Positions 1 to 64,000 of a stretch of 64,000 nucleotides of DNA are shown in pieces (the first letter of the stretch is position 1; the number at the start of each line of letters is the position of its first letter). The stretch lies in the sequence record NC_054922.1. The stretch is one strand, 5' to 3'. The notes beneath the pieces were generated by a model that saw only the letters and a program-made list of their open reading frames with translations, was not told the origin of the DNA and did not search any database. The stretch is from Escherichia phage vB_EcoM_KAW1E185. The position numbers were made by a program, and so were the translations under genes.

Positions 1-1461
1 ACGCCAAGTAAATAAAAGAGCAATATCAATTCGTGCTTTTTCACCTTGACTGAATGAAGCATAACTAAAATCTTCACGACCACGGGATTTAATTGTCTCA
101 TTAAATTCTTCATCTAATGTAAACACATAATCCGCTTCCATTATTTTAAGATAATAGTTAATCTGCTTATTAAATAATGGAATGTACTTTTTAATAATAG
201 CACCTTTAATACCAGAATCTTTGAGCATATCAGTCAAAATTCCTCGGTGGTATTTTTCCATTACTAAATTAGTTTTTGTCTTAACAATTTTATCAAGTTC
301 TTCTTGAAGCAGTGCTATTTCATCAGCATGGTCAATAAACTCAGAAGATGCTTTTTCTATAGCCGCTTTAACTTTTTTAGCTTTATCTACCGTCGTGATT
401 AGAGATTGCTTTTTATTGCGAATATCATTTGCCAACGACTGCTGGGTTTTAATATTATCTCGGTATTCATCAACAAGAACTTTTAAATTATCACGATGTG
501 TTGAAAGCTGTTCAAACGAATGCGTGCATTCAGAAACTTTATCTTTAATTTTAGAAACAACTTTATCACCGGAACTTAATTGTGACAAACAGGTTGGACA
601 TAATCCACCTTCGTGATACATATTAATGACTTTATTATATGAGTCAATTTTTGATTTAATTAAAACTGCTTCTTGACCGATTTTATTAAATGCATCAGTC
701 GGGTCTTCATCCAAAACAATATTAACTAATCTTTCATTAGCTTCTTCTATTTCCGATTTTAGCGTTCTAGCTTCTTTTGCCAAATCATCGTACATATTTT
801 GCAGACGAGTAAGGTTGTCACCCGTTAATTTTTTCTGGCGTTCAACGTTATCATTATATATTTTAATTTGTTGGATAATACTATCTTTTTTAACATCAAG
901 CACTTGGTTCTGCGAATTTAATTCACGTATTAGTGCTTTATTAAGCTTATCCATTTCAGCTAATGTTCCTACCTCGAGCAGGTCTTCCACAAGCTTTCTT
1001 CGCGCAGGGGTCGACAAACCCATGAAAGGGGTATACCCTGCTGTACCAAGGACAACAATCTGCTTGAAACTGGCATATGACATTCCGATAAGCTGTTCAA
1101 ATTCTGCTTGGAAATCTTTACTGCTGGCAGATTCATTAAGACGTGTACCGTTAACGGTGATTTCGAAAACGTTTGGTTTTTGTCCTCTTTTGATATAGTA
1201 TTTTTTCTCATCATATTCCATCCACAGTTCAACTAAAAGTTCTTTCTTATTTGTGCTGTTTATTAATTGACCTTTCTTTACATCACGAAATGGCTTACCA
1301 AAAAGCCCAAATGTGATGGCTTCTAGCATAGTAGACTTACCACCGCCATTTCGGCCAGTAATAAGAGTTTTTTGAACCTTATCTAATTGAATGTCAATAG
1401 GATTTCCACCTACTGACATTATATTTTGATACCTAACTCGGTTTAGTTTAAAATTCTTCAC
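1..1461 (-). CDS. 46: Recombination endonuclease subunit gp46 (SbcC/Rad50-like ATPase), partial: N-terminal ~487 codons, C-terminus beyond window start
   Basis: Own reverse translation gives VKNFKLNRV...GRNGGGKST (Walker A); apparent GTG start at 1461 overlaps stop of upstream ORF (GTGA); ORF runs off window so absent from ORF track. Confidence 0.85.
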   Translation of the reverse strand, partial: MKNFKLNRVRYQNIMSVGGNPIDIQLDKVQKTLITGRNGGGKSTMLEAITFGLFGKPFRDVKKGQLINSTNKKELLVELWMEYDEKKYYIKRGQKPNVFEITVNGTRLNESASSKDFQAEFEQLIGMSYASFKQIVVLGTAGYTPFMGLSTPARRKLVEDLLEVGTLAEMDKLNKALIRELNSQNQVLDVKKDSIIQQIKIYNDNVERQKKLTGDNLTRLQNMYDDLAKEARTLKSEIEEANERLVNIVLDEDPTDAFNKIGQEAVLIKSKIDSYNKVINMYHEGGLCPTCLSQLSSGDKVVSKIKDKVSECTHSFEQLSTHRDNLKVLVDEYRDNIKTQQSLANDIRNKKQSLITTVDKAKKVKAAIEKASSEFIDHADEIALLQEELDKIVKTKTNLVMEKYHRGILTDMLKDSGIKGAIIKKYIPLFNKQINYYLKIMEADYVFTLDEEFNETIKSRGREDFSYASFSQGEKARIDIALLFTWR

Positions 1462-1721
1462 AAAAGATTCCTTTTAATGTATCTTTTAGACCATTCTATC
1501 ATATCATCATAATCTAAAAAGTATTCATCAAATTCAGCCATGCAAACAACACCTTGTGCTGTTTTTGATGTAATATAAATTATTCCAACATATCTAGAAT
1601 CTTCTTCGGTATAATCAATATTTGCTATGAATTCATCATTAATGTCAAATGTCGAAAACTTCACAGTATGCATCCTTAATACAAGATACAGCCATATCTC
1701 GCAATGATTTAGGTGTGTCAT
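1458..1721 (-). CDS. Hypothetical small protein (87 aa) between genes 47 and 46
   Basis: ORF track; stop overlaps gp46 GTG start; overlaps upstream ORF by 77 nt so true start may be internal. Confidence 0.4.
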   Translation of the reverse strand: MTHLNHCEIWLYLVLRMHTVKFSTFDINDEFIANIDYTEEDSRYVGIIYITSKTAQGVVCMAEFDEYFLDYDDMIEWSKRYIKRNLL

Positions 1722-1908
1722 TATCTAAAATGTTGAAGTTAAAAGATACAGCCCAGTCAGTGCAGACCGTAACCTTTTTAATACAATTATCTTCAACCTC
1801 TAGCGGTTCAAACCAGTATTCAATAATTTCTTTATGCCCAATATCATCTTTTACTTCGCATTCAAAATGCTGACTCATCATAACATTTTTAAATTCATCA
1901 AAAGTCAT
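1645..1908 (-). CDS. Hypothetical small protein (87 aa)
   Basis: ORF track; ATG overlaps gp47 stop (ATGA coupling). Confidence 0.45.
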   Translation of the reverse strand: MTFDEFKNVMMSQHFECEVKDDIGHKEIIEYWFEPLEVEDNCIKKVTVCTDWAVSFNFNILDNDTPKSLRDMAVSCIKDAYCEVFDI

Positions 1909-2924
1909 TGTGTTGCCTCTACATATAACTGATTTGCATATTGAATAAGTGCTTCACGGTCAGAATCAGTGATGTCTGGAATTGCATTAATATACTCTTC
2001 CATTAATGTCTGAAGCGATTGAACTTCAACTTCTTCACTGTCATCTGACTCGACAGAGTTATCAATCTTTGACACAACTCGTAATGAATGCACAACTTTT
2101 TCTAGTTCAGATTCGAACTTCGTTAGATTTTTATCTACTTCAGTTACTATAACACGTACTGATAGATTTGTAAAATCTTTATAGTCAATTTTTCCTTTAA
2201 ATGGATAATGAATTCTACGATGCCAGGTAGTATTGTTTGGAATAAATTCCATTCGTTCTGTTTCTGTATCAAACATCCAGAACCCACGAGGGTCATTCTC
2301 GTCACCTGCAGTTAGTGTCCATGGTGTCCCAATATATCTGACGTTAGCAGCCTCAGAGATAGTATGGAAGTGACCAGACCACACCTCTTTATAAGTCTTA
2401 AGGAAATCAGGTTCAAGACCGTGAGATTTCATTCCTTTATAAAAATAAAATCCATTCAGCTCCCAGTGACCAACACAAAAAGAAGCAGATGAAGTTTTGA
2501 TGTGTTCAAGAATTTCACCAGTATTTTCTTCACACATCCAAGGAATTAAATCAATCAAACATCCGTCAAAATCTACTGTAGTAGGCTTATCATATACTTT
2601 AACATTATGATATTTAGCCAAAAGCTCAGTAGAGGCATTTGGAGTTAAAGTATTTTTAAAGTGCATATCATGGTTTCCTACAACAGTATGTAGGGTAATA
2701 CCAGCATCATCAAGCATTTGAACTATTTCACGAGCGAACTCCATAGTTTTATGCGTGATTGCTTTTCGCACATCAAAAATATCGCCGTATTGAATCCATG
2801 TAGTAATTCCATTTTTCTTAGAATATTCTATTGCTTGTTTAATTCCATCCAACTGAATGGATTGAACCCACTCATCATCGGCTTTAACGCCTAAATGCCA
2901 ATCACCTAAATTTAAAATTTTCAT
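1905..2924 (-). CDS. 47: Recombination endonuclease subunit gp47 (Mre11/SbcD-like phosphoesterase)
   Basis: 339 aa; N-terminal LGDWHLG and GNHD metallophosphoesterase motifs; adjacent to gp46 and a-gt as in T4. Confidence 0.95.
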   Translation of the reverse strand: MKILNLGDWHLGVKADDEWVQSIQLDGIKQAIEYSKKNGITTWIQYGDIFDVRKAITHKTMEFAREIVQMLDDAGITLHTVVGNHDMHFKNTLTPNASTELLAKYHNVKVYDKPTTVDFDGCLIDLIPWMCEENTGEILEHIKTSSASFCVGHWELNGFYFYKGMKSHGLEPDFLKTYKEVWSGHFHTISEAANVRYIGTPWTLTAGDENDPRGFWMFDTETERMEFIPNNTTWHRRIHYPFKGKIDYKDFTNLSVRVIVTEVDKNLTKFESELEKVVHSLRVVSKIDNSVESDDSEEVEVQSLQTLMEEYINAIPDITDSDREALIQYANQLYVEATQ

Positions 2925-3084
2925 ATATCAAGAACCGTCATTGAAATGCAAAATAAAATTATTGAAATAAATCCATCTGGAGTGCTAAAGAACCCAATCC
3001 AACATGCTCTAGTGAATAGATAAAATGCAAGAAAAAGTATCACATATCCAAGAAATATCATTATATCAAACTCCGTATAAAGCT

Positions 3085-3103
3085 AAAGGGCCGAAGCCCT
3101 TTA
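3085..3103 (-). terminator. Stem-loop with UUCG tetraloop overlapping a-gt stop codon
   Basis: Minus strand AAAGGGC-UUCG-GCCCUUU; weak U-rich tail. Confidence 0.4.
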
Positions 3104-4303
3104 TTTTGTAATAATGTCAAACTGTTCTTTAAAGCAGAAGCTTGAATCTTGATGCTGATACAAAAATTCATATGCTTTTTCACGCTCACGGTCATAAAGA
3201 GCTCGGTCAGATGACAGTTCTTTAATACGTTCAAATGTTGATTCCATATCATTTTCATCAAACCAAATGATACCGCTATCATGCGAGGTCAAAGGAGTAT
3301 TATCAACACGGAATTTTAAATTTTCGCCAGTAGATTTCCAAAATACCGGAATTGTTCCACATGCACCAAGCTCGAGATGAGTATATTCTAAAGAGCGCTG
3401 TAGATATTTTTTATCCAACTTACTCAACTGATAACCAAATCCGGATTTACTCATACGTTCAAGCATTTCGTTATTTACATAACGATCGAGAATTTGCGTT
3501 GGTAAATTAGGAGCAATTTTAATTTGGTCTACTTGATGAAGACGATAATACTCGTATGGAATTCCTTTTTCTTTAATAGGAATGAACGCTGGAGAACGTT
3601 CCAGACCTTCCATAATAGTACTTAGTCCTGCAGGTTTAAGATGTTTTTCATGAAAATCAAACATCTGATAAAAACCTTTCCATGTAGTCGTACGACCAAT
3701 CCAACGGTTGATATTCATGTTAATTTCAGAAACATCTTTCCAGTAGGTTGACCGAACCTTCGCAATATCCATAGGAGGCTGAAAGTTATATACTGTCGGT
3801 GCTTCTTCAATATCATCAAACAGAGAAACTGTTTCAGGATACCATTCTTTCATCAGAACTTTATTAAAATCACCATTATCAGAATGGCTAAAAATAACAT
3901 CAGCTCGACGAACAGTTTCTTCTAATCCCAAATTTCGGCGCAAAGAAAGAGAAGAATGGTCATGTTGATAAACTACAACACGAACAGAAGGTTTAATGTT
4001 ATCAATAATTTTTTTATAGTTATTAATAGTGTCTTCTTCAACCGAAGTAGCAGGAACTGAATTGATAATTAGAATATCACAATCATTTACCAGCTTAAGT
4101 GTTTTATCGTATTCTTTTGCCAATAAAACCGGAATTGAAAATGATTTATAATCATGTGCACAGTTACGAGTAAATGATTTATCTTTAGCATAAACCAAAG
4201 TTACTTCATGACCATTTTTAATAAACCAATCACGTTGCTCGAGCGAGAATTTTGTTACACCACAACCTTCAAGACCTCGAGCCATAAAAATACATACTTT
4301 CAT
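3101..4303 (-). CDS. a-gt: DNA alpha-glucosyltransferase
   Basis: 400 aa, same length as T4 a-gt; position between 47 and 55. Confidence 0.85.
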   Translation of the reverse strand: MKVCIFMARGLEGCGVTKFSLEQRDWFIKNGHEVTLVYAKDKSFTRNCAHDYKSFSIPVLLAKEYDKTLKLVNDCDILIINSVPATSVEEDTINNYKKIIDNIKPSVRVVVYQHDHSSLSLRRNLGLEETVRRADVIFSHSDNGDFNKVLMKEWYPETVSLFDDIEEAPTVYNFQPPMDIAKVRSTYWKDVSEINMNINRWIGRTTTWKGFYQMFDFHEKHLKPAGLSTIMEGLERSPAFIPIKEKGIPYEYYRLHQVDQIKIAPNLPTQILDRYVNNEMLERMSKSGFGYQLSKLDKKYLQRSLEYTHLELGACGTIPVFWKSTGENLKFRVDNTPLTSHDSGIIWFDENDMESTFERIKELSSDRALYDREREKAYEFLYQHQDSSFCFKEQFDIITK

Positions 4304-4340
4304 TTAATATCCTCATTGTTTTGGTTTATTTTACCAAAAA

Positions 4341-4372
4341 TTTATAAAGCAATATAGGAGCCGAAGCTCCTA
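4341..4372 (-). terminator. Intrinsic terminator-like hairpin (UUCG loop) with U-rich tail
   Basis: Minus strand UAGGAGC-UUCG-GCUCCUA followed by UAUUGCUUUAUAAA. Confidence 0.5.
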
Positions 4373-4543
4373 TCCGCATAATACGCCATACAAAGGCTCG
4401 TTAGAACTTTTAAATTTTATGCGCTTATATTTTATAGTTCCTTCTGCTTTAGCTTTATCATGAGACGCTTTAAAGAGTCTCATCATTTCCTCTTTAGAGG
4501 AACGAATTTTATTATAATCTATTTCAGAAGTCTGGGTGTTCAT
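4370..4543 (-). CDS. Hypothetical small ORF (57 aa), below ORF-track size cutoff
   Basis: Own translation MNTQTSEIDYNK...; ends at the hairpin. Confidence 0.3.
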   Translation of the reverse strand: MNTQTSEIDYNKIRSSKEEMMRLFKASHDKAKAEGTIKYKRIKFKSSNEPLYGVLCG

Positions 4544-4546
4544 CTT

Positions 4547-4753
4547 TCATAACTGCCACCATTTTTTGACTTGATAAGAATCAACCCACACTTTCATATT
4601 AGGGTCTGCTCTTACAATAGGAGGATTAACTTCTTTAATTGAACTATCATGGTATTCTTTTTCAGAAATTTTCACACAAAGATGACCATTCAAAGATTCA
4701 GTAAATCCTGCATTAATTTTAAGACGCTTGAATTTTACGTGTGTAAGCATCAA
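4547..4753 (-). CDS. Hypothetical protein (68 aa)
   Basis: ORF track; same strand as flanking early genes. Confidence 0.4.
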   Translation of the reverse strand: MMLTHVKFKRLKINAGFTESLNGHLCVKISEKEYHDSSIKEVNPPIVRADPNMKVWVDSYQVKKWWQL

Positions 4754-5036
4754 TCATATCCTCAATCTGCGATCTAGTAGTCTTCCAAAGAATACTGATG
4801 AGTTCATCGTTATATGGCTGTTTTAGAATATCCCGACTTTTCTTGATAGCATATTCGTATTGAGCAAAATTATTATTTTCAGCTGCGATCTGAGCGTGCT
4901 TATAAAGACGATTCAGTTCGCGTTTATTTTTAGACAATAACTTATTTGCTTTTCTTTCTGCTTCAAGACGGTTCTTTTCTTCAATAGAAGAAATAAGCTT
5001 TTCCACTTCATCATTAATTTCGGGTTTATCAGTCAT
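4719..5036 (-). CDS. Hypothetical protein (105 aa)
   Basis: ORF track; co-oriented, tightly packed. Confidence 0.5.
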   Translation of the reverse strand: MTDKPEINDEVEKLISSIEEKNRLEAERKANKLLSKNKRELNRLYKHAQIAAENNNFAQYEYAIKKSRDILKQPYNDELISILWKTTRSQIEDMIDAYTRKIQAS

Positions 5037-5037
5037 A

Positions 5038-5256
5038 TTATTTCTCTAATATAAAATAAAAATCATCATCTGTTAAATGATACCTGTAATTTAATTCTAC
5101 ACCATTAGATTTAAAAGCGGTATCATACGGATTTTCTGGATCAATATCAATGTCAAGAGCTAAAACTTCCCTGAGATACATTTTAAGTAAATAGGGAATA
5201 GCTTCAACTTCAGGTATTTCTTCCAAGAATCCGGAGAGGTTAATCGTTAGCCTCAT
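5038..5256 (-). CDS. Hypothetical protein (72 aa)
   Basis: ORF track; start overlaps 3' end of gene 55. Confidence 0.45.
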
Positions 5257-5803
5257 ATAAAAAATCCAAACTAGGAGAATCGTCTACAACACTTTTCTTT
5301 TCAGCCCCCGGTGTTCTATAGGTTGATTCTTCGTAATGCGTCATTTTATCGTAGATGTCTTGAATAAAAGTTTCATCTACTAACGCAACCATATCGTCGT
5401 CACGACTGTCATAGACATTGTGAACGAAGTAACTATATTTCTTTGCAACTTCCTTACGTTCTTTTTTAATACGCTGGACGAATGCATTAAAACAAGCTTG
5501 AGTTATATACGCATGTGGGTTTTTATATTTCGTTTCATCAAAATTATGAAGCCCCTTAATAGAAGCTTCTATACCATCTGCAATCATTTCTTGTTTCCAA
5601 GACTGGGTGTATCCTGAAAAGTTGAAACGTTTAGATAAGCCTTCTGCAATAAGCATAATGGCTAATCCAATAGTATCATTTTGACGAACTACTTTATTTG
5701 GGTCTTTATTATTTGCTAATTCTGTTTTCCAATCAATAATAGCTTGTAAAAGCTCTTTATTGTTTACGTAATTATATTTAGGCTTAGTTTCTGACATTTT
5801 CAC
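5240..5803 (-). CDS. 55: Late-transcription sigma factor gp55
   Basis: 187 aa beginning [26 protein letters not shown]; recognised as T4 gp55 from memory. Confidence 0.9.
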
Positions 5804-5871
5804 CTCTTAGCTCAATTCATAGATCTATTATATCATAATATTTGAAGATCTATCTTAAAGCATAGAGGATA

Positions 5872-6144
5872 TCAGTTATCTAAGTAAACAGTATGCTTGG
5901 AATACTTTTCCATCATCTTTTTAAATTCATGAATATCTATATAATGACTAGTTAAATCAGCATGATATAAAAAGTCTAAAAACTTTTCATGTGTACTAAC
6001 ATATTCACTTTCATTTAATTCAGAAACATGACTTTCCCAATATCCAACACCAGTTTTATTTGGGAAAAATGAAATTTTCATGTATTGGTCAACATAGAAA
6101 ATGCCATAATTTTCAATAGTAATAGAAATATTAATAAATTTCAT
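5872..6144 (-). CDS. Hypothetical protein (90 aa)
   Basis: ORF track. Confidence 0.45.
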   Translation of the reverse strand: MKFINISITIENYGIFYVDQYMKISFFPNKTGVGYWESHVSELNESEYVSTHEKFLDFLYHADLTSHYIDIHEFKKMMEKYSKHTVYLDN

Positions 6145-6356
6145 ACATTCATCAACTTAGCCGCTTCAAGAGCTGCATCTAGTGAATCAAATTGGTCAAC
6201 ATATTCAATCAATTCGCCATAATTGGCATATAACCACCATTGGCTAAATTCATACTCAAGGATGAATCCATTTCCTTCAATTTGAGTTAAACCATTGCCG
6301 TTTGTATTTACTTCATATCCGGCAAGACGCAAATCGTTAATAAGAGCTTCGTTCAT
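6141..6356 (-). CDS. Hypothetical protein (71 aa)
   Basis: ORF track; 4-nt overlap with neighbour. Confidence 0.45.
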   Translation of the reverse strand: MNEALINDLRLAGYEVNTNGNGLTQIEGNGFILEYEFSQWWLYANYGELIEYVDQFDSLDAALEAAKLMNV

Positions 6357-6358
6357 AA

Positions 6359-6685
6359 TTATACCTTAGTAATTTTCAGGTCTGCAAATTTTTTCTTGCG
6401 TTGATTTTTCATGCGACGAATAGTTTTATCGGAAATTTCATGCTTTTGATAAGCTTTAGATTCTACACCAAAAGCTTTAACATCAAATTCTGACAAGATA
6501 TATTGAACCAACAATTCACGGACAGTATTGCGTCCAATCTTCTGATCATTCTGTTTCATCGTCTGATGAAGCTCTTTTTCCCATTTATCCAAAATTTGAG
6601 GAGTTACAATATCGCCTTTTTCTAGCAAAGAAACTACTTTATCATATGCGTAAGAATTAATGACGTTTTTAATTTGAATAGTCAT
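6359..6685 (-). CDS. Hypothetical protein (108 aa)
   Basis: ORF track. Confidence 0.5.
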   Translation of the reverse strand: MTIQIKNVINSYAYDKVVSLLEKGDIVTPQILDKWEKELHQTMKQNDQKIGRNTVRELLVQYILSEFDVKAFGVESKAYQKHEISDKTIRRMKNQRKKKFADLKITKV

Positions 6686-6716
6686 ACATTATCCTCAATT
6701 ACGTTAAAATTTTATT

Positions 6717-6738
6717 ATCCAAAAAGGGCCGAAGCCCT
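6717..6738 (-). terminator. Intrinsic terminator (UUCG-loop hairpin plus U-tract)
   Basis: Minus strand AAGGGC-UUCG-GCCCUU then UUUUGG. Confidence 0.55.
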
Positions 6739-6938
6739 TAGCTAAACTTTTTGGCACCCTTCCAGCCTTCATACATCATTGCGGCTGATATTAATATTGC
6801 TCCTGAGCAACTTGAATATTTGTGATTCCAAAACCAGTTTAGAAAAACTTCATCATCAATACCTTGGGCTATCATATTTTCAAAGAACTGACGACGAGAT
6901 TCGGCAATTCGTTGTGATAATTTAGATTCAGGATTCAT
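6738..6938 (-). CDS. Hypothetical protein (66 aa)
   Basis: ORF track. Confidence 0.4.
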   Translation of the reverse strand: MNPESKLSQRIAESRRQFFENMIAQGIDDEVFLNWFWNHKYSSCSGAILISAAMMYEGWKGAKKFS

Positions 6939-7070
6939 TTAAATTTTCCAGTTACCGTTTTCATCAATAAATTTAATCCAGTCATTTACTGACCACTTAG
7001 TTGTATCACCTTTTGGAGTAACATTTAAAGTGTATAACCCCTGCTTAAAAAGCATTCGTTTGATATTCAT
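6939..7070 (-). CDS. Hypothetical small protein (43 aa from internal ATG; ORF track gives 6939-7154)
   Basis: Strong SD GAGGAAA 5 nt upstream of ATG at 7070; longer ORF would overlap the next gene by 77 nt. Confidence 0.35.
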   Translation of the reverse strand: MNIKRMLFKQGLYTLNVTPKGDTTKWSVNDWIKFIDENGNWKI

Positions 7071-7077
7071 AATTTCC

Positions 7078-7371
7078 TCAGCTGTAACGATAACACTCGT
7101 TTGATTTACGTTTAGCAACTCGTTGAGAAGTATTATAATCAAAATCATCATCAATGTAAACAGATTTTTTCAACTTTCTTACTTCACCACGTAATTGACG
7201 ATTTAACTCATCTTTAACTTCTGAATCAATGCCTTTCATTCTACGCCATTTATCTGAGCGAAAAATGTTTTCAACCATATCTTTATGACTTACACCATCA
7301 GGAGCTTTACGCTTTCCAAAATAGTCATAATCACGAACTTTTAAGTCTTTACGACGATACGTTTTACCCAT
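7078..7371 (-). CDS. Hypothetical basic protein (97 aa; start MGKTYRRKDLK)
   Basis: SD AAGGAAA upstream of ATG at 7371; ORF track 7078-7416 begins at an unlikely upstream start. Confidence 0.5.
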   Translation of the reverse strand: MGKTYRRKDLKVRDYDYFGKRKAPDGVSHKDMVENIFRSDKWRRMKGIDSEVKDELNRQLRGEVRKLKKSVYIDDDFDYNTSQRVAKRKSNECYRYS

Positions 7372-7540
7372 GGAGTTTAATTTCCTTAGCAACTGAACTA
7401 AATACAGCACGATCACAAATCATACGTTTGTTCCATTTAATCACAGTATAATGAACATCTAGATCATCGACTGCTGTAACAATAACGATATGTCCGTTAA
7501 CACGATAATACTGGTCAATTTTAATCTCTTTATCAACCAT
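7364..7540 (-). CDS. Hypothetical small ORF (58 aa), below ORF-track cutoff
   Basis: Own translation MVDKEIKIDQYYRVNGH...; stop overlaps next start. Confidence 0.35.
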   Translation of the reverse strand: MVDKEIKIDQYYRVNGHIVIVTAVDDLDVHYTVIKWNKRMICDRAVFSSVAKEIKLHG

Positions 7541-7570
7541 ATCAATTCCTCAAAGGTAATTCATATGTTA

Positions 7571-7599
7571 ATAATACCATAGTTTGAACTTGTTGTAAA
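7571..7599 (-). promoter_or_regulatory. T4-type early promoter (sigma70-like)
   Basis: Minus strand GTTTACA - 17 nt - TATTAT. Confidence 0.6.
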
Positions 7600-7669
7600 C
7601 AACTTTGTGAAAAATATTTTAGGGAATGATAAGAAAGGAACGATAGCTTAGAATGGTAATATACAGAAT

Positions 7670-7695
7670 GTGAGAAAGAAAGGCCCAGAGGGCCC
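7670..7695 (-). terminator. Intrinsic terminator after nrdH-like gene
   Basis: Minus strand GGCCC-UCU-GGGCC followed by UUUCUUUCUC. Confidence 0.55.
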
Positions 7696-7698
7696 GTC

Positions 7699-8022
7699 TT
7701 AATCTTCTATGATATCTCTATCATATCCAAGTGAAATGAGAGTTTCTTTGAAGTGTTTAATGTTCTTTTGTCTAGAATCATTAATGAAAATGACTGGATA
7801 ACGAATGTTAAGAGATGTGAATCCAGCGCGTTTAGCAAGAGATACAATCAGCGGACGATCATACTCAATCTTACCATTATTTGTAAGAACTTTATAGAAA
7901 GTAAAAGGAGCATTGAGCTCCTTTAGAAGTTTTGTAACTGATTGACATCCAGGACAACGACCTACTTCATCTGGAATTCCATAGACTTCAATCTTATTCT
8001 TTAAGTTCGAGTTTTGTTCCAC
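7699..8022 (-). CDS. nrdH: Glutaredoxin-like NrdH-type redoxin (CPGC active site), probable GTG start
   Basis: EVYGIPDEVGRCPGCQ redoxin motif; SD AAGGAA upstream of GTG at 8022; ORF-track N-terminal extension overlaps the preceding gene. Confidence 0.6.
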   Translation of the reverse strand: MEQNSNLKNKIEVYGIPDEVGRCPGCQSVTKLLKELNAPFTFYKVLTNNGKIEYDRPLIVSLAKRAGFTSLNIRYPVIFINDSRQKNIKHFKETLISLGYDRDIIED

Positions 8023-8305
8023 GAGAAATAATTCCTTGGTAAGCCCAATAAGGAGGATTAACAGAATCCTCGCCAGAGTTTTCTTCAGGAAAATAAACCT
8101 GGATAACAAATCCAGATGCATCAAAGGTAAAATAAACCGTAGGCAGTTCACCTAACAATTCGGCACGAGCATTAATTTCTTCGAGATCTCGTTCACGTCC
8201 AGCCCAAAAACTAGGATTTAGACTACATTCGTAAAAATAATAGTCATTACCGAACATATCAAAACCCTTCCAACTCTCTACCACATACCGCTCAAAACTA
8301 ATCAT
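7994..8305 (-). CDS. Hypothetical protein (103 aa)
   Basis: ORF track. Confidence 0.45.
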   Translation of the reverse strand: MISFERYVVESWKGFDMFGNDYYFYECSLNPSFWAGRERDLEEINARAELLGELPTVYFTFDASGFVIQVYFPEENSGEDSVNPPYWAYQGIISRGTKLELKE

Positions 8306-8307
8306 AA

Positions 8308-8523
8308 TTAAGCCTTTTTATCAAGAACAGAATTCAGCTTGTTAGTAATTTTATCCAGACGCTCATTGAACTCACTAGAAGATAAGCCCTTTTCTGGAGA
8401 AATTAAACTAATCACGAAAAATACAACAATAAAAGGAATAAGAAAAATAGCTCCAACTGCCATAAACAGAAAGAACGTTACAGTTGTAAGAAAATCAGCT
8501 AAACCTTTACGAAATTTATACAT
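8308..8523 (-). CDS. Hypothetical small membrane protein (71 aa, one TM)
   Basis: Hydrophobic stretch TVTFFLFMAVGAIFLIPFIVVFFVISLI. Confidence 0.45.
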   Translation of the reverse strand: MYKFRKGLADFLTTVTFFLFMAVGAIFLIPFIVVFFVISLISPEKGLSSSEFNERLDKITNKLNSVLDKKA

Positions 8524-8638
8524 ATTTTACCCTTAATTGATTAACCAAGCATTGATAAGCACTAAACTATATTGCGAATAAAATTCTGGACCAAAATGAA
8601 AAATCATATCATTTATAGTGTCCATAATATAATTCAAT

Positions 8639-9109
8639 TTAATCATGTTTCCACACCCCATCGGTATTTGACCAAAGTCGCTGATTATCTGATCCTCGCC
8701 ACAGCTTTTTAGTCGGAAGATTTTTCTCATACTTCCCATCAATAATAACATCAACATATTTAAGCATTTCTAGTTGTTTAATATCTTCAAACTTATATCC
8801 TGTCCACAACCAAATGCTTTTATTGGGATAAAGATTTTTTACTGTTTGAACAATGCAATGAATAACATCTTGGTTATCAGGATAGAGAGGGTCACCTCCG
8901 GTTATAGTTAATCCTTCTATATAATCATTATTCAAACATTCAATTAATTGTTCTAGTGTTTCACCAGTGAATGGAATACCATTTCTAGCATTCCATGTTG
9001 ATTTATTATAACACCCTTCGCATTTATGCAAACAACCTGTAACGAAAAGAACGACCCTGCATCCAGGGCCATTCACAAAATCGCAAGGATAAAATCTATC
9101 ATAATTCAT
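8639..9109 (-). CDS. nrdG: Anaerobic ribonucleotide reductase activating protein (radical SAM)
   Basis: 156 aa; Cys cluster CLHKCEGCYN; upstream of nrdD. Confidence 0.9.
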   Translation of the reverse strand: MNYDRFYPCDFVNGPGCRVVLFVTGCLHKCEGCYNKSTWNARNGIPFTGETLEQLIECLNNDYIEGLTITGGDPLYPDNQDVIHCIVQTVKNLYPNKSIWLWTGYKFEDIKQLEMLKYVDVIIDGKYEKNLPTKKLWRGSDNQRLWSNTDGVWKHD

Positions 9110-10923
9110 TGGTGTTTAACCCTATGCATGATTTCTTTATTTTTACCGAGATTAAATCCGCGTTCGTTCGGATTTCCCAAATAACCACATGTTCTTCTTA
9201 TTGTGTTCATCTTTTTAGGGTCAGTTTCTCCACAAATAGAACAAACAAATCCGTTTTCAGTAGGAGTCATTTCATGGGTACTTCCACACGTAAAACATTT
9301 ATCTACTGGCATATTAACACCAAAATAATCTAAATGTTGTGCAGCATAATCCCATACGGCCTCAAGACCTTTTAAGTTATTTTTCATATCAGGAAGTTCA
9401 ACATAAGAAATGTGGCCGCCTGTCGCAATGAAATGATATGGTGCTTCGCGAGAAATCTTTTCAAACGGAGTAATATTTTCTTCTACTGAAACATGGAAAC
9501 TGTTAGTGTACCAACCTTTATCGGTAACATCCTTTACACTTCCATATTTTTCGGTATCGAGTTTACAGAAGCGATAACAAAGGTTTTCAGCAGGAGTAGA
9601 ATACAAGCTAAAAGCAAAACCGGTTATTTCAGTCCACTGTTTAAGATGAGCATTCATTTTAGTTAAAATTTCTCGTCCAATATCACGACCGACAAGAATA
9701 TTCAATTCGTGAATACCAATGTATCCCAAAGACACTGAACTTCTACCGTTTTTAAATAACTCAATTATGTCGTCATCAGGTTTAAGACGAACCCCGAATG
9801 CACCTTCTTGGTAAAGAATAGGAGCAACAGTAGCTTTAACTCCTTTTAAGGAACTAATTCTACACATCAAAGCTTCAAAACATAAATCCATTCGTTCATT
9901 GAATAATTCAACAAATTTCTGTTCATTGAATTGTGTTCCAATATAAGAATCTAACGCAATGCGAGGAAGATTCAGTGTTACAACACCAAGATTATTACGT
10001 CCATCAAGAATTTCATTACCAGTCGAATCTTTCCATACGCTCAAGAAGCTGCGGCAACCCATTGGAGAAACAGGAATAGATGAACCAGTGATAGCTTTAT
10101 TGTTCTTAGCTGAAATAATATCAGGATACATCCTTTTGCTTGCACACTCTAGAGCAAGCTGTTTAATATCATAGTTCGGATCGTCTTTATAAAGATTAAC
10201 ACCTTCTTCAACAAACATAACAAGCTTAGGGAAAATAGGAGTTATCCCATCACGACCAAGACCTTTAATACGATTTTTCAGAATTGCTTTCTGAATCATT
10301 CGTTCAGTCCAGTCAGTTCCCGTACCAAATGTAATTGTTACAAAAGGAGTCTGTCCGTTTGAACTAAAGAGAGTGTTTACTTCATATTCGTAAGCTTGAA
10401 ATGCATCGTATACGTCTTTTTCTGTTTTAGATTGAGCATAATTCAACGCATCAGCGATTTGCCATTTTTCTGCATCCTCAATATGTTTTGCATAGGTGCG
10501 TTTAACATAAGGAGAAAGTACTTTATCTACATTCGCAAAAGTCGTTCCGCCGTATTGGTGAGAAGCAACCTGTGCAGTAATTTGTGCCATAATTGCAGTA
10601 GCAACGCCAATTGATTTAGGAGTTTCAATCTGTGCATTACCAAGCTTAAATCCGTTCTCAAGCATTCCTTTTAAATCTACTAAACAACAATTAGTAAATG
10701 GAAGAGCAGGGGAATAATCAATATCGTGGAAATGGATAATTCCGCTTTCATGCGCTTTCATAATAAAAGACGGGACCATATTTTTGGCAATGTGTTTAGA
10801 CACAATACCAGCCATAAGGTCCCGTTGAGTTGGAAAAACACGAGAATCTTTATTAGCATTCTCGTTTAAAAGGTCTTTATTAGTTTTATGAATCAATCCT
10901 TCAATTTCTTTTTCAATTGTCAT
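9106..10923 (-). CDS. nrdD: Anaerobic ribonucleoside-triphosphate reductase (glycyl radical enzyme), uninterrupted
   Basis: 605 aa; C-terminal RRTCGYLG glycyl-radical motif and CxxC pairs. Confidence 0.95.
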   Translation of the reverse strand: MTIEKEIEGLIHKTNKDLLNENANKDSRVFPTQRDLMAGIVSKHIAKNMVPSFIMKAHESGIIHFHDIDYSPALPFTNCCLVDLKGMLENGFKLGNAQIETPKSIGVATAIMAQITAQVASHQYGGTTFANVDKVLSPYVKRTYAKHIEDAEKWQIADALNYAQSKTEKDVYDAFQAYEYEVNTLFSSNGQTPFVTITFGTGTDWTERMIQKAILKNRIKGLGRDGITPIFPKLVMFVEEGVNLYKDDPNYDIKQLALECASKRMYPDIISAKNNKAITGSSIPVSPMGCRSFLSVWKDSTGNEILDGRNNLGVVTLNLPRIALDSYIGTQFNEQKFVELFNERMDLCFEALMCRISSLKGVKATVAPILYQEGAFGVRLKPDDDIIELFKNGRSSVSLGYIGIHELNILVGRDIGREILTKMNAHLKQWTEITGFAFSLYSTPAENLCYRFCKLDTEKYGSVKDVTDKGWYTNSFHVSVEENITPFEKISREAPYHFIATGGHISYVELPDMKNNLKGLEAVWDYAAQHLDYFGVNMPVDKCFTCGSTHEMTPTENGFVCSICGETDPKKMNTIRRTCGYLGNPNERGFNLGKNKEIMHRVKHQ

Positions 10924-11393
10924 TTTAAACTCTTTCTAAGCTGCTTCTTAAATGAAGCTATTAACTGTGTTTTGGTGTCAGATTCATTATATTCAAATCC
11001 TCTTTGAAGCATCTCGGCCATCATTTCCTCTTTTCCTAAACGAGAAAATTCCTTTGATTTATCTCCAACAAAGTTAGGGTGAATATTATTTTGGGTGTAA
11101 TCGGATTTTAAATAAGTAAGTAAATTTTCTAACCATTCAAGATAATCAACACCTTGTCCCTTTAAGCCAGAACGATTAAATTTATGCTTCATTTGACCTT
11201 CTGCGGCATTACAGAGATTACAAAGCAATCCACGTACCTTTCCTGCTTTTGGTCCATTTAATTCATGGTCATGGTCGAGGTGATTAGCTTGAACATCAGG
11301 ATTTAGTTCTCGTTGGCAAATTAAGCATTTACCGTTTTGTGCATTATAAAATTTTTGTTTTTCTTCTTTGTATAATTTGCCAGTCAATAACAT
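10920..11393 (-). CDS. 49: Endonuclease VII (Holliday junction resolvase)
   Basis: 157 aa; CLICQRE...HLDHDHELNGPKAGKVRGLLCNLCN zinc/H-N-H-like core recognised as T4 gp49. Confidence 0.95.
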   Translation of the reverse strand: MLLTGKLYKEEKQKFYNAQNGKCLICQRELNPDVQANHLDHDHELNGPKAGKVRGLLCNLCNAAEGQMKHKFNRSGLKGQGVDYLEWLENLLTYLKSDYTQNNIHPNFVGDKSKEFSRLGKEEMMAEMLQRGFEYNESDTKTQLIASFKKQLRKSLK

Positions 11394-11441
11394 AATAAAC
11401 CCTTACCTTAAATAGATAAGGGTATTTATTATTTTCAAGTA

Positions 11442-11888
11442 TTAAAATGCTCGGTCAGAAAAAGAAATTTGAGTTTCAAGCCATTCAATATATTCTGCCG
11501 CAGCTTGCATCAAATTTCCTTCGTAATCATCAATATCTTTTTTCAACGCCGATTTAGCTAATGCGTATGAAATACGTTCACCTTGAAAACCGGCTTTAGG
11601 CTTCTGAACAACTTGATTAGTTCGCTCTACAACTTCTTCAATTTCGCCATTTTCGACTGATTCAGTATTCCACAAACACCAATACGTAATTGGCTTATCG
11701 TAGATGTTAATAATCTTTCCATCAGAAAGTTCAATTTCAATAATTCCAGTATCAGGTTCTATATCATCTTCACATTCTTTTGCAAGTTCACGAACTTTAA
11801 AGACAGTACCTGCACTAAGTTCCGGCCAGTAATTACACAGCCCTGTATCAGCACGATTAATTCTAAACCACTTATCTACTATAATCAT
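11442..11888 (-). CDS. Hypothetical protein (148 aa) in the position T4 places pin
   Basis: SD GGAG upstream of ATG at 11888; identity to pin not verifiable from memory. Confidence 0.45.
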   Translation of the reverse strand: MIIVDKWFRINRADTGLCNYWPELSAGTVFKVRELAKECEDDIEPDTGIIEIELSDGKIINIYDKPITYWCLWNTESVENGEIEEVVERTNQVVQKPKAGFQGERISYALAKSALKKDIDDYEGNLMQAAAEYIEWLETQISFSDRAF

Positions 11889-12011
11889 GTCCCATCTCCA
11901 TATCAATTAAGTCATTTATCGTTGGTTCATTATATACTGTTTCTTCATCAGTGTAAACCGGTTCTTCCGGCTCTGGCTCTACAGTTTCCCATCTAGCCGC
12001 CCACCAAGGTT

Positions 12012-12332
12012 TTATAGCGTAATCCATTCTCTTACTGTCTGAGTTACTACACGTTCTCGAAGCTCAACCAGTTCAACGGTAGGAACTGCATAATACCAGT
12101 CAGAATGGTAAGAACCTGAGCGAGATTCATTTACAGAAACATATACGTAGTGTTTTGGGCTAAAGTAAATTACTTGACGATATTGGCATTTGCCTTGTTG
12201 AGTCCATTCTTCGGATTCAATCGGAATAAGATAGTCGGAAAAATCGAAATCATAGTTTTCTGAAAATGCATCATGGTCTTCGATGATTTCACTCAGAACT
12301 GCATCAACATCTAATTTATTTTCAGTATTCAT
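12012..12332 (-). CDS. Hypothetical acidic protein (106 aa)
   Basis: ORF track. Confidence 0.45.
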   Translation of the reverse strand: MNTENKLDVDAVLSEIIEDHDAFSENYDFDFSDYLIPIESEEWTQQGKCQYRQVIYFSPKHYVYVSVNESRSGSYHSDWYYAVPTVELVELRERVVTQTVREWITL

Positions 12333-12343
12333 TTTTTCACCAA

Positions 12344-12553
12344 TTAGTTTCGCAATTTATTAAGTTCTTCATAATCAATCCAGGATTCTAGTCCTGATGG
12401 CAAATCAGATTCAATTTCCCAAAGAAGTTCTTCAATTTTATGAAGACGATCTAATTCTTCAGCTGGAATAGTAACCATTGATGGAGCTCTTGCTGCACTA
12501 ATATCGTAAATCATATTTACCCCAGTTTGACCATGCAATCGCCGTATTTCCAC
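12344..12553 (-). CDS. Hypothetical protein (69 aa)
   Basis: ORF track. Confidence 0.4.
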   Translation of the reverse strand: MEIRRLHGQTGVNMIYDISAARAPSMVTIPAEELDRLHKIEELLWEIESDLPSGLESWIDYEELNKLRN

Positions 12554-12732
12554 TTAGAAATAGACTTTTCACCATTAGAATAATAAACTTCGAGTTTAGC
12601 ACGATTATTTTTAATTTGAATAACCTTGGCTGTCATCAAAGTTCCATACCCATAATAAACTGCAACTTCATCACCTACATATACCGCGCTTCCGCGGTAG
12701 TCATGGATATAATCAGTTCCTTCGAGCATCAT
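12517..12732 (-). CDS. Hypothetical protein (71 aa)
   Basis: ORF track. Confidence 0.4.
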   Translation of the reverse strand: MMLEGTDYIHDYRGSAVYVGDEVAVYYGYGTLMTAKVIQIKNNRAKLEVYYSNGEKSISKWKYGDCMVKLG

Positions 12733-12992
12733 TTAAAGTATTCCCGCAATTGGTCAAATCCACCAATATGACTTCCATCAGGAGCAAATACCTGAGGCAT
12801 CGTCAGTCCAATTTGAGTATCACGACCTAGTTTCGTCAGAAGCTCAGCAATTTTCTCATCATCAAAAACACCTTTTTCCGGCATAATGTTGATAAATTCA
12901 AACGGCTGTTTCTTCACAGTCAAAAGACGTTTTGCATTATCGCAATACACACATTTATGGATGTTGCTATCATAACCATATACTTTAAACAT
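12729..12992 (-). CDS. nrdC: Thioredoxin/glutaredoxin NrdC
   Basis: 87 aa; CVYC active site; sequence recognised as T4 NrdC. Confidence 0.9.
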   Translation of the reverse strand: MFKVYGYDSNIHKCVYCDNAKRLLTVKKQPFEFINIMPEKGVFDDEKIAELLTKLGRDTQIGLTMPQVFAPDGSHIGGFDQLREYFK

Positions 12993-12993
12993 A

Positions 12994-13236
12994 TTATTCC
13001 TTAATTCCTAGTACTTGTTTAAAAGTCTCGTCGTAATCAAGACTTTGGCCCGTTTGTTCTTTATGTTTGTATATAATATCACTTACTTCTGATAGCATAT
13101 TTTTGTATGAACGAGTTACAGCAGATTTAAGCACGCTGTATCTATCAGGAAATTTACCATGTTCATTATAATAAGCTATTGCTAATTCACGGACTGCCTT
13201 TTCAGCAGTCTCCATATATTCTTTACGCTTGGTCAT
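12994..13236 (-). CDS. Hypothetical protein (80 aa)
   Basis: ORF track. Confidence 0.45.
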
Positions 13237-13238
13237 TT

Positions 13239-13628
13239 TTAATCCAAAATATTATTAGGCATTGGTTGAACACTCACAAGTTCTTTAAAGAACTCAGTAG
13301 AGTCAGGCAATTTAACCATTTCCGGAGCATGCTTATTAAATTTATGTTTACAATGACGGCATTTATATTCAAGCTCTGGTTTACGCCAGTTAATCAATTG
13401 AACTTGTTCAGTACCGCATTCAGGGCAATTAGGAACGTTTTTAGAAGCTCTTTCACGTCGTTCAACCATAGCCATAATAGCATCCCATGCTGGAGGTTTA
13501 AAATCTAAATCGTTGCAGCCGTGAATCTTTCCACGCATTTCCAGATCGTCTTCTTCACCAGCCATAATAATTTTAATTAGACTAGAATTACTTGAAGCTG
13601 CAATGTCTTCTAATAGACGCTTTTTCAT
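13239..13628 (-). CDS. Hypothetical zinc-ribbon protein (129 aa)
   Basis: CPECG...CRHCKH; ATG overlaps stop of upstream paralog P1. Confidence 0.5.
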
Positions 13629-14551
13629 TTCAATACCCCAATAGCATTACGTAAACCATTTGCTTTGGCGGTTAAAGCCTTAAGAACTTTAGTATGCTCT
13701 TCAATTTGTTTTTCAACTTCAATCAAACGAGCATTGAGATATTCGCGTTCTTCTTTCATAGTATCATTTCCATGATTGGATTTTGGTGTAGGTTTAAATT
13801 CACTAGGGTCCTTTAATTTAATAACAAATTTAGTTTCAAACAGTGAAAGACCATAATTCGTATTATCATCAAAGGATTTGACTACATCCATATCAGATAA
13901 TAACACGCGCAAATTATAAGCCAAAGAACTAATAGTTTCATTGTGTTTATTAGCTTCGCGTGGTTTCATATACGGAAGATTTTTATATATCTCATGCGGA
14001 GCGCAAACGATAATTGACAATTCAAATTGTCCATTCTGGGACGATGGAATGAATTTAGCCGTAACCCAGTCTTTTACATTCACATTAATAGTACGGTTAT
14101 CACCATGACAAAACAGTCTACGAGAATGCTTAAAAAGCATATTCACGTTATTATTGAATTCGTGTGAAAATTCACTAGCAAATTTTTCTTTACTATCTTT
14201 AGAAAACCATTCTTCTAAATAAGTTCTTTTCACGTCGTTAATAATATTAAATGTAACAACACTAGCATTTGATACATTAGTCTTAATGTAGCTTGGATAC
14301 ATAAATTTTTTAACATTATTAACAGCTATCACAGAAGATAATAATCGGGAACGTTTGAACCACTCGAGCAAAGAACCAAGAGAATGTGAATACGCATTTT
14401 GTGTATCTTTACAAATATGGTTTTCCCATCCAATATAGTCTAAAAAATCACGAAGAATATTATTGATTACTGCTCTGTGTCCTATCTGATAATTACGATG
14501 TTTAGTAATAAGACTGTCAAAATAATCAATATAATGTTTACGAGTTTTCAT
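13625..14551 (-). CDS. Paralog family member P1 (308 aa) with C-terminal coiled coil
   Basis: Shares internal LLEWF(K/R)..RLL motif and heptad-rich C-terminus with P2-P4. Confidence 0.6.
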   Translation of the reverse strand: MKTRKHYIDYFDSLITKHRNYQIGHRAVINNILRDFLDYIGWENHICKDTQNAYSHSLGSLLEWFKRSRLLSSVIAVNNVKKFMYPSYIKTNVSNASVVTFNIINDVKRTYLEEWFSKDSKEKFASEFSHEFNNNVNMLFKHSRRLFCHGDNRTINVNVKDWVTAKFIPSSQNGQFELSIIVCAPHEIYKNLPYMKPREANKHNETISSLAYNLRVLLSDMDVVKSFDDNTNYGLSLFETKFVIKLKDPSEFKPTPKSNHGNDTMKEEREYLNARLIEVEKQIEEHTKVLKALTAKANGLRNAIGVLK

Positions 14552-14605
14552 GTTCTTCTCACTTGGTTAATGATTTATACTCCGAGCCATCCTTGGCTTT
14601 AAATT

Positions 14606-15607
14606 TTACTTAATTAACTGTAAAGCCTGTTCTAAACGATCAAGACGATTAACAGATTCTTCCCAAATCCTTTTAGCCTGCTCATATTCTTTCTGCGCTT
14701 TATTAGAAATTTCTAGAACTTCTTTATAAGCTTTTTCTAATGCAATAACTTCTGGACGAATTTCTACCGGTTCAGGTGAATCATCAAGATTATCCATTAG
14801 TTCCTCAAGGGTAGTTTCTTCTTTAGGAGTATTCACAATTTCATCACATTTTTGTTGGTAAATTTCTTTATCAGTAGGTGAATAAGCACATTTCACTTCA
14901 CGAAGACTAACTACAATTTTATATCCTTCCCAACCGCATATATTTTTAAAAGGATATGTATGAATATTTTCTACTGTTTCCATACAAAGTAATGCGGTCT
15001 CTAATTGACGAGTTATAGTGCTAGCAATTGAGAAAAATTTATTAATATTCTTTTGGCTAGTTTCTGGTGTAAAAAATCCATAATTCACAAAAATAGCTAC
15101 TTTATTTTTATCAAGTTCATATTCTTTTATGATAATCATATCAGAAGCCAAAGGATGAATTTGACGATAATCGCCATAACATAATTTAGAAGCTGATTTT
15201 AAAATTTGCTTTTTGAAAAGTCTGAAATTACTGATCCAACGACGAGTAAAAATATTCTCAGGGTCTTCTTTATTATTAAGATGATAAGAATTAACATCAC
15301 CGAACCAATTATATCCTACTACATCTTTGGTTCGTTTAATTTCTTTCCCAAAATTACCAAGAATATCCCGATTAACCAAATATGAAAGAAGACGAGACTC
15401 TTTAAAGGTTTTCTTGATAACATCTTTATCTACACGGCTAGAAATTTTACGAATTTCATGAATAAATTTAGCAGAAGAAACAATACTTGCATCAACACTA
15501 TTGAGCCACTGATTGATAATAGAAAGAACGCTATTTTGGCCAAACATCGGTATAGCTTTATCATCAATAACTCTATTGAATGATTTGATATATTCGTTAC
15601 GAGTCAT
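14606..15607 (-). CDS. Paralog family member P2 (333 aa from MTRNEY) with C-terminal coiled coil
   Basis: RRWISNFRLFKKQILKSASKL motif; SD GAGGAG upstream of ATG 15607; ORF-track start at 15637 lies inside the promoter. Confidence 0.6.
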   Translation of the reverse strand: MTRNEYIKSFNRVIDDKAIPMFGQNSVLSIINQWLNSVDASIVSSAKFIHEIRKISSRVDKDVIKKTFKESRLLSYLVNRDILGNFGKEIKRTKDVVGYNWFGDVNSYHLNNKEDPENIFTRRWISNFRLFKKQILKSASKLCYGDYRQIHPLASDMIIIKEYELDKNKVAIFVNYGFFTPETSQKNINKFFSIASTITRQLETALLCMETVENIHTYPFKNICGWEGYKIVVSLREVKCAYSPTDKEIYQQKCDEIVNTPKEETTLEELMDNLDDSPEPVEIRPEVIALEKAYKEVLEISNKAQKEYEQAKRIWEESVNRLDRLEQALQLIK

Positions 15608-15635
15608 AATAATCTCCTCAGTAGAAAGTAAGAAC

Positions 15636-15670
15636 ATTATACCACATCCTTGTGGCGAAGTAAACTAGTT
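15636..15670 (-). promoter_or_regulatory. Early promoter upstream of P2
   Basis: Minus strand TTTACT - 17 nt - TATAAT. Confidence 0.6.
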
Positions 15671-16669
15671 TAGTGCATTTAGTGCGTTGTTCAATTTAGA
15701 ACGTTGCTTCGTGAGATTTTTTACTTTTTCTTGAGCTTTTTCTAGCATCTTTTCAGCTTCTAACACTTCATTAATTGCTTTAACGAGTTCATCATCTACT
15801 GCCTTGATAGACTTCTCAATCGCATCCGCGTGCCATTTTTCAACAGGTTTAAGACTCGGATTTTCAACAGGAAGAAAATTCACTTTATTGAATTTCCATG
15901 CATCATTATTACCTGAACTATACATCCAAAATTTAGGATCGTTTGATGAGTAATTAGTTTGGGGTTCAGGTTTTTTCTCTTGTGTAACTTCGTCCTTTCT
16001 CAAAAAATCATATTTAAATGAAACAATCATGTCAAGTTCATATGTTGTCGTATCTAATTTAAATCGTTCGAAATGCTGCGAAATCTTAGATTGAACAGCA
16101 GCAACAACATCCATATACTTAAATGCTTCTGTCAGCTGTGATTTAAGACATTCACAAATTGAAAGAGAATTTTTTGTATTAGGTTTAAAGCTAATTCGTG
16201 CAGTTCTATTATTTTCTTTTAATGGTCTTACTTCCATCTGAAGAGTATAACCATCAAATTTCAGATTCTTTAAGTTAATATCAGAGCCTTTTAATCGACT
16301 AGCAGTAGACAAAATTTGCTTTAATTGTTTACGAAATAGAGCAATAAATCTCCATTCAAGACGATAATGATTTGGATTAAAAAATCCTGTTGATAAATCA
16401 ACCTTACTCTGACCAACGCCTTGAACAAATAGAGGATTTTTATAATCAATAGTTTTACAGAAATCGGTGAGCTGCTCACGAGCAGTCATTTGTGTAATAT
16501 ATCCCGCTTTACTAAAATGACGTAACCATTCACTGCTATTCATATACTTAAAGTGAATGGAACTATTAACTCTATCAGGGTCTAAATTATTTTGGCACAA
16601 AAATGTCATAACATCACGAGTATAGCTGGCATTACGAACCATATCTTCAATTTGAGAACGAGTTTTCAT
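15665..16669 (-). CDS. Paralog family member P3 (334 aa) with C-terminal coiled coil
   Basis: RLEWRFIALFRKQLKQILSTASRL motif aligned with P2. Confidence 0.6.
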   Translation of the reverse strand: MKTRSQIEDMVRNASYTRDVMTFLCQNNLDPDRVNSSIHFKYMNSSEWLRHFSKAGYITQMTAREQLTDFCKTIDYKNPLFVQGVGQSKVDLSTGFFNPNHYRLEWRFIALFRKQLKQILSTASRLKGSDINLKNLKFDGYTLQMEVRPLKENNRTARISFKPNTKNSLSICECLKSQLTEAFKYMDVVAAVQSKISQHFERFKLDTTTYELDMIVSFKYDFLRKDEVTQEKKPEPQTNYSSNDPKFWMYSSGNNDAWKFNKVNFLPVENPSLKPVEKWHADAIEKSIKAVDDELVKAINEVLEAEKMLEKAQEKVKNLTKQRSKLNNALNALN

Positions 16670-16677
16670 GGTGTTCC

Positions 16678-17586
16678 TTAAGATTTAAGTAAATCAACAA
16701 TTTTAATTAACTTTTCACGCTCAGATTTAGCTTTACTACTCAATCCAGATAGTCTGAAAATTTCATCATCATATTGTTGAATAGAAATATTCAGCTCTTC
16801 AATTTGCTTATTAAAATAATCAATTTGCTCAGAATGTTTTTCGTTACTACGAACTGGTACAGGTTTTGTAGGCAATTTAGTTGAACTGGATTCATCCGGG
16901 CGATAAATTAAAATACAACTTGAACCAATTGGACATTTTGCACCAGATGAATATTCTAATGTTCCGGCTTCTTTTAAAACTTCAAAAGCTAAACAGAGAT
17001 GATGCCCCATATTAACATAATCTGTAGAGCGAGCTCTGATATAATAATCATCGCCCCGAATACTAAATTTAAAGCATTTAAGGTCTTCTGTATTATTGGT
17101 CTTAAAAATCATTTGTTTATCTAGACCTTTAGCTAATCGAGCGCCTAATGCTAATAATCGTCGTTGATTTTCCCACAAATCTGCGATCATTTGGTCAAAT
17201 GATAATTTCGGCATTAGTCGACCGTAAAGATCATAGCCTTTATTATAATTGCGAAGAATTTCACTTGCATTAATACGAGACAATGCTCCAATTTTATTAA
17301 GGGCTTTCATAATGCGATTAGATAAACCCATTCCAGACCCGTTTGTTCGCTGTAAATGTTTTTCTAATCCAAATCCAATATCAACTTTAAACTTATCTAA
17401 AATTTCTGCATGAACATCTCTGTCAATAACATTCAAATCCAAAGTTGGGTTAAATCTATGAAAAAATTTATCTGGCTCTCCACGACGAAGTACAGTCCAT
17501 TCATTCAATTTTTTATTAACTAAAGATTTAATTACTGCATTGACATTATTAATTACTACTGACATATTTTCCTCACTCAATTTCAA
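16678..17586 (-). CDS. Paralog family member P4 (302 aa) with C-terminal coiled coil
   Basis: DLWENQRRLLALGARLAKGL motif; heptad-rich C-terminus. Confidence 0.55.
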   Translation of the reverse strand: MKLSEENMSVVINNVNAVIKSLVNKKLNEWTVLRRGEPDKFFHRFNPTLDLNVIDRDVHAEILDKFKVDIGFGLEKHLQRTNGSGMGLSNRIMKALNKIGALSRINASEILRNYNKGYDLYGRLMPKLSFDQMIADLWENQRRLLALGARLAKGLDKQMIFKTNNTEDLKCFKFSIRGDDYYIRARSTDYVNMGHHLCLAFEVLKEAGTLEYSSGAKCPIGSSCILIYRPDESSSTKLPTKPVPVRSNEKHSEQIDYFNKQIEELNISIQQYDDEIFRLSGLSSKAKSEREKLIKIVDLLKS

Positions 17587-17980
17587 TTTTACTAAATACG
17601 CAGAATATGATGGAAAAGACTATATAAGCACCGCATACAGATTGAACTAATACCATTCCAAAGAACCAAACAATATTATCAAACAATGTCTGTTTTACGT
17701 CGAAAGGACGTAAACTTACAGTAATATTATCGCCTTTTTCTATTGATGAATACATCTCTGGGGAAATATATTCGCTAAATCTATAACCGTCTTTGAGTTC
17801 ATATACGGCAATAAACGATAAACTAGACCCCTTTCCTTGTGTTCCTGTAAAGGTATTAACTATAGTAACATCATAATCTTTATAATGCATATAATCATTA
17901 ATTGCGTAATAACCATATGCAATTACTATGCATAAACAACATATCAATAAATTCAATCTTTTAATTATCAACTGTTTCAT
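17573..17980 (-). CDS. Hypothetical membrane protein (135 aa; N- and C-terminal TM segments)
   Basis: Hydrophobic ends; 14-nt overlap with P4 start. Confidence 0.5.
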   Translation of the reverse strand: MKQLIIKRLNLLICCLCIVIAYGYYAINDYMHYKDYDVTIVNTFTGTQGKGSSLSFIAVYELKDGYRFSEYISPEMYSSIEKGDNITVSLRPFDVKQTLFDNIVWFFGMVLVQSVCGAYIVFSIIFCVFSKIEIE

Positions 17981-18035
17981 AATAATCTCAATTAAAAGGG
18001 CTTAGAACCATTATACCATCCTTGGTATAAAGCGG

Positions 18036-18563
18036 TTATGCGAGTACCGTCTTTAACCGTTCTTCAAATTTCCGAAGAGTGTTCTGGCGTTCAGCTCTTT
18101 GCTTTTTGTAAGTTTCAATACGCTCTGAAATGAGAGTGTATCGTTCATTTACTGATTCTTTCATAAAATCAGGAATTTCACGAGAAGCTTTAATCTCGTC
18201 AAATTTATCAATAACAGCTTGCTCTTCAGCAATTAAGTTATCATACATCAAAATATCTTTCTTGATGAACTCAATATCTTCTTGAGTTACACGAGATAAT
18301 TTAGATGCTTTATCCTTTTTGTACTGTTCGTTAGTATCACGAGACCAGTGTAATGTACGATTTTTATTCGTATTCTTGTAAATTTCTACAATACCAATCT
18401 CATCGATAATAACGATCCAATTCCAACGGGATTTGTAAATTTGTCCTCCATCAACCGTGATTTCACCACCGATTGAGACATCATTAAAGAACTTGCTTTG
18501 AGCTTCAGATTTAAATTTACCATCATTGTAGTTTACCAAGTTGAAAATATCTTTAGCATTCAT
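18036..18563 (-). CDS. Hypothetical protein (175 aa from MNAKDIF)
   Basis: SD GGAGGAA upstream of ATG 18563; ORF-track start 18623 lies in the promoter. Confidence 0.5.
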   Translation of the reverse strand: MNAKDIFNLVNYNDGKFKSEAQSKFFNDVSIGGEITVDGGQIYKSRWNWIVIIDEIGIVEIYKNTNKNRTLHWSRDTNEQYKKDKASKLSRVTQEDIEFIKKDILMYDNLIAEEQAVIDKFDEIKASREIPDFMKESVNERYTLISERIETYKKQRAERQNTLRKFEERLKTVLA

Positions 18564-18592
18564 TTTCTGTTCCTCCGTAGTTGATAGTTGTA

Positions 18593-18621
18593 TAATACCA
18601 CAGAGGAACAGTCTTGTAAAC
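18593..18621 (-). promoter_or_regulatory. Early promoter
   Basis: Minus strand GTTTACA - 17 nt - TATTAT then conserved ACAACTATC. Confidence 0.65.
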
Positions 18622-18623
18622 AA

Positions 18624-18938
18624 CTAAAAGAAACTTCTTTCACAATTTTTTCCACTGAACCAAGCGCTCACTGCTTTCTTAGTCTCAGGAGCAGTGTTAT
18701 CCATAAACCATTCAAAGGCAGCCTTTTTATGATTCTGGAGGGCTTCTCGGGCTTTAATCTGCTCACGGTCTATTAACACTAACATATGAGCCTTTCTTGT
18801 CACCAAGGGCTTCTTATGATTTTTTGAATACTCCCAATCATTTGTCCAACGCATTGTCGTTGCGAACTGAAATACTGCTTCTTTAATTTTAGTTTCGTAA
18901 ATTTCACGAGCCTTTGAGTATAACATCATTACCTCCAT
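18624..18938 (-). CDS. Hypothetical protein (104 aa)
   Basis: ORF track. Confidence 0.45.
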   Translation of the reverse strand: MEVMMLYSKAREIYETKIKEAVFQFATTMRWTNDWEYSKNHKKPLVTRKAHMLVLIDREQIKAREALQNHKKAAFEWFMDNTAPETKKAVSAWFSGKNCERSFF

Positions 18939-19027
18939 TTACCAGTTTAATTCTAGTCATCTTTTTGATGGCAGTCCATATAATCTATTTCTGAACTGCC
19001 TTTTTGTCATAGAAGGCCTCTTATGAA

Positions 19028-19996
19028 TTATTTCAGAAGAGTAACCTCAGCGATTTCTTCCCAACCATTTTTGTCGGTCATAATAAAGTCAGCAAGATAA
19101 AGAGCAGTACGCAGTGAAACATTGCGTAAACGATTAACATTGACTTTCATCCATGATAATGCTTTATAAGTTTCTTCATCAGAAAGACCGCGCTTTTGCA
19201 TCATGTCAGTTGAAAGAATAACATCTTCAACCCTGACCATAATTTCTTCATTAGTGTGAACACCCAAATCCAAATAAACTGAGCGGGACACTAATGCTTG
19301 TAAATGTGGAGCAAGTTTAGTACCACGGTCTAATTCGCGGTCAATGTCAACGTTTGTGATAAAAACAATCGTTCCTTTAAATTCAAACTCACGCTCAATG
19401 CCTTTTTCTTCCAAGTAAGAAGATGCAGTGCTCCAGCAGACTTTACGGGTCTCTCCGGTGTCCAGAGCAGCTTTCAGAAGATTAAGAATGTCCATATCAG
19501 AGAAAACATCCACATCATCAATCAAAAGGACAGAATTCTCTTCACGATTATTCCAAAGCTGTTCATAAAGACCGATACCGGAGATTTTACCGTTAATGCT
19601 TTTATATTCAATGTATCCAATATCATTTGCTTTATTTAAAGCTTTATCTAAAGAATACGTTTTACCAATACCCGCCGCACCAGAGATAATTAATGAACGA
19701 ATATTTCCATTAATAATACCATTCGTCATCATTCCCATAACATTAAATCTTTTATTAATGCGGGTTTTCATATCTTCATACGATTCTTTAACTTCTTCAA
19801 CTTTTACACCATCATATGAAATGTCTGATTTGTAAACCCAAACACCGCGACGTTTACCGTCAATTTCAACAAAAACTTTACCATCTCCTTGTGCATCTAC
19901 CGGAGCATTATCTGGGAACCATTCGCCTAAGAGCTCAAAAGTTCCAGAGATTTCTTTACCGAAGTAGATACCCTTATTGATAGTTACAGTTTTCAT
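19028..19996 (-). CDS. P-loop NTPase (AAA-like ATPase), 322 aa
   Basis: Walker A GAAGIGKT, Walker B VLLIDDVD, sensor-like FITN. Confidence 0.65.
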   Translation of the reverse strand: MKTVTINKGIYFGKEISGTFELLGEWFPDNAPVDAQGDGKVFVEIDGKRRGVWVYKSDISYDGVKVEEVKESYEDMKTRINKRFNVMGMMTNGIINGNIRSLIISGAAGIGKTYSLDKALNKANDIGYIEYKSINGKISGIGLYEQLWNNREENSVLLIDDVDVFSDMDILNLLKAALDTGETRKVCWSTASSYLEEKGIEREFEFKGTIVFITNVDIDRELDRGTKLAPHLQALVSRSVYLDLGVHTNEEIMVRVEDVILSTDMMQKRGLSDEETYKALSWMKVNVNRLRNVSLRTALYLADFIMTDKNGWEEIAEVTLLK

Positions 19997-20053
19997 TTTA
20001 TTCTCCTTTGATTTGATAGGACTACTATAACATAGTCCTATCAGTTTGTATAC

Positions 20054-20254
20054 TTATTTTGACATTTCTTCGATGTCACGACGATACCCGTCACGAACTT
20101 CACGAAGAGCTTCAAGGCCACACATAGGCTCGATACCAGTAATGTGAACTTGATTAATCTGATACTCTACATCTTCTAACTGAGCGAAAACATAACGACG
20201 TTCAGCTGCACACCCAGATTTAGCTTTACCGAAACGTTTATTCAAAGTAGTCAT
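20054..20254 (-). CDS. Hypothetical small protein (66 aa)
   Basis: ORF track; just downstream of early promoter. Confidence 0.45.
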   Translation of the reverse strand: MTTLNKRFGKAKSGCAAERRYVFAQLEDVEYQINQVHITGIEPMCGLEALREVRDGYRRDIEEMSK

Positions 20255-20292
20255 TTTGTATCTCCAATTTACTCATTTGTTTTGATAGTTGT

Positions 20293-20321
20293 ATAATACC
20301 ATAAAGCTTTATGCTTGTAAA
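20293..20321 (-). promoter_or_regulatory. Early promoter
   Basis: Minus strand TTTACA - 17 nt - TATTAT then ACAACTATC. Confidence 0.65.
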
Positions 20322-20344
20322 CAGTTTTGTGAAAAAATTTTTGA

Positions 20345-20371
20345 AATAAAAAAGGGAGCCCGAAGGCTCCC
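20345..20371 (-). terminator. Intrinsic terminator after nucleotidyltransferase gene
   Basis: Minus strand GGGAGCC-UUCG-GGCUCCC followed by UUUUUUAUUU. Confidence 0.65.
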
Positions 20372-20373
20372 TA

Positions 20374-21387
20374 TCATTTATAATAACTTCGGTGGTTTTC
20401 AAGATAGACCTTCTCAAGGAAGTCATCCCAGAAACTCATGTCTACTGTTTTAGGCATACCGTTCTTAGAAGCTTCAGTAGATGCTGCTTCTACTTGATCG
20501 ACCACATCTTCCAAAAACTCTTGAACCGTTTTAAATGGATGTTTACCCAACTTCACGTCGAGAATAAATGGAGCATCTTGGAGTGGATAAACCAAGTCAC
20601 CAGTTTTGTAAATTTCCAATAGTTGGAGTCCACCACGGCAAGCATGACTCAGAGCTTTCCAGTCAATACCTTCATTGGCTTCGGCCTTACGAGCACGTTC
20701 ACCATATTCAGCATCTAATTTGTTCAGTGACTGCTTAAGCTCAATAAGAGAAAGCGTTGTCTGATATTTACGACCCAACACAGTGTAGAACGTTTGTGGG
20801 CCTGTTTTCTCATGATTATGGAACACCCATTCACAGAATTCGTTTTCTGGAAGACGATGCTTAATATCTTCAACTTTAGTGCGACGCTGCTTAATAGAAC
20901 CATCTTCTTGGTAATCAATCCACTGCTCAGGGATTTGATTAACTACTTTCAATACATCACGTAATGCAGCCAAACGAGAACCCTTGACACCGTATTTAGA
21001 AGCTTGCTTGCGGACATATCCTAAATAGGATTTCATGTTAGTCGTATAAAAACGAGAACGGTTGTCTTGAATAAACTTCCACACATCAGGCAAATCAGAT
21101 TTAACCACTAGTTCAGGTGGAGTGTGAAGCATATCCAATGCTACAGTTTCACCATCTGTTGCTAATTTAAAGAAATATTTAAGACTGTATAGTTCATGGT
21201 CAATATCATCTTTAGTGTTTTTAGATGATGTGTTGTTAGTGTTTTTACTCATGTGCTCTTTGACATTTCCGATAAGAATATCACGAGCAGGAGGAACAAA
21301 AATTTCTTTAAAATCTACATCAGATTCTGGAGTAGAAGTTCCATAAAGATGACTACCAAAATAGCTTTTCATTACTGTTTTCATCAT
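20374..21387 (-). CDS. Predicted nucleotidyltransferase (pol-beta superfamily), 337 aa
   Basis: N-terminal YFGSHLYGTSTPESDVDF = G-S-x10-D-x-D signature; ATG overlaps stop of upstream membrane gene. Confidence 0.6.
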   Translation of the reverse strand: MMKTVMKSYFGSHLYGTSTPESDVDFKEIFVPPARDILIGNVKEHMSKNTNNTSSKNTKDDIDHELYSLKYFFKLATDGETVALDMLHTPPELVVKSDLPDVWKFIQDNRSRFYTTNMKSYLGYVRKQASKYGVKGSRLAALRDVLKVVNQIPEQWIDYQEDGSIKQRRTKVEDIKHRLPENEFCEWVFHNHEKTGPQTFYTVLGRKYQTTLSLIELKQSLNKLDAEYGERARKAEANEGIDWKALSHACRGGLQLLEIYKTGDLVYPLQDAPFILDVKLGKHPFKTVQEFLEDVVDQVEAASTEASKNGMPKTVDMSFWDDFLEKVYLENHRSYYK

Positions 21388-21845
21388 TCAGCCTTATATT
21401 CAATAACAGGACATACTTTAGCTTTACGAGCTTTTAAAAATTCAACGATAATCGATTTCTTGGGTTGAATAGGAGGTAAACCTTTATACGCCCTATCAAT
21501 ATTTTCTATGTGTAAAGCATAATCCTTTTTCCATTTATAATCTTTATATTTTTCATGCAAATGTGCAGGAATAACAAATGAACCGATAATAAGTAAAACA
21601 ACCAAAAGCGCAAGTATAAATGCTGATGGAAGAAGAGTCCATAAACTACCAAAAATAAGCCAACGTTGTAGGCTTTCTGCACAAATAATTGTTAGCCCTA
21701 CGAGTATAGCACATCCAAAAATAGAAACGAAAAATGTAGGAATGGCAATAGACCAAAAATATGCGCATAGTGTCTTAGGTCGTTGCCATTCATCGTTAAA
21801 CAATTTGAATAATTTATAGTGCCAAGAGTTTTCATTAATAATCAT
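21384..21845 (-). CDS. Hypothetical membrane protein (153 aa, ~3 TM)
   Basis: Three hydrophobic segments in the translation. Confidence 0.55.
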   Translation of the reverse strand: MIINENSWHYKLFKLFNDEWQRPKTLCAYFWSIAIPTFFVSIFGCAILVGLTIICAESLQRWLIFGSLWTLLPSAFILALLVVLLIIGSFVIPAHLHEKYKDYKWKKDYALHIENIDRAYKGLPPIQPKKSIIVEFLKARKAKVCPVIEYKAE

Positions 21846-21847
21846 AA

Positions 21848-22369
21848 TTATCCTTTCATTGAAGGCGTAACAGTTGTTAAATACTTAATCATAGCTTCAG
21901 CTTCTGATTTTGATAATGAAATTTCTCCATTGTTTTGACGAATAGAAATAAAATCCGGATGACGGTCACCACCAGCTTTTAAAACACACATATAAGTATC
22001 AACTTCATCTTCAATATTTGAAATGATTGAAGCAGTTCCACATGAATGCGGTTTTTGATAAATCAATGCAGCTTTTCTTCCGCCATTTGACTGTTCATAA
22101 ACTTTTAATACATCAAACAAATCACTTCTTTTATCAATAGCTAAAATGTTATTTTCATCTTCAATGTTAAATCCTTCGGATACTTCATAAAGTGTCACCC
22201 ATAAATCGCCAATATCAATAACAGCGTTCACTTTTCCATGACTTTCAAGAGCATGACAAATTTTCTTGATTTCGTCATAACTCATTTTAATAATATCATC
22301 TCCTTGAATAAGAAAGATGTCATTTTTAAATTCAACACGAATTAAACCACTTCCACTTGAAATAAACAT
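21848..22369 (-). CDS. Hypothetical protein (173 aa), paralog of 22376-22921
   Basis: Shared GFNIE(D/S)E and C-terminal YL..V.P.M with the neighbour. Confidence 0.5.
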   Translation of the reverse strand: MFISSGSGLIRVEFKNDIFLIQGDDIIKMSYDEIKKICHALESHGKVNAVIDIGDLWVTLYEVSEGFNIEDENNILAIDKRSDLFDVLKVYEQSNGGRKAALIYQKPHSCGTASIISNIEDEVDTYMCVLKAGGDRHPDFISIRQNNGEISLSKSEAEAMIKYLTTVTPSMKG

Positions 22370-22375
22370 ATTTCC

Positions 22376-22921
22376 TCACTTTGAAATCATAGTTGGAATA
22401 ACAGAATCAAGATAAGTCTTTAGTGCAATAGCTTCGTCTTTGGTAAATGTGACAATATGTGCTCGAAAATCATCAATTTGACGAATAGTTAAGACATCTC
22501 CATCTTCATAACATTTTGATACGTTTAAAACAGTTTCATCATTCTGATTGCAAGCGTTAGTAATAATAGCATTGCAATTTTTAAACCATTTTAAACTATG
22601 TTTTCTTTCATTAGAATAATAAAAATATTTAATCTTATCTATAAAACTATCCCAATGGATAACTGATAAGCATATTGACTCGCTTTCAATATTAAATCCT
22701 GGGCATGAAGAATAAAAATGAATTTTATGCTCATCATTAATGCTTACAATTTTATCAGTATAAGGATTTTCAATTTTGGTTAAATGAATGATTTCACTAG
22801 GCGTAAAATACAGCATATCGTCTTCTTGTGTCAAACGATACATATTATTTACTTTTTCTATAGCTAATTCACCAAAAAGTGAACTAACTTCTAATACTAA
22901 TCGTTTCGCCGCTACCGTCAT
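22376..22921 (-). CDS. Hypothetical protein (181 aa), paralog of 21848-22369
   Basis: See paralog; preceded by a 34-codon leader ORF and an early promoter. Confidence 0.5.
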   Translation of the reverse strand: MTVAAKRLVLEVSSLFGELAIEKVNNMYRLTQEDDMLYFTPSEIIHLTKIENPYTDKIVSINDEHKIHFYSSCPGFNIESESICLSVIHWDSFIDKIKYFYYSNERKHSLKWFKNCNAIITNACNQNDETVLNVSKCYEDGDVLTIRQIDDFRAHIVTFTKDEAIALKTYLDSVIPTMISK

Positions 22922-23053
22922 TACATACTCCTCTGAATCATATCAATAATGTTGTTCACCAGATTATAAGTAAACATTGGGTAATTATATTGAATCATTA
23001 CATACACAACAAACAAAACTTTCATTCTCTTCTCCTTGGCAGTTGACAAGATT

Positions 23054-23082
23054 ACTATACCATAACCTTGCCAACTTGTAAA
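23054..23082 (-). promoter_or_regulatory. Early promoter
   Basis: Minus strand TTTACA - 17 nt - TATAGT. Confidence 0.6.
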
Positions 23083-23248
23083 CCATTAAATGACGTTTTC
23101 AATAAAATTCTGAAGCTTTGTGTGAGCATCAACCATGATTTTCATTTCTTCTTTTGCGAAAGCTGTACCTCTTTCCCGAGCAGAATACTCATAGTCAGAA
23201 ACTGCATTAGCATATTCTTCAATTAGCTTCATTAAAAACATCTGCTTT

Positions 23249-23443
23249 TCAGTTTTCATTATTCCACCTAATCATTTCAAGATATTGAACTAACTTAGCT
23301 TTGGATTTATCCAAATCTCTTTTAGCTGCTTCTATACCGTCGTATGAATATCCTTCACAATGCTCAACTGCTAATTGATATGAATCTATTTCAATATCAC
23401 GTGCTAATTTAATGATTTTTTCAAACTGTTCACGTGTTAGCAT
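23249..23443 (-). CDS. Small helical protein (64 aa), family MxxxEQxxKI
   Basis: MLTREQFEKIIKL; one of four similar small proteins. Confidence 0.45.
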   Translation of the reverse strand: MLTREQFEKIIKLARDIEIDSYQLAVEHCEGYSYDGIEAAKRDLDKSKAKLVQYLEMIRWNNEN

Positions 23444-23445
23444 AA

Positions 23446-23649
23446 TTAAACTCTCGTATTATGATCGATAATTTCATCAAGAAACATATCTAACGCTTCT
23501 AAAGCATTATCAACTTTAGCTTCAAGTTCTTCAATACCTTTATTTGCAATGCCTGACGAAAACCAAGCAAAGTCACTAAATTCCTCATCTGCTTTACGAA
23601 TTAAAGCTACCAGTTCCTTAATTTTATCCGCTTGTTCGATACTAATCAT
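23446..23649 (-). CDS. Small helical protein (67 aa from MISIEQ), same family
   Basis: ATG overlaps stop of upstream ORF. Confidence 0.45.
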   Translation of the reverse strand: MISIEQADKIKELVALIRKADEEFSDFAWFSSGIANKGIEELEAKVDNALEALDMFLDEIIDHNTRV

Positions 23650-23837
23650 TATTCCACCACATATGAAAGAGAGAATATTGCACACGCCATGTGAGTTGCA
23701 ACTTCATCACACATATTATAACGTTTCTTAAGAAGTTCTACAAGTTCTTCACTAGTAACTTCATCCATGTCGACGAAAAAATCACCATTAATGATGACGT
23801 AGATATTTCCTTCTTGATTGAGTGCTTCAATTTTCAT
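23649..23837 (-). CDS. Hypothetical small protein (62 aa from MKIEALNQ)
   Basis: SD AGAGGAGAA upstream of ATG 23837; ORF-track start lies upstream of the promoter. Confidence 0.45.
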
Positions 23838-23865
23838 GATGTTCTCCTCTTTATCCGATAGTTGT

Positions 23866-23894
23866 ATAGTACCACAGCTCAAACGGAAAGTAAA
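23866..23894 (-). promoter_or_regulatory. Early promoter
   Basis: Minus strand TTTACT - 17 nt - TACTAT then ACAACTATC. Confidence 0.6.
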
Positions 23895-23900
23895 CCGGTA

Positions 23901-23927
23901 AAATGAAAAAAGTCTCCCGAAGGAGAC
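23901..23927 (-). terminator. Intrinsic terminator
   Basis: Minus strand GUCUCC-UUCG-GGAGAC followed by UUUUUUCAUUU. Confidence 0.6.
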
Positions 23928-23932
23928 TAATG

Positions 23933-24319
23933 TTATTCGAGGGAAAGAAGATACTTACTCTGGTAAAACATTCCAGTAATATCATCTATCGTACTTTGAA
24001 TGGCTGGAGGCATTTCTTTATAAATGCTGTTAGATTGGTCTAGTATGCGATCAATCATTTTAATTGTGTCGGTAGGAAGTTTACTGGCATCTGGAATTGA
24101 AGGTGTGTATTTTCTACCAGAATACCCCAAATATTGCTCACCAAATTTATCAATCAAATCTGGCAACTCGGAAAAAATAAAATCGTATGCTTTGTGTCTA
24201 GCATAACTTTTAGTTTCAAAATGTGCAGAATGAAAATAAGCTTGTGCAGCCATTAATAAACCTAAGTATTCATCTGCCTTTGAAGGTTTTCCACTTTGTG
24301 AAAAGTCGCTGAATTTCAT
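23933..24319 (-). CDS. Hypothetical protein (128 aa) immediately upstream of rI on the map
   Basis: ORF track. Confidence 0.5.
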
Positions 24320-24610
24320 TCAGTCTCCAATTTAATGTTCATAATTCTAGCGTATGAATGTGCCATCTCCGCGCCTCGTTCTATACATTCAAAATCAGAA
24401 GAGCACGGGTCATTTTTATAGGTCGTTCTCATAAAACTATAGAATTGTTCAGACGATTCTACGCTTTTATTTTCAAAAAGCATATAAACATGTCTAATAC
24501 CAGATTCCATAAATTTATCAAAATGAGGATCGACATTCGCTTCAATCGGTGGAGATAAAGCAAACGCTAATCCTAAGCATGGCAAATAGTGCCGTTGCTT
24601 TTAAGGCCAT
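24316..24610 (-). pseudogene. rI: Lysis-inhibition regulator rI, apparently disrupted by a +1 frameshift after codon 12
   Basis: ATG at 24610 with SD GGAGG encodes MALKATALFAML then stops after 22 codons; other frame continues GLAFALSPPIEANVDPHFDK...NIKLETE, matching T4 RI as recalled. Confidence 0.6.
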
Positions 24611-24622
24611 AAAGGCCTCCTA

Positions 24623-24835
24623 TCATTTTTGTCCTGTATTTACTTTATGCCGATGCACGGCCTTAACTTTATCAAGGTATTTTTCAAAATTTCGCAATCT
24701 AGTATAGTCTGCCGGAGATTGGTTGAGTGATACTTCTCGACGCAAAGCTGAAATGATATTTCCAACTTCCCTACGAATTTCATCTAATTGAAGAACAGTA
24801 AGATTGCGAAGTTGCTTTTCAGTTAATTGTAGCAT
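24623..24835 (-). CDS. Hypothetical protein (70 aa)
   Basis: ORF track. Confidence 0.45.
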
Positions 24836-24877
24836 ATATACCCCTTTAGTTAGATAAACCTATTTATAACTTTTGCA

Positions 24878-25459
24878 CTAACCGAGCTTTTTAGTTAATT
24901 CATTCCAATGTTTTCTGCACAAAGAAACATAAATTTCATCACCAATACAGATTTGATTACCTTCTTTAACTGGTGTTCCATCTTCCATTAATCGAGCTGT
25001 CATAATCGCTTTTTTACCACAATGACAAACTGCCTTTAGTTCAATAAGTTTATCTGCAATCGCTAAAAGTTCTTTAGAACCTTCAAATAATTTTCCAGCG
25101 AAATCAGTCCTTAATCCATAAGCCATAACAGGAACATTATATGTATCAACAATTCGACTCAATTGATGTACTTGTTCAGTTTTTAAAAACTGGGCTTCAT
25201 CTACAAATACGCAATGAATATCTTTTTGTGCTTCAGCCCATTTATAGAACTCGAAAATATCCATATCATCTGTAATAATATTCGCTTCCTGCTTAATTCC
25301 AATGCGAGAAACGACTTCACAGACAGAATCGCGAGTATCAATAGCAGGCTTAAGAACTAATACACTCATTCCACGTTCTTTATAATTATGCGCAGCAGTC
25401 AAAAGAGAAGCAGATTTTCCAGCATTCATTGCTGCATAAGTAAAAATTAAACTCGCCAT
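24878..25459 (-). CDS. tk: Thymidine kinase
   Basis: 193 aa; P-loop NAGKSASLL near N-terminus; C-terminal CxxC pairs. Confidence 0.9.
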   Translation of the reverse strand: MASLIFTYAAMNAGKSASLLTAAHNYKERGMSVLVLKPAIDTRDSVCEVVSRIGIKQEANIITDDMDIFEFYKWAEAQKDIHCVFVDEAQFLKTEQVHQLSRIVDTYNVPVMAYGLRTDFAGKLFEGSKELLAIADKLIELKAVCHCGKKAIMTARLMEDGTPVKEGNQICIGDEIYVSLCRKHWNELTKKLG

Positions 25460-25460
25460 C

Positions 25461-25649
25461 TTAGTCCTTAGTTAAATTTTCTAAATATGTTTCTAAATCA
25501 TTTTCAGCTTTATCGATAGATTTTACTAATTCGTAATATGTTTCGGCATCTCCATATTCAGAAGATATTTCAAAAGACAAATCCTTTTCTAAACTAATAA
25601 TTTCACCAACTAAAAATAATATTTCGTTCTTTTGTTCGCGAGTAATCAT
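25461..25649 (-). CDS. Small helical protein (62 aa), family MxxxEQxxKI
   Basis: MITREQKNEILFL. Confidence 0.45.
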   Translation of the reverse strand: MITREQKNEILFLVGEIISLEKDLSFEISSEYGDAETYYELVKSIDKAENDLETYLENLTKD

Positions 25650-25831
25650 AAGGAATTTATATAATTAATAAGTTCTTGTTCTTTATTATCGAATTCTTTA
25701 GAAAGTTCTTCGTACTCGTTTGCACTAAAAGGACCGCATTCATTACAAACTTTTTCCAATTCGCTATTTTTATCCATAACTTCGTGGATAAGAGAAAAGA
25801 GTTTGTCTTTTTGTTCTTTGCTTAGGCTCAT
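25646..25831 (-). CDS. Small helical protein (61 aa), same family
   Basis: MSLSKEQKDKLFSL. Confidence 0.45.
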   Translation of the reverse strand: MSLSKEQKDKLFSLIHEVMDKNSELEKVCNECGPFSANEYEELSKEFDNKEQELINYINSL

Positions 25832-26001
25832 ATATTAATTTCCAGAAGTTTTAAAATAATTCGCTTTTGCTTAAATATTTCCATAGTTAAATGATCAGTA
25901 TCTTTTTGACCAATTCCAATGGCAAAACCTTTATTAGCAGCGAGTTCAATTAAATTATCAAGTTCACGTAACACTTCGTACTGTAACTCAGAACTATTCA
26001 T
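25828..26001 (-). CDS. Hypothetical small ORF (57 aa), below ORF-track cutoff
   Basis: Own translation MNSSELQYEVLRELDNL...; ATGA overlaps at both ends. Confidence 0.4.
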   Translation of the reverse strand: MNSSELQYEVLRELDNLIELAANKGFAIGIGQKDTDHLTMEIFKQKRIILKLLEINI

Positions 26002-26210
26002 TTCGGTTTACCTTCTTTAACGAAATCTGGATAAGGATAAAATCCCGAATAAAATCCTTCACCTTTATGATTGACGCATCCTTTATTAGAACAATAGCAC
26101 CAATAATCGAAATCACAAGCCATTTCATCGTTGCATAAAGCAAAAACAACCGGCCACTTACACTTTTCACAATGGGCATTTTTAAGAATACTAGTTTGGC
26201 TCATAACCAT
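25998..26210 (-). CDS. Cys-rich small protein (70 aa)
   Basis: Eight Cys including CEKC and CYC. Confidence 0.45.
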   Translation of the reverse strand: MVMSQTSILKNAHCEKCKWPVVFALCNDEMACDFDYWCYCSNKGCVNHKGEGFYSGFYPYPDFVKEGKPK

Positions 26211-26428
26211 GTCACCTTTAAGCAGTATTCTTCTACATGCTGTTTACGACCTTTCTTATCAATAAAGGTATATTCAACGAATGTTCCAATGTAGTCTTTA
26301 TCTACATCATGTGGACTATTAATTGGACATTTAGTACGGCAAATGCGTTCCCATTGACGAATAATTACTGCCTTATTCTTTGGGTCATACGGATGTGGAT
26401 AATGTATATTCATAATAACGGTTCCCAA
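26201..26428 (-). CDS. Hypothetical protein (75 aa)
   Basis: ORF track. Confidence 0.4.
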   Translation of the reverse strand: MGTVIMNIHYPHPYDPKNKAVIIRQWERICRTKCPINSPHDVDKDYIGTFVEYTFIDKKGRKQHVEEYCLKVTWL

Positions 26429-26877
26429 TCAACAATCACAATTTCTAATTTAGAGGAATATGTATCTAAAATCCCCTCAATAATATCCCAGTTCCCTTTA
26501 CCTATGCCTGCACCAATCCTAGGCATATAGATTGTAGGTTTAATCAGTTTATTTTCACCAAACTCATTTAATTCTAACATACAATTCATTAAAGCGGAAT
26601 ACTCAAAATTTGGCCCCGGTTGAAATTGAGTATAAAGATTGAAGCAGTAAGCTTTATGAGTCCTAAAGTATTTTTCATAGACTGAGTAAGAACCGAGTTT
26701 AGTTACATCGCCCCATTCTGTCTGTAATTTATCAGCTTCCAAAATCTTAGGAAAAGCTTTAGCTAATTGACCAGCTACTCCTGATCCCATCGTGTGGAAA
26801 CAGTTACAGCCATGAGCGATATTTTTACCTTCAGCGAAAAGGGCGACAATATCGCCCTTGATATATTTTACAATCAT
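26410..26877 (-). CDS. Macro-domain-like protein (putative ADP-ribose binding/processing), 155 aa
   Basis: KGDIVALFAEGKNIAHGCNCFHTMGSGVAGQLAKAFP and PRIGAGIGKG resemble macro-domain motifs; not verified by profile search. Confidence 0.5.
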   Translation of the reverse strand: MIVKYIKGDIVALFAEGKNIAHGCNCFHTMGSGVAGQLAKAFPKILEADKLQTEWGDVTKLGSYSVYEKYFRTHKAYCFNLYTQFQPGPNFEYSALMNCMLELNEFGENKLIKPTIYMPRIGAGIGKGNWDIIEGILDTYSSKLEIVIVDWEPLL

Positions 26878-27221
26878 CTAGTACTCAATCCTCGATTATA
26901 AGAATCTACTAAACGGTCAACCATTGAATGACAAGCGGCTTTATCTTTCTCCTCCGCAACTGAACATTCTAAGGTATTCCACTTTTTAGCATATCGTTTT
27001 AATAATGTATCATTTTTGTATCTGCTTGATTTATCTCTTTCTCCGTCTTTATATGCATATATTAATTTCTGTGCAAATTCAGCTTGGCATGCTTTATTTT
27101 TCCCACAATAATCTGCCGCAGTGCGGTTTACATATTCTCTAATTTCAGTATATGATGTATCTGCTGATGCAGAAGCAGAAAATGAAATTAATCCTATACA
27201 TAAAACCAAAATTTTAGTCAT
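26874..27221 (-). CDS. Secreted small Cys-containing protein (115 aa) with signal peptide
   Basis: N-terminal MTKILVLCIGLISFSASASA. Confidence 0.5.
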   Translation of the reverse strand: MTKILVLCIGLISFSASASADTSYTEIREYVNRTAADYCGKNKACQAEFAQKLIYAYKDGERDKSSRYKNDTLLKRYAKKWNTLECSVAEEKDKAACHSMVDRLVDSYNRGLSTR

Positions 27222-27759
27222 TTACTATTTCCAAAAGTTTATTATTTTTAAGGTAATTAGCCTTTTCTAGGACTTCAGAAGCATATTTAGAACCAGCTTT
27301 AACATTCCATCCCGAATTATAAGAGGATATTGCTTTTCTTATATCGCCCTTATGTATATTTAACCAATAAGAAAGTTCAATGTACGCCCATGAAGCTGAA
27401 TTGGATCGTTTATTCAACATTCTTTTTATTTCAGCATCGGTCATATTATAACCAAGTTCCTTAACTCTTGCTCGCATAGTAGGCAAATAATTTTGGAACA
27501 TTCCATAGGCGTGATGCTTTGGTTTAGATTTTAAATTAACTCCGCCAGAGCTTTCTTGCCATAAAATGGCTGCCATTATATGACCTAATCCGCTCTTGTG
27601 GATATTTTTATGTGTTTTATATTTTCCATCCTTAGAAAATTGTTCCCCGAATTGATACGCGTAACGCATGTTATCGAGTTGGACATTACTGAAAGTATGC
27701 TCGGAGCTATGTGCCATCATTGAAATGGCCAATAGACCAGCGAGTAGTGCTTTTCTCAT
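27214..27759 (-). CDS. Secreted lytic-transglycosylase-like (SLT domain) protein, 181 aa
   Basis: Signal peptide MRKALLAGLLAISMMAHS; motifs WQESSGG, YGMFQ, SSYNSG. Confidence 0.55.
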   Translation of the reverse strand: MRKALLAGLLAISMMAHSSEHTFSNVQLDNMRYAYQFGEQFSKDGKYKTHKNIHKSGLGHIMAAILWQESSGGVNLKSKPKHHAYGMFQNYLPTMRARVKELGYNMTDAEIKRMLNKRSNSASWAYIELSYWLNIHKGDIRKAISSYNSGWNVKAGSKYASEVLEKANYLKNNKLLEIVND

Positions 27760-27766
27760 GCTTACC

Positions 27767-28228
27767 TCATTGAGTTTTAATTACTGCTTTAGAAGCCTTT
27801 CCTGGTAAACGACGACTGTTAATAATTGCCATCCTACATTGAAGTGACGGGTCTTTGAACTTCTCATTAGGTTTACAAACTGTAAATCCAAGCCAAAGAT
27901 TTCCATCTGTGATTTCTAAACGTCCAGGACGATATTCAACCCCATCAATAAAATCCTCGTCAATGTCAGGACGCGGAGGCATACTCAGGAATTCATTAAC
28001 TTCTAAAACATGGTCTTTTATTTTATGGAATAATTCAAAAACATATGTCTCATCAATCTCCCGCTGAATTGCGCGATCAAGAAGATGCTGAGAATATTTT
28101 AGATGAAACGATGAGACCCCTGCTGCTTTTGATGCCTCACGAATCTCATTGTTAATTTGACGAAACTCCGACTCAAAGTGACGACGAAGCTTATTTCGAC
28201 GGATAAAAACTTCTGTATTGATAGTCAT
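27767..28228 (-). CDS. regB: Endoribonuclease RegB
   Basis: 153 aa beginning MTINTEVFIRRNKLRRHFESEF; recognised as T4 RegB from memory. Confidence 0.8.
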   Translation of the reverse strand: MTINTEVFIRRNKLRRHFESEFRQINNEIREASKAAGVSSFHLKYSQHLLDRAIQREIDETYVFELFHKIKDHVLEVNEFLSMPPRPDIDEDFIDGVEYRPGRLEITDGNLWLGFTVCKPNEKFKDPSLQCRMAIINSRRLPGKASKAVIKTQ

Positions 28229-28255
28229 GTTGTTCTCCTCTTAACTGATAGAAAA

Positions 28256-28284
28256 ATTATACCACAGTCAAGAGGAAAAGTAAA
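28256..28284 (-). promoter_or_regulatory. Early promoter upstream of regB
   Basis: Minus strand TTTACT - 17 nt - TATAAT. Confidence 0.6.
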
Positions 28285-28287
28285 CAG

Positions 28288-28566
28288 TTATTCTTTAAAT
28301 CTAATCAATTTATTCATAGACTTTGAAACTTCTGCACGAACCTCATGTAGATTTTTGAGCTGTTCAAGACGCTGCGTATAGTAAGCAATTTCATCTTCTT
28401 CGAGACAGTCCTGCGAATCTTCTTTAAGATAACGTGCATAGTCCTGGAAAGCGTTACGGACTACTTCCTGGAAGTCATCAAGACTTTGAATTTTCTTAGG
28501 AGCAGCAGACACACGACGAGGGGCAGTATAATACTCATAACCAAACCCTGCGCTTAATTGAGCCAT
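28288..28566 (-). CDS. Hypothetical small acidic protein (92 aa from MAQLSAG)
   Basis: ATG overlaps stop of upstream ORF. Confidence 0.45.
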
Positions 28567-28832
28567 TAGTATTTTTCCTCTGGTTGGAACACAGCACGAC
28601 AAGCCCACATACTGGCTTCTTTGAGTTTCGTTTTAGCAATAGCTAACTGATCGAGGCTTTCAGCATAATTCTTCGCGAGTTCAAAGTCTTCGCAATCGTC
28701 CCACGCTTCCCAGAATTCATCGTATAAAGCGTCAAAGATAAGTCCTAAACGAACTTCAGCGTCTTTGATAGCATTCACTTTACCGATTTTCTCTTCAGTA
28801 TGTGGTTTATAACCCTTAATATCTTCAATCAT
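28566..28832 (-). CDS. Hypothetical small acidic protein (88 aa from MIEDIKG)
   Basis: SD GAGGAAG upstream of ATG 28832. Confidence 0.45.
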
Positions 28833-29046
28833 ATTTGACTTCCTCACCAGTACATAAATCATATTCAACTAAACGAATGGGTTCATGAATGCCATATCCC
28901 TGAACAGAAATTTCTGTCGTAGGATAAATTCCATCAATATCACCCATATTCCACGCTTCATTAAATTGCTGTTCACCTGAATTACTAAACCACTCGGCGA
29001 AAGCATTTAGCACATCTTTAGAACCTTCAATAATTATCTTTGCCAT
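28825..29046 (-). CDS. Hypothetical small protein (73 aa)
   Basis: ORF track. Confidence 0.45.
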   Translation of the reverse strand: MAKIIIEGSKDVLNAFAEWFSNSGEQQFNEAWNMGDIDGIYPTTEISVQGYGIHEPIRLVEYDLCTGEEVKYD

Positions 29047-29408
29047 TACAAACTCTCGGTGAAGGTACGAGCGATAACGTCGCGCTGCTGTTCCGGAGTC
29101 AGAGAGTTAAAGCGAACTGCATAACCGGATACACGGATGGTCAGCTGCGGATATTTTTCCGGATGCTTAACTGCATCTTCCAGAGTTTCACGACGCAAAA
29201 CGTTAACGTTCAGGTGTTGACCACCTTCAATTTTAACTGTAGGTTGTGGCTCAATTTCAATTTCACGGGCATGCAAACCATAGAAAATTTCTGGGTCTAC
29301 AAAAGAGTCCTCTTTAAAGGTTTTAGAGACAATAATTCGTGCTTGAATACCATCTTCAAAATAAATAGTACCTTTATGTGTGCCTTCAAGAATTTGATAT
29401 GCTTTCAT
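29046..29408 (-). CDS. Autonomous glycyl radical cofactor (GrcA/YfiD-like; T4 Y06I-type)
   Basis: C-terminal [29 protein letters not shown] glycyl-radical domain. Confidence 0.85.
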
Positions 29409-29415
29409 ATAAACC

Positions 29416-29796
29416 TCAATTAGAAAATAAATTTATCCAAGATTGTTCTTTAATTAAAAATGGCTCAGAATCATATGCCATTAAACTTTGCGTAATTAAT
29501 CCTTTAAAAGGTCCATCAATAAATTCCATGGTAAAATATGGAATTTTATTCATTAGCCGTGCATTAGGAGCAGTGCACAAAACTCTGCATCCTTTGAATA
29601 CGCCTTTTTGTAATTTGTATTGCTTAGGATAAAATTCACTTAAAATGTTATTTTTTGCCAAAATTTCAAAATGATTCACCAATTTATTTTTAATAGTTTT
29701 TGGTGAAAAATAAAGATATTCAAAAAGTTGCGCATCTGTCATCATTGCATTCCGATTACGAAAAACTGTGGACGAGTAATACCACCAATGCAACAT
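29416..29796 (-). CDS. Hypothetical protein (126 aa); possible 3' part of a split P-loop NTPase
   Basis: Overlaps upstream ORF by 55 nt in another frame; contains LCTAPN. Confidence 0.4.
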
Positions 29797-30281
29797 TTAC
29801 TATTACAGCAGTAGTGTACAGTGTCAATATGGACACTATAAATCTTATCCATATCAGGAGATTTGACAGGCTCATCAATTATATACAAAATTCGCGAAAG
29901 CGATAAACCTCTGAACTTGCTTCCTTTATTACCAATAAAACTGCGCACAGAATCAGTAAATAAACGAAAACGTATATCATCATTAGAATAACGCGAAAAT
30001 TCCTTTTTGATGTTATTTGCAGAAATTTTAGCGTAAGCTGAAGTATTAGAAAGAACAATAACTGTTCCGCCATCATACAACCAATTAGCAGCAAAGTTAG
30101 TCACAGCAATTGATTTACCAGATTGACGTCCACCGTCTAGTCGAAGTGTGCAGTACTGTTTAAGTAATTCTTCAAATGGCGGGATATATTCGTTTTTACA
30201 AATTTCTTCTACTCTAGCATCAGAATGGTGTGTAAAAGCATTCATCAGGGATAGATAAGGACCAGTTAAAAATGTTCTCAT
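29742..30281 (-). CDS. P-loop NTPase with terminase-like Walker A (179 aa)
   Basis: Walker A LDGGRQSGKS, Walker B ILYIIDEP. Confidence 0.5.
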   Translation of the reverse strand: MRTFLTGPYLSLMNAFTHHSDARVEEICKNEYIPPFEELLKQYCTLRLDGGRQSGKSIAVTNFAANWLYDGGTVIVLSNTSAYAKISANNIKKEFSRYSNDDIRFRLFTDSVRSFIGNKGSKFRGLSLSRILYIIDEPVKSPDMDKIYSVHIDTVHYCCNSKCCIGGITRPQFFVIGMQ

Positions 30282-30421
30282 TTCTTCTCTCTAAGTTTGG
30301 GCCATTCCATGGCGCATGAATTGTCCATTTCTGTATTTACCCATTACCGCACTTGGGCTCGACCTTATTACAGGTTGGCGGGAATCCCTCATAGAATCAT
30401 GAGGTCCAGGTTGTTCCCATG

Positions 30422-30895
30422 TTATTTGAACGATTTAACGTACTGAATAGAACCTTTACTATTCACAAAGGCAATTTTACCATTTTTGTTATACATGGTA
30501 GCAGTACGTTGATAGCCATAAGTTTGTTTACCAGATTGATAACCAACTAATGCGAAATTATCTTCACCCATTTTATTCTGCTTAGCACGAATGCGTTCAT
30601 GACCATGTGCCATAAGAACCTTAGCATCACCAGTTGCAATGGATCTACGAGTTTTTTCATCTTCAACTGTATTAACAAAGTCGTCAAATGAATCAAATTT
30701 AGCATGAGATTTATTATACAGTTTTCCATCTACTGCATAATTATATCCTTGTACATCCATCTCAACTTCTGTACCATCATCCAGTACAGCAGTGATTTTC
30801 TGTCCTTTTTTAAATTTCAAAAGATCAGTAAAAGATTCAGCAATAATTTGAGAATTAATAGCTGCTTCAGTAATAAATTCTTGATATGTTTTCAT
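30422..30895 (-). CDS. Internal-protein-like capsid-targeted protein (157 aa)
   Basis: N-terminal MKTYQEFITEA resembles the T4 internal-protein capsid targeting sequence. Confidence 0.6.
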   Translation of the reverse strand: MKTYQEFITEAAINSQIIAESFTDLLKFKKGQKITAVLDDGTEVEMDVQGYNYAVDGKLYNKSHAKFDSFDDFVNTVEDEKTRRSIATGDAKVLMAHGHERIRAKQNKMGEDNFALVGYQSGKQTYGYQRTATMYNKNGKIAFVNSKGSIQYVKSFK

Positions 30896-30954
30896 GTGTA
30901 TCCTTTAAATGTAAATATTTTAATTAATAATTTATCTCTTCAAGTAACTGTGAA

Positions 30955-30984
30955 TATACTATCACAATTCTAGGAGAAAGTAAA
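30955..30984 (-). promoter_or_regulatory. Early promoter
   Basis: Minus strand TTTACT - 17 nt - TAGTAT. Confidence 0.55.
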
Positions 30985-30989
30985 CAACT

Positions 30990-31520
<531 letters not shown>

Positions 31521-31961
31521 TTAAAAGAGGTTGTTCATTATTCGGTAAAGTGAAGGACCCATCACATATTGCCACTGAGTACGAGGAATAAGAGCAAAAG
31601 CGTCCATCTCTGGAATCATAACGCCATCTTTATTTTCAAAATAAGACTCGCAATGGCAATTTCTGAACATCTCATGCTCTACTGGAATCGTATAATAAAA
31701 TAACTGTAAGTCTTTATTACTAGAATATTTAAATACACCTAGGTCTTCTAGAAGGTCTGGATTATAATTGCTAAAACCGGTCTCTTCTAAACATTCTCTT
31801 CGTGCTGCATCTAATGCGCTCAAATCAGAACATTCTACACGACCTTTTGGAATATCCCAGCGATGTGCCATCATTCCAGGCTTACGAGAACCAGTAACTC
31901 GTCCCATAAATAAATCTTTATCTTCTGTCATAAAGATAATACCAGCTGATAATGTTTTCAT
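31521..31961 (-). CDS. nudE: Nudix hydrolase NudE (start taken at internal ATG; ORF track 31521-31976)
   Basis: Nudix box GRVECSDLSALDAARRECLEETGF; SD AGGAAA and ATGA overlap favour the ATG at 31961. Confidence 0.8.
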   Translation of the reverse strand: MKTLSAGIIFMTEDKDLFMGRVTGSRKPGMMAHRWDIPKGRVECSDLSALDAARRECLEETGFSNYNPDLLEDLGVFKYSSNKDLQLFYYTIPVEHEMFRNCHCESYFENKDGVMIPEMDAFALIPRTQWQYVMGPSLYRIMNNLF

Positions 31962-32446
31962 TTTAATTTCCTGCATTCAGTGATAAAGCTATTTAAATTT
32001 TGGGTATATTTCTTTTCATCAAAAATCTTTTGTTGTCTGCGTAAACGCCATGGCATTTCAATGAACGTGTACCATATCCCAGATAGTATTGCTGCTGTAA
32101 AAATATTAACAAGTATGGTTAAAATAATCCAATCTCCCGTTCTGTCTACTGGACTTTCTCCAAAGAAGCAAAATACAAATGATGTCACAGGAAAACTAAT
32201 AATGTACCACAGAATCATAATTTTATCTGTGAACCAATCAGCGTTCGTTAATTTAGCGCGACCATTATGAATACACACGAATTTATCATCTGTTGCAGTA
32301 GATGGCTTAGCTGCTTGATATCCCATTCTAAACTCCCTAATCAACAAATTTTTCATATCTTCGGAACAACCATTCCAGTCAACTCTATCAACTGAAATGC
32401 CATCATCCCCATCATCTAAATCATACCAGCGAGTTTTTAAAATCAT
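31958..32446 (-). CDS. Membrane protein paralog M1 (162 aa, 2 TM)
   Basis: Two hydrophobic segments then WRLRRQQK and C-terminal ECRKLK. Confidence 0.5.
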   Translation of the reverse strand: MILKTRWYDLDDGDDGISVDRVDWNGCSEDMKNLLIREFRMGYQAAKPSTATDDKFVCIHNGRAKLTNADWFTDKIMILWYIISFPVTSFVFCFFGESPVDRTGDWIILTILVNIFTAAILSGIWYTFIEMPWRLRRQQKIFDEKKYTQNLNSFITECRKLK

Positions 32447-32805
32447 TTAATTTTCCTACAATCACTCACAAACTCTTCCATTGATTCTTTTTCAATATAA
32501 GACATGTAGCTATTATATTCCTTTAATTGTATTTTGTAATCCTTTTTTCTTTGCCAATTTATTTTAAAATTATCATAATGAAAATATAACATTGTACCAA
32601 AGAATGAAAATAATGAAATAATTTTAGTATAGTGAAGTTCACTCCAAACTTCTATTATATTTACTGTGCCGTCAATGTTTAAAATAAGACAGTCAATTAA
32701 CAATCCAAAAAGACTACCCGCAAGAGCTGCAGCCAACGCCACAGCAAAAATTAAAAATGACTCAGGAAGCGAATATTTGACTTTATTTAGTTTTGGCTTT
32801 TGCAT
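32443..32805 (-). CDS. Membrane protein paralog M2 (120 aa, 2 TM)
   Basis: Two TM segments then WQRKKDYK and C-terminal DCRKIK. Confidence 0.5.
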   Translation of the reverse strand: MQKPKLNKVKYSLPESFLIFAVALAAALAGSLFGLLIDCLILNIDGTVNIIEVWSELHYTKIISLFSFFGTMLYFHYDNFKINWQRKKDYKIQLKEYNSYMSYIEKESMEEFVSDCRKIK

Positions 32806-33200
32806 CGTGATTCCTTAACAAATTTCATAATTTCATCAAATTCATACGCAGCAAGTTTAAGCTGATGTTCCTTTTTAATCTTTTTACACTGTGCTTTCCA
32901 ATCACGTACGCGTTTACGATAATGCCTTCCTTGATACCAGTATCCTACCCAATTTACAGGTATTAATAAAAATGGAACTATCATTGGAAGAATTAATGTT
33001 GACGCAAATATTATATTAGATTCAATATCAGTCATAACATCTATAACTATTCCAACCCCCAGTAGAATTACAAATGATACAGCTATTACAGGACCTATTA
33101 ATACATCAGTAGAAATTATCTGACGCTTTAATTCATACTTCAACGGTTTACTTGGAAGGTATAGTGATGGTTTTGACATATTCTCTACATTCCTTAACAA
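32787..33200 (-). CDS. Membrane protein paralog M3 (137 aa, 2 TM; start uncertain)
   Basis: Two TM segments then RHYRKRVRDWK and C-terminal ESRCK. Confidence 0.5.
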   Translation of the reverse strand: MLRNVENMSKPSLYLPSKPLKYELKRQIISTDVLIGPVIAVSFVILLGVGIVIDVMTDIESNIIFASTLILPMIVPFLLIPVNWVGYWYQGRHYRKRVRDWKAQCKKIKKEHQLKLAAYEFDEIMKFVKESRCKSQN

Positions 33201-33756
33201 ATTTTTCTAATAATAAATCGCTTTCAAAATTGGGATTTTCTACGAATTTATCAAAAAGATCATCAACAATAGTTAAGATATTCTTTTTACTAAGAATACG
33301 TTTATTTTCATGCTTCGTTTCAGAATCAACTATAAGAGTAAAGAAATATTTCTTGCCCTGAAATTTTACAGTAGTATCAATATAGAATAAATTTGACTTT
33401 TGTAAATTACGTTTAAACCATGCATCACTTAAACTATAAACGCCAAGATAATCATAATCGTCGTTTAAATAACATACTGTCCATTCAGGAGAAATGAAAT
33501 CAGTAAATTCAACATCAAAATCGCATGTTAATAAATGAATTGATTCAATACTGTTAATAAGTATTCCAGGACGTATTAAAGACTTTTTACCTCTAGAAAA
33601 TCTTCCAGAAAGGCTTTCATCAGTTTCATATGAAGAACCCCAATAATAATTACGTCCTTCTGCCATACGTTTAAGAGCATTTAATAATTGGTCTGGAACA
33701 TCAACTTGTCTTTGGAATTCTTCAAACATTGAATTGAAATCACTTTGCATTCTCAT
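33148..33756 (-). CDS. Hypothetical protein (202 aa)
   Basis: ORF track; C-terminus FVKECREYVK overlaps next gene start. Confidence 0.5.
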   Translation of the reverse strand: MRMQSDFNSMFEEFQRQVDVPDQLLNALKRMAEGRNYYWGSSYETDESLSGRFSRGKKSLIRPGILINSIESIHLLTCDFDVEFTDFISPEWTVCYLNDDYDYLGVYSLSDAWFKRNLQKSNLFYIDTTVKFQGKKYFFTLIVDSETKHENKRILSKKNILTIVDDLFDKFVENPNFESDLLLEKFVKECREYVKTITIPSK

Positions 33757-33797
33757 TCCTATTTACTCCAAGTAATAGGGGTCGAAGCCCCTTATCA

Positions 33798-34391
33798 TTA
33801 TTTCAGAGAATTAATATATTCCTGAACATCGGCAGAGGTGGTTTCAACCCCAGAAATATTACCGTTAAAGGTTTCAACTCGAGCAAGAGTATCTTCAATA
33901 TCAACCTTAGTCAGCGCTGCAATTTCAACTACATCATCGGCAGTACTAATTCCAAGGGCATTCGCTGCACGAGTTTCACGGATATATTCCAATTTAACTG
34001 CAAGTTCTTGGCGAGCATCATCTAACTCAACTACTTTCTTGGCGATTTCAATTCGCATTTCAGCATAACCATCAGCTTTAGTAGTCAACTGCTCAGCTGT
34101 TCGACGATATAGTAAACCAAGTTTAGCATGCATTGTTACATCTTGACCTTCAGAAAGAAGCTTGCGAATTTCACGCTCTTTTGATTCAGCCTGTTTATTC
34201 TTTTCAATAACAAGTTCACGAATACGTTTTTCTTCATTAATAGATTTAACAGAAGCAGTTTTTAGATCTTTAATTTTATCAAGCAATTTTGCTGCTGCGG
34301 CAGTATACTGCTCTTCAACAGATAGATTTTTAGCCATAGCAGAACCAAGTTTAGTGCGAATAAACTCAACAATTTTCTTCAGTGTGTTCAT
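33798..34391 (-). CDS. Coiled-coil protein (197 aa), PspA/IM30-like architecture (speculative)
   Basis: Long heptad-rich, Ala/Glu/Lys/Arg-rich helices throughout. Confidence 0.45.
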
Positions 34392-34679
34392 AGTATTTCC
34401 TTAGGTTAATTAAGATTTAAAATCCATGAGAGTATTATACTCCGGATAGTTTGTAAACTATTTCAACATCGCCTTTTGCTGCTTTATAACCTTCAGCCCA
34501 AGATATAACCGAGTTTTTATCTGAAGATTCAAATTCTGGCATTGGGCTTTCGCCAATGTTCACACAATATGTTTCTTCATTTTCGTCAAACCAAATAATT
34601 AAAGTAGTCATTTATTTCTCCGTTTCTGTATTTGTTTTGATAAGTCTATAATAACACCGTCCTTGGTGTTTGTACACAA

Positions 34680-34955
34680 TTATTTCATATTATTGAAATA
34701 TTCTTCTGCGATTTCATCGTTATCATGGTAAACTTTAGAAGACAGTTTAACATAACCTTCTGCCGTGAACATATTAATCACAACCTTTACAGTATACCAC
34801 TGACCATCTTCATTACCCATTACTGCGTAAGTTTCAAACATCGGATGATCAGGACCGATAACTTTAATATCATTCACTGTACGACCAAAATCTTCTGAAA
34901 CACATTTCATAAAGAAGTTGAACAGTTCGCCGTAATTATCCATTTCATTCTCCAA
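34680..34955 (-). CDS. Hypothetical acidic protein (91 aa)
   Basis: ORF track; downstream of early promoter. Confidence 0.5.
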   Translation of the reverse strand: MENEMDNYGELFNFFMKCVSEDFGRTVNDIKVIGPDHPMFETYAVMGNEDGQWYTVKVVINMFTAEGYVKLSSKVYHDNDEIAEEYFNNMK

Positions 34956-34986
34956 GTTGTTTTCTGTATCAGTAGTTGATAGTTGT

Positions 34987-35015
34987 ATAGTACCATGGAA
35001 GAACGGGGATGTAAA
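34987..35015 (-). promoter_or_regulatory. Early promoter
   Basis: Minus strand TTTACA - 17 nt - TACTAT then ACAACTATC. Confidence 0.6.
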
Positions 35016-35137
35016 CCGTTTTGTGAAAAAAATTTTAAAAATTTTTAGGGAATTCTAGGGCGGGGATGGAAAATTAAAAGATAGGATAATATATTATAAA
35101 GGGTAGAAACTAAATGATGCCTAGAGAGGCCCAGAAA

Positions 35138-35166
35138 GGCCTAGATACCAAAAAGCCCCAACCGAA
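35138..35166 (-). terminator. Intrinsic terminator downstream of internal-protein gene
   Basis: Minus strand GCCCCAACC-UUUC-GGUUGGGGC followed by UUUUUGG. Confidence 0.75.
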
Positions 35167-35184
35167 AGGTTGGGGCTAAGAATG

Positions 35185-35658
35185 TTATTTGATTTGTTTA
35201 GCAGACCAAATGCGGTCTTTGATAATTTTTTGGATGTCTTCAACATATTCAAGAGAGTGAACATGTGGGTTATCTTTGAAACTATAAGCACGAGCTAGCT
35301 TTTGGCCTTCAGTTTTGATTACTAAAAGCTCTTTAAGGATAGCTTCATATTTGGAGATAATTCCTTTAACGATATTTTTCTCTTGTGTGACTTTAGGATC
35401 TGCTTTAGGAGCAGGTTTACCCGAAGCCTTTGCAAAAGCAGCGCCAGTAGCAACTAAACTTTTCCAGGCCATACTAACTGCATTCCCTGTAAATCCTTCG
35501 GCTTTCATATCACGAGCAAATTGGAATCGTGATTCATCGGAAGCATCTTTATAGGAATATTTACCCGCGGCAATGGCTGCTTTTGCGACAGCTTGAATTT
35601 CGGTGCTAGATGCTTCATTTAACACCGCTTCATTTAAAAATTGAGCATATGATTTCAT
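35185..35658 (-). CDS. Internal protein III-like capsid-targeted protein (157 aa from MKSYAQF)
   Basis: SD AGGAAA before ATG 35658; N-terminus MKSYAQFLNEA resembles the capsid targeting sequence; ORF-track 216-aa form overruns terminator and late promoter. Confidence 0.6.
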   Translation of the reverse strand: MKSYAQFLNEAVLNEASSTEIQAVAKAAIAAGKYSYKDASDESRFQFARDMKAEGFTGNAVSMAWKSLVATGAAFAKASGKPAPKADPKVTQEKNIVKGIISKYEAILKELLVIKTEGQKLARAYSFKDNPHVHSLEYVEDIQKIIKDRIWSAKQIK

Positions 35659-35696
35659 CTTATTTCCTGTTTTAATTTGTAGATTTAATATACTAA

Positions 35697-35704
35697 TATT
35701 TATA
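35697..35704 (-). promoter_or_regulatory. T4 late promoter
   Basis: Plus tatttata = minus TATAAATA, ~40 nt upstream of ATG. Confidence 0.6.
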
Positions 35705-35733
35705 CCAAAAAGCCCCAACCTTTCGGTCGGGGC
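35705..35733 (-). terminator. Intrinsic terminator ending the tRNA/stable-RNA transcription unit
   Basis: Minus strand GCCCCGACC-GAAA-GGUUGGGGC followed by UUUUUGG. Confidence 0.75.
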
Positions 35734-35744
35734 TAAGCCTTGCG

Positions 35745-36040
35745 GCAACCTTGTCGGGGTTCCACCTGCTAAGGCAAGTGTTTGTACGAAACGCCGGGAT
35801 TCGAACCCGGTTATTAAGTAGTTGACGCTACTCAATATTTTTAAAAGGCCATATCTCGACCATATCCGAACGTTCCGTCAAAAACGCTACTCGGCTTACG
35901 GCAAAGATATTTCCTCGAATCGATAATTCGGTGCGCCGTTTCTGCTGTGATGTAAGAGGGCATCAATAAACGCAAAGATTATTAACGCAATTCCTTACTC
36001 AGGGAACATCAGTCCGACGACTTACCGGTAGCGACCCGGT
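35745..36040 (-). ncRNA. Putative stable structured RNA(s) downstream of tRNA cluster (possible analogue of T4 species 1/2 RNAs)
   Basis: No credible ORF; tRNA-like T-arm CCGGGUUCGAAUCCCGG near 35795-35811 and several further stems; boundaries approximate. Confidence 0.35.
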
Positions 36041-36043
36041 TTC

Positions 36044-36394
36044 TTAATATTCTTTTAAAGCATCAATCTGTTTACGGCGTTCACGCCATAAATCAATTGC
36101 TTCATACGCGGATTCAGCATTTCGAATTAGCCGGCATTTATGTAAAGACTTATGATTTTGATATTGTGTAGATAACGGAATTTTATCTAAAAGGTCTTTA
36201 CGTTCAAAGTATTCGTAACCATCTAAGCCAAATGAACGATTTTTGAGAAATTGCCAATGACCAAATTCGTTTTGAATATAAATATAATCCGCATGTTGAT
36301 AAAGTAAATTAATTTCACGAAATGAGATATGTTTTTCATATTCATTGAAGTAAAATGTTAAATCATGAACTACTAAATAAACATTACCTTTCAT
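36044..36394 (-). CDS. Hypothetical protein (116 aa) inside the RNA gene region
   Basis: SD GAGGAAAA 5 nt upstream of ATG 36394. Confidence 0.5.
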   Translation of the reverse strand: MKGNVYLVVHDLTFYFNEYEKHISFREINLLYQHADYIYIQNEFGHWQFLKNRSFGLDGYEYFERKDLLDKIPLSTQYQNHKSLHKCRLIRNAESAYEAIDLWRERRKQIDALKEY

Positions 36395-36412
36395 ATTTTC
36401 CTCACTTATAAT

Positions 36413-36488
36413 TGGTCGAGGCAGTAGGGATCGAACCTACGACCTAGGACTTAGAAGGTCCTTGCTCTTCCTTCTGAGCTATGCCCCG
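36413..36488 (-). tRNA. tRNA-Arg (anticodon UCU)
   Basis: Hand-folded cloverleaf, 76 nt, encoded CCA; anticodon loop CUUCUAA. Confidence 0.8.
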
Positions 36489-36492
36489 TAAT

Positions 36493-36568
36493 TGGGGTGA
36501 CCGATGGGAGTCGAACCCATGACTACGAGAATCACAATCTCGAGTTCTACCAACTGAACTACGGCCAC
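36493..36568 (-). tRNA. tRNA-His (anticodon GUG), tentative
   Basis: Hand-folded cloverleaf, discriminator C, encoded CCA; anticodon loop UUGUGAU; no encoded G-1. Confidence 0.55.
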
Positions 36569-36682
36569 ATTAATACCTACTCCAACAATCAAGATGTCTT
36601 CACACGAAATTAAGAGAAGAGTGATCAGTTCAACCCCTATAATCGCGTCAAGTAGATATTAATGTGACAGTTGTCACAAATT

Positions 36683-36757
36683 TGGCGGACGTGATAGGAT
36701 TCGAACCTATAACCAATCGCTTAACAGGCGATCGCTCTGCCATTGAGCTACACATCC
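36683..36757 (-). tRNA. tRNA-Asn (anticodon GUU)
   Basis: Hand-folded cloverleaf, 75 nt; anticodon loop CUGUUAA. Confidence 0.75.
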
Positions 36758-36761
36758 AAAT

Positions 36762-36848
36762 TGGTGGGGAGTGGTGGAGTCGAACCACCCGAGTCGCAAT
36801 GACAATGAATTTACAGTCCACACCGCTACCTCTACGGGATAACTCCCC
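36762..36848 (-). tRNA. tRNA-Tyr (anticodon GUA), long variable arm
   Basis: 87 nt; anticodon loop CUGUAAA; stem has two G-U pairs. Confidence 0.6.
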
Positions 36849-36857
36849 AAATTAATT

Positions 36858-36932
36858 TGGTGGCCCTGGGTGGAATTGAACCACCATCTGGCGATTATGA
36901 GTCGCTTGCTTGAACCTTCCAGCTACAGGGCC
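36858..36932 (-). tRNA. tRNA with anticodon CAU (elongator Met or Ile2-lysidine type)
   Basis: 75 nt; anticodon loop CUCAUAA; G1-C72 pair argues against initiator. Confidence 0.7.
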
Positions 36933-36933
36933 T

Positions 36934-37009
36934 TGGTGCTGATTGACGGAATCGAACCGCCGACCTTCTCATTACAAGTGAGTTGCTCTACCTACTAAGC
37001 TAAATCAGC
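36934..37009 (-). tRNA. tRNA-Thr (anticodon UGU)
   Basis: 76 nt; anticodon loop CUUGUAA. Confidence 0.75.
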
Positions 37010-37014
37010 AAAAC

Positions 37015-37104
37015 TGGCGGAGGCGATAGGATTTGAACCTATGAGTCGCCGGAGCGACTGCCGGTTTTCAAGACCGGTGCATTAAACCACTCTGCCACGC
37101 CTCC
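37015..37104 (-). tRNA. tRNA-Ser (anticodon UGA), long variable arm
   Basis: 90 nt; anticodon loop CUUGAAA. Confidence 0.8.
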
Positions 37105-37110
37105 AAATAT

Positions 37111-37761
37111 TTATATATTGTTAATTTGATTTAGAATTCTTTTTGCTTGAGTATGACTTACGCCAATATGCTTAGCATATTTAGACAATTCGCCACGTTT
37201 AGAAAAATCATATAATTTAGAAATTTCTATTCTTCTTTTTCTTTCATCCGCAGAAACTTTTGCTTCGTTTGCTTTTGCTATTTTACGTTTAGCTTCTTGA
37301 GAATGAGTTTTACCAGCAAAGCCATTCTTCATTAATCCATTTGAAGACCATCCTTTTAATTTTCCGTTAGAATGTGCCTTTTTAACACCCAATGAAATTA
37401 ATTCGCGTTGCTGATCTGTCATAGGATAATTATTTATATGGTCCCATCCACCTTCACCTCCAAGTTTTAAATTATACACATCTGGTCTATTTAAAAACTC
37501 TTCTGTGACAATATTTTTCTCGGCTTCAAGCATAGATTCTTTATCGTCAAAATACTCTAATATTTCTTTAGAAAAATTTTCTATACCATATTTATCTTGG
37601 GCTCTTTTTAATAATTTACCAGAACCCATATATCCATCATCTAAATTTTCGGTAGAATGCACACCAATATAAATTTTATTATTAATTTTATTTGTTATTT
37701 TATAAAGATAAAAATGCATATCAGTCCCTAATAAAGAACTGAGCGTCTCACGACGAGTCAT
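37111..37761 (-). CDS. segB: GIY-YIG homing endonuclease (SegB-like) inserted within the tRNA cluster
   Basis: 216 aa; FYLYKITN...KIYIGV GIY-YIG motif; basic C-terminal DNA-binding tail; flanked by tRNA genes. Confidence 0.8.
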   Translation of the reverse strand: MTRRETLSSLLGTDMHFYLYKITNKINNKIYIGVHSTENLDDGYMGSGKLLKRAQDKYGIENFSKEILEYFDDKESMLEAEKNIVTEEFLNRPDVYNLKLGGEGGWDHINNYPMTDQQRELISLGVKKAHSNGKLKGWSSNGLMKNGFAGKTHSQEAKRKIAKANEAKVSADERKRRIEISKLYDFSKRGELSKYAKHIGVSHTQAKRILNQINNI

Positions 37762-37765
37762 AAAT

Positions 37766-37839
<74 letters not shown>

Positions 37840-37844
37840 AAATT

Positions 37845-37931
37845 TGGTGCGAGAAGTGGGACTCGAACCCACAAGGAAATCATTCCGCAGCATTTTAAGT
37901 GCTGTGCCTTTACCAATTTGACCATTCTCGC
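37845..37931 (-). tRNA. tRNA-Leu (anticodon UAA), long variable arm
   Basis: 87 nt; anticodon loop CUUAAAA. Confidence 0.8.
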
Positions 37932-38005
37932 GCTGGGAATAAAGGACTCGAACCTTTGCATCTAGCAGTCAAAGTGCTATGCCTTACCAACTTGGCTAAT
38001 TCCCA
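37932..38005 (-). tRNA. tRNA-Gln (anticodon UUG), CCA not fully encoded
   Basis: Anticodon loop CUUUGAC; abuts tRNA-Leu. Confidence 0.75.
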
Positions 38006-38091
38006 ATTATTAACAAAGGCTCTCAAACAAGAACCCTTGATGATAGAGGGTATTAATCAGTGCGGTATGAGTTAATAATAACAAATAATTC

Positions 38092-38607
38092 TTAAAGCAA
38101 ATTAAACATTTTAACGGTCGGCAAAACAATTTCTTCTTCTATATAAGAGTATTTAACACTCTCAACTACACGCAAAAAATCATAATCATAATACTCAGAA
38201 GCATTACCTAAAATATTAATAAGTCCTTCAAGCACTTTATTACCATTCACAAAGAATAAGTCAAATACGCGTTCTTCGTCTTCTTCGGATTTATTACCAA
38301 GGTCAACTTCTATATCAAAGACCTTTTTAATGAATTCTGGATAAAGTTGTTCTGAGAACAGTCCTTCAACCAAGTATTCATAAATAAAAAGCGATTGCTC
38401 GCTGAACAAGCCATTACCACAATAACGTTCAGCTTTAGTACTAGAATGTCTACTTTTAAACTTCTTTAAAAGATATTGAAATTGTAAGATTTCATGCTCT
38501 TCTACGCCAAACAGTGTTTTAGTTTTATAGTTGTCACCATCATTTTCCCAGGTAGTGGCATCAATTACGTAACCCTGTGGAATTGTAGTACCTAAACAAA
38601 TATTCAT
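38092..38607 (-). CDS. Hypothetical acidic protein (171 aa)
   Basis: ORF track. Confidence 0.5.
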   Translation of the reverse strand: MNICLGTTIPQGYVIDATTWENDGDNYKTKTLFGVEEHEILQFQYLLKKFKSRHSSTKAERYCGNGLFSEQSLFIYEYLVEGLFSEQLYPEFIKKVFDIEVDLGNKSEEDEERVFDLFFVNGNKVLEGLINILGNASEYYDYDFLRVVESVKYSYIEEEIVLPTVKMFNLL

Positions 38608-38897
38608 TTGCTCACCATATTAATGTAAGTATATTCAATACATTCAAGACCCAAAGGATTCTTGAAAATATCATATTCAAGAGGACCTTTTTCCGTTTCA
38701 ATAAAGAAATCAAAATTTACTGTATTAAATTTACGGTCTTCCTTCACTAATTTAACCTGAGAAGATGAACGGTCAATGTAAACCTTTTCAACTTCAAAAC
38801 ATGTTAAAATGCCATAATCATCAATCAAGGCTTTAGCTGCTTCTTGATCATATTTATATCCATTTTCAATGGATGATACTTTAGCATAAAGAATCAT
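38604..38897 (-). CDS. Hypothetical protein (97 aa)
   Basis: ORF track; 4-nt overlap. Confidence 0.5.
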   Translation of the reverse strand: MILYAKVSSIENGYKYDQEAAKALIDDYGILTCFEVEKVYIDRSSSQVKLVKEDRKFNTVNFDFFIETEKGPLEYDIFKNPLGLECIEYTYINMVSK

Positions 38898-38899
38898 TA

Positions 38900-39310
38900 T
38901 CAGCCTCTATCAACGATAGCATGAGTATGGGCATTTACGATTTGCCACCAGTCGAAACGATTGGAACCATAATCTGGTTTATTTTCATTTTCTTTAATGA
39001 TATCACGCAGTTTATCTTCTGTTTCAGCATACGCAATTAAATCATCATATCCGCCACAAGGATAATAATTATCACCTGCGAATAAAAGAAAATTTACCTT
39101 AGATGGATTTACGTAATAATGGTCTTTAGGATATTTAGTTCCTCTCCAATCAGTTACTTCAACATAACGGTAAGAAAATCCATTTTTACTTTCAATCCAA
39201 CTCCACGCTTCAAAAGGAGTATTAAAAACTTTATCAGGTATTAAATTACCTTCAAAATGAGAAGGATTTGCATAATCCCCGGCATAAACATAATATTCGT
39301 TAATACTCAT
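38900..39310 (-). CDS. Hypothetical protein (136 aa)
   Basis: ORF track. Confidence 0.5.
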   Translation of the reverse strand: MSINEYYVYAGDYANPSHFEGNLIPDKVFNTPFEAWSWIESKNGFSYRYVEVTDWRGTKYPKDHYYVNPSKVNFLLFAGDNYYPCGGYDDLIAYAETEDKLRDIIKENENKPDYGSNRFDWWQIVNAHTHAIVDRG

Positions 39311-39496
39311 TTATTCACCTTTAGAAATTTTATCCATAACAATAGCAATTAAACCAATTAAAAATGCTACTACAAGTGAAAACACATTTTCTGCTGTAGT
39401 CAATAATCCACATATAAATCCAACAAACATTGAAAAACTAAAAGCGGAAGCAGAAATTGCAATAGCAACATTTCGAATTAATTCACAACGTTTCAT
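39311..39496 (-). CDS. Small membrane protein (61 aa, 2 TM)
   Basis: Hydrophobic VAIAISASAFSFSMFVGFICGLL and LVVAFLIGLIAIV. Confidence 0.45.
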   Translation of the reverse strand: MKRCELIRNVAIAISASAFSFSMFVGFICGLLTTAENVFSLVVAFLIGLIAIVMDKISKGE

Positions 39497-39524
39497 TTTA
39501 TTCTCCTCAGTAGTAGATAGGGTA

Positions 39525-39553
39525 ATAGTATCACTACCCTATCTAAAAGTAAA
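39525..39553 (-). promoter_or_regulatory. Early promoter with flanking inverted repeat
   Basis: Minus strand TTTACT - 17 nt - TACTAT; GATAGGG...CCCTATC brackets the -10. Confidence 0.6.
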
Positions 39554-39554
39554 C

Positions 39555-39788
39555 TTATTTTTTACGAAAAATTGATTTATATTTATCAGCCCATTTCTCG
39601 ATGACTTTTTCTGGTCCATAGATAACAAAATAATCACCAAACTCTTCACCACCGAGTTGACCGAAATTATCTAATGCATCACGAAGAACTCCATGAGGCA
39701 TTTCGCCCATTTTATCTTTCTTACCAATGTAAATAAACTCAACTTTTACATCAGCAGCTTCAGCAATAAATTCTTGATACGTTTTCAT
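39555..39788 (-). CDS. Internal-protein-like capsid-targeted small protein (77 aa from MKTYQEFIAEA)
   Basis: Capsid-targeting-like N-terminus; early promoter directly upstream. Confidence 0.6.
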   Translation of the reverse strand: MKTYQEFIAEAADVKVEFIYIGKKDKMGEMPHGVLRDALDNFGQLGGEEFGDYFVIYGPEKVIEKWADKYKSIFRKK

Positions 39789-39824
39789 TTTATTCTCCAA
39801 TTTCACATTTGTTTTGATAGGGCA

Positions 39825-39852
39825 ATAGTATCACTACTAAAACCCCGTGTAA
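39825..39852 (-). promoter_or_regulatory. Early promoter
   Basis: Minus strand TTTACA - 17 nt - TACTAT. Confidence 0.6.
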
Positions 39853-39873
39853 ACAACTTTGTGAAATTGTTTA

Positions 39874-40161
39874 TTACAAAAGATTTTTAGCAATAATCTT
39901 GAGATGTGCTGCAGAAATGTGTTTAGCTTTAAACAACGCAGTTTCTTCGGCAGGAGAGATAACGATTGTAGCACCATCCTTTTTAGCAGACCACCCATCA
40001 CCTAGGTAAACAGTACCTTTGATTTCTTCGCCATCAACCAGACTAATCATTGGTTTACCTTCTCGTCCTTTATTTGCTTTAATAACTTCAGAAGTAAGAG
40101 TAGCTTCGGTAATGGTAGAAACCGGGGTAGTTGTAGAAGTAAATTCTTTAAATGTTTTCAT
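39874..40161 (-). CDS. Internal protein I-like capsid-targeted protein (95 aa)
   Basis: N-terminus MKTFKEFTSTT; adjacent to 57B where T4 places ipI. Confidence 0.6.
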   Translation of the reverse strand: MKTFKEFTSTTTPVSTITEATLTSEVIKANKGREGKPMISLVDGEEIKGTVYLGDGWSAKKDGATIVISPAEETALFKAKHISAAHLKIIAKNLL

Positions 40162-40191
40162 TTTATTTTCCTAATTAATTTTGATGAGATA

Positions 40192-40220
40192 ATAGTATCA
40201 CTACCTCATCAGTATGTAAA
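40192..40220 (-). promoter_or_regulatory. Early promoter with flanking inverted repeat
   Basis: Minus strand TTTACA - 17 nt - TACTAT; GATGAG...CTCATC brackets the -10. Confidence 0.6.
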
Positions 40221-40233
40221 CAACTTTGTGAAA

Positions 40234-40930
<697 letters not shown>

Positions 40931-40931
<1 letters not shown>

Positions 40932-41656
40932 TATAGTACCTTTAGTGTATTTTTAATTTTAGAAAAAAGTTCTTCAAGAGAACCATCGTTTGTAATTACT
41001 AAATCGCCATCACGAATTGGCAATCCAGCTTCTGTAATATGCGTATCATTGGATTTTTGACCAGGACGAACTACATGAATTACTGTAGCACCCATCGCCC
41101 TAGCCGCATCCATTTCATGATCCTGACGGGTATCAGGAACGATATAATAATCATAACCTGAGTTAAATTTATCAAGATAATCTAAAGCAAATAATTTTAC
41201 CCAGTACATGCGGTCGAAGTTATTAACAATCAAATCCGTACCTAGGGCTTGCATCAGACGACGGACTGACCATTGATCTTCAATATTATTTATAACGTCA
41301 GTAATTTTGTTAAATGCTACGAAATTAACTGATTCTTTTCCTTCGTCATCAAAAACAAACACACCTTTAATTGGGCTTTTACCATTAAGATAGCAAAATG
41401 CTTGTTCCATAATCGTGATTACTTCTAATTTAGTCAGATTTAAATTAGTCTCACGATCATAGTCAATTCCTTCAAACTCTTTACGAGTTAAGCAAGGATA
41501 GTCGGTGTTTGCTGCAAATACTCCCCATGCATAAGCCAATGCATCCTTAATAGGACCAGCAAGTTGGTATTTAACTGCAGAATAATTGCTCATGATAAAA
41601 TCAGCAGTAGTATCTTTTCCACTACGCTTTACACCGCTTAAAAAGATTAGTTTCAT
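40931..41656 (-). CDS. 1: Deoxynucleoside monophosphate kinase gp1
   Basis: 241 aa from MKLIFLSGVKRSGKDT (P-loop). Confidence 0.9.
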
Positions 41657-41705
41657 GTGTTTCTCCTCAAATTTAATTAAGATTATAACACACAAAACTG
41701 AAGCA

Positions 41706-42236
41706 TTAAACTTCTGCTATAATTTTTCCATCTTTTTCTACTTGAAAATAGGTGTAAGGAATCGTTGCTGTACATACTAAAGCCGGGTCTGAATCTTCCG
41801 TGTAGCTAAATTCTACTTCAGACAGGTCAGAAACCCAAGGCTTATAAAAATTTATTGACATCACGATTTCAGTTTTGCTATTATCTAAGATGTAAAGCGT
41901 AATGTACTCAGGACCTGTTTTTTGTGCAGTATTTTCACCTGTAAGATAGTTGCTAGTTCCTAGCATCCATTCATACATTCCTATCCATGACTTAAGTTCT
42001 TCATCAACTATAAATCTCACGATGAGTGGATCATACTCGAATGTAACACCAGGACGTTGTGCTCGGCCCAGTCCAAACGGCCCAGTCACGGTATCAGTAA
42101 CAGGTATTCTAATTCCTGGAATAGGAACTGACTGAGCATTTAAAGTAAAAGCAGATGTAGTATTACTGTGCGGTATTGATACTACAAAGTTAGTTGTATT
42201 TGCTTGGTTAAAAATTTGTTGCAGAGCTTGCGACAT
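41706..42236 (-). CDS. 3: Tail tube/sheath terminator protein gp3
   Basis: 176 aa from MSQALQQ with SD GAGGA; position between 1 and 2. Confidence 0.8.
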   Translation of the reverse strand: MSQALQQIFNQANTTNFVVSIPHSNTTSAFTLNAQSVPIPGIRIPVTDTVTGPFGLGRAQRPGVTFEYDPLIVRFIVDEELKSWIGMYEWMLGTSNYLTGENTAQKTGPEYITLYILDNSKTEIVMSINFYKPWVSDLSEVEFSYTEDSDPALVCTATIPYTYFQVEKDGKIIAEV

Positions 42237-42342
42237 ATATTCCTCATAATGCTTTATAACTGTTGGTGGTATAATGGGTCTAAGTCCCTTCCATTCAATT
42301 CCATTTAGAACAAACAACAGAAAAGAATGGAAGATAATAGAA

Positions 42343-43167
42343 TTAGATATTTGACCAGACTTTGTTTGCAGAGAAACGTTTTCCTTTTGAAACGAACTGC
42401 TGAAGTGGCATCAACACAACGTTCGCCCAGTCTTTCGGGGCGATTTCAACAAGGCTACCCATAATATTACCAGGTATATATGCCTTAATCATTTGGTCTG
42501 CACCCCTAAATCCTTTCACTTGACTCCAATCAATTTTTAATTTCGTTTTATTAGTAATAGTAGGTGTATTTGCATATTGCTTTAAAAGCTCTTCTAGGAA
42601 TTGCTGACGAGCTTTAGGTGGAATATAGTGCAAGTTTAATCCGTACATTAAATTATGCTTACCTAAACCAAGGTAAATTATCAAAGGAAATTTATCCCAG
42701 TAAGGAAGAGTTTCCTTGTGTTTAGCATCATAAGCAAAAGCATATATTCGTCCCGGCTGCGGGCGAACAACTTTATGTCCTTTTACTTGCTTAATAGTTT
42801 CAGCAAACCACTTTCTGGTTTTATTATTAATTGCTGCACCTTCATTACGAATTTTATCACGCAATGTTTGTCTGAATGAATTTATCATAAGCAGTTGTCT
42901 TTCTTGCTTATTGAGTTTATTCATTGGTTTTGATTCAAGCTTTTGAATCTTTTCAGCCGTTTTAATTCCTGAAGCATATTTTGACATTGCTGAAGTAAAC
43001 GTAGAGTATTTGATTCCTCTTTCTTCAGCAAATTGCTTTCCTGTCATTCCTTTTGCTTTGGCCTTTTTATATTCAAGACCTATCTGAATCCATTTCTTTT
43101 CGTTTAATGATTGCTTAACCTTTGGAACTTGGGGAGTGCTTTCATTAATTATTTGAAAAATAGCCAT
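42343..43167 (-). CDS. 2: DNA end protector gp2
   Basis: 274 aa; length and position as T4 gp2. Confidence 0.85.
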
Positions 43168-43619
43168 TATGCCCCCTTAAAGCCAAGAGCTCGTAATCCA
43201 TCTTCTGTTAGAATTCTAAATTTTATTCCACGCTTTTCAGCTAAAGCTTGCGCTGCTTTCCATTTGTCGGTATTAACGGAATATGTATAAATTTCATTCA
43301 TAAATCTTTTCTTCGCTGCAGTTGTTAGATGTGCTGGTTTAACTGGTGGTTGTGTTTCTTTTTTAGGTTTTATTTCAATAAAAAATTCTTGTCCAGAAGA
43401 ATCTTTCATCCAAATATCCATGAAGTATCTACGTTTTTTCCCTTCTGCATTACAAAAATAAGGAATTACTGCTGTTTCACTACCCCATGCAATAATTTCT
43501 GGATTTTTATCTAACCATTCAAAAAAGAATTTTTCCCAATTTGATCTATACGTAATTTTTTTAGGGTCACCTCTATACTTTGATATATTTTTAGGAACCC
43601 ATTTTCCAGAATATGCCAT
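43167..43619 (-). CDS. 4: Head completion protein gp4
   Basis: 150 aa; length and position as T4 gp4. Confidence 0.85.
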
Positions 43620-43630
43620 TGGATTCTCCT

Positions 43631-43638
43631 TATAAATA
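43631..43638 (+). promoter_or_regulatory. T4 late promoter for gene 53
   Basis: TATAAATA 29 nt upstream of ATG; SD AGGAGGG. Confidence 0.7.
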
Positions 43639-43645
43639 GATAATA

Positions 43646-43653
43646 TATTTATA
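43646..43653 (-). promoter_or_regulatory. T4 late promoter for gene 4 (divergent from gene 53 promoter)
   Basis: Plus tatttata = minus TATAAATA. Confidence 0.65.
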
Positions 43654-43666
43654 AACAGGAGGGCCC

Positions 43667-44257
43667 ATGCTCTTTACATTTTTTGATCCGATTGAATATG
43701 CGGCCAAAACGGTGAATAAAAACGCGCCGACTATTCCTATGACAGATATTTTTAGAAACTATAAAGACTATTTTAAACGCGCTCTTGCGGGATACCGCTT
43801 ACGTACTTATTATATCAAAGGTTCACCACGCCCGGAAGAATTAGCAAATACTATATATGGAAATCCACAGTTGTATTGGGTTTTATTGATGTGTAATGAT
43901 AATTATGATCCGTATTATGGATGGATTACTTCACAAGAAGCTGCTTATCAAGCATCTATACAAAAATACAAAAATGTGGGTGGAGACCAGATAGTATATC
44001 ATGTGAATGAGAACGGTGAAAAATTTTATAATTTAATATCATACGATGATAATCCATATGTTTGGTATGACAAAGGTGATAAAGCTAGAAAATATCCTCA
44101 ATATGAAGGAGCACTTGCTGCGGTCGATACGTATGAAGCTGCTGTTCTTGAAAATGAAAAACTTCGTCAAATAAAAATAATAGCAAAATCCGACATTAAT
44201 TCATTTATGAACGACCTTATACGTATAATGGAGAAATCTTATGGAAATGATAAGTAA
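43667..44257 (+). CDS. 53: Baseplate wedge protein gp53
   Basis: 196 aa; length and position as T4 gp53. Confidence 0.9.
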   Translation: MLFTFFDPIEYAAKTVNKNAPTIPMTDIFRNYKDYFKRALAGYRLRTYYIKGSPRPEELANTIYGNPQLYWVLLMCNDNYDPYYGWITSQEAAYQASIQKYKNVGGDQIVYHVNENGEKFYNLISYDDNPYVWYDKGDKARKYPQYEGALAAVDTYEAAVLENEKLRQIKIIAKSDINSFMNDLIRIMEKSYGNDK

Positions 44258-45968
44258 TAACCTTAATTGGTTTGTTGGTGTTGTTGAAGATAGAATGGAC
44301 CCATTAAAATTAGGTCGTGTTCGTGTTCGTGTGGTTGGTTTGCATCCACCCCAAAGAGCACAAGGTGATGTAATGGGTATTCCAACTGAAAAATTACCAT
44401 GGATGTCAGTTATTCAACCTATAACTTCTGCAGCGATGTCAGGAATTGGAGGTTCTGTTACAGGGCCAGTAGAAGGAACTAGAGTTTATGGTCATTTTTT
44501 AGACAAATGGAAAACTAACGGAATTGTCCTTGGCACATATGGTGGAATAGTTCGCGAAAAACCGAATAGACTTGAAGGATTTTCTGACCCAACTGGGCAG
44601 TATCCTAGACGTTTAGGAAATGATACGAACGTATTAAACCAAGGCGGAGAAGTAGGATATGATTCGTCTTCTAACATTATCCAAGATAGTAACTTAGACA
44701 CCGCAATAAATCCCGATGATAGACCACTATCAGAGATTCCAACCGATGATAATCCAAATATGTCAATGGCTGAAATGCTTCGCCGTGATGAAGGATTAAG
44801 ATTAAAAGTTTATTGGGATACCGAAGGATATCCGACAATTGGTATTGGTCATCTTATCATGAAGCAGCCAGTTCGTGATATGGCTCAAATTAATAAAGTT
44901 TTATCAAAACAAGTTGGTCGTGAAATTACTGGAAACCCAGGTTCTATTACAATGGAAGAGGCGACAGCTTTATTTGAGCGTGATTTGGCTGATATGCAAC
45001 GGGACATTAAATCGCATTCTAAAGTTGGCCCAGTTTGGCAGGCAGTTAATCGTTCTCGTCAAATGGCGTTAGAAAATATGGCATTTCAGATGGGTGTTGG
45101 CGGTGTAGCTAAATTTAACACAATGTTAACTGCTATGTTAGCCGGAGATTGGGAAAAAGCATATAAAGCTGGTCGTGATTCATTGTGGTATCAACAAACA
45201 AAAGGCCGTGCATCCCGTGTTACCATGATTATTCTTACGGGAAATTTGGAATCATATGGTGTTGAAGTGAAAACCCCAGCTAGGTCTCTATCAGCAATGG
45301 CTGCTACTGTAGCTAAATCTTCTGACCCTGCTGATCCTCCTATTCCAAATGACTCGAGAATTTTATTCAAAGAACCAGTTTCTTCATATAAAGGTGAATA
45401 TCCTTATGTGCATACAATGGAAACTGAAAGTGGACATATCCAAGAATTTGATGATACCCCTGGGCAAGAACGATACAGATTAGTTCATCCAACTGGAACT
45501 TATGAAGAAGTATCACCGTCAGGAAGAAGAACAAGAAAAACTGTTGATAATTTGTATGATATAACCAACGCTGATGGTAATTTTTTGGTAGCCGGTGATA
45601 AAAAGACTAACGTCGGTGGTTCAGAAATTTATTATAACATGGATAATCGTCTTCACCAAATAGATGGAAGCAATACAATATTTGTACGTGGCGATGAAAC
45701 TAAGACGGTTGAAGGTAATGGAACTATCCTAGTCAAAGGTAATGTTACTATTGTAGTTGAAGGCAATGCTGACATTACAGTTAAAGGAGATGCTACCACT
45801 TTAGTTGAAGGTAATCAAACTAATACAGTAAATGGAAATCTTTCTTGGAAAGTTGCTGGGACAGTTGATTGGGACGTTGGCGGTGATTGGACAGAAAAAA
45901 TGGCATCTATGAGTTCTATTTCATCTGGTCAATACACAATTGATGGATCGAGGATTGACATTGGCTAA
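44241..45968 (+). CDS. 5: Baseplate hub / cell-puncturing protein with lysozyme domain, gp5
   Basis: 575 aa; internal lysozyme-like segment; C-terminal VxGxxxxx beta-helix repeats. Confidence 0.95.
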   Translation: MEMISNNLNWFVGVVEDRMDPLKLGRVRVRVVGLHPPQRAQGDVMGIPTEKLPWMSVIQPITSAAMSGIGGSVTGPVEGTRVYGHFLDKWKTNGIVLGTYGGIVREKPNRLEGFSDPTGQYPRRLGNDTNVLNQGGEVGYDSSSNIIQDSNLDTAINPDDRPLSEIPTDDNPNMSMAEMLRRDEGLRLKVYWDTEGYPTIGIGHLIMKQPVRDMAQINKVLSKQVGREITGNPGSITMEEATALFERDLADMQRDIKSHSKVGPVWQAVNRSRQMALENMAFQMGVGGVAKFNTMLTAMLAGDWEKAYKAGRDSLWYQQTKGRASRVTMIILTGNLESYGVEVKTPARSLSAMAATVAKSSDPADPPIPNDSRILFKEPVSSYKGEYPYVHTMETESGHIQEFDDTPGQERYRLVHPTGTYEEVSPSGRRTRKTVDNLYDITNADGNFLVAGDKKTNVGGSEIYYNMDNRLHQIDGSNTIFVRGDETKTVEGNGTILVKGNVTIVVEGNADITVKGDATTLVEGNQTNTVNGNLSWKVAGTVDWDVGGDWTEKMASMSSISSGQYTIDGSRIDIG

Positions 45969-45978
45969 TATACTTCCA

Positions 45979-46497
45979 ATGAGCGCTGATTTAGGAGAAT
46001 CCATGGAAGGTTCTTCTATCGACGTCACCTTTACCGCTCAATTAGAAACAGGTGAAACGTTAGTATCTATAAATATAACTAGTTACGAAGAAACTCCTGG
46101 AGTTTTAGTAGAAGAAAATCGCTTATATGGAACATATGAATCTGTATTTGGTTTCGGAAATGACGCGTTGAAATATCGTTTAGGCGATGAATTTAAAACT
46201 GCTGCTTCATGGGAAGAACTTCCTACTGATTCTGATACTCAGTTGTATTTGTGGAAAGCTCCTCAAAATCTCCAGAAGACATTCACTTACGAAGTAACAT
46301 TAATATATGACTACCAAGAACAAAGTGAATCTGGAGGTTCTGGCAGTAATTCTAGGTCATCTTCTGATACTACTGAACCGCCAGATCCTCCTGCTCCAGT
46401 AAGAAAAACTCTAGTTAAAAATTACACAAAAACTATAGTTGGAAATTGGAGTCGTTGGGCTAATAAATTGAGAAGCTATGTGTATGAGAGGCCATAA
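45979..46497 (+). CDS. Hypothetical protein in the position of T4 5.1 (172 aa from internal ATG)
   Basis: ORF track 45940-46497; internal start avoids overlap with gene 5. Confidence 0.55.
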
Positions 46498-46791
46498 ATG
46501 TCAGGATTAAGTTATGATAAGTGTGTTACTGCTGGCCATGAAGCATGGCCTCCAACAGTTGTGAATGCTACGCAAAGTAAAGTATTCACTGGAGGAATTG
46601 CTGTTCTCGTAGCAGGCGATCCAATTACAGAACATACAGAAATTAAAAAGCCGTATGAAACACATGGTGGAGTGACACAACCCAGAACTTCTAAGGTATA
46701 TGTCACTGGAAAGAAAGCTGTTCAAATGGCTGATCCAATATCATGCGGTGATACTGTGGCTCAGGCATCATCTAAAGTATTCATTAAATAG
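46498..46791 (+). CDS. 5.4: PAAR-repeat spike tip protein gp5.4
   Basis: 97 aa; sits directly before gene 6. Confidence 0.8.
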
Positions 46792-46799
46792 GATTTAAA

Positions 46800-48782
46800 A
46801 TGGCAAATACCCCTGTAAATTATCAATTAACAAGAACAGCAAATGCTATTCCCGAGATATTCGTCGGGGGTACGTTTGCTGAAATAAAACAAAACCTCAT
46901 TGAATGGCTTAATGGCCAAAATGAATTTTTGGATTATGATTTTGAAGGCTCAAGATTAAACGTTCTGTGTGACCTTTTAGCTTATAATACATTATACATT
47001 CAGCAGTTTGGTAATGCTGCTGTGTATGAAAGCTTTATGCGTACTGCTAACTTACGAAGTTCAGTTGTTCAAGCTGCACAAGATAACGGATATTTACCTA
47101 CTTCAAAATCCGCTGCGCAGACCGAAATTATGTTAACATGCACTGACGCATTGAATAGGAATTACATTACTATTCCTCGCGGAACTCGCTTTTTAGCATA
47201 TGCAAAAGATACTTCTGTTAATCCATATAACTTCGTTTCTACCGAAGACGTTATTGCTATTCGTGATAAAAATAACCAATATTTTCCGCGTTTAAAATTG
47301 GCCCAGGGACGTATAGTAAGAACTGAAATCATTTATGATAAATTAACACCTATTATCATTTATGATAAAAATATTGATAGAAACCAGGTTAAATTATATG
47401 TTGATGGAGCGGAATGGATTAACTGGACGAGAAAGTCAATGGTTCATGCTGGTTCAACATCAACGATTTACTATATGCGTGAAACTATTGATGGAAACAC
47501 TGAATTCTATTTTGGTGAAGGCGAAATTTCTGTTAATGCTTCTGAAGGAGCTTTGACCGCTAATTATATCGGAGGTCTTAAACCTACTCAGAACTCTACG
47601 ATTGTTATTGAGTACATCAGTACTAATGGCGCTGACGCGAACGGAGCAGTCGGATTTTCATACGCAGATACATTAACAAATATAACTGTCATCAATATTA
47701 ATGAAAATCCAAACGACGACCCAGATTTTGTCGGAGCAGATGGCGGTGGTGATCCAGAAGATATTGAACGTATTCGTGAATTGGGTACTATTAAGCGTGA
47801 AACTCAGCAGCGATGCGTAACTGCGACAGATTATGATACATTTGTCTCAGAAAGATTTGGTTCTATTATTCAAGCCGTTCAGACTTTCACTGATTCTACT
47901 AAACCTGGTTATGCATTTATTGCTGCTAAACCTAAATCAGGATTGTATTTAACTACTGTGCAGCGTGAAGATATTAAAAATTATCTCAAAGATTATAATT
48001 TAGCACCTATTACGCCATCAATTATTTCTCCTAATTATCTTTTCATTAAGACTAATTTAAAAGTCACATATGCTTTAAATAAGCTGCAAGAATCTGAACA
48101 GTGGCTTGAAGGTCAAATAATTGATAAAATTGACCGCTATTATACTGAAGATGTAGAAATTTTTAACTCGTCTTTTGCCAAGTCTAAGATGTTGACATAT
48201 GTAGATGATGCAGATCATTCTATCATTGGTTCATCAGCGACTATTCAAATGGTTCGTGAAGTACAAAACTTCTATAAAACGCCTGAAGCGGGTATTAAAT
48301 ACAATAATCAAATAAAAGATCGTTCTATGGAATCTAATACGTTTTCATTTAATTCTGGACGAAAGGTTGTAAATCCTGATACTGGTTTAGAAGAAGATGT
48401 ATTATATGACGTTCGTATAGTATCAACAGACCGAGATTCTAAAGGAATTGGTAAAGTTATTATTGGTCCATTTGCTTCTGGCGATGTTACAGAAAATGAA
48501 AACATTCAGCCGTATACAGGCAACGATTTTAACAAATTAGCAAATTCTGATGGACGCGACAAATATTATGCTATCGGTGAAATAAATTATCCAGCTGACA
48601 TGATTTATTGGAATATCGCTAAAATTAATTTAACATCTGAAAAATTTGAAGTTCAGACTATTGAATTATATTCTGACCCAACCGATGATGTTATCTTTAC
48701 TCGCGATGGTTCACTGATTGTATTTGAAAATGACTTACGTCCACAATACTTAACTATCGATTTGGAGCCTATATCACAATGA
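46800..48782 (+). CDS. 6: Baseplate wedge protein gp6
   Basis: 660 aa, same as T4 gp6. Confidence 0.95.
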   Translation: MANTPVNYQLTRTANAIPEIFVGGTFAEIKQNLIEWLNGQNEFLDYDFEGSRLNVLCDLLAYNTLYIQQFGNAAVYESFMRTANLRSSVVQAAQDNGYLPTSKSAAQTEIMLTCTDALNRNYITIPRGTRFLAYAKDTSVNPYNFVSTEDVIAIRDKNNQYFPRLKLAQGRIVRTEIIYDKLTPIIIYDKNIDRNQVKLYVDGAEWINWTRKSMVHAGSTSTIYYMRETIDGNTEFYFGEGEISVNASEGALTANYIGGLKPTQNSTIVIEYISTNGADANGAVGFSYADTLTNITVININENPNDDPDFVGADGGGDPEDIERIRELGTIKRETQQRCVTATDYDTFVSERFGSIIQAVQTFTDSTKPGYAFIAAKPKSGLYLTTVQREDIKNYLKDYNLAPITPSIISPNYLFIKTNLKVTYALNKLQESEQWLEGQIIDKIDRYYTEDVEIFNSSFAKSKMLTYVDDADHSIIGSSATIQMVREVQNFYKTPEAGIKYNNQIKDRSMESNTFSFNSGRKVVNPDTGLEEDVLYDVRIVSTDRDSKGIGKVIIGPFASGDVTENENIQPYTGNDFNKLANSDGRDKYYAIGEINYPADMIYWNIAKINLTSEKFEVQTIELYSDPTDDVIFTRDGSLIVFENDLRPQYLTIDLEPISQ

Positions 48783-51700
48783 CAGTAAAAGCACCTTCAG
48801 TCACTAGTCTCAGAATTTCCAAGTTATCCGCAAATCAGGTGCAAGTACGCTGGGATGACGTTGGTGCTAATTTCTACTATTTTGTAGAAATCGCTGAGAC
48901 AAAAACAGACTCGGGGGAAAAACTCCCGAGTAATCAATATCGTTGGATTAATTTAGGATATACTGCAAATAACAGCTTCTTTTTTGATGATGCTGATCCA
49001 TTAACAACATACATTATTAGAGTAGCCACAGCTGCGCAAGATTTTGAGCAGTCTGATTGGATTTATACCGAAGAGTTTGAAACTTTTGCTACAAATGCTT
49101 ATACATTTCAAAACATGATTGAAATGCAATTAGCCAATAAATTCATTCAGGAAAAATTTACTCTTAATAATTCTGATTATGTTAATTTTAATAATGACAC
49201 TATAATGGCTGCATTGATGAATGAATCGTTTCAATTCAGCCCATCATATGTTGATGTTTCATCAATAAGTAATTTTATTATTGGTGAAAATGAGTATCAT
49301 GAAATACAAGGTTCTATTCAGCAAGTATGTAAGGATATTAACCGCGTTTATTTGATGGAATCAGAAGGGATTCTATATCTTTTTGAGCGTTATCAACCTA
49401 TAGTTAAAGTATCTAATGATAAAGGACAAACCTGGAAAGCTGTGAAGCTCTTCAATGACCGTGTAGGATATCCTTTATCTAAGACAGTATATTACCAATC
49501 TGCGAACACTACATACGTTCTAGGATACGACAAGATTTTCTATGGCCGCAAATCTACTGATGTTAGATGGTCAGCTGATGATGTCAGATTTAGTTCTCAG
49601 GATATAACATTTGCTAAACTTGGCGACCAATTACATCTAGGATTTGATGTAGAAATTTTTGCCACTTACGCGACTTTGCCAGCGAATGTATACCGCATTG
49701 CAGAAGCTATTACTTGCACCGATGATTACATTTACGTTGTCGCCAGAGACAAAGTTAGATACATAAAAACGAGTAATGCACCTATAGATTCTGATCCATT
49801 ATCTCCAACATATTCGGAAAGACTTTTTGAACCTGATACCATGACTATAACCGGAAATCCTAAAGCAGTATGCTATAAAATGGATTCTATCGGTGATAAA
49901 GTTTTTGCTCTTATTATTGGTGAAGTTGAAACATTAAATGCTAATCCTAGAACATCAAAAATAATTGATTCCGCTGATAAAGGAATATATGTTTTAAATC
50001 ATGACGAAAAAACATGGAAAAGAGTTTTTGGTAATACTGAAGAAGAAAGAAGACGTATTCAACCCGGATATGCGAATATGTCAACTGACGGTAAATTAGT
50101 TTCTCTGTCTTCGAGTAATTTTAAATTTTTAAGTGATAATGTTGTTAATGACCCTGAAACTGTGGTGAAATATCAGTTAATCGGTGCTGTTAAATATGAA
50201 TTTCCTCGTGAATGGTTAGCTGATAAGCATTATCATATGATGGCATTTATAGCGGATGAAAAATCTGATTGGGAAACTTTTACGCCTCAGCCAATGAAAT
50301 ACTACGCAGAACCGTTCTTTAACTGGTCTAAAAAATCTAACACACGTTGTTGGATAAACAACTCTGATAGAGCTGTAGTAGTTTATGCTGATTTAAAATA
50401 CACCAAAGTTATAGAAAATATTCCGGAAACATCACCAGATAGATTAGTTCATGAATACTGGGATGATGGTGATTGCACTATAGTAATGCCAAATGTTAAA
50501 TTCACTGGATTTAAAAAATATGCGTCTGGGATGCTTTTCTATAAAGCCTCCGGCGAAATAATTTCTTACTATGATTTTAACTATCGTGTGAGAGATACAG
50601 TAGAAATTATTTGGAAGCCAACTGAAGTATTTTTAAAAGCATTTTTACAAAACCAAGAGCATGAGACTCCTTGGTCACCAGAAGAAGAGCGTGGATTAGC
50701 TGACCCTGATTTAAGACCATTAATTGGCACAATGATGCCTGATTCTTATTTGTTACAGGATTCGAATTTTGAAGCATTTTGCGAAGCATATATTCAATAT
50801 CTTTCTGATGGATACGGAACTCAGTATAACAATTTACGAAATTTAATTCGTAACCAATATCCACGAGAAGAGCATGCATGGGAATATTTGTGGTCAGAGA
50901 TATATAAAAGAAACATTTATTTAAATGCTGATAAACGTGATGCTGTTGCGAGATTCTTTGAATCGCGTAGCTATGATTTTTATTCTACTAAAGGAATTGA
51001 AGCATCATACAAGTTTCTTTTTAAAGTTCTTTATAATGAAGAAGTTGAAATTGAAATTGAATCTGGGGCTGGTACTGAATATGACATAATCGTTCAATCT
51101 GATTCTTTGACTGAAGATTTAGTAGGACAAACGATTTATACGGCAACAGGAAGATGTAATGTTACTTATATAGAAAGAAGCTATTCTAATGGTAAATTGC
51201 AATGGACCGTAACTATTCATAATCTTTTAGGACGATTAATTGCTGGTCAAGAAGTTAAAGCAGAAAGACTCCCTAGTTTTGAAGGCGAAATTATTCGTGG
51301 GGTTAAAGGAAAGGATTTGCTTCAAAACAATATAGACTATATTAATAGAAGTAGATCATACTATGTAATGAAAATTAAATCCAATTTACCTTCTTCTCGT
51401 TGGAAATCTGACGTTATTCGTTTTGTTCATCCAGTAGGATTTGGATTTATAGCAATTACTCTTTTAACTATGTTTATTAATGTTGGTTTAACTCTTAAAC
51501 ATACAGAGACTATAATTAATAAATACAAAAACTATAAATGGGATTCTGGATTGCCTACTGAATATGCTGATAGAGTAGCTAAATTGACTCCAACTGGTGA
51601 AATTGAGCATGATTCAGTAACAGGCGAAGCAATTTATGAGCCTGGCCCAATGGCTGGTGTAGAATACCCTCTTCCTGATGACTATAATGCTGAAAATAAC

Positions 51701-51877
51701 AATTCAATATTTCAAGGTCAATTGCCGTCTGAACGACGTAAATTAATGAGTCCTCTATTTGACGCATCTGGAACAACATTTGCGCAATTTAGAGATTTAG
51801 TTGATAAACGTCTAAAAGATAATATAGGAAATCCAAGAGACCCTGAAAATCCAACACAGGTTAAAATAGATGAATGA
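48779..51877 (+). CDS. 7: Baseplate wedge protein gp7
   Basis: 1032 aa, same as T4 gp7. Confidence 0.95.
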   Translation: MTVKAPSVTSLRISKLSANQVQVRWDDVGANFYYFVEIAETKTDSGEKLPSNQYRWINLGYTANNSFFFDDADPLTTYIIRVATAAQDFEQSDWIYTEEFETFATNAYTFQNMIEMQLANKFIQEKFTLNNSDYVNFNNDTIMAALMNESFQFSPSYVDVSSISNFIIGENEYHEIQGSIQQVCKDINRVYLMESEGILYLFERYQPIVKVSNDKGQTWKAVKLFNDRVGYPLSKTVYYQSANTTYVLGYDKIFYGRKSTDVRWSADDVRFSSQDITFAKLGDQLHLGFDVEIFATYATLPANVYRIAEAITCTDDYIYVVARDKVRYIKTSNAPIDSDPLSPTYSERLFEPDTMTITGNPKAVCYKMDSIGDKVFALIIGEVETLNANPRTSKIIDSADKGIYVLNHDEKTWKRVFGNTEEERRRIQPGYANMSTDGKLVSLSSSNFKFLSDNVVNDPETVVKYQLIGAVKYEFPREWLADKHYHMMAFIADEKSDWETFTPQPMKYYAEPFFNWSKKSNTRCWINNSDRAVVVYADLKYTKVIENIPETSPDRLVHEYWDDGDCTIVMPNVKFTGFKKYASGMLFYKASGEIISYYDFNYRVRDTVEIIWKPTEVFLKAFLQNQEHETPWSPEEERGLADPDLRPLIGTMMPDSYLLQDSNFEAFCEAYIQYLSDGYGTQYNNLRNLIRNQYPREEHAWEYLWSEIYKRNIYLNADKRDAVARFFESRSYDFYSTKGIEASYKFLFKVLYNEEVEIEIESGAGTEYDIIVQSDSLTEDLVGQTIYTATGRCNVTYIERSYSNGKLQWTVTIHNLLGRLIAGQEVKAERLPSFEGEIIRGVKGKDLLQNNIDYINRSRSYYVMKIKSNLPSSRWKSDVIRFVHPVGFGFIAITLLTMFINVGLTLKHTETIINKYKNYKWDSGLPTEYADRVAKLTPTGEIEHDSVTGEAIYEPGPMAGVEYPLPDDYNAENNNSIFQGQLPSERRKLMSPLFDASGTTFAQFRDLVDKRLKDNIGNPRDPENPTQVKIDE

Positions 51878-52874
51878 TTCAAGTGTTATCTATCGTGCGA
51901 TAGTTACTTCAAAATTTAGAACAGAAAAAATGTTGAATTTTTATAATTCAATTGGAAGTGGTCCGGATAAAAACACTATCTTTATCACATTTGGAAGATC
52001 AGAACCGTGGTCATCAAATGAAAATGAGGTGGGCTTTGCCCCACCTTATCCAACCGATTCTGTATTAGGCGTAACTGACATGTGGACGCATATGATGGGA
52101 ACAGTAAAGGTTCTTCCATCAATGCTTGATGCTGTTATTCCTCGCAGAGATTGGGGAGATACTAGATATCCGGATCCATACACATTTAGAATTAACGATA
52201 TTGTAGTGTGTAACTCAGCTCCTTACAATGCTACTGAATCAGGCGCAGGCTGGTTAGTATATCGTTGTTTAGATGTTCCTGATACTGGAATGTGTTCAAT
52301 AACATCTTTAACTGATAAGGATGAATGCCTCAAATTAGGTGGAAAATGGACTCCTTCTGCTAGGTCAATGACTCCGCCTGAAGGCCGAGGAGATGCTGAA
52401 GGAACAATTGAACCAGGAGACGGGTATGTGTGGGAATATCTATTTGAGATTCCGCCTGATGTATCTATAAATAGATGCACGAATGAATATATCGTGGTTC
52501 CTTGGCCTGAGGAATTAAAAGAAGACCCGACTAGATGGGGATATGAAGACAATCTCACTTGGCAACAAGATGATTTTGGATTAATTTACCGTGTTAAGGC
52601 AAATACTATTCGTTTTAAAGCATATTTAGATTCAGTTTATTTTCCTGAAGCTGCATTGCCAGGAAATAAAGGATTTAGACAAATATCAATAATCACGAAT
52701 CCTCTTGAAGCTAAAGCTCATCCAAATGACCCAAACGTTAAAGCTGAAAAGGATTATTATGATCCGGAAGATTTAATGAGGCATTCGGGCGAAATGATTT
52801 ATATGGAAAATAGGCCACCTATTATTATGGCAATGGATCAAACAGAAGAAATCAATATTCTGTTTACATTTTAA
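51870..52874 (+). CDS. 8: Baseplate wedge protein gp8
   Basis: 334 aa, same as T4 gp8. Confidence 0.95.
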   Translation: MNDSSVIYRAIVTSKFRTEKMLNFYNSIGSGPDKNTIFITFGRSEPWSSNENEVGFAPPYPTDSVLGVTDMWTHMMGTVKVLPSMLDAVIPRRDWGDTRYPDPYTFRINDIVVCNSAPYNATESGAGWLVYRCLDVPDTGMCSITSLTDKDECLKLGGKWTPSARSMTPPEGRGDAEGTIEPGDGYVWEYLFEIPPDVSINRCTNEYIVVPWPEELKEDPTRWGYEDNLTWQQDDFGLIYRVKANTIRFKAYLDSVYFPEAALPGNKGFRQISIITNPLEAKAHPNDPNVKAEKDYYDPEDLMRHSGEMIYMENRPPIIMAMDQTEEINILFTF

Positions 52875-52879
52875 ATTAA

Positions 52880-52905
52880 GGGAGCCCATGGGCTCCCTTT
52901 TTCTT
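52880..52905 (+). terminator. Intrinsic terminator after gene 8
   Basis: GGGAGCCC-AU-GGGCUCCC followed by UUUUUCUUU. Confidence 0.7.
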
Positions 52906-52913
52906 TATAAATA
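52906..52913 (+). promoter_or_regulatory. T4 late promoter for gene 9
   Basis: TATAAATA 24 nt upstream of ATG. Confidence 0.7.
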
Positions 52914-52937
52914 CTATAAACTCATAAGGAAACCGCT

Positions 52938-53804
52938 ATGTTCATTCAAGAACCAAAGAAATTGATTGATACCGGCGAAATTGGTAACGCTTCTACTGGT
53001 GATATCTTATTCGACGGTGGTAATAAAATTAATAGTGATTTTAACGCAATTTATAATGCGTTTGGCGATCAGCGTAAAATGGCAGTAGCAAATGGCACTG
53101 GAGCAGATGGTCAAATTATCCATGCTACTGGATATTATCAAAAACACTCTATTACAGAGTACGCAACTCCAGTGAAAGTTGGCACTAGACATGATATTGA
53201 TACCTCTACTGTAGGTGTTAAAGTTATCATTGAAAGAGGCGAACTCGGCGACTGTGTTGAATTTATTAACTCAAATGGATCAATATCAGTTACTAATCCT
53301 TTAACAATTCAAGCTATTGATTCAATTAAAGGTGTTTCGGGTAATTTAGTAGTAACTAGCCCATATAGTAAAGTTACTTTACGCTGTATTTCATCTGATA
53401 ATTCTACTTCGGTTTGGAATTATTCTATTGAAAGTATGTTTGGACAAAAGGAATCACCAGCTGAAGGTACATGGAATATTTCTACATCTGGATCAGTTGA
53501 CATTCCATTATTTCATCGCACTGAATACAATATGGCTAAATTGCTAGTTACGTGCCAATCGGTAGATGGAAGAAAAATTAAAACAGCAGAAATAAATATT
53601 CTTGTGGATACTGTTAATTCAGAGGTAATTTCTTCTGAATATGCTGTCATGCGAGTTGGGAATGAAACCGAAGAAGACGAAATCGCTAATATTGCATTTA
53701 GTATTAAAGAAAACTATGTAACGGCGACTATAAGTTCTTCAACTGTCGGTATGAGAGCAGCAGTTAAAGTTATCGCTACGCAGAAAATCGGGGTGGCTCA
53801 ATAA
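52938..53804 (+). CDS. 9: Baseplate protein gp9 (long tail fibre socket)
   Basis: 288 aa, same as T4 gp9. Confidence 0.95.
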   Translation: MFIQEPKKLIDTGEIGNASTGDILFDGGNKINSDFNAIYNAFGDQRKMAVANGTGADGQIIHATGYYQKHSITEYATPVKVGTRHDIDTSTVGVKVIIERGELGDCVEFINSNGSISVTNPLTIQAIDSIKGVSGNLVVTSPYSKVTLRCISSDNSTSVWNYSIESMFGQKESPAEGTWNISTSGSVDIPLFHRTEYNMAKLLVTCQSVDGRKIKTAEINILVDTVNSEVISSEYAVMRVGNETEEDEIANIAFSIKENYVTATISSSTVGMRAAVKVIATQKIGVAQ

Positions 53805-55612
53805 TGAAACAAAATATTAATATCGGTAATGTTGTAGATGATGGTACCGGTGACTACCTGCGTAAAGGTGGTATAAAAATAAATGAAAACTTTGATGAGC
53901 TTTATTATGAACTCGGTGATGGTGATGTTCCATATTCAGCCGGTGCCTGGAAAACTTATAATGCTTCATCAGGACAAACATTAACAGCAGAATGGGGAAA
54001 ATCATACGCTATTAATACATCTTCTGGAAGAGTGACTATAAATCTTCCAAAGGGTACAGTTAATGATTACAACAAGGTAATTAGAGCTAGAGACGTATTT
54101 GCTACATGGAACGTCAACCCAGTTACACTAGTAGCTGCTTCCGGCGATACGATTAAAGGGTCTGCAGTGCCAGTTGAAATTAATGTTCAATTCAGCGATT
54201 TAGAACTAGTGTATTGTGCCCCAGGACGTTGGGAATATGTCAAAAATAAACAAATCGACAAAATTACCAGTTCAGACATTAGTAATGTAGCTCGCAAAGA
54301 ATTTTTAGTTGAAGTTCAAGGACAAACGGACTTTTTAGATGTTTTCCGTGGAACTAGTTATAATGTAAATAACATCAGAGTAAAACATCGCGGTAACGAA
54401 TTGTATTACGGTGATGTGTTTAGCGAAAACAGTGATTTTGGCTCTCCGGGCGAAAATGAAGGAGAACTAGTTCCTCTTGATGGATTTAATATTCGATTAA
54501 GACAGCCTTGTAATATTGGTGACACTGTTCAAATTGAAACATTTATGGATGGTGTATCGCAGTGGAGAAGTTCATATACAAGACGTCAAATTAGATTGTT
54601 AGATTCAAAATTAACGTCAAAAACTTCTTTAGAAGGAAGTATTTACGTTACTGATTTATCAACAATGAAATCAATTCCATTTTCTGCTTTTGGATTAATT
54701 CCAGGAGAACCTATTAATCCTAACTCTCTTGAGGTTCGTTTTAATGGAATTTTACAAGAATTGGCTGGAACAGTTGGAATGCCATTATTTCACTGTGTTG
54801 GTGCCGATTCAGACGATGAAGTAGAATGCTCTGTTTTAGGTGGAACTTGGGAACAATCTCATACCGATTATTCAATTGAAACTGATGAAAACGGCATACC
54901 GGAAATTTTACATTTCGATAGAGTATTTGAGCATGGTGACATTATCAATATCACCTGGTTTAATAATGATTTAGGCACATTATTAACAAAAGACGAGATT
55001 ATTGATGAAACTGATAATCTTTATGTATCTCAAGGACCGGGAGTAGATATTTCTGGTGATGTAAATTTAACAGACTTCGATAAAATTGGTTGGCCAAATG
55101 TAGAAGCAGTTCAATCTTATCAACGCGAATTTAATGCTGTTTCAAATATCTTTGATACGATTTATCCTATTGGAACTATATATGAAAACGCTGTTAATCC
55201 AAACAACCCTGTTACATATATGGGATTCGGCTCATGGAAATTATTTGGGCAAGGAAAAGTTTTAGTTGGATGGAATGAAGATATTTCGGACCCTAACTTT
55301 GCTCTAAATAACAACGATTTAGATTCGGGTGGAAATCCTTCACATACTGCAGGTGGAACAGGTGGTTCTACTTCTGTTACATTGGAAAATGCTAATCTTC
55401 CTGCAACTGAAACAGATGAAGAAGTTCTAATAGTTGATGAAAATGGATCAGTCATTGTTGGTGGGTGTCAATACGATCCAGATGAATCCGGTCCAATTTA
55501 CACTAAATACCGTGAAGCTAAAGCATCTACTAACTCTACTCACACTCCGCCAACATCAATAACTAACATTCAACCATATATTACAGTTTATCGTTGGATA
55601 AGGATTGCATAA
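53804..55612 (+). CDS. 10: Baseplate wedge protein gp10
   Basis: 602 aa, same as T4 gp10. Confidence 0.95.
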
Positions 55613-56271
55613 TGAGTTTACTTAATAATAAAGCGGGAGTTATTTCCCGCTTAGCCGATTTTCTTGGTTTTAGACCTAAAGCTGGTAATATAGATGTAAT
55701 GAATCGTCAATCAGTTGGGTCAGTGACAATTTCTCAATTAGCGAAAGGATTTTATGAACCAAACGTAGAATCAGCTATTAATGATGTTCATAATTTTTCT
55801 ATAAAAGACGTTGGTACAATTATTACTAATAAAACTGGTGTTTCTCCTGAGGGTGTTTCTCAAACCGATTATTGGGCATTTTCTGGAACTGTAACAGACG
55901 ATTCTCTTCCTCCGGGTTCTCCTGTTACGGTATTAGTATTTGGTCTTCCAGTTTCAGCAACTACTGGAATGACGGCAATTGAGTTTGTTGCAAAAGTTCG
56001 TGTTGCCCTTCAAGAAGCTATTGCGTCATTTACTGCTATTAACTCATATAAAGACCATCCAACAGATGGTAGTAAATTAGAAGTTACTTATTTAGATAAT
56101 CAAAAACATGTATTAAGCACATATTCTACATATGGAATAACTATTTCACAGGAAATTATTTCTGAGTCTAAACCTGGCTACGGTACATGGAATTTATTAG
56201 GCGCACAAACTGTAACTTTAGATAATCAGCAGACTCCTACAGTATTTTATCATTTTGAGAGAACAGCATGA
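55612..56271 (+). CDS. 11: Baseplate wedge protein gp11 (short tail fibre connector)
   Basis: 219 aa from MSLLNNKAG; ATG overlaps gene 10 stop. Confidence 0.9.
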
Positions 56272-57851
56272 GTAATAATACATATCAACACGTTTCTAAT
56301 GAATCTCGTTATGTAAAATTTGATCCTACAGATACGAATTTTCCACCAGAGATTACTGATGTTCAGGCTGCTATAGCAGCCATTTCTCCTGCTGGCGTAA
56401 ATGGAGTTCCTGATGCATCGTCAACAACAAAGGGAATTTTATTTCTTGCCACTGAACAGGAAGTTATAGATGGAACTAATAATACCAAAGCAGTTACACC
56501 AGCAACGTTGGCAACAAGATTATCATATCCAAACGCAACTGAAACTGTTTACGGATTAACAAGATATTCAACCAATGATGAAGCCATTGCCGGAGTTAAT
56601 AATGAATCTTCTATAACTCCAGCTAAATTTACTGTTGCTCTTAATAATGCGTTTGAAACACGAGTTTCAACTGAATCCTCGAATGGTGTTATTAAAATTT
56701 CATCTCTACCGCAAGCATTAGCTGGTGCAGATGATACTACTGCAATGACTCCATTAAAAACACAGCAGTTAGCTATTAAATTAATTGCGCAAATTGCTCC
56801 TTCTGAAACCACAGCTACTGAATCGGACCAAGGTGTTGTTCAATTAGCAACAGTAGCGCAGGTTCGTCAGGGAACTTTGAGAGAAGGCTATGCAATTTCT
56901 CCTTATACGTTTATGAATTCATCTGCTACTGAAGAATATAAAGGCGTAATTAAATTAGGAACACAATCAGAAGTTAACTCGAATAATGCTTCTGTTGCGG
57001 TTACTGGCGCAACTCTTAATGGTCGTGGTTCTACAACGTCAATGAGAGGCGTAGTTAGATTAACAACAACGGCCGGTTCACAGAGTGGAGGAGATGCTTC
57101 ATCAGCCTTAGCTTGGAATGCTGACGTTATCCACCAAAGAGGCGGTCAAACTATCAATGGAACACTTCGCATTAATAACACGCTTACAATAGCTTCAGGT
57201 GGAGCAAATATTACCGGAACAGTTAACATGACCGGTGGTTATATTCAAGGTAAGCGTGTCGTAACACAAAATGAAATTGATAGAACTATTCCTGTCGGAG
57301 CTATTATGATGTGGGCCGCTGATAGTCTTCCTAGTGATGCTTGGCGTTTTTGCCACGGTGGAACTGTTTCAGCGTCAGATTGTCCATTATATGCTTCTAG
57401 AATTGGAACAAGATATGGCGGAAGCTCATCAAATCCTGGATTGCCTGACATGCGTGGTCTTTTTGTTCGTGGCTCTGGTCGTGGCTCTCACTTAACAAAT
57501 CCAAATGTTAATGGTAATGACCAATTTGGTAAACCTAGATTAGGTGTAGGTTGTACTGGTGGATATGTTGGTGAAGTACAGAAACAGCAGATGTCCTATC
57601 ATAAACATGCTGGTGGATTTGGTGAGCATGATGATTCTGGGGCATTCGGTAATACCCGTAGATCAAATTTTGTTGGTACACGTAAAGGACTTGACTGGGA
57701 TAACCGTTCATACTTCACCAATGATGGATATGAAATTGACCCGGCATCGCAGCGAAATTCCAAATATACGTTAAATCGCCCTGAATTAATTGGAAATGAA
57801 ACACGTCCATGGAACATTTCTTTAAACTACATAATTAAGGTAAAAGAATGA
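56268..57851 (+). CDS. 12: Short tail fibre protein gp12
   Basis: 527 aa, same as T4 gp12. Confidence 0.95.
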
Positions 57852-59311
57852 CAGATATTGTACTGAATGACTTACCATTCGTTGACGGCCCTCCTGCAGA
57901 GGGCCAGAGCCGCATTTCCTGGATTAAAAACGGCGAAGAAATATTAGGAGCTGACACACAGTATGGAAGCGAAGGTTCAATGAATAGACCTACAGTTTCT
58001 GTACTAAGAAATGTTGAAGTTCTTGATAAAAACATTGGAATACTTAAAACATCTTTAGAAACCGCAAATAGTGATATTAAAACAATTCAGGGCATCTTAG
58101 ATGTATCTGGTGATATTGAAGCTTTGGCCCAAATAAGTATCAATAAAAATGATATTTCTGACCTTAAAACGCTAACCAGTGAACATACAGAAATATTAAA
58201 TGGGACTAATAGTACAGTTGACAGCATTCTTGCTGATATTGGTCCATTTAACTCCGAGGCCAACTCTGTATACAGAACGATCAGAAATGATTTACTATGG
58301 ATAAAGCGTGAACTTGGACAATACACAGGTCAAGATATTAATGGTCTTCCTGTTGTAGGAAATCCTAGTAGTGGAATGAAGCATCGCATTATTAATAATA
58401 CTGATGTCATTACTTCACAGGGAATACGTTTAAGCGAATTAGAAACAAAATTTATTGAATCTGATGTAGGTTCTTTGACTATTGAAGTTGGTAATCTTCG
58501 CGAAGAGCTTGGACCAAAACCACCGTCATTTTCACAGAACGTTTACAGTCGTTTAAATGAAATTGACACTAAACAGACAACAGTTGAGTCTGACATTAGT
58601 GCTATTAAGACCTCAATAGGATATCCAGGAAATAATTCGATTATCACGAGTGTTAATACAAACACTGATAATATTGCATCTATTAATTTAGAGCTAAATC
58701 AAAGTGGAGGTATTAAACAGCGTTTAACCGTTATTGAAACTTCTATTGGATCAGACGATATTCCTTCAAGTATTAAAGGCCAAATCAAAGATAATACAAC
58801 TTCAATCGAATCTCTAAATGGAATCGTCGGTGAAAACACTTCATCTGGTTTAAGAGCGAATGTTTCATGGTTAAACCAAATTGTTGGAACTGATTCTAGC
58901 GGTGGACAACCTTCTCCTCCTGGGTCTCTTTTAAACCGAGTTTCTACAATTGAAACTTCTGTTTCAGGCTTGAATAACGATGTTCAAAACCTACAAGTAG
59001 AGATTGGTAATAACAGCACAGGAATTAAAGGACAAGTTGTAGCGTTAAATACTTTAGTAAATGGAACTAATCCAAACGGTTCAACTGTTGAAGAACGCGG
59101 ATTAACCAATTCAATAAAAGCTAACGAAACTAACATTGCATCAGTTACACAAGAAGTGAATACAGCTAAAGGCAATATATCTTCTTTACAAGACGATGTT
59201 CAAGCTCTCCAAGAAGCCAGTTATATTCCTGAAGCGCCAAGAGATGGGCAAGCTTACGTTCGTAAAGACGGCGAATGGGTATTGCTTTCTACCTTTTTAT
59301 CACCAGCATAA
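57848..59311 (+). CDS. wac: Fibritin (whisker) wac
   Basis: 487 aa; coiled-coil repeats; C-terminal foldon-like [27 protein letters not shown]. Confidence 0.95.
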
Positions 59312-59314
59312 CAT

Positions 59315-59330
59315 GGGGCCGCAAGGCCCC
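59315..59330 (+). terminator. Stem-loop (GCAA tetraloop) after wac; weak terminator candidate
   Basis: GGGGCC-GCAA-GGCCCC; no clear U-tract. Confidence 0.35.
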
Positions 59331-59342
59331 AAAGGATTTTAA

Positions 59343-61044
<1,702 letters not shown>

Positions 61045-61085
61045 TAAATATTATAAACTAATTAAAGCCCAGATTAGGAGAAATC

Positions 61086-64000
<2,915 letters not shown>

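Follow-up and report, generated by a model that had tools for sequence, protein, structure and literature searches.

Hairpins resembling CsrA-binding sites lie within early and middle promoters of a T4-like Escherichia phage

The stretch of DNA analysed here (hereafter the window) comprises 64,000 nt of Escherichia phage vB_EcoM_KAW1E185 (NC_054922.1), a T2/T4-like phage (Tequatrovirus). An initial annotation had pointed out a recurring 10-nt motif preceding a −10-like hexamer at four places on the minus strand, each just upstream of a gene start. All four places read as described, and at each of them the start codon lies 39–51 nt downstream, the genes being nrdC.3, nrdC.4, nrdC.7 and a 58-aa open reading frame for sites 1 to 4, respectively (Table 1). 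Sites 1–3 belong to the nrdC.3–nrdC.8 block. Occurrence at chance frequency, which the annotation had named among the grounds for refuting its reading, is not what shuffling indicated: the exact form CCAAGGAYGG was found three times in the window against 0.06 expected, a count that none of 100 shuffles reached. When one mismatch was allowed, the five matches in the window did not differ significantly from the 2.8 expected. Hairpins of the form C-ANGGAN-G with a stem of at least 4 bp numbered four against 0.71 expected, and four of 500 shuffles reached that number.

Table 1 Motifs, promoter elements and hairpins at the four sites
Feature	Sequence	Position	Strand	Remarks
Site 1 motif	CCAAGGATGG	14587–14596	minus	then ctcggag, then TATAAA 14574–14579
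Site 1 −10-like hexamer	TATAAA	14574–14579	minus	upstream without GTTTAC or MotA box
Hairpin 1	AGCC-AAGGAT-GGCT	14585–14598	minus	−5.8 kcal/mol; identical in T4
Site 2 motif	CCACAAGGATGTGG	15642–15655	minus	TATAAT 15636–15641 abuts
nrdC.4 early promoter −35 (site 2)	GTTTAC	15660–15665	minus	18 nt from TATAAT
nrdC.4 early promoter −10 (site 2)	TATAAT	15636–15641	minus	predicted +1 near 15629, downstream of hairpin
Hairpin 2	CCAC-AAGGAT-GTGG	15642–15655	minus	−7.2 kcal/mol; fills promoter spacer
Site 3 motif	CCAAGGATGG	18016–18025	minus	TATAAT 18010–18015 abuts
PnrdC.7 MotA box (site 3)	GCTTTA	18028–18033	minus	12 nt upstream of −10
PnrdC.7 −10 (site 3)	TATAAT	18010–18015	minus	
Hairpin 3	TTATACC-AAGGAT-GGTATAA	18011–18030	minus	−7.2 kcal/mol
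Site 4 motif	CCAAGGACGG	34657–34666	minus	then tgt, then TATTAT 34648–34653
Site 4 −35-like	GTGTAC	34672–34677	minus	one mismatch from GTTTAC; upstream of 58-aa ORF 34435–34611
Site 4 −10	TATTAT	34648–34653	minus	preceded by TGt; GTGTAC-N18-TATTAT
Hairpin 4	AACACC-AAGGAC-GGTGTT	34653–34670	minus	−7.3 kcal/mol
Candidate sites in the T4 genome		2433–2450, 49893–49906, 50948–50965, 53333–53352		

Each site was compared with the T4 early consensus, taken as −35 GTTTAC(A/T), a 17-bp spacer counted from TTTACx, TGn and −10 TATAAT, and with middle promoters, taken as a MotA box (a/t)(a/t)(a/t)TGCTTtA near −30 at 12 ± 1 bp from a −10 TAtaaT. Sites 2 and 4 agree with the early consensus, which site 1 fails for want of a −35, and we predict sites 2 (15636–15665) and 4 (34648–34677) to be sigma-70 early promoters, which would be used by the unmodified host RNA polymerase right after infection. 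Site 2 may alternatively be read as TTTACT-N17-TATAAT with a TGn extended −10 (tgG before the −10). At site 3, the MotA box reads aaccGCTTTA, the core GCTTTA being kept and preceded by C instead of T, a type of deviation that is tolerated (PMC2988021), and taccaaggatgg (12 nt) separates it from TATAAT, in keeping with the middle-promoter spacing rule. The whole of site 3 (18010–18033) is base-for-base identical to T4 PnrdC.7, an experimentally mapped MotA-dependent middle promoter starting at T4 position 53325 (PMC2988021, its Table 1), with which it shares the MotA box, the 12-bp spacing and the −10. As the T4 sequence at 53325 is identical to that of the window, the start mapped in T4 can be placed by homology at A 18003.

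The initial annotation had stated that the sites lack a GTTTACA −35 element and might form a distinct promoter class. The first statement was not confirmed and the second not supported, given the GTTTAC of site 2, the GTGTAC of site 4 and the MotA box of site 3; only site 1 is without an upstream element. Its suggested comparison with MotA boxes proved apt for the separate GCTTTA at site 3 but not for CCAAGGATGG itself. Judged by their sequence, the sites are ordinary T4-type early and middle promoters, belonging to two known T4 prereplicative promoter classes, and no new class is seen. Site 1 probably represents an early promoter in decayed form: in Mosigvirus and Dhakavirus, cassettes likewise built as hairpin-GGAG-TATAAT carry GTTTAC-N18-TATAAT, and an intact GTTTAC-N18-TATAAT cassette also stands upstream of nrdC.3 in Mosigvirus. 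As a separate observation, TATAAATC at site 1 matches the T4 late-promoter motif at seven of eight positions.

Unmentioned in the initial annotation, the motif is in each case the apex of an inverted repeat (arms in Table 1), and the minimum-free-energy fold contains all four window hairpins, every one of them intergenic and on the transcribed strand. Common to these elements is a hairpin of 4–8 bp whose apex, C[A(A/U)GGAN]G, is invariant and whose stems covary freely; it is present at only 4–5 sites per genome and kept in six Tevenvirinae genera (Tequatrovirus, Mosigvirus, Dhakavirus, Jiaodavirus, Gaprivervirus and Gelderlandvirus-type phages). Among 17 distinct hairpin sequences, C8, A9, G11, G12, A13 and G15 are invariant. 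The stems, on the other hand, vary in a compensated manner. The nrdC.3 site of Mosigvirus reads AACC-AAGGAT-GGTT where the window has AGCC/GGCT, a compensatory A-U to G-C change, and T4 nrdC.3 has retained the hairpin with this compensation despite the lost −35. Hairpin 3, which runs into the MotA box with its 5′ arm and into the −10 with its 3′ arm, has the counterparts ACCC/GGGT in Mosigvirus and TATC/GATA in contig L150. G-U pairs on the sense strand, for example in CUUCC/GGAGG, speak for folding as RNA and not as DNA but are confined to a few stem cells, and the outermost position at site 1 is A-C.

In an alignment whose sequences were picked partly for having stems, 96.5% of stem cells are paired against 61% in shuffles, four of the five pairs vary on both sides, and the covariation score is 0.849, compared with 0.185 in shuffles and no more than 0.18 after sliding the partners; two unbiased contrasts agree. 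Firstly, CAAGGAYG in T4 has a stem of at least 4 bp in all four of its intergenic occurrences and in none of the eight in coding sequence. Secondly, in a scan of the collection that ignored stems, T4-like contigs and identified T4-like phages had stems of 4–6 bp, whereas most other matches had 1–3 bp; one sequence (L135/L137) reached 5 bp via G-U pairs. Selection thus appears to act on the fold. Stems that covary around an invariant loop point to single-stranded folding and to a factor that recognizes the loop, the direction the initial annotation had taken in speaking of a protein or RNA operator.

An element acting at the DNA level, be it an operator for a repressor or activator or the new promoter class with CCAAGGATGG in place of the −35 that had been the main idea of the annotation, appears very unlikely to us. 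Such an element would explain why the motif sits inside promoter spacers in nearly every instance, but three of the four sites have a canonical −35 or MotA element, and between motif and −10 there are anywhere from 0 to 8 nt, depending on the site and genus, which would be incompatible with RNA polymerase contacting the motif at a fixed position. Moreover, the arms covary with no fixed half-site sequence, the G-U pairs become A-C mismatches on the opposite strand, and the hairpin remains at T4 nrdC.3 though the promoter has decayed.

The position of the hairpin in transcripts follows one scheme. Without exception it is on the sense strand, in the gap separating a stop codon from the following gene, where it occupies the promoter spacer or reaches into the −10; it sits 5–12 nt past the preceding stop codon and some 40–50 nt ahead of the next start codon (for hairpin 1, the nrdC.4 stop codon is 11 nt before and the nrdC.3 ATG 41 nt after). 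Being upstream of the local transcription start, the hairpin is absent from promoter-initiated transcripts and is present only in read-through mRNA coming from promoters farther upstream. As no minus-strand terminator was predicted from 20353 to 13000, the hairpins can be expected on read-through RNA. An intrinsic terminator consists of a GC-rich stem and a U tract after it; this identity was rejected for the four hairpins, because on the sense strand they have no U tract and fold at only −5 to −8 kcal/mol, whereas the genuine UUCG terminator at 20353–20372 comes to −15.8 kcal/mol.

Promoter and hairpin together follow the PeSL/PmSL cassette architecture and are reused as a unit at unlinked loci. 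In a PeSL, the stem-loop occupies the space between −35 and −10 or extends into the −10, with a stop codon upstream and a Shine-Dalgarno sequence and ATG downstream (PMC2839356); overlap with either box or an adjacent position counts as well, and versions with a MotA box (PmSL) have been described (PMC4122927). The order of stop codon, early or MotA-type promoter, stem-loop, Shine-Dalgarno sequence and ATG is the same here as in those elements (Arbiol et al. 2010; Comeau et al. 2014), and common to both are a hyperplastic region, reuse at unlinked loci and gene-replacement boundaries. The 30-bp cassette that precedes nrdC.4 occurs in T4 at 2.4 kb and at 50.9 kb; it stands upstream of T4 rIIA.1 and, in Klebsiella phage pKp20, of cef. 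A single Mosigvirus-like contig has one cassette at two loci. In comparison with T4, e.7 has been replaced next to site 4, which marks the edge of the exchanged segment, and early promoters flank the replacement on both sides. Tandem paralogy was rejected. The PmSLs on record come from Vibrio phage nt-1 and not from T-even coliphages, and the promoter review that covers T4 PnrdC.7 makes no mention of a hairpin overlapping it (PMC2988021).

The published architecture, the MotA-box variant, the cassette copies in T4, the Klebsiella phage and the Mosigvirus-like contig, and the location of site 4 would all fit a plain PeSL/PmSL stem-loop with no sequence-specific reader, which would attenuate or insulate read-through before the next promoter, serve as a homology patch for cassette shuffling, or both, the loops being alike through shared ancestry. 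We consider this explanation unlikely, if worth serious attention. Neutral drift should erode an unconstrained loop first, yet the loop and its closing pair are invariant in six genera while the stems compensate; no hairpin has the look of a terminator when read on the sense strand; and the conserved 10-nt core is short for homologous exchange. The published stem-loops, for which roles in termination and in recombination between cassettes as mini-circles have been proposed, are furthermore defined by their stems (G-tract/C-tract in RB49; AGNA...TCNT just upstream of the promoter in PST/T4), whereas the defining feature here is the invariant loop C[ANGGAN]G on variable, weak and non-terminator-like stems.

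The new point that emerges from the comparison is that the hairpin apex appears to match the high-affinity site of host CsrA, an ANGGAN hexaloop. The SELEX consensus for CsrA is RUACARGGAUGU, with ACA and GGA invariant and GU nearly so; most of the ligands have a six-nucleotide loop closed by AC/GU pairing on stems of 4 bp or fewer, and NMR structures show the ANGGAN loop (PMC7652899). CLIP-seq peaks are likewise enriched for AuGGAug in a short stem-loop (PMC5694010). The GGA is exposed in the hairpin loop, and the conserved A, the GGA and the C8-G15 closing pair, as seen in the 17 sequences, fit this definition. ACAAGGAUGU of site 2, shared by the nrdC.4, rIIA.1 and cef cassette, equals the SELEX core ACARGGAUGU at 10 of 10 positions. 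This cassette alone has ACA; the other sites read CCAAGGAYGG, in which a paired A-U has changed to C-G and ACA is therefore not kept; CCA is the reading at most phage sites. The stems are 4–8 bp long, several being longer than in the typical SELEX ligand.

Known CsrA/RsmA hairpins, such as the glgC leader and the CsrB repeats, have in common with those described here a loop of six nucleotides, A(A/U)GGAN, that holds the GGA, and closure by a C-G pair; short stems would be a further likeness, as would a second GGA in the Shine-Dalgarno sequence within bridging range where there is one. In the glgC leader, one CsrA site is in a hairpin and another in the Shine-Dalgarno sequence, and one CsrA dimer can bridge two sites 10–63 nt apart (PMC7652899). 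Of 13 sites, 11 have a second GGA 29–41 nt downstream, in the Shine-Dalgarno sequence, whereas window sites 1 and 3 lack it, and this two-site geometry is weak evidence because GGA-bearing Shine-Dalgarno sequences are common in T4. Unlike the known hairpins, these occur in a lytic phage genome, are embedded in promoter DNA, are limited to read-through transcripts and mostly have CCA. We found no experiment linking CsrA to T4 RNA in the literature consulted, and a CsrA homologue is missing from both T4 and the window.

A GGA in a loop might also be recognized by something other than CsrA. RegB endoribonuclease cuts GGAG, and rarely GGAU, in intergenic early mRNA, and one artificial substrate had GGAG mostly in a loop (PMC3014915, PMC1702504), so a RegB target with GGAU presented in the loop comes to mind. 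We regard it as extremely improbable: primer extension by Durand et al. on all 30 intergenic GGAU of T4 found only those of 55.2 and motB.2 to be cut (PMC1702504), and several of the sites have GGAC, the worst substrate. The A-rich 3′ sequence that RegB cleavage requires in single-stranded RNA (GGAGRAYARAA) is missing too, and a RegB site was rejected. Alternatively, the hairpin RNA might be read by ribosomal protein S1, by a phage RNA-binding protein or by RNase E, the last at the AU-rich UAUAAU in processing polycistronic early mRNA. An invariant loop requires some reader, SELEX against S1 likewise picked out loops bearing GGA and ACA motifs (discussed in PMC1702504), and the AU-rich −10 sequence directly follows the hairpin. 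We nevertheless judge a factor other than CsrA improbable, since the match to CsrA extends beyond GGA to loop size, closing pair and stem length, the T4 reviews consulted yield no T4 protein of such specificity, and neither T4 nor the window holds a phage-made CsrA substitute.

Given the observed promoter identity, hairpin covariation, read-through-only position and match to the CsrA consensus, we tentatively favour, at somewhat less than an even chance, a model in which the promoter spacer has been shaped into a hairpin that, in read-through RNA, is docked by CsrA, with translation damped or stability changed. RNA-level action, CsrA binding and the translational outcome are what we infer in this model. 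A CsrA dimer would dock on the hairpin and bridge to the GGA in the downstream Shine-Dalgarno sequence, which would damp translation or change stability of the downstream cistron on read-through transcripts, and promoter-initiated transcripts, which have no hairpin, would escape. More speculatively, T-even phages of enterobacteria may carry conserved high-affinity CsrA hairpins in the intercistronic leaders of a few early genes, concealed within promoter spacers and so on read-through transcripts only, which would either couple translation or stability of the cistron to the Csr state of the host or titrate CsrA locally. Candidate genes for such control would include nrdC.3–nrdC.7, rIIA.1, cef and a gene next to alt. 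If so, the phage would hijack the Csr system in cis instead of encoding its own CsrA.

Control confined to read-through transcripts has precedents in T4. For e, soc, 49 and I-TevI, the 5′ arm of a helix sequestering the Shine-Dalgarno sequence lies upstream of an internal promoter; as would be the case for the CsrA-type hairpins, the element is upstream of the local start and acts only on transcripts from upstream promoters. These silencing helices pair with the ribosome-binding site in cis; the GGA hairpin has no such pairing with the Shine-Dalgarno sequence and would depend on a factor acting in trans. The spacers of other, neighbouring T4 early promoters (nrdC.8 and regB) follow the same logic: they hold read-through-only anti-Shine-Dalgarno arms, which bring the probability that the Shine-Dalgarno sequence is unpaired down from about 0.5–0.6 to 0.00–0.10.

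The window corresponds to T4 ~33.5–98.3 kb by alignment, and its 13.5–19.5 kb portion is 95–97.5% identical to T2/T4-type coliphages (Tequatrovirus); the motif finding falls in the nrdC.3–nrdC.8 block, which is transcribed from the minus strand. T4 segments carrying mobB, mobC and the I-TevII intron of nrdD are absent from the window (4294-4319, 9089-9109, 10385-10388 and 21388-22351 compared with T4), and the place of mobD is taken by ~960 bp of unrelated sequence. Re-reading of the sequence agreed with the initial annotation on the presence of the motif at all four minus-strand sites (sites 1–4 in the table). The window holds three exact copies of CCAAGGAYGG against 0.06 expected, a number reached in 0 of 100 shuffles; tolerating one mismatch gives an unremarkable 5 against 2.8. 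The motif is also the apex of an inverted repeat, which the initial annotation had not seen. C-ANGGAN-G hairpins with stems of 4 bp or more number four in the window against 0.71 in shuffled sequence (four reached in 4 of 500 shuffles), and all four lie in short intergenic gaps on the transcribed strand and are part of the minimum-free-energy fold of their gap. A search of Rfam with 14300-18300 gave no meaningful match at E-values up to 10. Tandem nrdC gene paralogy as the origin of the repeated intergenic sequence was rejected, blastp having found no mutual similarity among the nrdC.3–nrdC.11 proteins at E below 0.01; a Pfam search of the nrdC proteins matched only nrdC.5 (DUF7235). Mini-ORFs starting at the ATG within the motif were likewise set aside: nothing is conserved, because the frames run for 2, 7 and 9 codons and ACG replaces ATG at site 4.

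GGA hairpins, early promoters, terminator and anti-Shine-Dalgarno arms (window coordinates unless marked T4)
Feature	Coordinates	Strand	Downstream gene	Sequence or energy
Site 1, promoter region with GGA hairpin	14574-14598	minus	nrdC.3	arms AGCC/GGCT
Site 2, promoter region with GGA hairpin	15636-15665	minus	nrdC.4	arms CCAC/GTGG
Site 3, promoter region with GGA hairpin	18010-18033	minus	nrdC.7	arms TTATACC/GGTATAA
Site 4, promoter region with GGA hairpin	34648-34677	minus	58-aa ORF	arms AACACC/GGTGTT
Early promoter; anti-Shine-Dalgarno arm against nrdC.8 ribosome-binding site	18592-18621	minus	nrdC.8	CTGTTCCTC against GAGGAACAG
Early promoter	20024-20053	minus
Early promoter	20293-20322	minus
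Strong intrinsic terminator, UUCG tetraloop	20353-20372	minus		AGGGAGCCTTCGGGCTCCCT then T run; -15.8 kcal/mol
Anti-Shine-Dalgarno arm	28256-28285	minus	regB	CCTCTT against AAGAGG
Anti-Shine-Dalgarno arm, identical promoter cassette at both loci	T4 123093 and 136336			CCCTC

The motif observation is thus real, but the accompanying account of the -35 element was wrong. The sites had been said to lack GTTTACA, yet site 2 carries GTTTAC-N18-TATAAT (or TTTACT-N17-TATAAT, with TG ahead of the -10), laid out as in the other early promoters of the window, and site 4 reads GTGTAC-N18-TATTAT. Site 3 is cGCTTTA-N12-TATAAT, a sequence identical in T4, where the listed start of the MotA-dependent middle promoter PnrdC.7, T4 53325 (PMC2988021 Table 1), falls exactly 7 nt past the -10 element, at window 18003; the T4 GenBank records carry no promoter annotation. 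Site 1 has TATAAA alone. Upstream of nrdC.3 in Mosigvirus, however, the hairpin of site 1 accompanies an intact GTTTAC-N18-TATAAT promoter, and a cassette of like form (hairpin plus intact promoter) precedes nrdC.4 in Dhakavirus, so that T4-type site 1 looks like a decayed promoter in which the hairpin was retained. The suggestion of a distinct promoter class fails: canonical -35 or MotA elements do exist, and the motif does not keep a constant distance from the -10.

The hairpin, rather than a promoter element, is the conserved object. Related sites were gathered from T4, IMG/VR contigs, Mosigvirus Shf125875, Dhakavirus JS98, Klebsiella Jiaodavirus pKp20, Gaprivervirus TH57 and the Gelderlandvirus (Salmonella S16-like) phages CGG4-1 and STP4-a; protein-based retrieval of relatives from IMG/VR yielded only 5 loci. 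Across 17 distinct hairpins the C-A-x-G-G-A-x-G apex is invariant, with the loop AAGGAU or AAGGAC, or AUGGAA in the Salmonella phages, while the stems differ (AGCC, CCAC, TACC, CACC, ACCC, AACC, ATCC, TTCC with a G-U pair, TATC, ACATCC). In this alignment, which was partly selected for stems, 96.5% of stem cells are paired against 61% in shuffles, both-sided changes occur in 4 of 5 stem pairs, and covariation scores 0.849, compared with 0.185 after shuffling and no more than 0.18 with slid partners. Because of that selection, two unbiased contrasts were checked. In T4, CAAGGAYG is flanked by stems at 4 of 4 intergenic occurrences and 0 of 8 coding ones. A scan of the collection in which only GTTTAC, CAAGGAYG and TATAAT were fixed and the stem was left free returned 4–6 bp stems in matches on T4-like contigs and identified T4-like phages, and mostly 1–3 bp stems in the other matches, where the sequence shared by L135 and L137 (compared-sequence handles) reaches 5 through G-U pairs. 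An initial broad pattern scan gave chance matches for the most part. One metagenome scan, in which the site 3 flanks served as anchors and the hairpin was unconstrained, found 13 T4-like matches in only three forms, all already known, and the loop was intact in 13 of 13; the remaining matches were unrelated. Downstream of alt, the Gelderlandvirus-type AUGGAA-hairpin promoter of STP4-a (sequence L223, 2016-2100) differs from that of CGG4-1 (L079) by 1 change in ~60 nt, against ~10% in the flanking coding sequence.

These data bear on whether the element is read as DNA or RNA. Loop and -10 stand at distances that vary by 0–8 nt among sites, which is incompatible with RNA polymerase making contact at a fixed position, and the covarying arms, with no half-site sequence kept, argue against a double-stranded DNA operator. 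Of the readings proposed initially, the RNA operator is the better lead. Wobble pairs in the compared hairpins are few and, read on the sense strand, are G-U; the hairpin persists where the promoter has decayed. Because the hairpin precedes the local transcription start, it can be present only in RNA begun further upstream. Since three early promoters lie upstream (18592-18621 to 20293-20322) and terminator prediction gave nothing on the minus strand from 20353 to 13000, we infer that the element would act within read-through mRNA. The terminator at 20353-20372, which closely precedes the early promoter at 20322, delimits the transcription unit through the hairpin sites. The hairpins themselves are poor candidates for intrinsic terminators: no sense-strand terminator is predicted at them, and the folds are weak (-5 to -8 kcal/mol, against -15.8 kcal/mol for that terminator) and lack a U tract.

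What might read the loop was considered next. RegB came first, since it cleaves GGAG/U of early intergenic regions (PMC3014915). It was rejected because, when all 30 intergenic GGAU of T4 were tested by Durand et al., only those of 55.2 and motB.2 were cut (PMC1702504), and because the A-rich 3' sequence that RegB needs is absent at the hairpin sites; GGAC is moreover its poorest substrate (PMC1702504). The apex does fit closely, by sequence, to a CsrA/RsmA binding site. The CsrA SELEX consensus RUACARGGAUGU places GGA in a six-nucleotide loop with AC/GU closing pairs on short stems, NMR shows CsrA/RsmA contacting the A and GGA of an ANGGAN hexaloop (PMC7652899), and AuGGAug in a short stem-loop is over-represented among E. 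coli CsrA CLIP-seq peaks (PMC5694010). The cassette of nrdC.4, rIIA.1 and cef carries ACAAGGAUGU, matching 10 of 10 positions of the SELEX core, from which the CCAAGGAYGG of the remaining sites differs by a paired A-U to C-G change. The Shine-Dalgarno sequence contains another GGA, 29–41 nt downstream, at 11 of 13 sites, a distance within the 10–63 nt that one CsrA dimer can span, as in the glgC leader (PMC7652899). Neither T4 nor the window yielded a CsrA homologue (tblastn with an approximate CsrA query, no match below E 0.5), which makes host CsrA the candidate. We regard CsrA control as plausible but tentative, with clearly less than an even chance of being correct. The loop could possibly be read instead by ribosomal protein S1, whose selection also yields GGA and ACA loops (PMC1702504), or by an unknown phage protein. 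String searches of the literature consulted, which for the paper listing PST/T4 PeSLs covered the running text, returned no mention of the motif sequence in T4.

Action in read-through RNA fits a broader pattern, and control in cis was also weighed. In several other T4-type early promoters the spacer forms an anti-Shine-Dalgarno arm (see table), and the read-through RNA alone is predicted to bury the downstream ribosome-binding site (unpaired probability 0.00–0.10, against about 0.47–0.60 for promoter-initiated RNA), which is the logic already known in T4 from genes e, soc and 49 (PMC3014915). At the GGA-hairpin sites, predicted sequestration is modest (e.g. 0.28 against 0.42, 0.31 against 0.74) and, on these folds, cannot substitute for a trans-acting factor. 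The early promoters at 20293-20322 and 20024-20053 have built-in symmetry, one with a perfect palindrome, CATAAAGCTTTATG, in its spacer and the other with a 10-bp hairpin, GATAGGACTA/TAGTCCTATC, across its -10; they look like PeSL-type cassettes. The T4 e.7 promoter (GTTTAC-N18-TATTAT, T4 70304-70359, minus strand) has a 7-bp hairpin, ATAGGCT/AGCCTAT, across its -10, at a place where the T4 record has an N.

PeSLs (PmSLs with a MotA box) are composite intergenic cassettes whose stem-loop sits in the -35/-10 interval or covers the -10; they cluster in hyperplastic regions and have been linked to the shuffling of gene modules (Arbiol et al., PMC2839356; Comeau et al., PMC4122927). The promoter-plus-hairpin unit described here has the same architecture and is similarly reused: one 30-bp cassette stands upstream of T4 rIIA.1, T4 nrdC.4 and, in a Klebsiella phage, cef, and another GGA-hairpin cassette occupies two loci of one Mosigvirus-like contig. 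Site 4 sits exactly at a break of T4 homology, where an unrelated 58-aa ORF (34435-34611, minus strand) replaces T4 e.7 between flanking early promoters (segment 34407-34680), a textbook cassette exchange. Whereas published PeSL stem-loops are defined by their stems and terminator role, the GGA-hairpin subfamily is defined by a GGA loop that never changes, carried on stems that are weak and variable. We rate the sites as a PeSL/PmSL cassette variant with a conserved CsrA-type loop.

T4 is the reference system for phage gene regulation; to our knowledge, the genes of its hyperplastic regions and their controls are mostly uncharacterised. If the hairpins bind CsrA, they would link a classic lytic phage directly to the main post-transcriptional regulator of its host, an interplay raised only recently, through phage-encoded CsrA homologues (PMC11879866) and through the observation that CsrB is unusually stable in T4-infected cells (PMC9697503). 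PeSL-type cassettes would then gain a function beyond termination and recombination. A general design rule would also be extended: the promoter spacer, being transcribed only in read-through RNA, is a place for signals that separate read-through from locally initiated transcripts. Even without CsrA, the idea of a new promoter class is corrected and a testable hairpin family, conserved across six genera, is defined.

A 7-bp hairpin with the same AAGGAT loop and a U-G closing pair (ATTTTCT-AAGGAT-GGAAAAT; window ~27621-27640, minus strand, T4 62133-62152) lies within the vs.1 coding sequence, ~120 nt past the start codon, and could be either a chance occurrence or an additional member of the GGA-hairpin family.

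What the first reader, a model, noticed from the sequence alone, without database searches (positions are those of the whole stretch)
23249..25831. Family of four ~62-aa helical proteins in two tandem pairs flanking rI and tk
23249-23443 (MLTREQFEKIIKL), 23446-23649 ([13 protein letters not shown]), 25461-25649 (MITREQKNEILFL) and 25646-25831 (MSLSKEQKDKLFSL) share an N-terminal M-x-x-x-EQ-x-x-K-(I/L) pattern and acidic helical bodies ending near YL(E). Small duplicated acidic proteins in early phage regions are frequently inhibitors of host proteins.
Basis: seen in the sequence. Interest (0 to 1): 0.4.

Follow-up and report, generated by a model that had tools for sequence, protein, structure and literature searches.

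The report
Known T4 small helical-hairpin protein family
The four small proteins are real relatives of one another, but they are the long-known T4 genes tk.2, tk.1, mobD.4 and mobD.3 (plus a fifth copy, mobD.2a), which belong to an already catalogued phage protein family whose function is still unknown.

Summary
The window is a T4-like phage (Tequatrovirus). The four ORFs are T4 mobD.3, mobD.4, tk.1 and tk.2. All four match Pfam DUF7438 (PF24219) at 55-69 bits, against a cutoff of 25. So does a fifth adjacent ORF, mobD.2a (23086-23259).

My own tests agree: profiles built from each ortholog group match each other, each protein matches a profile built without its own group, and neighbouring small genes used as negative controls do not match.

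AlphaFold2 predicts a two-helix antiparallel hairpin (pLDDT 91-94). The family is uniformly acidic. It is small (29 representatives among 1.84 billion proteins) and nearly confined to T-even-like coliphages. It occupies two conserved sites, upstream of tk and downstream of rI.-1/mobD.5, with 1-4 copies per site.

The genes are under purifying selection (dN/dS 0.09-0.34). The mobD set lies behind a T4 early-promoter consensus. A published transposon screen classes all five as non-essential in T4.

No function is known. The database labels "MobD molybdopterin...", "helicase loader" and "KilA" have no support here.

The reading I favour is a set of non-enzymatic, accessory binding proteins, possibly dimerising like Rop, that modulate host or defence proteins. 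This is inference only. The existence of the family is not new, and interest is low to moderate.

The parts
25646..25831 (-). Tk.2 (61 aa), DUF7438 member. Its stop overlaps the Tk.1 start (ATGA).
   Evidence: Pfam PF24219 at 69.2 bits. 97% identical to T4 Tk.2. AF2 model is a hairpin, H5-30/H37-60, pLDDT 91.5.
25461..25649 (-). Tk.1 (62 aa), DUF7438 member. It ends 1 nt before the tk start.
   Evidence: Pfam 55.6 bits. 100% identical to T4 Tk.1. It is the best-connected member in the profile-profile comparisons. Found in only 193 phage records.
23446..23649 (-). MobD.4 (67 aa), DUF7438 member and the most variable of the mobD set.
   Evidence: Pfam 55.8 bits. 78% identical to T4 MobD.4. dS 0.37 against 0.03-0.10 in flanking genes; dN/dS 0.17.
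23249..23443 (-). MobD.3 (64 aa), DUF7438 member.
   Evidence: Pfam 63.3 bits. 98% identical to T4 MobD.3. dN/dS 0.09.
23086..23259 (-). It overlaps the end of MobD.3 by 11 nt. The T4 reference carries a truncated 38-aa form.
   Evidence: Pfam 59.8 bits. phrog_2758. Its group matches the rest of the family at hhalign 93.6%, E 2e-7. AF2 model is a hairpin, H4-29/H32-56, pLDDT 94.4. T4 form is P0031.
23911..23928 (-). Terminator-like stem-loop (AGTCTCC-TTCG-GGAGACT followed by a T run) after rI.-1. It marks the upstream boundary of the mobD.5-mobD.2a unit.
   Evidence: Terminator scan. The same element is annotated as a rho-independent terminator in phage ASO78A.
23866..23895 (-). T4 early-promoter-like sequence, GTTTAC-N14-GTGGTACTAT, directly after the stem-loop and upstream of mobD.5.
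   Evidence: Read from the sequence. The homologous site in ASO78A is annotated as similar to the T4 early promoter consensus. This terminator-plus-early-promoter arrangement resembles the PeSL elements described in PMC4122927.
23054..23082 (-). A second early-promoter-like site (TTTACA-17-TATAGT with TG) just after mobD.2a. It marks the downstream boundary of the unit.
   Evidence: Best promoter-like match in the region, 10 of 12 positions. Sequence GGTTTACAAGTTGGCAAGGTTATGGTATAGT.

Best explanation
**Shown.**
- The window carries five paralogous genes of the curated family DUF7438 / PHROG 653. These are the T4 genes tk.2, tk.1, mobD.4, mobD.3 and mobD.2a.
- Each encodes a 57-67 aa cytoplasmic, acidic protein predicted to be a single antiparallel two-helix hairpin.
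- The hydrophobic residues follow a heptad a/d pattern, with small alanines at the centre. There is an extra hydrophobic cluster at the open end of the hairpin.
- That open end also holds the two conserved motifs: N-terminal M-[IL]-[TS]-x-E-Q and C-terminal L-x-x-[YF]-[LI]-x-x-[LI].
- The genes are tightly packed in multi-gene units.
- They are conserved by purifying selection, dispensable in the laboratory, and vary in copy number and allele between closely related phages.

**Inferred.** The proteins are too small and featureless for catalysis, so they probably act by binding. The most likely model has three steps:
1. They bury the exposed hydrophobic face at the hairpin's open end either by pairing (homo- or heterodimers forming Rop-like four-helix bundles) or on a target.
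2. They act early in infection as accessory modulators or inhibitors of host or host-defence proteins.
3. The paralogs provide different or redundant specificities.

I put family identity at about 0.97. I put the 'binding modulator of host/defence proteins' mechanism at about 0.4. The confidence value given for this explanation (0.45) reflects the mechanism, which is the uncertain part.
For: **Family and paralogy**
- Pfam and PHROG matches.
- Profile-profile comparison between ortholog groups.
- Leave-one-group-out scores against shuffles.
- Neighbouring small genes fail as negative controls.

**Fold**
- Two AF2 models, pLDDT 91.5 and 94.4, both helix-loop-helix.

**Heptad pattern, conserved termini, acidity**
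- Column statistics, and pI 4.05-5.31 over 33 members.

**Real genes under constraint**
- dN/dS 0.09-0.34 across 11 Tequatrovirus loci.

**Accessory and plastic**
- HIDEN-SEQ classes all five as non-essential in T4 (10.1101/2025.11.20.689424, supplementary files).
- A viable T4 deletion spans nrdC.11 to mobD.3 (PMC9825161).
- Copy number is 1-3 upstream of tk and 2-4 after rI.-1/mobD.5 in different genera.
- Tk.1 occurs in 193 records against 806 for Tk.2.
- Tk.2 and MobD.4 have dS of 0.72 and 0.37, while flanking genes have 0.03-0.10. This indicates exchange of old alleles by recombination.

**Early expression (inferred from sequence)**
- The mobD.5-mobD.2a unit has a terminator and a T4 early-promoter consensus at its upstream end, and a second early-promoter-like site just after mobD.2a.

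**Neighbourhood**
- Tk.4, a few genes upstream, is reported as the anti-DarTG2 factor AdfM.
- Related loci also carry an Acb2/Tad1-type gene.
Against: - No direct evidence exists for any partner, for oligomerisation or for any phenotype.
- Gene-wide dN/dS shows no positive selection, which an arms-race inhibitor might be expected to show. Site-wise tests were not run.
- The HIDEN-SEQ main text names none of the five genes. In the one conditional comparison visible to me, they had log2 changes of -0.13 to -0.5 with adjusted p = 1.
- RB3-type phages carry a single gene at the tk site, so an obligate Tk.2/Tk.1 heterodimer is unlikely.
- A helical hairpin is a generic fold, so the similarity to Rop says nothing about function. 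There is no sequence relationship to Rop (0.06% probability).
- The neighbourhood argument is weak: T4 early regions mix many unrelated functions.
Confidence: 0.45

Rival explanations
1. Rop-like nucleic-acid binders. The hairpins dimerise into four-helix bundles that bind structured RNA (phage or host transcripts, sRNA pairs) and tune early gene expression.
Against: There is no sequence similarity to Rop (hhalign 0.06%; no PDB sequence hit). The family is strongly acidic (median net charge -6.5) and has no conserved basic patch. The only widely conserved polar residues are E and Q at the N-terminus.
Confidence: 0.1
2. Small structural adaptors or chaperones for phage complexes, for example nucleotide-metabolism or lysis-timing machinery encoded next to them (tk, rI). 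On this reading they do not act on the host.
For: The position next to tk and rI.-1/mobD.5 is conserved in Tequatrovirus, Mosigvirus, Gaprivervirus and other T-even-like genomes. The genes are closely packed or overlap, consistent with translational coupling to neighbours, including Tk.1 to tk.
Against: The genes are dispensable. Their copy number varies while tk and rI stay almost identical. A member occurs in the podovirus SU10 (Kuravirus), where none of the 11 genes annotated within 4 kb of it is tk or rI.
Confidence: 0.1
3. Evolutionary filler: easily formed helical ORFs that persist by linkage in a hyperplastic region and have no function of their own.
For: There is no known phenotype, the genes are non-essential, they are lost and gained often, and the fold is very simple.
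Against: Selection is purifying (dN/dS 0.09-0.34), with many synonymous changes tolerated. Conserved motifs and reading frames persist across genera at 20-30% identity. Two conserved genomic sites are occupied in every T-even-like genome examined.
Confidence: 0.05
4. The functions given in database labels are correct: MobD.4 as 'molybdopterin-guanine dinucleotide biosynthesis protein MobD', MobD.4 as 'helicase loader', and the sixth copy in T6 as 'KilA anti-repressor'.
For: These names appear in RefSeq and other records. phrog_4859 ('helicase loader') gives weak matches at E 5.5e-5 to 0.03.
Against: The 'MobD' name appears to come from the T4 positional gene name: mobD itself is a homing endonuclease, and mobD.4 is simply the fourth ORF after it. 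No Pfam or NCBIfam molybdopterin, helicase-loader or KilA model matches. No solved helicase loader is hit by sequence. A 60-aa hairpin cannot hold those domains.
Confidence: 0.02

Closest known systems
Pfam DUF7438 (PF24219) / PHROG 653 (also phrog_2758 and phrog_4859): T4 Tk.1, Tk.2, MobD.3, MobD.4, MobD.2a
   Same: All five window proteins match the model full length, far above the curated threshold. They are 78-100% identical to the T4 proteins and sit in the same genomic positions; the MobD.2a comparison (84%) covers only the 38 aa present in T4.
   Different: Nothing essential. This phage carries the full-length 57-aa MobD.2a, which is truncated to 38 aa in the T4 reference. Its MobD.4 allele is 67 aa, against 60 aa in T4.
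ColE1 Rop (Rom), a 63-aa helical hairpin that forms a homodimeric four-helix bundle
   Different: No detectable sequence relationship. Dimerisation and RNA binding are untested for DUF7438. The conserved residues lie at the hairpin termini, not along a helix-1 face.
Small acidic phage inhibitors of host or defence proteins (for example T4 Arn, T7 Ocr, T4 AsiA, anti-CRISPR proteins)
   Same: Small, acidic, non-enzymatic, dispensable in the laboratory and variable between related phages. Early expression is inferred from promoter consensus sequences.
   Different: No homology to any of them. No known target. No sign of gene-wide positive selection.

Membership tests
Pfam DUF7438 (PF24219) | Whole-protein score above the curated gathering threshold (25 bits) | tested here: met
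   Scores are 63.3, 55.8, 55.6, 69.2 and 59.8 bits for MobD.3, MobD.4, Tk.1, Tk.2 and MobD.2a.
Pfam DUF7438 (PF24219) | Match covers the whole 57-position model as a single domain in a roughly 60-aa protein | tested here: met
   Model positions 1-57 (1-56 for MobD.2a) are aligned in each. All 69 homologs are 33-78 aa, and every one that carries a precomputed Pfam hit carries PF24219, with one 79-aa exception noted.
Pfam DUF7438 (PF24219) | Relatedness holds independently of the curated model, which may contain these same T4 sequences | tested here: met
   hhalign between ortholog-group profiles gives 76-96% for most pairs; Tk.2-MobD.4 links only through Tk.1. MobD.2a group against the rest gives 93.6%. 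Leave-one-group-out scores are 39-44 bits against 14 or less for shuffles.
PHROG 653 | Best PHROG match at a significant E-value | tested here: met
   E is 2.5e-25 to 4.1e-22 for the four listed ORFs. MobD.2a falls in the sister group phrog_2758 at E 3e-35.
Rop/Rom family | Sequence homology to Rop | tested here: not met
   hhalign probability 0.06%. Rop is absent from the PDB sequence hits.
Rop/Rom family | Helical hairpin fold of about 60 residues | tested here: met
Rop/Rom family | Homodimeric four-helix bundle that binds RNA kissing complexes | not testable with these tools
   Only single-chain prediction was available.
Helicase loader (label of phrog_4859) | Homology to a characterised helicase loader | tested here: not met
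   Only weak matches to the 61-position phrog_4859 profile itself (E 5.5e-5 to 0.03). No Pfam, NCBIfam or PDB helicase-loader hit.
MobA/MobB-type molybdopterin-guanine dinucleotide biosynthesis (RefSeq label 'MobD') | Match to a molybdenum-cofactor biosynthesis domain | tested here: not met
   No such Pfam or NCBIfam match. The label appears to come from the T4 positional gene name.
Known anti-phage defence proteins (PADLOC) | Significant match to a defence-system model | tested here: not met
   Best E-values are 0.01-0.05 at 11-13 bits.

The most novel reading that the evidence does not exclude
The five to six paralogs form a combinatorial set of homo- and heterodimeric four-helix bundles. 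The conserved open end of the hairpin mediates pairing. The variable loops and surfaces recognise different host immune or stress proteins. On this reading the family is a diversified, partly redundant phage repertoire of decoys or inhibitors, and the redundancy hides its phenotype in single-gene knockout screens.
Probability: 0.12. Interest if true: 0.6.

Novelty: already known. Interest (0 to 1): 0.25.

Why it matters
The family is one of many uncharacterised small early-gene families in the best-studied virulent phage. It is present in several copies in at least 800 sequenced phage genomes, conserved by selection, and still has no assigned role.

If the paralogs turn out to be host- or defence-directed binding proteins, they would add a new small scaffold to the counter-defence toolbox. 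They would also show why single-gene screens miss redundant paralogs.

As it stands, the result mainly tidies annotation. It links five T4 genes as one family and shows that three circulating functional labels have no support. It gives no new biology.

Tried and rejected
1. **Sequence search of solved structures** with the family profile. Nothing below E 0.045, and the hits are coiled-coil noise.
3. **NCBIfam and PADLOC scans.** Nothing significant.
4. **More members in the window.** A family HMM run over all six-frame segments found only the five. orf57 (25828-26001), rI.1, mobD.5, tk.3 and mobD.2 are not members.
5. **Diversifying selection.** Gene-wide dN/dS is below 0.35 for all members. 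The high divergence of Tk.2 and MobD.4 comes with high dS, so it reflects exchange of old alleles rather than fast protein evolution.
6. **Apparent Tk.2(N-terminal)-Tk.1(C-terminal) chimeras** (P0007 from UFV-AREG1, P0009). I first read these as natural recombinants. The current UFV-AREG1 record has separate intact tk.2 and tk.1 genes, so P0007 most likely comes from an older sequence version. I do not use the chimeras as evidence.
7. **Domain fusions.** None found. All homologs are single-domain proteins of 33-78 aa. The one 3977-aa hit (P0016) looks like a repetitive coiled-coil match; I did not inspect its sequence.
8. **Literature.** Searches for DUF7438 and for the gene names found no functional study.
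9. **The search for related loci in viral contigs** returned only two near-identical loci.
Full report
**1. What is there**

The window is a Tequatrovirus (T4-like) genome segment. Region 23000-26100 is 98-98.7% identical to phages such as 303Ecol101PP, RB18 and T6, and matches 549 phage records.

Mapping onto the T4 reference and per-gene comparison identify the four ORFs, all on the minus strand:
- 23249-23443 is mobD.3.
- 23446-23649 is mobD.4.
- 25461-25649 is tk.1.
- 25646-25831 is tk.2.

Tk.1 and Tk.2 correspond to 'ORF 59.7' and 'ORF 59.9' in the T4 early-region GenBank record X04567.

The gene order in the direction of transcription is:
vs.1, vs, tk.4, tk.3, a zinc-binding ORF, orf57, tk.2, tk.1, tk, rI.1, rI, rI.-1, mobD.5, mobD.4, mobD.3, mobD.2a, mobD.2, mobD.1.

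**2. Is the similarity real?**

Pairwise BLASTP identity is only 22-32% with weak E-values. Profiles settle the question.
- All four ORFs match Pfam DUF7438 (PF24219) over its whole length at 55.6-69.2 bits, against a cutoff of 25. They also match phrog_653 at E of about 1e-22 to 1e-25.
- The curated models may contain the T4 sequences themselves, so I repeated the test independently.
  - Separate profiles for each ortholog group link Tk.1 to Tk.2 (95.9%), MobD.4 (94.9%) and MobD.3 (94.9%).
  - Tk.2-MobD.3 and MobD.4-MobD.3 reach about 76%.
  - Tk.2-MobD.4 link only through Tk.1.
- With its own ortholog group left out of the profile, each protein scores 39-44 bits. The best of 2000 composition-matched shuffles scores 14 bits or less.
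- The N-terminal motif occurs four times in the six-frame translation, against 0.13 expected.
- Five neighbouring small genes serve as negative controls. None exceeds 1.7% hhalign probability.

**3. A fifth member**

The ORF at 23086-23259 is mobD.2a (57 aa here, truncated to 38 aa in the T4 reference).
- It matches DUF7438 at 59.8 bits.
- Its ortholog group matches the rest of the family at 93.6%, E 2e-7.

The layout is therefore a pair (tk.2-tk.1) plus a triplet (mobD.4-mobD.3-mobD.2a). A family HMM finds no further member anywhere in the 64-kb window.

**4. Anatomy of the proteins**

- AlphaFold2 predicts a single antiparallel helical hairpin for Tk.2 (H5-30, H37-60; pLDDT 91.5) and for MobD.2a (H4-29, H32-56; pLDDT 94.4).
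- Column statistics on 23 diverse members show:
  - a heptad a/d hydrophobic pattern in both helices;
  - alanine preferred at the two central positions;
  - additional hydrophobic positions near the chain termini.
- The best-conserved residues are E6 and Q7 at the start of helix 1, L14 in helix 1, and L54, Y/F57 and L/I58 at the end of helix 2. The helix-1 start and the helix-2 end should lie next to each other at the open end of the hairpin.
- The loop varies in sequence and length.
- All members are acidic, with pI 4.05-5.31 and median net charge -6.5.

**5. Distribution and evolution**

*Family size.* An exhaustive HMMER search of 1.84 billion cluster representatives finds only 29 at E of 0.001 or less. 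Apart from a few shorter or frameshifted variants (38-76 aa) and one 3977-aa hit, they are about 60 aa. A profile search of 5.8 billion proteins finds 69 clusters. The named ones are all from Escherichia or Shigella phages, or carry host-species labels, and many sit on contigs of 165-173 kb.

*Outside the T-even group.* A member resembling Tk.2 occurs in the podovirus SU10, a Kuravirus.

*Two conserved sites.* One lies between tk.4 and tk, the other after rI.-1/mobD.5. They are occupied in Tequatrovirus, Mosigvirus, Gaprivervirus and in further T-even-like genomes and contigs (MT446420, L005). Copy numbers are 1-3 and 2-4. T6 and RB3 have a sixth copy between mobD.2 and mobD.1.

*Prevalence in the phage collection:*

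| Protein | Records with a match |
|---|---|
| Tk.2 | 806 |
| MobD.2a | 642 |
| MobD.3 | 587 |
| MobD.4 | 503 |
| Tk.1 | 193 |

*Tk.2/Tk.1 linkage.* The number of records with a T4-type Tk.2 (at least 80% identity) is 167. The number with a Tk.1 of at least 80% identity is also 167. This fits the pair travelling together as one haplotype, with RB3-type phages carrying a single divergent Tk.2. It is only a comparison of counts; I did not check it record by record.

*Selection.* Across 11 Tequatrovirus loci the results are:

| Gene | dN/dS | dS |
|---|---|---|
| Tk.1 | 0.34 | 0.03 |
| Tk.2 | 0.26 | 0.72 |
| MobD.4 | 0.17 | 0.37 |
| MobD.2a | 0.10 | 0.15 |
| MobD.3 | 0.09 | 0.09 |

Flanking genes tk, rI.1 and rI.-1 have dS of 0.03-0.10. 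The proteins are therefore under purifying selection. The divergent alleles of Tk.2 and MobD.4 are old and moved in by recombination. This is typical of T4 hyperplastic regions, where terminator-plus-early-promoter elements (PeSLs) have been proposed to mediate such swaps (PMC4122927).

**6. Expression context**

- mobD.5-mobD.4-mobD.3-mobD.2a looks like a compact early unit.
  - A terminator-like stem-loop lies at 23911-23928.
  - It is followed by GTTTAC-N14-GTGGTACTAT at 23866-23895.
  - A second early-promoter-like site lies right after mobD.2a, at 23054-23082.
- The homologous elements are annotated as terminator and T4 early promoter in phage ASO78A.
- Gene boundaries overlap or are 1-2 nt apart. 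This is consistent with translational coupling.
- Early expression is inferred from these sequences. It was not measured here.

**7. What is known about function**

Nothing direct.
- The literature library has no paper on DUF7438 and no functional study naming these genes.
- The HIDEN-SEQ preprint classes all five as non-essential in T4. It reports no conditional hit for them in its main text.
- A viable T4 deletion spans nrdC.11 to mobD.3.
- The same preprint identifies the nearby tk.4 as the anti-DarTG2 factor AdfM.
- NCBIfam and PADLOC give nothing.
- The labels 'molybdopterin-guanine dinucleotide biosynthesis protein MobD', 'helicase loader' and 'KilA anti-repressor' attached to family members in databases have no support in any domain search.

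**8. Most likely mechanism (inference)**

A 60-residue acidic hairpin with no catalytic or metal-binding features can act only by binding. Hydrophobic residues beyond those needed to pack two helices cluster at the conserved open end. This suggests that this end is buried either in a dimer (a Rop-like four-helix bundle) or on a partner.

Set alongside an early-promoter consensus, dispensability, copy-number plasticity and a neighbourhood that includes counter-defence genes, the best guess is that these are accessory modulators or inhibitors of host or defence proteins, with paralogs giving redundancy or different specificities. I put this at about 0.4.

The rivals, with my estimates:
- RNA binding in the manner of Rop: 0.1.
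- Adaptor or chaperone for phage complexes: 0.1.
- Functionless filler: 0.05, contradicted by purifying selection.
- The database labels: 0.02.

**9. Verdict**

- Its functional idea is reasonable but untested.
- The family's existence and its paralogy are already captured by Pfam and PHROGs, and the genes are named T4 genes. Novelty is 'already known'.
- Interest is low to moderate. It rests only on the open question of what this conserved multi-copy family does.

Noticed in passing
window 24542-24610 (-), extra base near 24575-24576: The lysis-inhibition gene rI carries a 1-nt insertion (GCTTAGG where T4 and T6 have GCTAGG) at about codon 12-13. The ORF starting at ATG 24610 therefore stops after 22 codons, and the rest of rI is readable only from an internal TTG (24316-24585). 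None of 500 matching phage records has this insertion; the best are 98.8% with a 1-base gap. It is either a private rI (rapid-lysis) mutation or a sequencing error.
   Followed up: partly
window 25828-26210 (-): Two genes lie between tk.3 and tk.2 that the T4 reference lacks: a 70-aa 'Phage zinc binding domain' protein (PF23895, 25998-26210) and a 57-aa protein of phrog_3452 (25828-26001). Both are present in T6 and RB3.
   Followed up: partly
window 26410-26877 (-): tk.4 (155 aa; a macro-domain protein in related records) is the ortholog of the T4 gene recently named adfM, an anti-DarTG2 factor (preprint 10.1101/2025.11.20.689424). RB3-type phages carry an allele only 59% identical, swapped together with a divergent tk.2.
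   Followed up: partly
window 21384-22921 (-): The genes named mobD.1 to mobD.5 are present, but the mobD homing endonuclease itself does not follow mobD.1 here as it does in T4. Instead there are a 173-aa ORF and a 153-aa ORF, then a 337-aa ORF at the position where related phages annotate nrdC.11. Several other Tequatroviruses have the same arrangement.
   Followed up: no
L001 1237-1422 (T6) and L013 6721-6906 (RB3_102): T6 and RB3 carry a sixth DUF7438 copy between mobD.2 and mobD.1, which this window lacks. In the T6 record it is labelled 'kilA anti-repressor protein', which no search supports.
   Followed up: partly
L015 3998-4159 (Kuravirus SU10, SU10_025): A 53-aa DUF7438 member about 38% identical to the family consensus (Tk.2-like sequence) sits at the end of an operon in a podovirus unrelated to T4. 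This suggests horizontal transfer of the family between coliphage groups.
   Followed up: partly
RefSeq and other records of T4-like phages (e.g. NC_000866 mobD.4; P0052, P0086, P0020): MobD.4 orthologs are widely annotated as 'molybdopterin-guanine dinucleotide biosynthesis protein MobD', apparently by confusion with the T4 positional gene name. Some pipelines call them 'helicase loader' via phrog_4859.
   Followed up: yes
P0007 (UniRef, UFV-AREG1) and P0009 (ENA contig): These proteins look like fusions of the Tk.2 N-terminal helix to the Tk.1 C-terminal helix. The current UFV-AREG1 genome version has two separate intact genes, so at least P0007 probably reflects an older sequence version.
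   Followed up: partly

Follow-up and report, generated by a model that had tools for sequence, protein, structure and literature searches.

The rI operon

The stretch of DNA analyzed here (the window, 64,000 nt of Escherichia phage vB_EcoM_KAW1E185, NC_054922.1) comes from a T4-like genome that is not T4 itself: The phage is about 96%–98% identical to sequenced Tequatroviruses, and its nearest relative, 303Ecol101PP, is 98.0% identical over 20 kb. The minus strand carries an rI operon in which tk, rI.1, rI, and rI.-1 follow one another in the T4 order, as judged by comparison with the T4 annotation (Table 1). The late promoter of this operon is located between tk and rI.1 (PMC2962797), and the late-promoter consensus of T4 is found at that place. 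A terminator-like hairpin marks the end of the operon; phage Lutter has an annotated terminator at the matching place 3′ of rI.-1. In an operon that begins with a late promoter and ends with a terminator, the gene between rI.1 and rI.-1 occupies the position of a T4-type RI antiholin.

The two neighbors of rI in the operon are intact. The Shine-Dalgarno sequence of rI is the same in T4 and in three other relatives in our alignment. The ATG of rI.-1 overlaps the stop codon of rI (ATGA), and a GGAG of its own precedes rI.-1 by 5 nt. Its translation therefore probably persists despite the frameshift described below, perhaps at lower efficiency.

Table 1. Features of the rI locus from 5′ to 3′ along the minus strand (positions are those of the window)
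Feature	Position	Strand	Remarks
Thymidine kinase gene (tk)	24878-25459	-	First gene in the order tk, rI.1, rI, rI.-1
Late-promoter consensus of T4, TATAAATA	24861-24868	-	From the sequence; between tk and rI.1
rI.1, 70 aa, intact	24623-24835	-	Upstream in the rI operon; PHROG 1826; T4 annotation
Shine-Dalgarno sequence GGAGG of rI	24616-24620	-	5 nt 5′ of the ATG; read directly
Truncated rI frame, 22 codons (MALKATALFAMLRISVCFISTD), then TGA	24542-24610	-	From the sequence and the ORF translation
New heptamer CTT_AGG_A	24571-24577	-	Made by the insertion; Leu CUU, then rare Arg AGG
Extra T (TT vs. a single T in relatives)	24575-24576	-	Leu12 CTA becomes CTT+A; +1 insertion
Rest of rI, codons 13-97 and TGA, +1 frame	24316-24573	-	Second half of the signal peptide (GLAFALSPPIEA) and entire periplasmic domain
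Private change CAA to CAT (Q84H) in rI	24358-24360	-	Outside the functional T/RI interface
rI.-1, 128 aa, intact	23933-24319	-	Downstream of rI; PHROG 858; T4 annotation
Terminator-like hairpin and T run	23911-23928	-	Directly after rI.-1; end of the operon

Identity of the interrupted gene

An earlier note on this DNA had assigned the gene that starts at the ATG at 24610 to rI, partly from a match to the N terminus of T4 RI. The match holds: Translation of T4 RI from NC_000866 gives MALKATALFAMLGLSFVLSPSIEANVDPHF...NIKLETE, and the first 12 residues encoded from the ATG at 24610 (MALKATALFAML) match it exactly. The assignment itself, with its GGAGG, is borne out by the sequence and by three kinds of protein comparison. 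Pfam family PF24205 (Antiholin; cut-off 27) is matched with 73.8 bits by the 89-aa ORF in the +1 frame and with 81.3 bits by the 97-aa RI obtained when the frame is repaired. Both pieces of the interrupted gene belong to this family and to PHROG 1246, "lysis inhibition" (1.1e-34), and residues 25-97 match the antiholin chains of PDB entries 6psk and 6psh (E about 1e-45), with 72 of 73 residues identical to the crystallized T4 antiholin domain. The match to PF24205, together with that of residues 25-97 to the two structures, argues against a chance pattern.

Functional residues are also retained. We checked the list of interface-1 residues (Table 2 of PMC11413866) against the translated sequence: The T-binding residues F30, M34, Y42, S53, E54, F56, and Y57 are all intact in the +1-frame translation, and the conserved cysteines of RI are present. 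What is missing is a single ORF that would carry both the signal peptide (residues 1-24) and the periplasmic domain, as the frame breaks after codon 12. As written in the record, and read at face value, rI is a pseudogene of the T4-type RI antiholin family.

A single extra base in codon 12

The two-frame layout was found much as the earlier note had described it. The frame from the ATG at 24610 reads MALKATALFAML, then RISVCFISTD, and ends after 22 codons at a TGA (24544-24542). The remainder of RI lies in the +1 frame, in an ORF of 89 codons (24585-24316) that reads ...LGLAFALSPPIEANVDPHFDKFMESGIRHVYMLFENK...NIKLETE and stops at a TGA (24318-24316); this frame contains ...L GLAFALSPPIEANVDPHFDKFMESGIRHVYMLFENK...NIKLETE.

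We aligned the lesion with T4, 303Ecol101PP, vB_Eco_CP, slur03, RB55, TB004, and REP4. At this site the alignments differ by one added base and nothing more: The relatives have ATGCTAGGATT where the window has ATGCTTAGGATT, i.e., exactly one extra base, so that ATG CTA GGA TTA becomes ATG CTT AGG ATT A. The earlier suggestion of a single extra nucleotide around CTT-A-GGA is thus confirmed in kind, with the correction that the added base is a T rather than an A. The simplest description of the lesion is a duplication of the single T of Leu codon 12 (CTA to CTTA). Its context is T to TT, outside any homopolymer run. Taken at face value, the sequence blocks the synthesis of exported full-length RI.

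There is one further private change in rI, Q84H, which is shared by none of 501 phage records and is absent from IMG/VR. Alanine substitution of the neighboring residue (Y86A) has no effect (PMC11413866). The 9.8 kb around rI contain nine changes that are absent from a nine-genome panel, five of them nonsynonymous, although at least one of the nine is not private in wider data. Against this background Q84H is unremarkable, and we reject the idea that the insertion and Q84H together reflect selection or decay specific to rI.

Distribution of the insertion

The insertion is private to this phage in all the data we searched. A 101-nt query centered on the lesion matched 503 phage records, none of them identically; the best 58 align at 100 of 101 positions, and the gap is the sole difference. 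A 30-mer that spans the insertion, searched for exactly, occurs nowhere in IMG/VR, in JGI metagenome contigs, or in GTDB genomes; as a control, the corresponding wild-type 29-mer pattern matches three IMG/VR contigs. Exact look-up of the frameshift-specific 89-aa ORF likewise returned no match. The insertion is also absent from 10 further contigs (ENA, Logan, and NCBI), picked via a neighboring 153-aa protein that they have in common and each at most 97.8% identical to the window; in all of these, a single frame encodes an RI of 97 residues. The comparison with relatives that the earlier note had proposed therefore finds the same two-frame arrangement in none of about 500 phage records, three further collections, and 10 contigs.

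Two apparent disruptions in relatives were dismissed on inspection. TB004 appeared in tblastn to have an N-terminally disrupted rI, but its DNA is intact, and LR990704.1, in which no rI gene had been called, also has an intact rI.

Real mutation or sequence error

The earlier note had offered two explanations for the interrupted frame, a rapid-lysis genotype and a sequencing error. Both are apt, and sequence alone cannot separate them. A singleton allele is what would be expected of a recent laboratory or private mutation and of an error alike. We nevertheless favor, with a probability of roughly 0.75, a genuine +1 frameshift that leaves RI null: a classical rI rapid-lysis mutant that would represent a new allele in a new isolate. 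For the base being real in total, whether the allele is null or leaky, our confidence is slightly higher still.

The quality of the rest of the window carries this preference. In a tblastn comparison of 113 ORFs of 303Ecol101PP with the window, a frameshift interrupts just one shared gene, rI, which is hence the sole broken gene among the roughly 100 shared with the nearest relative. The incompletely matched ORFs are rI, ORFs at or beyond the ends of the window, two absent genes (one of them a homing endonuclease), and a variant ORF at 5872-6144. Positions 38630-64000, some 25 kb of structural genes for the baseplate and neck, align to 303Ecol101PP with zero gaps. From the absence of any other disruption in ~55 kb of coding sequence, we calculate that the 95% upper bound for indel errors is about 5e-5 per base, so that rI, with its 294 nt, would be expected to contain at most 0.016 of them. 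The indel scan and the ORF-by-ORF tblastn together lead us to reject an indel-prone assembly, and because no other shared gene is broken in 64 kb, a real mutation is favored.

Under an artefact, the phage would have the normal CTA and an intact rI of 97 codons, and the extra T would be an error of the consensus; we regard this as unlikely, though it is the most serious of the competing explanations. It would account for an allele that is a singleton across every collection searched, and removal of one base does yield an RI the same as that of many relatives except for Q84H. Single-base indels are, moreover, the commonest assembly error, and the frameshifts recorded in rI of two other phages, RB55 and REP4, fall in an A5 run, a plausible place for errors. 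Yet the artefact would have to be the only one of its kind in 64 kb, 25 kb of which are gap-free, and its context, T to TT, is neither a long homopolymer nor a known error motif, so that it is not a typical site of base-calling error. The remaining net frame-changing indels relative to 303Ecol101PP, bar a single 1-nt indel near the C-terminal end of the ORF at 5872-6144, are all intergenic, which is the pattern of real variation filtered by selection rather than of random base-calling error.

The exception, at position 5906 in the 3′-terminal part of a DUF7200 gene (5872-6144, minus strand), alters about the last 10 residues and leaves the first 80 identical; the products are 90 aa and 89 aa long, and both versions are open.

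The rI gene is a classical target of mutation. Mutants of the r type arise at frequencies of 1e-3 to 1e-4 and form bigger plaques, with near-complete lysis at the edge, that are usually called sharper-edged than those of the wild type (PMC6832632). Being so conspicuous, such a mutant would readily be picked during plaque purification. In broth competition the wild type beats r mutants (PMC6832632), so the allele would not be expected to persist in nature. The sequences themselves establish the lesion, its uniqueness in the data searched, the identity of the gene, and the intactness of all other shared genes; we infer that the phage genome really contains the extra T, that the resulting allele is null, and that it became fixed in this manner.

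The junction created by the insertion

The insertion places the Leu codon CUU directly before the rare Arg codon AGG, in a heptamer (CUU_AGG_A) that resembles the +1 frameshift site of yeast Ty1. If the ribosome slipped +1 here, from CUU to UUA, the next codon in the A site would be GGA and the wild-type RI sequence would be regained exactly; the junction peptide of the slipped RI precursor would be ATALFAMLGLAFALSPPIEA. The insertion could thus be real and yet leaky, with peptidyl-tRNA-Leu slipping on the heptamer during a pause of the ribosome at the rare AGG to give a few percent of wild-type RI and partial lysis inhibition.

Such decoding has precedents. In yeast Ty1, CUU_AGG_C needs no further signal to direct +1 frameshifting at about 40% (PMC5009743). 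A +1 insertion in rpoB of Escherichia coli is suppressed at 5% by seven nucleotides, CCC_AGG_C, again on their own (PMC7022156). As in these two sites, the rare AGG of the window follows a P-site codon that might re-pair, and a shift would restore the frame; it differs from them in the repertoire of P-site tRNAs, in the presence of a phage tRNA-Arg(UCU), and in lying in a nonessential gene, so that nothing selects for suppression. AGG is indeed rare in the genes of the window, at 2.0 per 1000 codons (37 of 18,437), and a phage tRNA-Gly(UCC) serves the +1-frame codon GGA. The in-frame pair CTT-AGG is found zero times in the 18,437 codons of the window's ORFs, where 0.7 would be expected, a difference of no statistical weight.

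Several features count against appreciable leakage. The two-frame arrangement is kept in no relative, so the site is not a programmed one, and the sequence upstream (UUUGCCAUG) is without the Shine-Dalgarno-like stimulator that prfB has; on these two grounds we reject a programmed +1 frameshift of the Ty1 or prfB type, even with CUU_AGG_A present. Besides the host tRNA-Arg(CCU), tRNA-Arg(UCU) also reads AGG, and the phage gene for it (36413-36488) should relieve starvation for this codon. The main reader of CUU in E. coli, tRNA-Leu(GAG), would form a mismatch with the third base of UUA. It is also relevant how much RI is needed. Reconstitution of lysis inhibition without phage required relatively high levels of RI, which is unstable (PMC11413866), and a few percent of it may fall short.

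Since CUU_AGG_A is not conserved, the junction appears Ty1-like with, at most, adventitious leakiness. We consider it improbable, clearly more so than a sequence error, that this lesion partially cures itself, giving a "weak r" phage in which residual lysis inhibition would be set by the supply of host tRNA-Arg(CCU) and phage tRNA-Arg(UCU).

Predicted consequences for lysis inhibition

Newly made RI carries a Sec signal peptide at its N terminus. This peptide is slowly cleaved off after Ala24, and export by it is needed for the periplasmic or membrane localization of RI; the uncleaved, membrane-anchored precursor is active (PMC8385771, PMC11413866). Precursor and mature RI both bind the periplasmic domain of the holin T via interface 1 (F30, M34, Y42, S53/E54, F56, and Y57) and block hole formation, whereas RI that is free in the periplasm undergoes rapid degradation (PMC8385771, PMC11413866). 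The earlier note had argued that RI cannot function without its N-terminal "signal-anchor" segment. These studies uphold the need for the segment and replace the term: It is a slowly cleaved signal peptide, and under either name RI needs it to get to the periplasmic domain of T. The gene is absolutely required for lysis inhibition (PMC2962797).

With the frameshift taken as genuine, ribosomes starting at the normal ATG would make a 22-residue peptide and stop. The RI domain is missing from this product, as is the second half of the signal peptide. The domain itself (residues 25-97) would lie in the other frame, behind half a signal peptide and without an ATG or GTG codon or a Shine-Dalgarno sequence from which to start. 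No RI would then reach the periplasmic face of the membrane, and the holin T would not be held closed after superinfection. Without exported RI there is no lysis inhibition: The phage is predicted to lyse its host at the normal 20–25 min and to form the large, sharp-edged plaques of the r phenotype.

An internal restart would avoid this outcome. Initiation at the TTG at 24585, in the RI frame, would produce MPCLGLAFALSPPIEA-N..., with a shortened signal peptide that might still be exported; the 89-codon ORF retains the hydrophobic stretch LGLAFAL and the IEA|N cleavage site (PMC8385771). We give this scheme almost no weight. The TTG has no Shine-Dalgarno sequence (the upstream sequence is AACGGCACTAT), and in the stretch that opens after the TAA at 24603-24601 no further ATG, GTG, or TTG precedes the lesion. 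The TTG lies inside the translated 22-codon ORF, which means that termination and reinitiation cannot feed it, and a product begun there would have lost Lys4 of the n-region and about half of the hydrophobic core.

Comparison with known rI mutants and contingency loci

The closest counterparts of the frameshift, if it is genuine, are the rI members of Hershey's T4 r mutants (for example, T4 rI r48). Their lesions, too, hit rI at its place in the operon and remove full-length RI, and the outcome is that predicted here: loss of lysis inhibition, with plaques that are large and sharp (PMC6832632, PMC2962797). The phage and the allele are different ones.

Single-base frameshifts in rI are also found in two other sequenced Tequatroviruses, RB55 (KM607002.1) and REP4 (OQ174503.1); a sample of about 90 Tequatrovirus records yielded these two in addition to the window. 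In RB55 (L014, 401-693) an A5 run has become A4 (–1), and rI is annotated as a truncated "lysis inhibition" CDS of 228 nt; in REP4 (L029, 301-595) it has become A6 (+1), with an annotated CDS of 201 nt. The A5 run, at codons 63-65 (TAT AAA AAT), is slippage-prone and late in the gene, whereas the lesion of the window affects a single T in codon 12 and cuts the domain off from its signal peptide. The A5 run appears to be either a frameshift hot spot of rI or the site of a recurrent homopolymer error.

Contingency loci of phages, such as rIIA of T4, rely on homopolymers of at least 6 (bioRxiv 10.1101/2025.10.21.683753). There, as in the window, a frameshift turns a lysis-inhibition gene off. We reject a contingency locus for rI of the window: A change of a single T to TT involves no repeat of 6 or more and no hypermutable sequence, so reversible switching at high frequency is not expected.

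Other differences from the nearest relative

A 216-aa ORF at 37111-37761 (minus strand) encodes a GIY-YIG, SegE-like homing endonuclease with a NUMOD3 motif (Pfam) and fills a 655-bp segment between tRNA-Ser (37015-37104) and tRNA-Gly (37766-37839), where 303Ecol101PP has tRNA-Pro. ARAGORN finds 10 tRNAs in the window, with no tRNA-Pro among them, and 11 are annotated in 303Ecol101PP. It looks as if a seg-type mobile endonuclease has displaced a tRNA gene here. Conversely, a 239-aa "putative endonuclease" of 303Ecol101PP (L004, 13522-14241) is absent from the window at about 19012-19047; its only weak match in the window is to the seg-like ORF (37447-37677, 37% identity), and a gap of this kind is typical of presence/absence variation of homing endonucleases. 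Short stretches at 34407-34680 and 38111-38630 have no aligned counterpart in 303Ecol101PP, which in turn has a 111-aa ORF (L003, 31754-32089) that is missing from the window. Judged from these alignments, the e-segB/tRNA region is a site of local mosaic replacement.

Significance

The lesion is of an ordinary and well-known type and teaches nothing new about lysis inhibition itself. Only the Ty1-like junction is a small curiosity, of interest for adventitious +1 frameshifting in phage-infected E. coli. Frameshifts in rI do recur in deposited Tequatrovirus genomes, and such genes should be flagged by curators, not annotated as encoding truncated "lysis inhibition" proteins. If the base is real, this phage is an r mutant, which would lyse fast, form large clear plaques, and give smaller bursts at high cell density; its growth curves, titers, and therapeutic behavior would then not be typical of wild T4-like phages.

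Follow-up and report, generated by a model that had tools for sequence, protein, structure and literature searches.

The macrodomains of TARG1 and of DarG, the antidote to DarT, share an equivalent lysine, DarG K80 corresponding to TARG1 K84 (PMC5179494). SCO6735 has Gln85 at this position; its Q85A variant is dead and its N27S variant nearly so, and the enzyme, which cleaves dT-ADPr, confers protection against DarT (PMC9411070). In phage T4, a clean knockout of tk.4 was sensitised to DarTG2 and the gene was named AdfM, for anti-DarT factor Macrodomain (bioRxiv 10.1101/2025.11.20.689424); the anti-DarT role of this macrodomain has thus been shown experimentally only recently, by others. The A1pp/macro match of tk.4 and the SLT match of vs.1 were published in 2006 (PMC1524935), the SLT annotation of vs.1 dating from 2003-2006. 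The gene vs, the purpose of which is an acknowledged question, is annotated uniformly across databases, records and PHROGs as encoding a factor that binds the cytoplasmic valyl-tRNA synthetase (ValRS).

Identity and layout of the locus

The window analysed here, a 64,000-nucleotide stretch of the genome of Escherichia phage vB_EcoM_KAW1E185 (NC_054922.1), is from a Tequatrovirus, i.e., a T4-type phage, and its DNA is 100% identical to that of phage 303Ecol101PP and 98.2% identical to that of T4. An earlier note made from the sequence alone had described three minus-strand ORFs in it, at 26410..26877, 26874..27221 and 27214..27759, and both these coordinates and all motifs quoted for the translations were recovered. 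Protein comparison identifies the three ORFs as T4 tk.4, vs and vs.1, respectively. The earlier note had missed these names, and its signal-peptide-bearing, Cys-containing protein is Vs, the annotated valyl-tRNA synthetase modifier. All three genes are known and catalogued in T4, and their macro and SLT assignments have been published; to this extent the finding is an ordinary one. The presence of vs.1, which had been called unexpected, is a conserved trait of T4-like phages.

The three genes follow regB (27767..28228, minus strand), the upstream neighbour, which encodes a sequence-specific endoribonuclease according to both its annotation and a match to Pfam REGB_T4 (E 8e-69). The regB stop and the vs.1 start are separated by 7 nt, the vs.1 and vs ORFs share an 8-nt overlap, and ATGA overlaps join vs to tk.4 and tk.4 to tk.3, so that tk.4 sits between vs and tk.3 in the same position as in T4. 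A promoter-like site of the sigma-70/T4-early type (28256..28284, minus strand; TTTACT-17-TATAAT with a TG extended -10, 10/12 match) lies 28 nt 5' of the regB ATG and is a candidate start of a regB-vs.1-vs-tk.4 transcript, and no terminator-like site was found on the minus strand of the region scanned. The promoter scan cannot by itself define transcription units, because the number of matches in the region (28) equals that expected from shuffled sequences (28.7), i.e., such sites are not enriched. The proposed co-transcription of the three genes with regB fits this combination of a candidate early promoter, abutting or overlapping ORFs and absence of terminator-like sites. The explanation that we favour as a whole, with moderate confidence, is that the regB-vs.1-vs-tk.4 run of the early region would pack two unrelated accessory functions in an operon-like manner.

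The macrodomain protein Tk.4

The tk.4 (adfM) gene (26410..26877, minus strand) encodes the 155-aa anti-DarT2 factor, a stand-alone macrodomain of the ALC1/TARG1 class as judged from Pfam, NCBIfam, PDB and alignment evidence. The protein is identical to T4 Tk.4 in 154 of 155 residues, position 39 being Ala here and Thr in T4. The macro domain, suspected from motifs in the earlier note, is confirmed by a match to Pfam Macro (PF01661) over residues 22-132, scoring 27.9 bits versus a gathering cut-off of 22. Single-sequence and profile searches of the PDB matched Bt_1257, Poa1p, TARG1, SCO6735 and DarG; with the profile of the Tk.4 family, aligned from 11 members down to 27% identity, the best solved relatives were Bt_1257 (E 3e-16), TARG1 (4e-14), SCO6735 (4e-10) and DarG (3e-7 to 1e-6). 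The family invariants are H22, G23, N25, G33, T83, Q84, P119, I121, G122 and G124, and both ADP-ribose-binding loops, the N-terminal H/N-x...G-x-G loop (H22, G23, N25, G33) and the C-terminal P-x-I-G-x-G-I loop that binds phosphate (P119, I121, G122, G124, I125), are kept in 11/11 members. The NCBIfam DarG model is matched in its macrodomain region only (model positions 2-146 of 338; E 3e-7, 29.9 bits versus a cut-off of 250), and Tk.4, which ends at residue 155, lacks the C-terminal DarT-binding domain of DarG.

The active site was mapped onto TARG1 with the family profile alignment, the BLASTP alignment having mis-gapped the centre of the protein and being unused for this purpose. In the profile alignment, the invariant Q84 of Tk.4 falls on TARG1 K84, so that the catalytic lysine (DarG K80, TARG1 K84) is absent and replaced by Gln84, while Gly/Ala126 falls on D125, leaving no equivalent of TARG1 Asp125. 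The same column holds Gln in Bt_1257 as well, and the spacing from Asn to Gln, 59 residues in Tk.4 (N25-Q84), is 58 in SCO6735. The extended mobile loop that follows this Gln in the SCO6735/Bt_1257 subclass, represented in Bt_1257 by a 6-residue insert (giykds), is absent from Tk.4. As read from this alignment, the active site of Tk.4 is of the Gln type found in SCO6735 and Bt_1257 and not of the Lys type of DarG and TARG1. We suggest that the invariant Gln84 would be held by Asn25 at the place of the catalytic Lys of DarG/TARG1; with Gln in place of Lys, activated-water chemistry would be likelier in Tk.4 than a lysyl-ADP-ribose intermediate.

The possibility that the protein counteracts DarT-like toxins, raised in the earlier note, has since been demonstrated for T4 tk.4 (AdfM), an anti-DarTG2 gene; this genetic protection is the result of others, obtained with the T4 orthologue that differs by one residue (bioRxiv 10.1101/2025.11.20.689424). 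In the HIDEN-SEQ tables, tk.4 is the single significant gene against DarTG2, its insertions falling from 288 to 45 reads per TA site (log2FC -2.64, padj 0). We propose that Tk.4 acts as a cytoplasmic stand-alone macrodomain that would allow phage replication in DarTG2-carrying cells, most likely by hydrolysing the ADP-ribose that DarT2 places on thymidines of single-stranded phage DNA.

The predicted exported proteins Vs.1 and Vs

The vs.1 gene (27214..27759, minus strand) encodes a 181-aa precursor, 100% identical to T4 Vs.1, which is predicted from its Pfam match, homologues and structural model to be an exported lytic transglycosylase of the GH23/SLT family. The SLT assignment of the earlier note holds, with a match to PF01464 over residues 61-154 that scores 25.1 bits versus a gathering cut-off of 21.3. 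The catalytic Glu69 lies in W-Q-E-S-S, and further family motifs are G86-M-F-Q89, Y147-N-S-G150 and Y159; across 21 homologues, the most divergent at 41% identity, no substitution occurs at E69, G86, F88, Q89, Y147, N148, G150 or Y159, and S70 is kept in at least 90% of these 21 sequences. No solved PDB relative was found by single-sequence search, and the family profile gave a weak match to g-type lysozyme (E 0.27). The AF2 model (pLDDT 88, pTM 0.82) has best Foldseek matches in the PDB that are all GH23 proteins, namely MltD, g-type lysozyme, GH23 chitinase, Slt and Slt70, with a probability of ~1.0, modest E-values (5e-3 to 0.3) and TM scores of 0.4-0.54. The homologues have no conserved Asp or Glu between E69 and Q89, and this single conserved catalytic acid favours a family-1 lytic transglycosylase, expected to yield 1,6-anhydroMurNAc, over a hydrolytic g-type lysozyme with Glu plus Asp; the term muramidase, applied previously to Vs.1, would then be an overstatement. 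The single-domain enzyme would use Glu69 to cut the MurNAc-GlcNAc bonds of the host sacculus.

The vs gene (26874..27221, minus strand) encodes a 115-aa protein that is annotated as valyl-tRNA synthetase modifier and is predicted here to be an exported four-helix protein. It is identical to T4 Vs (AAD42671) in 115/115 residues and belongs to phrog_1256 (E 2e-39). Outside this family Vs appears to be isolated: there was no match in Pfam and a sub-threshold chance match only in NCBIfam, no relative in the PDB by sequence, profile or fold, and a search of its profile against 1.84 billion representatives retrieved 8 clusters only, all of the same small family. Four cysteines (C39, C45, C86 and C97) are kept across both Vs subfamilies; two disulfides probably staple the modelled four-helix protein, although in principle the four cysteines could bind a metal instead. 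Among periplasmic inhibitors, no similarity in sequence or fold was detected to LprI/DUF1311, Ivy, PliG or Spackle, and neither a four-Cys lysozyme inhibitor of the LprI/DUF1311 type nor a Spackle-like protein found any supporting similarity as an identity for Vs.

Both proteins carry predicted Sec signal peptides, as the earlier note had proposed: residues 1-18 of Vs.1 (27706..27759, minus strand; MRKALLAGLLAISMMAHS, with cleavage before SEH) and residues 1-20 of Vs (27162..27221, minus strand; MTKILVLCIGLISFSASASA, with cleavage before DTS). The prediction used a von Heijne-type heuristic, which looks for an n-region with a charge of +1/+2, an uncharged hydrophobic core of 8-12 aa and a cleavage site with small residues at -3/-1. 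These features are present in 13/13 Vs and 21/21 Vs.1 homologues, although the signal sequences themselves diverge, and distant Vs homologues have a lipobox, LSGC, in place of the Sec signal. As a control within the window, a stricter thresholded version flags 4 of the 105 ORFs of at least 70 aa, and two of the four are the adjacent vs and vs.1. The structural models are consistent with removable N-termini: in Vs.1, the N-terminal helix has low pLDDT and is detached from the fold, and in Vs, pLDDT is below 50 in residues 1-20 and above 90 elsewhere. When produced in the cytoplasm of E. coli, full-length His-tagged Vs proved insoluble (PMC8076793). Both proteins are thus predicted to be exported via Sec to the periplasm, the mature Vs having 95 aa and a computed mass of 11.0 kDa, versus 13.1 kDa for its precursor.

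The two genes form a near-obligate pair. In 49 of 50 related IMG/VR loci, the vs ORF lies directly downstream of vs.1, and this adjacency persists where regB (absent in 4/50) or tk.4 (absent in 9/50) is missing; a third ORF with a Sec signal (phrog_4957) follows vs in 20/50 loci. In 27/27 loci found with Vs itself as query, the contig also carries vs.1; this set was obtained with the narrower Vs alignment, the broad one having no conserved stretch. The mutant data point in the same direction. In the public HIDEN-SEQ transposon data, insertions are depleted in both genes in LB liquid (26.6 reads per TA site for vs and 22.6 for vs.1, versus 179-767 for their neighbours), in M9Glc at 37 C (5.0 and 11.9) and in M9Glc at 30 C (9.9 and 9.4, versus 267-729), whereas insertions in regB, upstream of vs.1, are not depleted. 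The M9 effect of vs.1 alone is not significant after correction (padj 0.155), and the depletion of vs.1 insertions could reflect polarity or lost translational coupling onto vs. A model with Vs purely as inhibitor and antidote, there only to restrain a toxic Vs.1, is disfavoured because vs.1 insertions are themselves depleted and not neutral. We propose that Vs, translationally coupled to vs.1, would be a targeting or regulatory subunit that physically interacts with Vs.1, and that the pair would remodel peptidoglycan in the infected cell, being most important in slow-growing cells in minimal medium.

Alternative explanations and comparison with known systems

For each of these proteins another role has to be weighed. 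Tk.4 could mainly be an ADP-ribose-1''-phosphate phosphatase or O-acetyl-ADP-ribose deacetylase, or reverse the ADP-ribosylation by T4 Alt, ModA and ModB, rather than act as a DNA de-ADP-ribosylase. Its PDB sequence matches do include the yeast ADP-ribose 1''-phosphate phosphatase Poa1p and OARD1, "phosphatase" is the label of Tk.4 in RefSeq and of phrog_335 in PHROGs, and the match reported in 2006 was to A1pp (PMC1524935). However, the sole experimental phenotype of tk.4 is lost DarTG2 resistance, with tk.4 as the sole significant gene, and its Gln-type site matches an enzyme proven on dT-ADPr, SCO6735. As to the T4 enzymes in particular, Alt and Mod modify arginine, a linkage that macrodomains are not known to cleave. 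We consider such a main function of Tk.4 highly improbable. The reading of Vs.1, with or without Vs, as a device for lysis or superinfection, either an auxiliary endolysin aiding E at the end of infection or an enzyme acting in the periplasm to block or damage superinfecting phage, draws on its peptidoglycan-cleaving fold with predicted periplasmic delivery and on its weak PHROG matches to lytic tail proteins and endolysin domains; Sp and Imm are early periplasmic anti-superinfection proteins of T4. It appears quite unlikely, since vs.1 lies in the presumed early transcription unit behind regB and not with the late lysis genes, its insertions are tolerated (46/52 TA sites hit, with the gene classed as non-essential), and its fitness cost is seen in single-infection competition and is larger in minimal medium, which is not what superinfection exclusion predicts; no support was found for such an exclusion role, suggested in the earlier note.

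The most serious competitor concerns Vs, the predicted export and conserved cysteines of which sit uneasily with a 50-year-old cytoplasmic annotation. Vs may be the cytoplasmic "tau" that binds host ValRS, with a hydrophobic N-terminus that does not, or does not always, direct export, an adjacency to vs.1 that is mere gene packing, and a minimal-medium phenotype that stems from aminoacylation or amino-acid economy. The uniform annotation as valyl-tRNA synthetase modifier is in line with this, and so is the impairment of the vs knockout specifically in M9-glucose, since a role linked to translation is plausible in cells limited for amino acids; the authors of the knockout read the defect within the ValRS framework (bioRxiv 10.1101/2025.11.20.689424). 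Against it stand the canonical Sec signal or lipobox in every Vs homologue, in an otherwise unconserved segment, the four cysteines kept throughout the family, the position of vs locked beside one or two other predicted exported proteins in 49/50 loci, and the phenotype that vs.1 mutants share with vs. In favour of the classical role, mutations in vs reportedly alter plating on valS(ts) relA hosts, and purified tau is reportedly ~10 kDa; this size, however, fits the cleaved 11.0-kDa Vs and not the 13.1-kDa precursor and would itself imply passage through Sec. The primary tau/vs papers are those by Marchin and colleagues; among the papers searched here, none joins "valyl-tRNA synthetase modifier" with "signal peptide". 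We regard the cytoplasmic role as rather doubtful as a whole. The alternative that we put forward, tentatively and at somewhat less than even chances, is that Vs is not primarily cytoplasmic but is exported via Sec to the periplasm, where disulfides would stabilise it, has a fold without known relative and forms a conserved early peptidoglycan-remodelling module with Vs.1 and, in other T4-like phages, also with the phrog_4957 protein; as part of the same tentative reading, the link to ValRS would be due to a mis-assigned ORF, to in-vitro association after lysis or to a side activity of Vs molecules that are not exported. Predicted export, cysteines, pairing and shared phenotype together offer a concrete alternative to the ValRS story. 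If true, it would correct a textbook annotation and show that T4-like phages employ a cell-wall enzyme early in infection for a purpose other than lysis, in the form of a Vs/Vs.1 module on which a good phage yield from slow-growing cells would depend.

A functional analogy for Vs is provided by T4 Spackle (gp61.3), a small helical periplasmic inhibitor of the gp5 tail lysozyme; like Spackle, Vs is predicted to be a small helical, signal-peptide-bearing periplasmic early protein of T4 that is linked to a peptidoglycan-cleaving enzyme. Vs.1 shares with the GH23 lytic transglycosylases Slt70, Slt and MltD and with goose-type lysozymes the SLT domain, the motifs E-S, G-x-x-Q and Y-N-x-G and the helical lysozyme-like fold, at a sequence identity of just 14-19%. 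Unlike Slt70, Slt and MltD, it is phage-encoded and early-expressed, lacks LysM and superhelical domains and carries a family-specific N-terminal extension of ~40 residues, and the second acidic residue of g-type lysozymes is not conserved in it.

Tk.4 resembles DarG and TARG1 in its macrodomain class and ADP-ribose-binding loops, and DarG also in counteracting DarT, whereas the catalytic Lys, the Asp of TARG1 and the C-terminal domain of DarG are all missing. The preprint on AdfM compares it with DarG; we read its site as Gln-type instead, which predicts that point mutations of Q84 and N25 would be inactivating. With SCO6735 and Bt_1257 (PDB 5E3B, 2FG1; PMC9411070), Tk.4 has in common the Gln position and the upstream H-x-x-N; it differs from this subclass in being phage-encoded, in its activity being a predicted one and in lacking the mobile loop, which is longer by ~6 residues in the bacterial proteins. 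These likenesses suggest that phage anti-DarT macrodomains may derive from the bacterial "genome-protector" subclass or have converged on it.

Gene organization between regB and tk

The DNA of phage vB_EcoM_KAW1E185 comes from a myovirus of the T4 type. Over 2.1 kb around the three genes studied here, it shares 100% identity with Escherichia phage 303Ecol101PP and 98.2% with T4; coverage of this stretch reaches at least 80% in 642 phage records. The minus-strand genes are arranged in the order regB (27767-28228), vs.1 (27214-27759), vs (26874-27221), tk.4 (26410-26877) and tk.3, onward to tk; Vs.1 and Vs are identical to the T4 proteins at every residue, and Tk.4 differs from its T4 counterpart at one position. 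All motifs cited in the earlier note were found in the ORF translations. Its proposal that vs.1, vs and tk.4 are co-transcribed with regB is plausible given their tight packing (a 7-nt gap between regB and vs.1, an 8-nt overlap of vs.1 and vs, a common ATGA at the vs/tk.4 junction and another ATGA at tk.4/tk.3), a site resembling T4 early promoters (TTTACT-17-TATAAT, plus the TG of an extended -10) located 28 nt upstream of regB, and the lack of terminator-like sites on the coding strand from regB to tk in our promoter/terminator scan; the promoter scan has no statistical power, the number of its matches equaling the shuffled expectation.

Of the terminator-like hairpins in this region, the strongest (26839-26859; an 8-bp stem with five GC pairs, followed by a T-rich tail) is on the non-coding plus strand inside the 5' part of tk.4; read on the coding strand, it is an RNA hairpin close to the vs/tk.4 junction. 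Two small minus-strand ORFs between tk.2 and tk.3 (25828-26001 and 25998-26210; one of 57 aa, one of 70 aa) are extra relative to the T4 record, where tk.2 adjoins tk.3 directly. The 70-aa ORF matches Pfam Phage_zn_bind (PF23895, E = 4e-29) and is present in some related loci only.

Vs.1 and Vs as predicted exported proteins

The macro and SLT domain assignments of the earlier note hold, as Tk.4 and Vs.1 both exceed the corresponding Pfam thresholds (27.9 bits against 22 and 25.1 bits against 21.3, respectively). The muramidase that it called unexpected is, however, a long-noted conserved gene of T4-like phages, to which the Vs.1 family is confined in the searches made: the SLT similarity was in print in 2006, with earlier PSI-BLAST work cited (PMC1524935), and some current records already carry the label 'SLT-domain protein'. 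The catalytic Glu69 (W-Q-E-S-S), G86-x-F-Q89, Y147-N-x-G150 and Y159 are invariant among 21 homologues (identity down to 41%), and the family has no further conserved acidic residue between E69 and Q89; judging by this alignment, the acidic-residue pattern is that of a transglycosylase and not of a g-type lysozyme. Comparison with solved structures by sequence alone gave nothing useful; for the AF2 model (pLDDT 88), the top Foldseek matches all belong to GH23 (MltD, g-type lysozymes, a GH23 chitinase, Slt and Slt70).

The middle ORF, which the earlier note credited with a signal peptide and cysteines without recognizing the annotated gene, is vs, described everywhere as a modifier of host valyl-tRNA synthetase. 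The signal peptide is supported by a heuristic (n-region charge, hydrophobic core and cleavage site) in 13 of 13 close homologues: in an otherwise poorly conserved segment, they have a +1/+2 n-region and a hydrophobic core of 8-12 residues, with an AxA-like site at about residue 18-20. Among distant homologues, some have a Sec signal and others the LSGC lipobox of lipoproteins. As a window-wide control, the thresholded form of the heuristic flags 4 of 105 ORFs, including both vs and vs.1. The Vs family is tiny (eight clusters among 1.84 billion representative proteins searched), and no relative was found in Pfam, PDB or by fold. AF2 confidently models Vs as a four-helix protein (residues 22-112, pLDDT >90) with 20 disordered N-terminal residues; four Cys, which flank the turns between helices 1 and 2 and between helices 3 and 4, are kept across both subfamilies. 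The predicted mass of mature Vs (11.0 kDa) is closer than that of the precursor (13.1 kDa) to the ~10 kDa of the tau factor. Full-length Vs with a His tag did not yield soluble protein in the cytoplasm of E. coli (PMC8076793). Based on these features, Vs is predicted to be exported.

The two genes are tightly linked. A search of IMG/VR with the Vs.1 profile gave 50 loci, in 49 of which a Vs-family ORF directly follows vs.1 (46 identified by HMM, one frameshifted, two by signal and four-Cys pattern); the remaining locus is the most divergent of the 50. The pair is kept where regB (4 loci) or tk.4 (9 loci) is missing, and the reverse search with the Vs profile revealed vs.1 on the same contig for 27 of 27 loci. 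In 20 of the 50 loci, vs is directly followed by a third ORF from phrog_4957, encoding 133-152 aa with a Sec-type signal (ending ...A, followed by W) and two conserved Cys (L011:4366-4767, L033:4372-4791, L045:4357-4803, L046:4342-4767 and 16 further loci); thus, the predicted exported block there is vs.1-vs-X. This ORF has no Pfam match, and no homologue was found in the window or in T4-type genomes. In one IMG/VR contig, two overlapping ORFs (L036:4049-4376) together make up a vs homologue of the lipobox type, owing either to a frameshift, which would make it a pseudogene, or to an error in sequencing.

Mutant phenotypes and possible roles of Vs.1 and Vs

In the HIDEN-SEQ transposon study, the authors highlight vs only (log2FC -2.19 in M9-glucose versus LB; impaired knockout plaques; bioRxiv 10.1101/2025.11.20.689424). 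In their Extended Data Table 6 (sheets S7 and S8), vs.1 insertions are depleted similarly to vs insertions in both LB liquid (22.6 and 26.6 reads per TA site, respectively, versus 179-767 in neighbors) and M9-glucose (11.9 and 5.0 at 37°C; 9.4 and 9.9 in the 30°C DarTG2 control, versus 267-729 in neighbors). This match fits a shared pathway; alternatively, the vs.1 depletion may reflect polarity or lost translational coupling from vs.1 onto vs. Insertions in regB, just 5' of vs.1, are not depleted; their mild enrichment in M9 (log2FC +1.17, p = 0.049) is not significant after correction. A model in which Vs simply inhibits a toxic Vs.1 is disfavored, because loss of vs.1 is itself costly.

As the best reading of export, activity, interaction and purpose, we infer that Vs.1 and Vs would constitute an early periplasmic module, in which a predicted lytic transglycosylase acts with a small disulfide-bonded partner to condition the sacculus of the infected cell, with the greatest effect in slow growth. 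The main rival, that Vs modifies host valyl-tRNA synthetase exactly as annotated, has the uniform database label in its favor and seems less likely to us. All three genes are already known and the macrodomain function is already demonstrated; the remaining interest lies in the conflict of the Vs sequence features and synteny with the textbook cytoplasmic role.

The anti-DarT macrodomain protein Tk.4

The A1pp/macro match of tk.4 has been in print since 2006 (PMC1524935). The earlier note suggested testing for DarT counteraction, which others have done on T4 tk.4 with a positive outcome: in the November 2025 transposon-sequencing preprint, tk.4 was the only T4 gene whose requirement against DarTG2 was significant (reads per TA site down from 288 to 45, log2FC -2.64, adjusted p 0), a clean knockout confirmed this result, and the gene was renamed adfM (bioRxiv 10.1101/2025.11.20.689424). 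Tk.4 is an anti-DarT2 macrodomain, as shown genetically by these authors. Against the NCBIfam DarG model, Tk.4 aligns with the macrodomain portion (E = 3e-7) and scores far under the full-length cut-off. Among solved structures, the family profile matches Bt_1257 (E = 3e-16), TARG1/OARD1 (4e-14), Poa1p (4e-11), SCO6735 (4e-10) and the DarG macrodomains 5M3I and 5M31 (3e-7 and 1e-6).

In the first phosphate-binding loop, several T4-like metagenomic contigs (L003, L004 and L005; e.g., L003:1827-2291) have K31-A32 (HTMKAGVAG); in most of the family, as in reference T4 and the window, these positions are G31-S/A32 (HTMGSGVAG). This substitution falls in a ligand-binding loop.

Residues H22, N25, T83 and Q84 are invariant in an 11-member Tk.4 alignment (identity down to 27%). 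In the profile alignment, the catalytic Lys84 of TARG1 aligns exactly with Q84 and its Asp125 with Gly/Ala; since TARG1 K84 is equivalent to DarG K80 (PMC5179494), the residue essential to both enzymes is, by this alignment, missing from Tk.4. SCO6735 and Bt_1257 likewise have Gln at the catalytic position. They also have a mobile loop six residues longer, which is absent from Tk.4, and thus we do not file Tk.4 as a full member of their subclass. SCO6735 cleaves thymidine-linked ADP-ribose, apparently via activated water, and protects against DarT; its Q85A mutant is dead and N27S nearly dead (PMC9411070). Given this activity, these mutants and the shared Gln, Tk.4 is probably a Gln-type dT-ADP-ribose hydrolase, with a predicted mode of action most like that of SCO6735.
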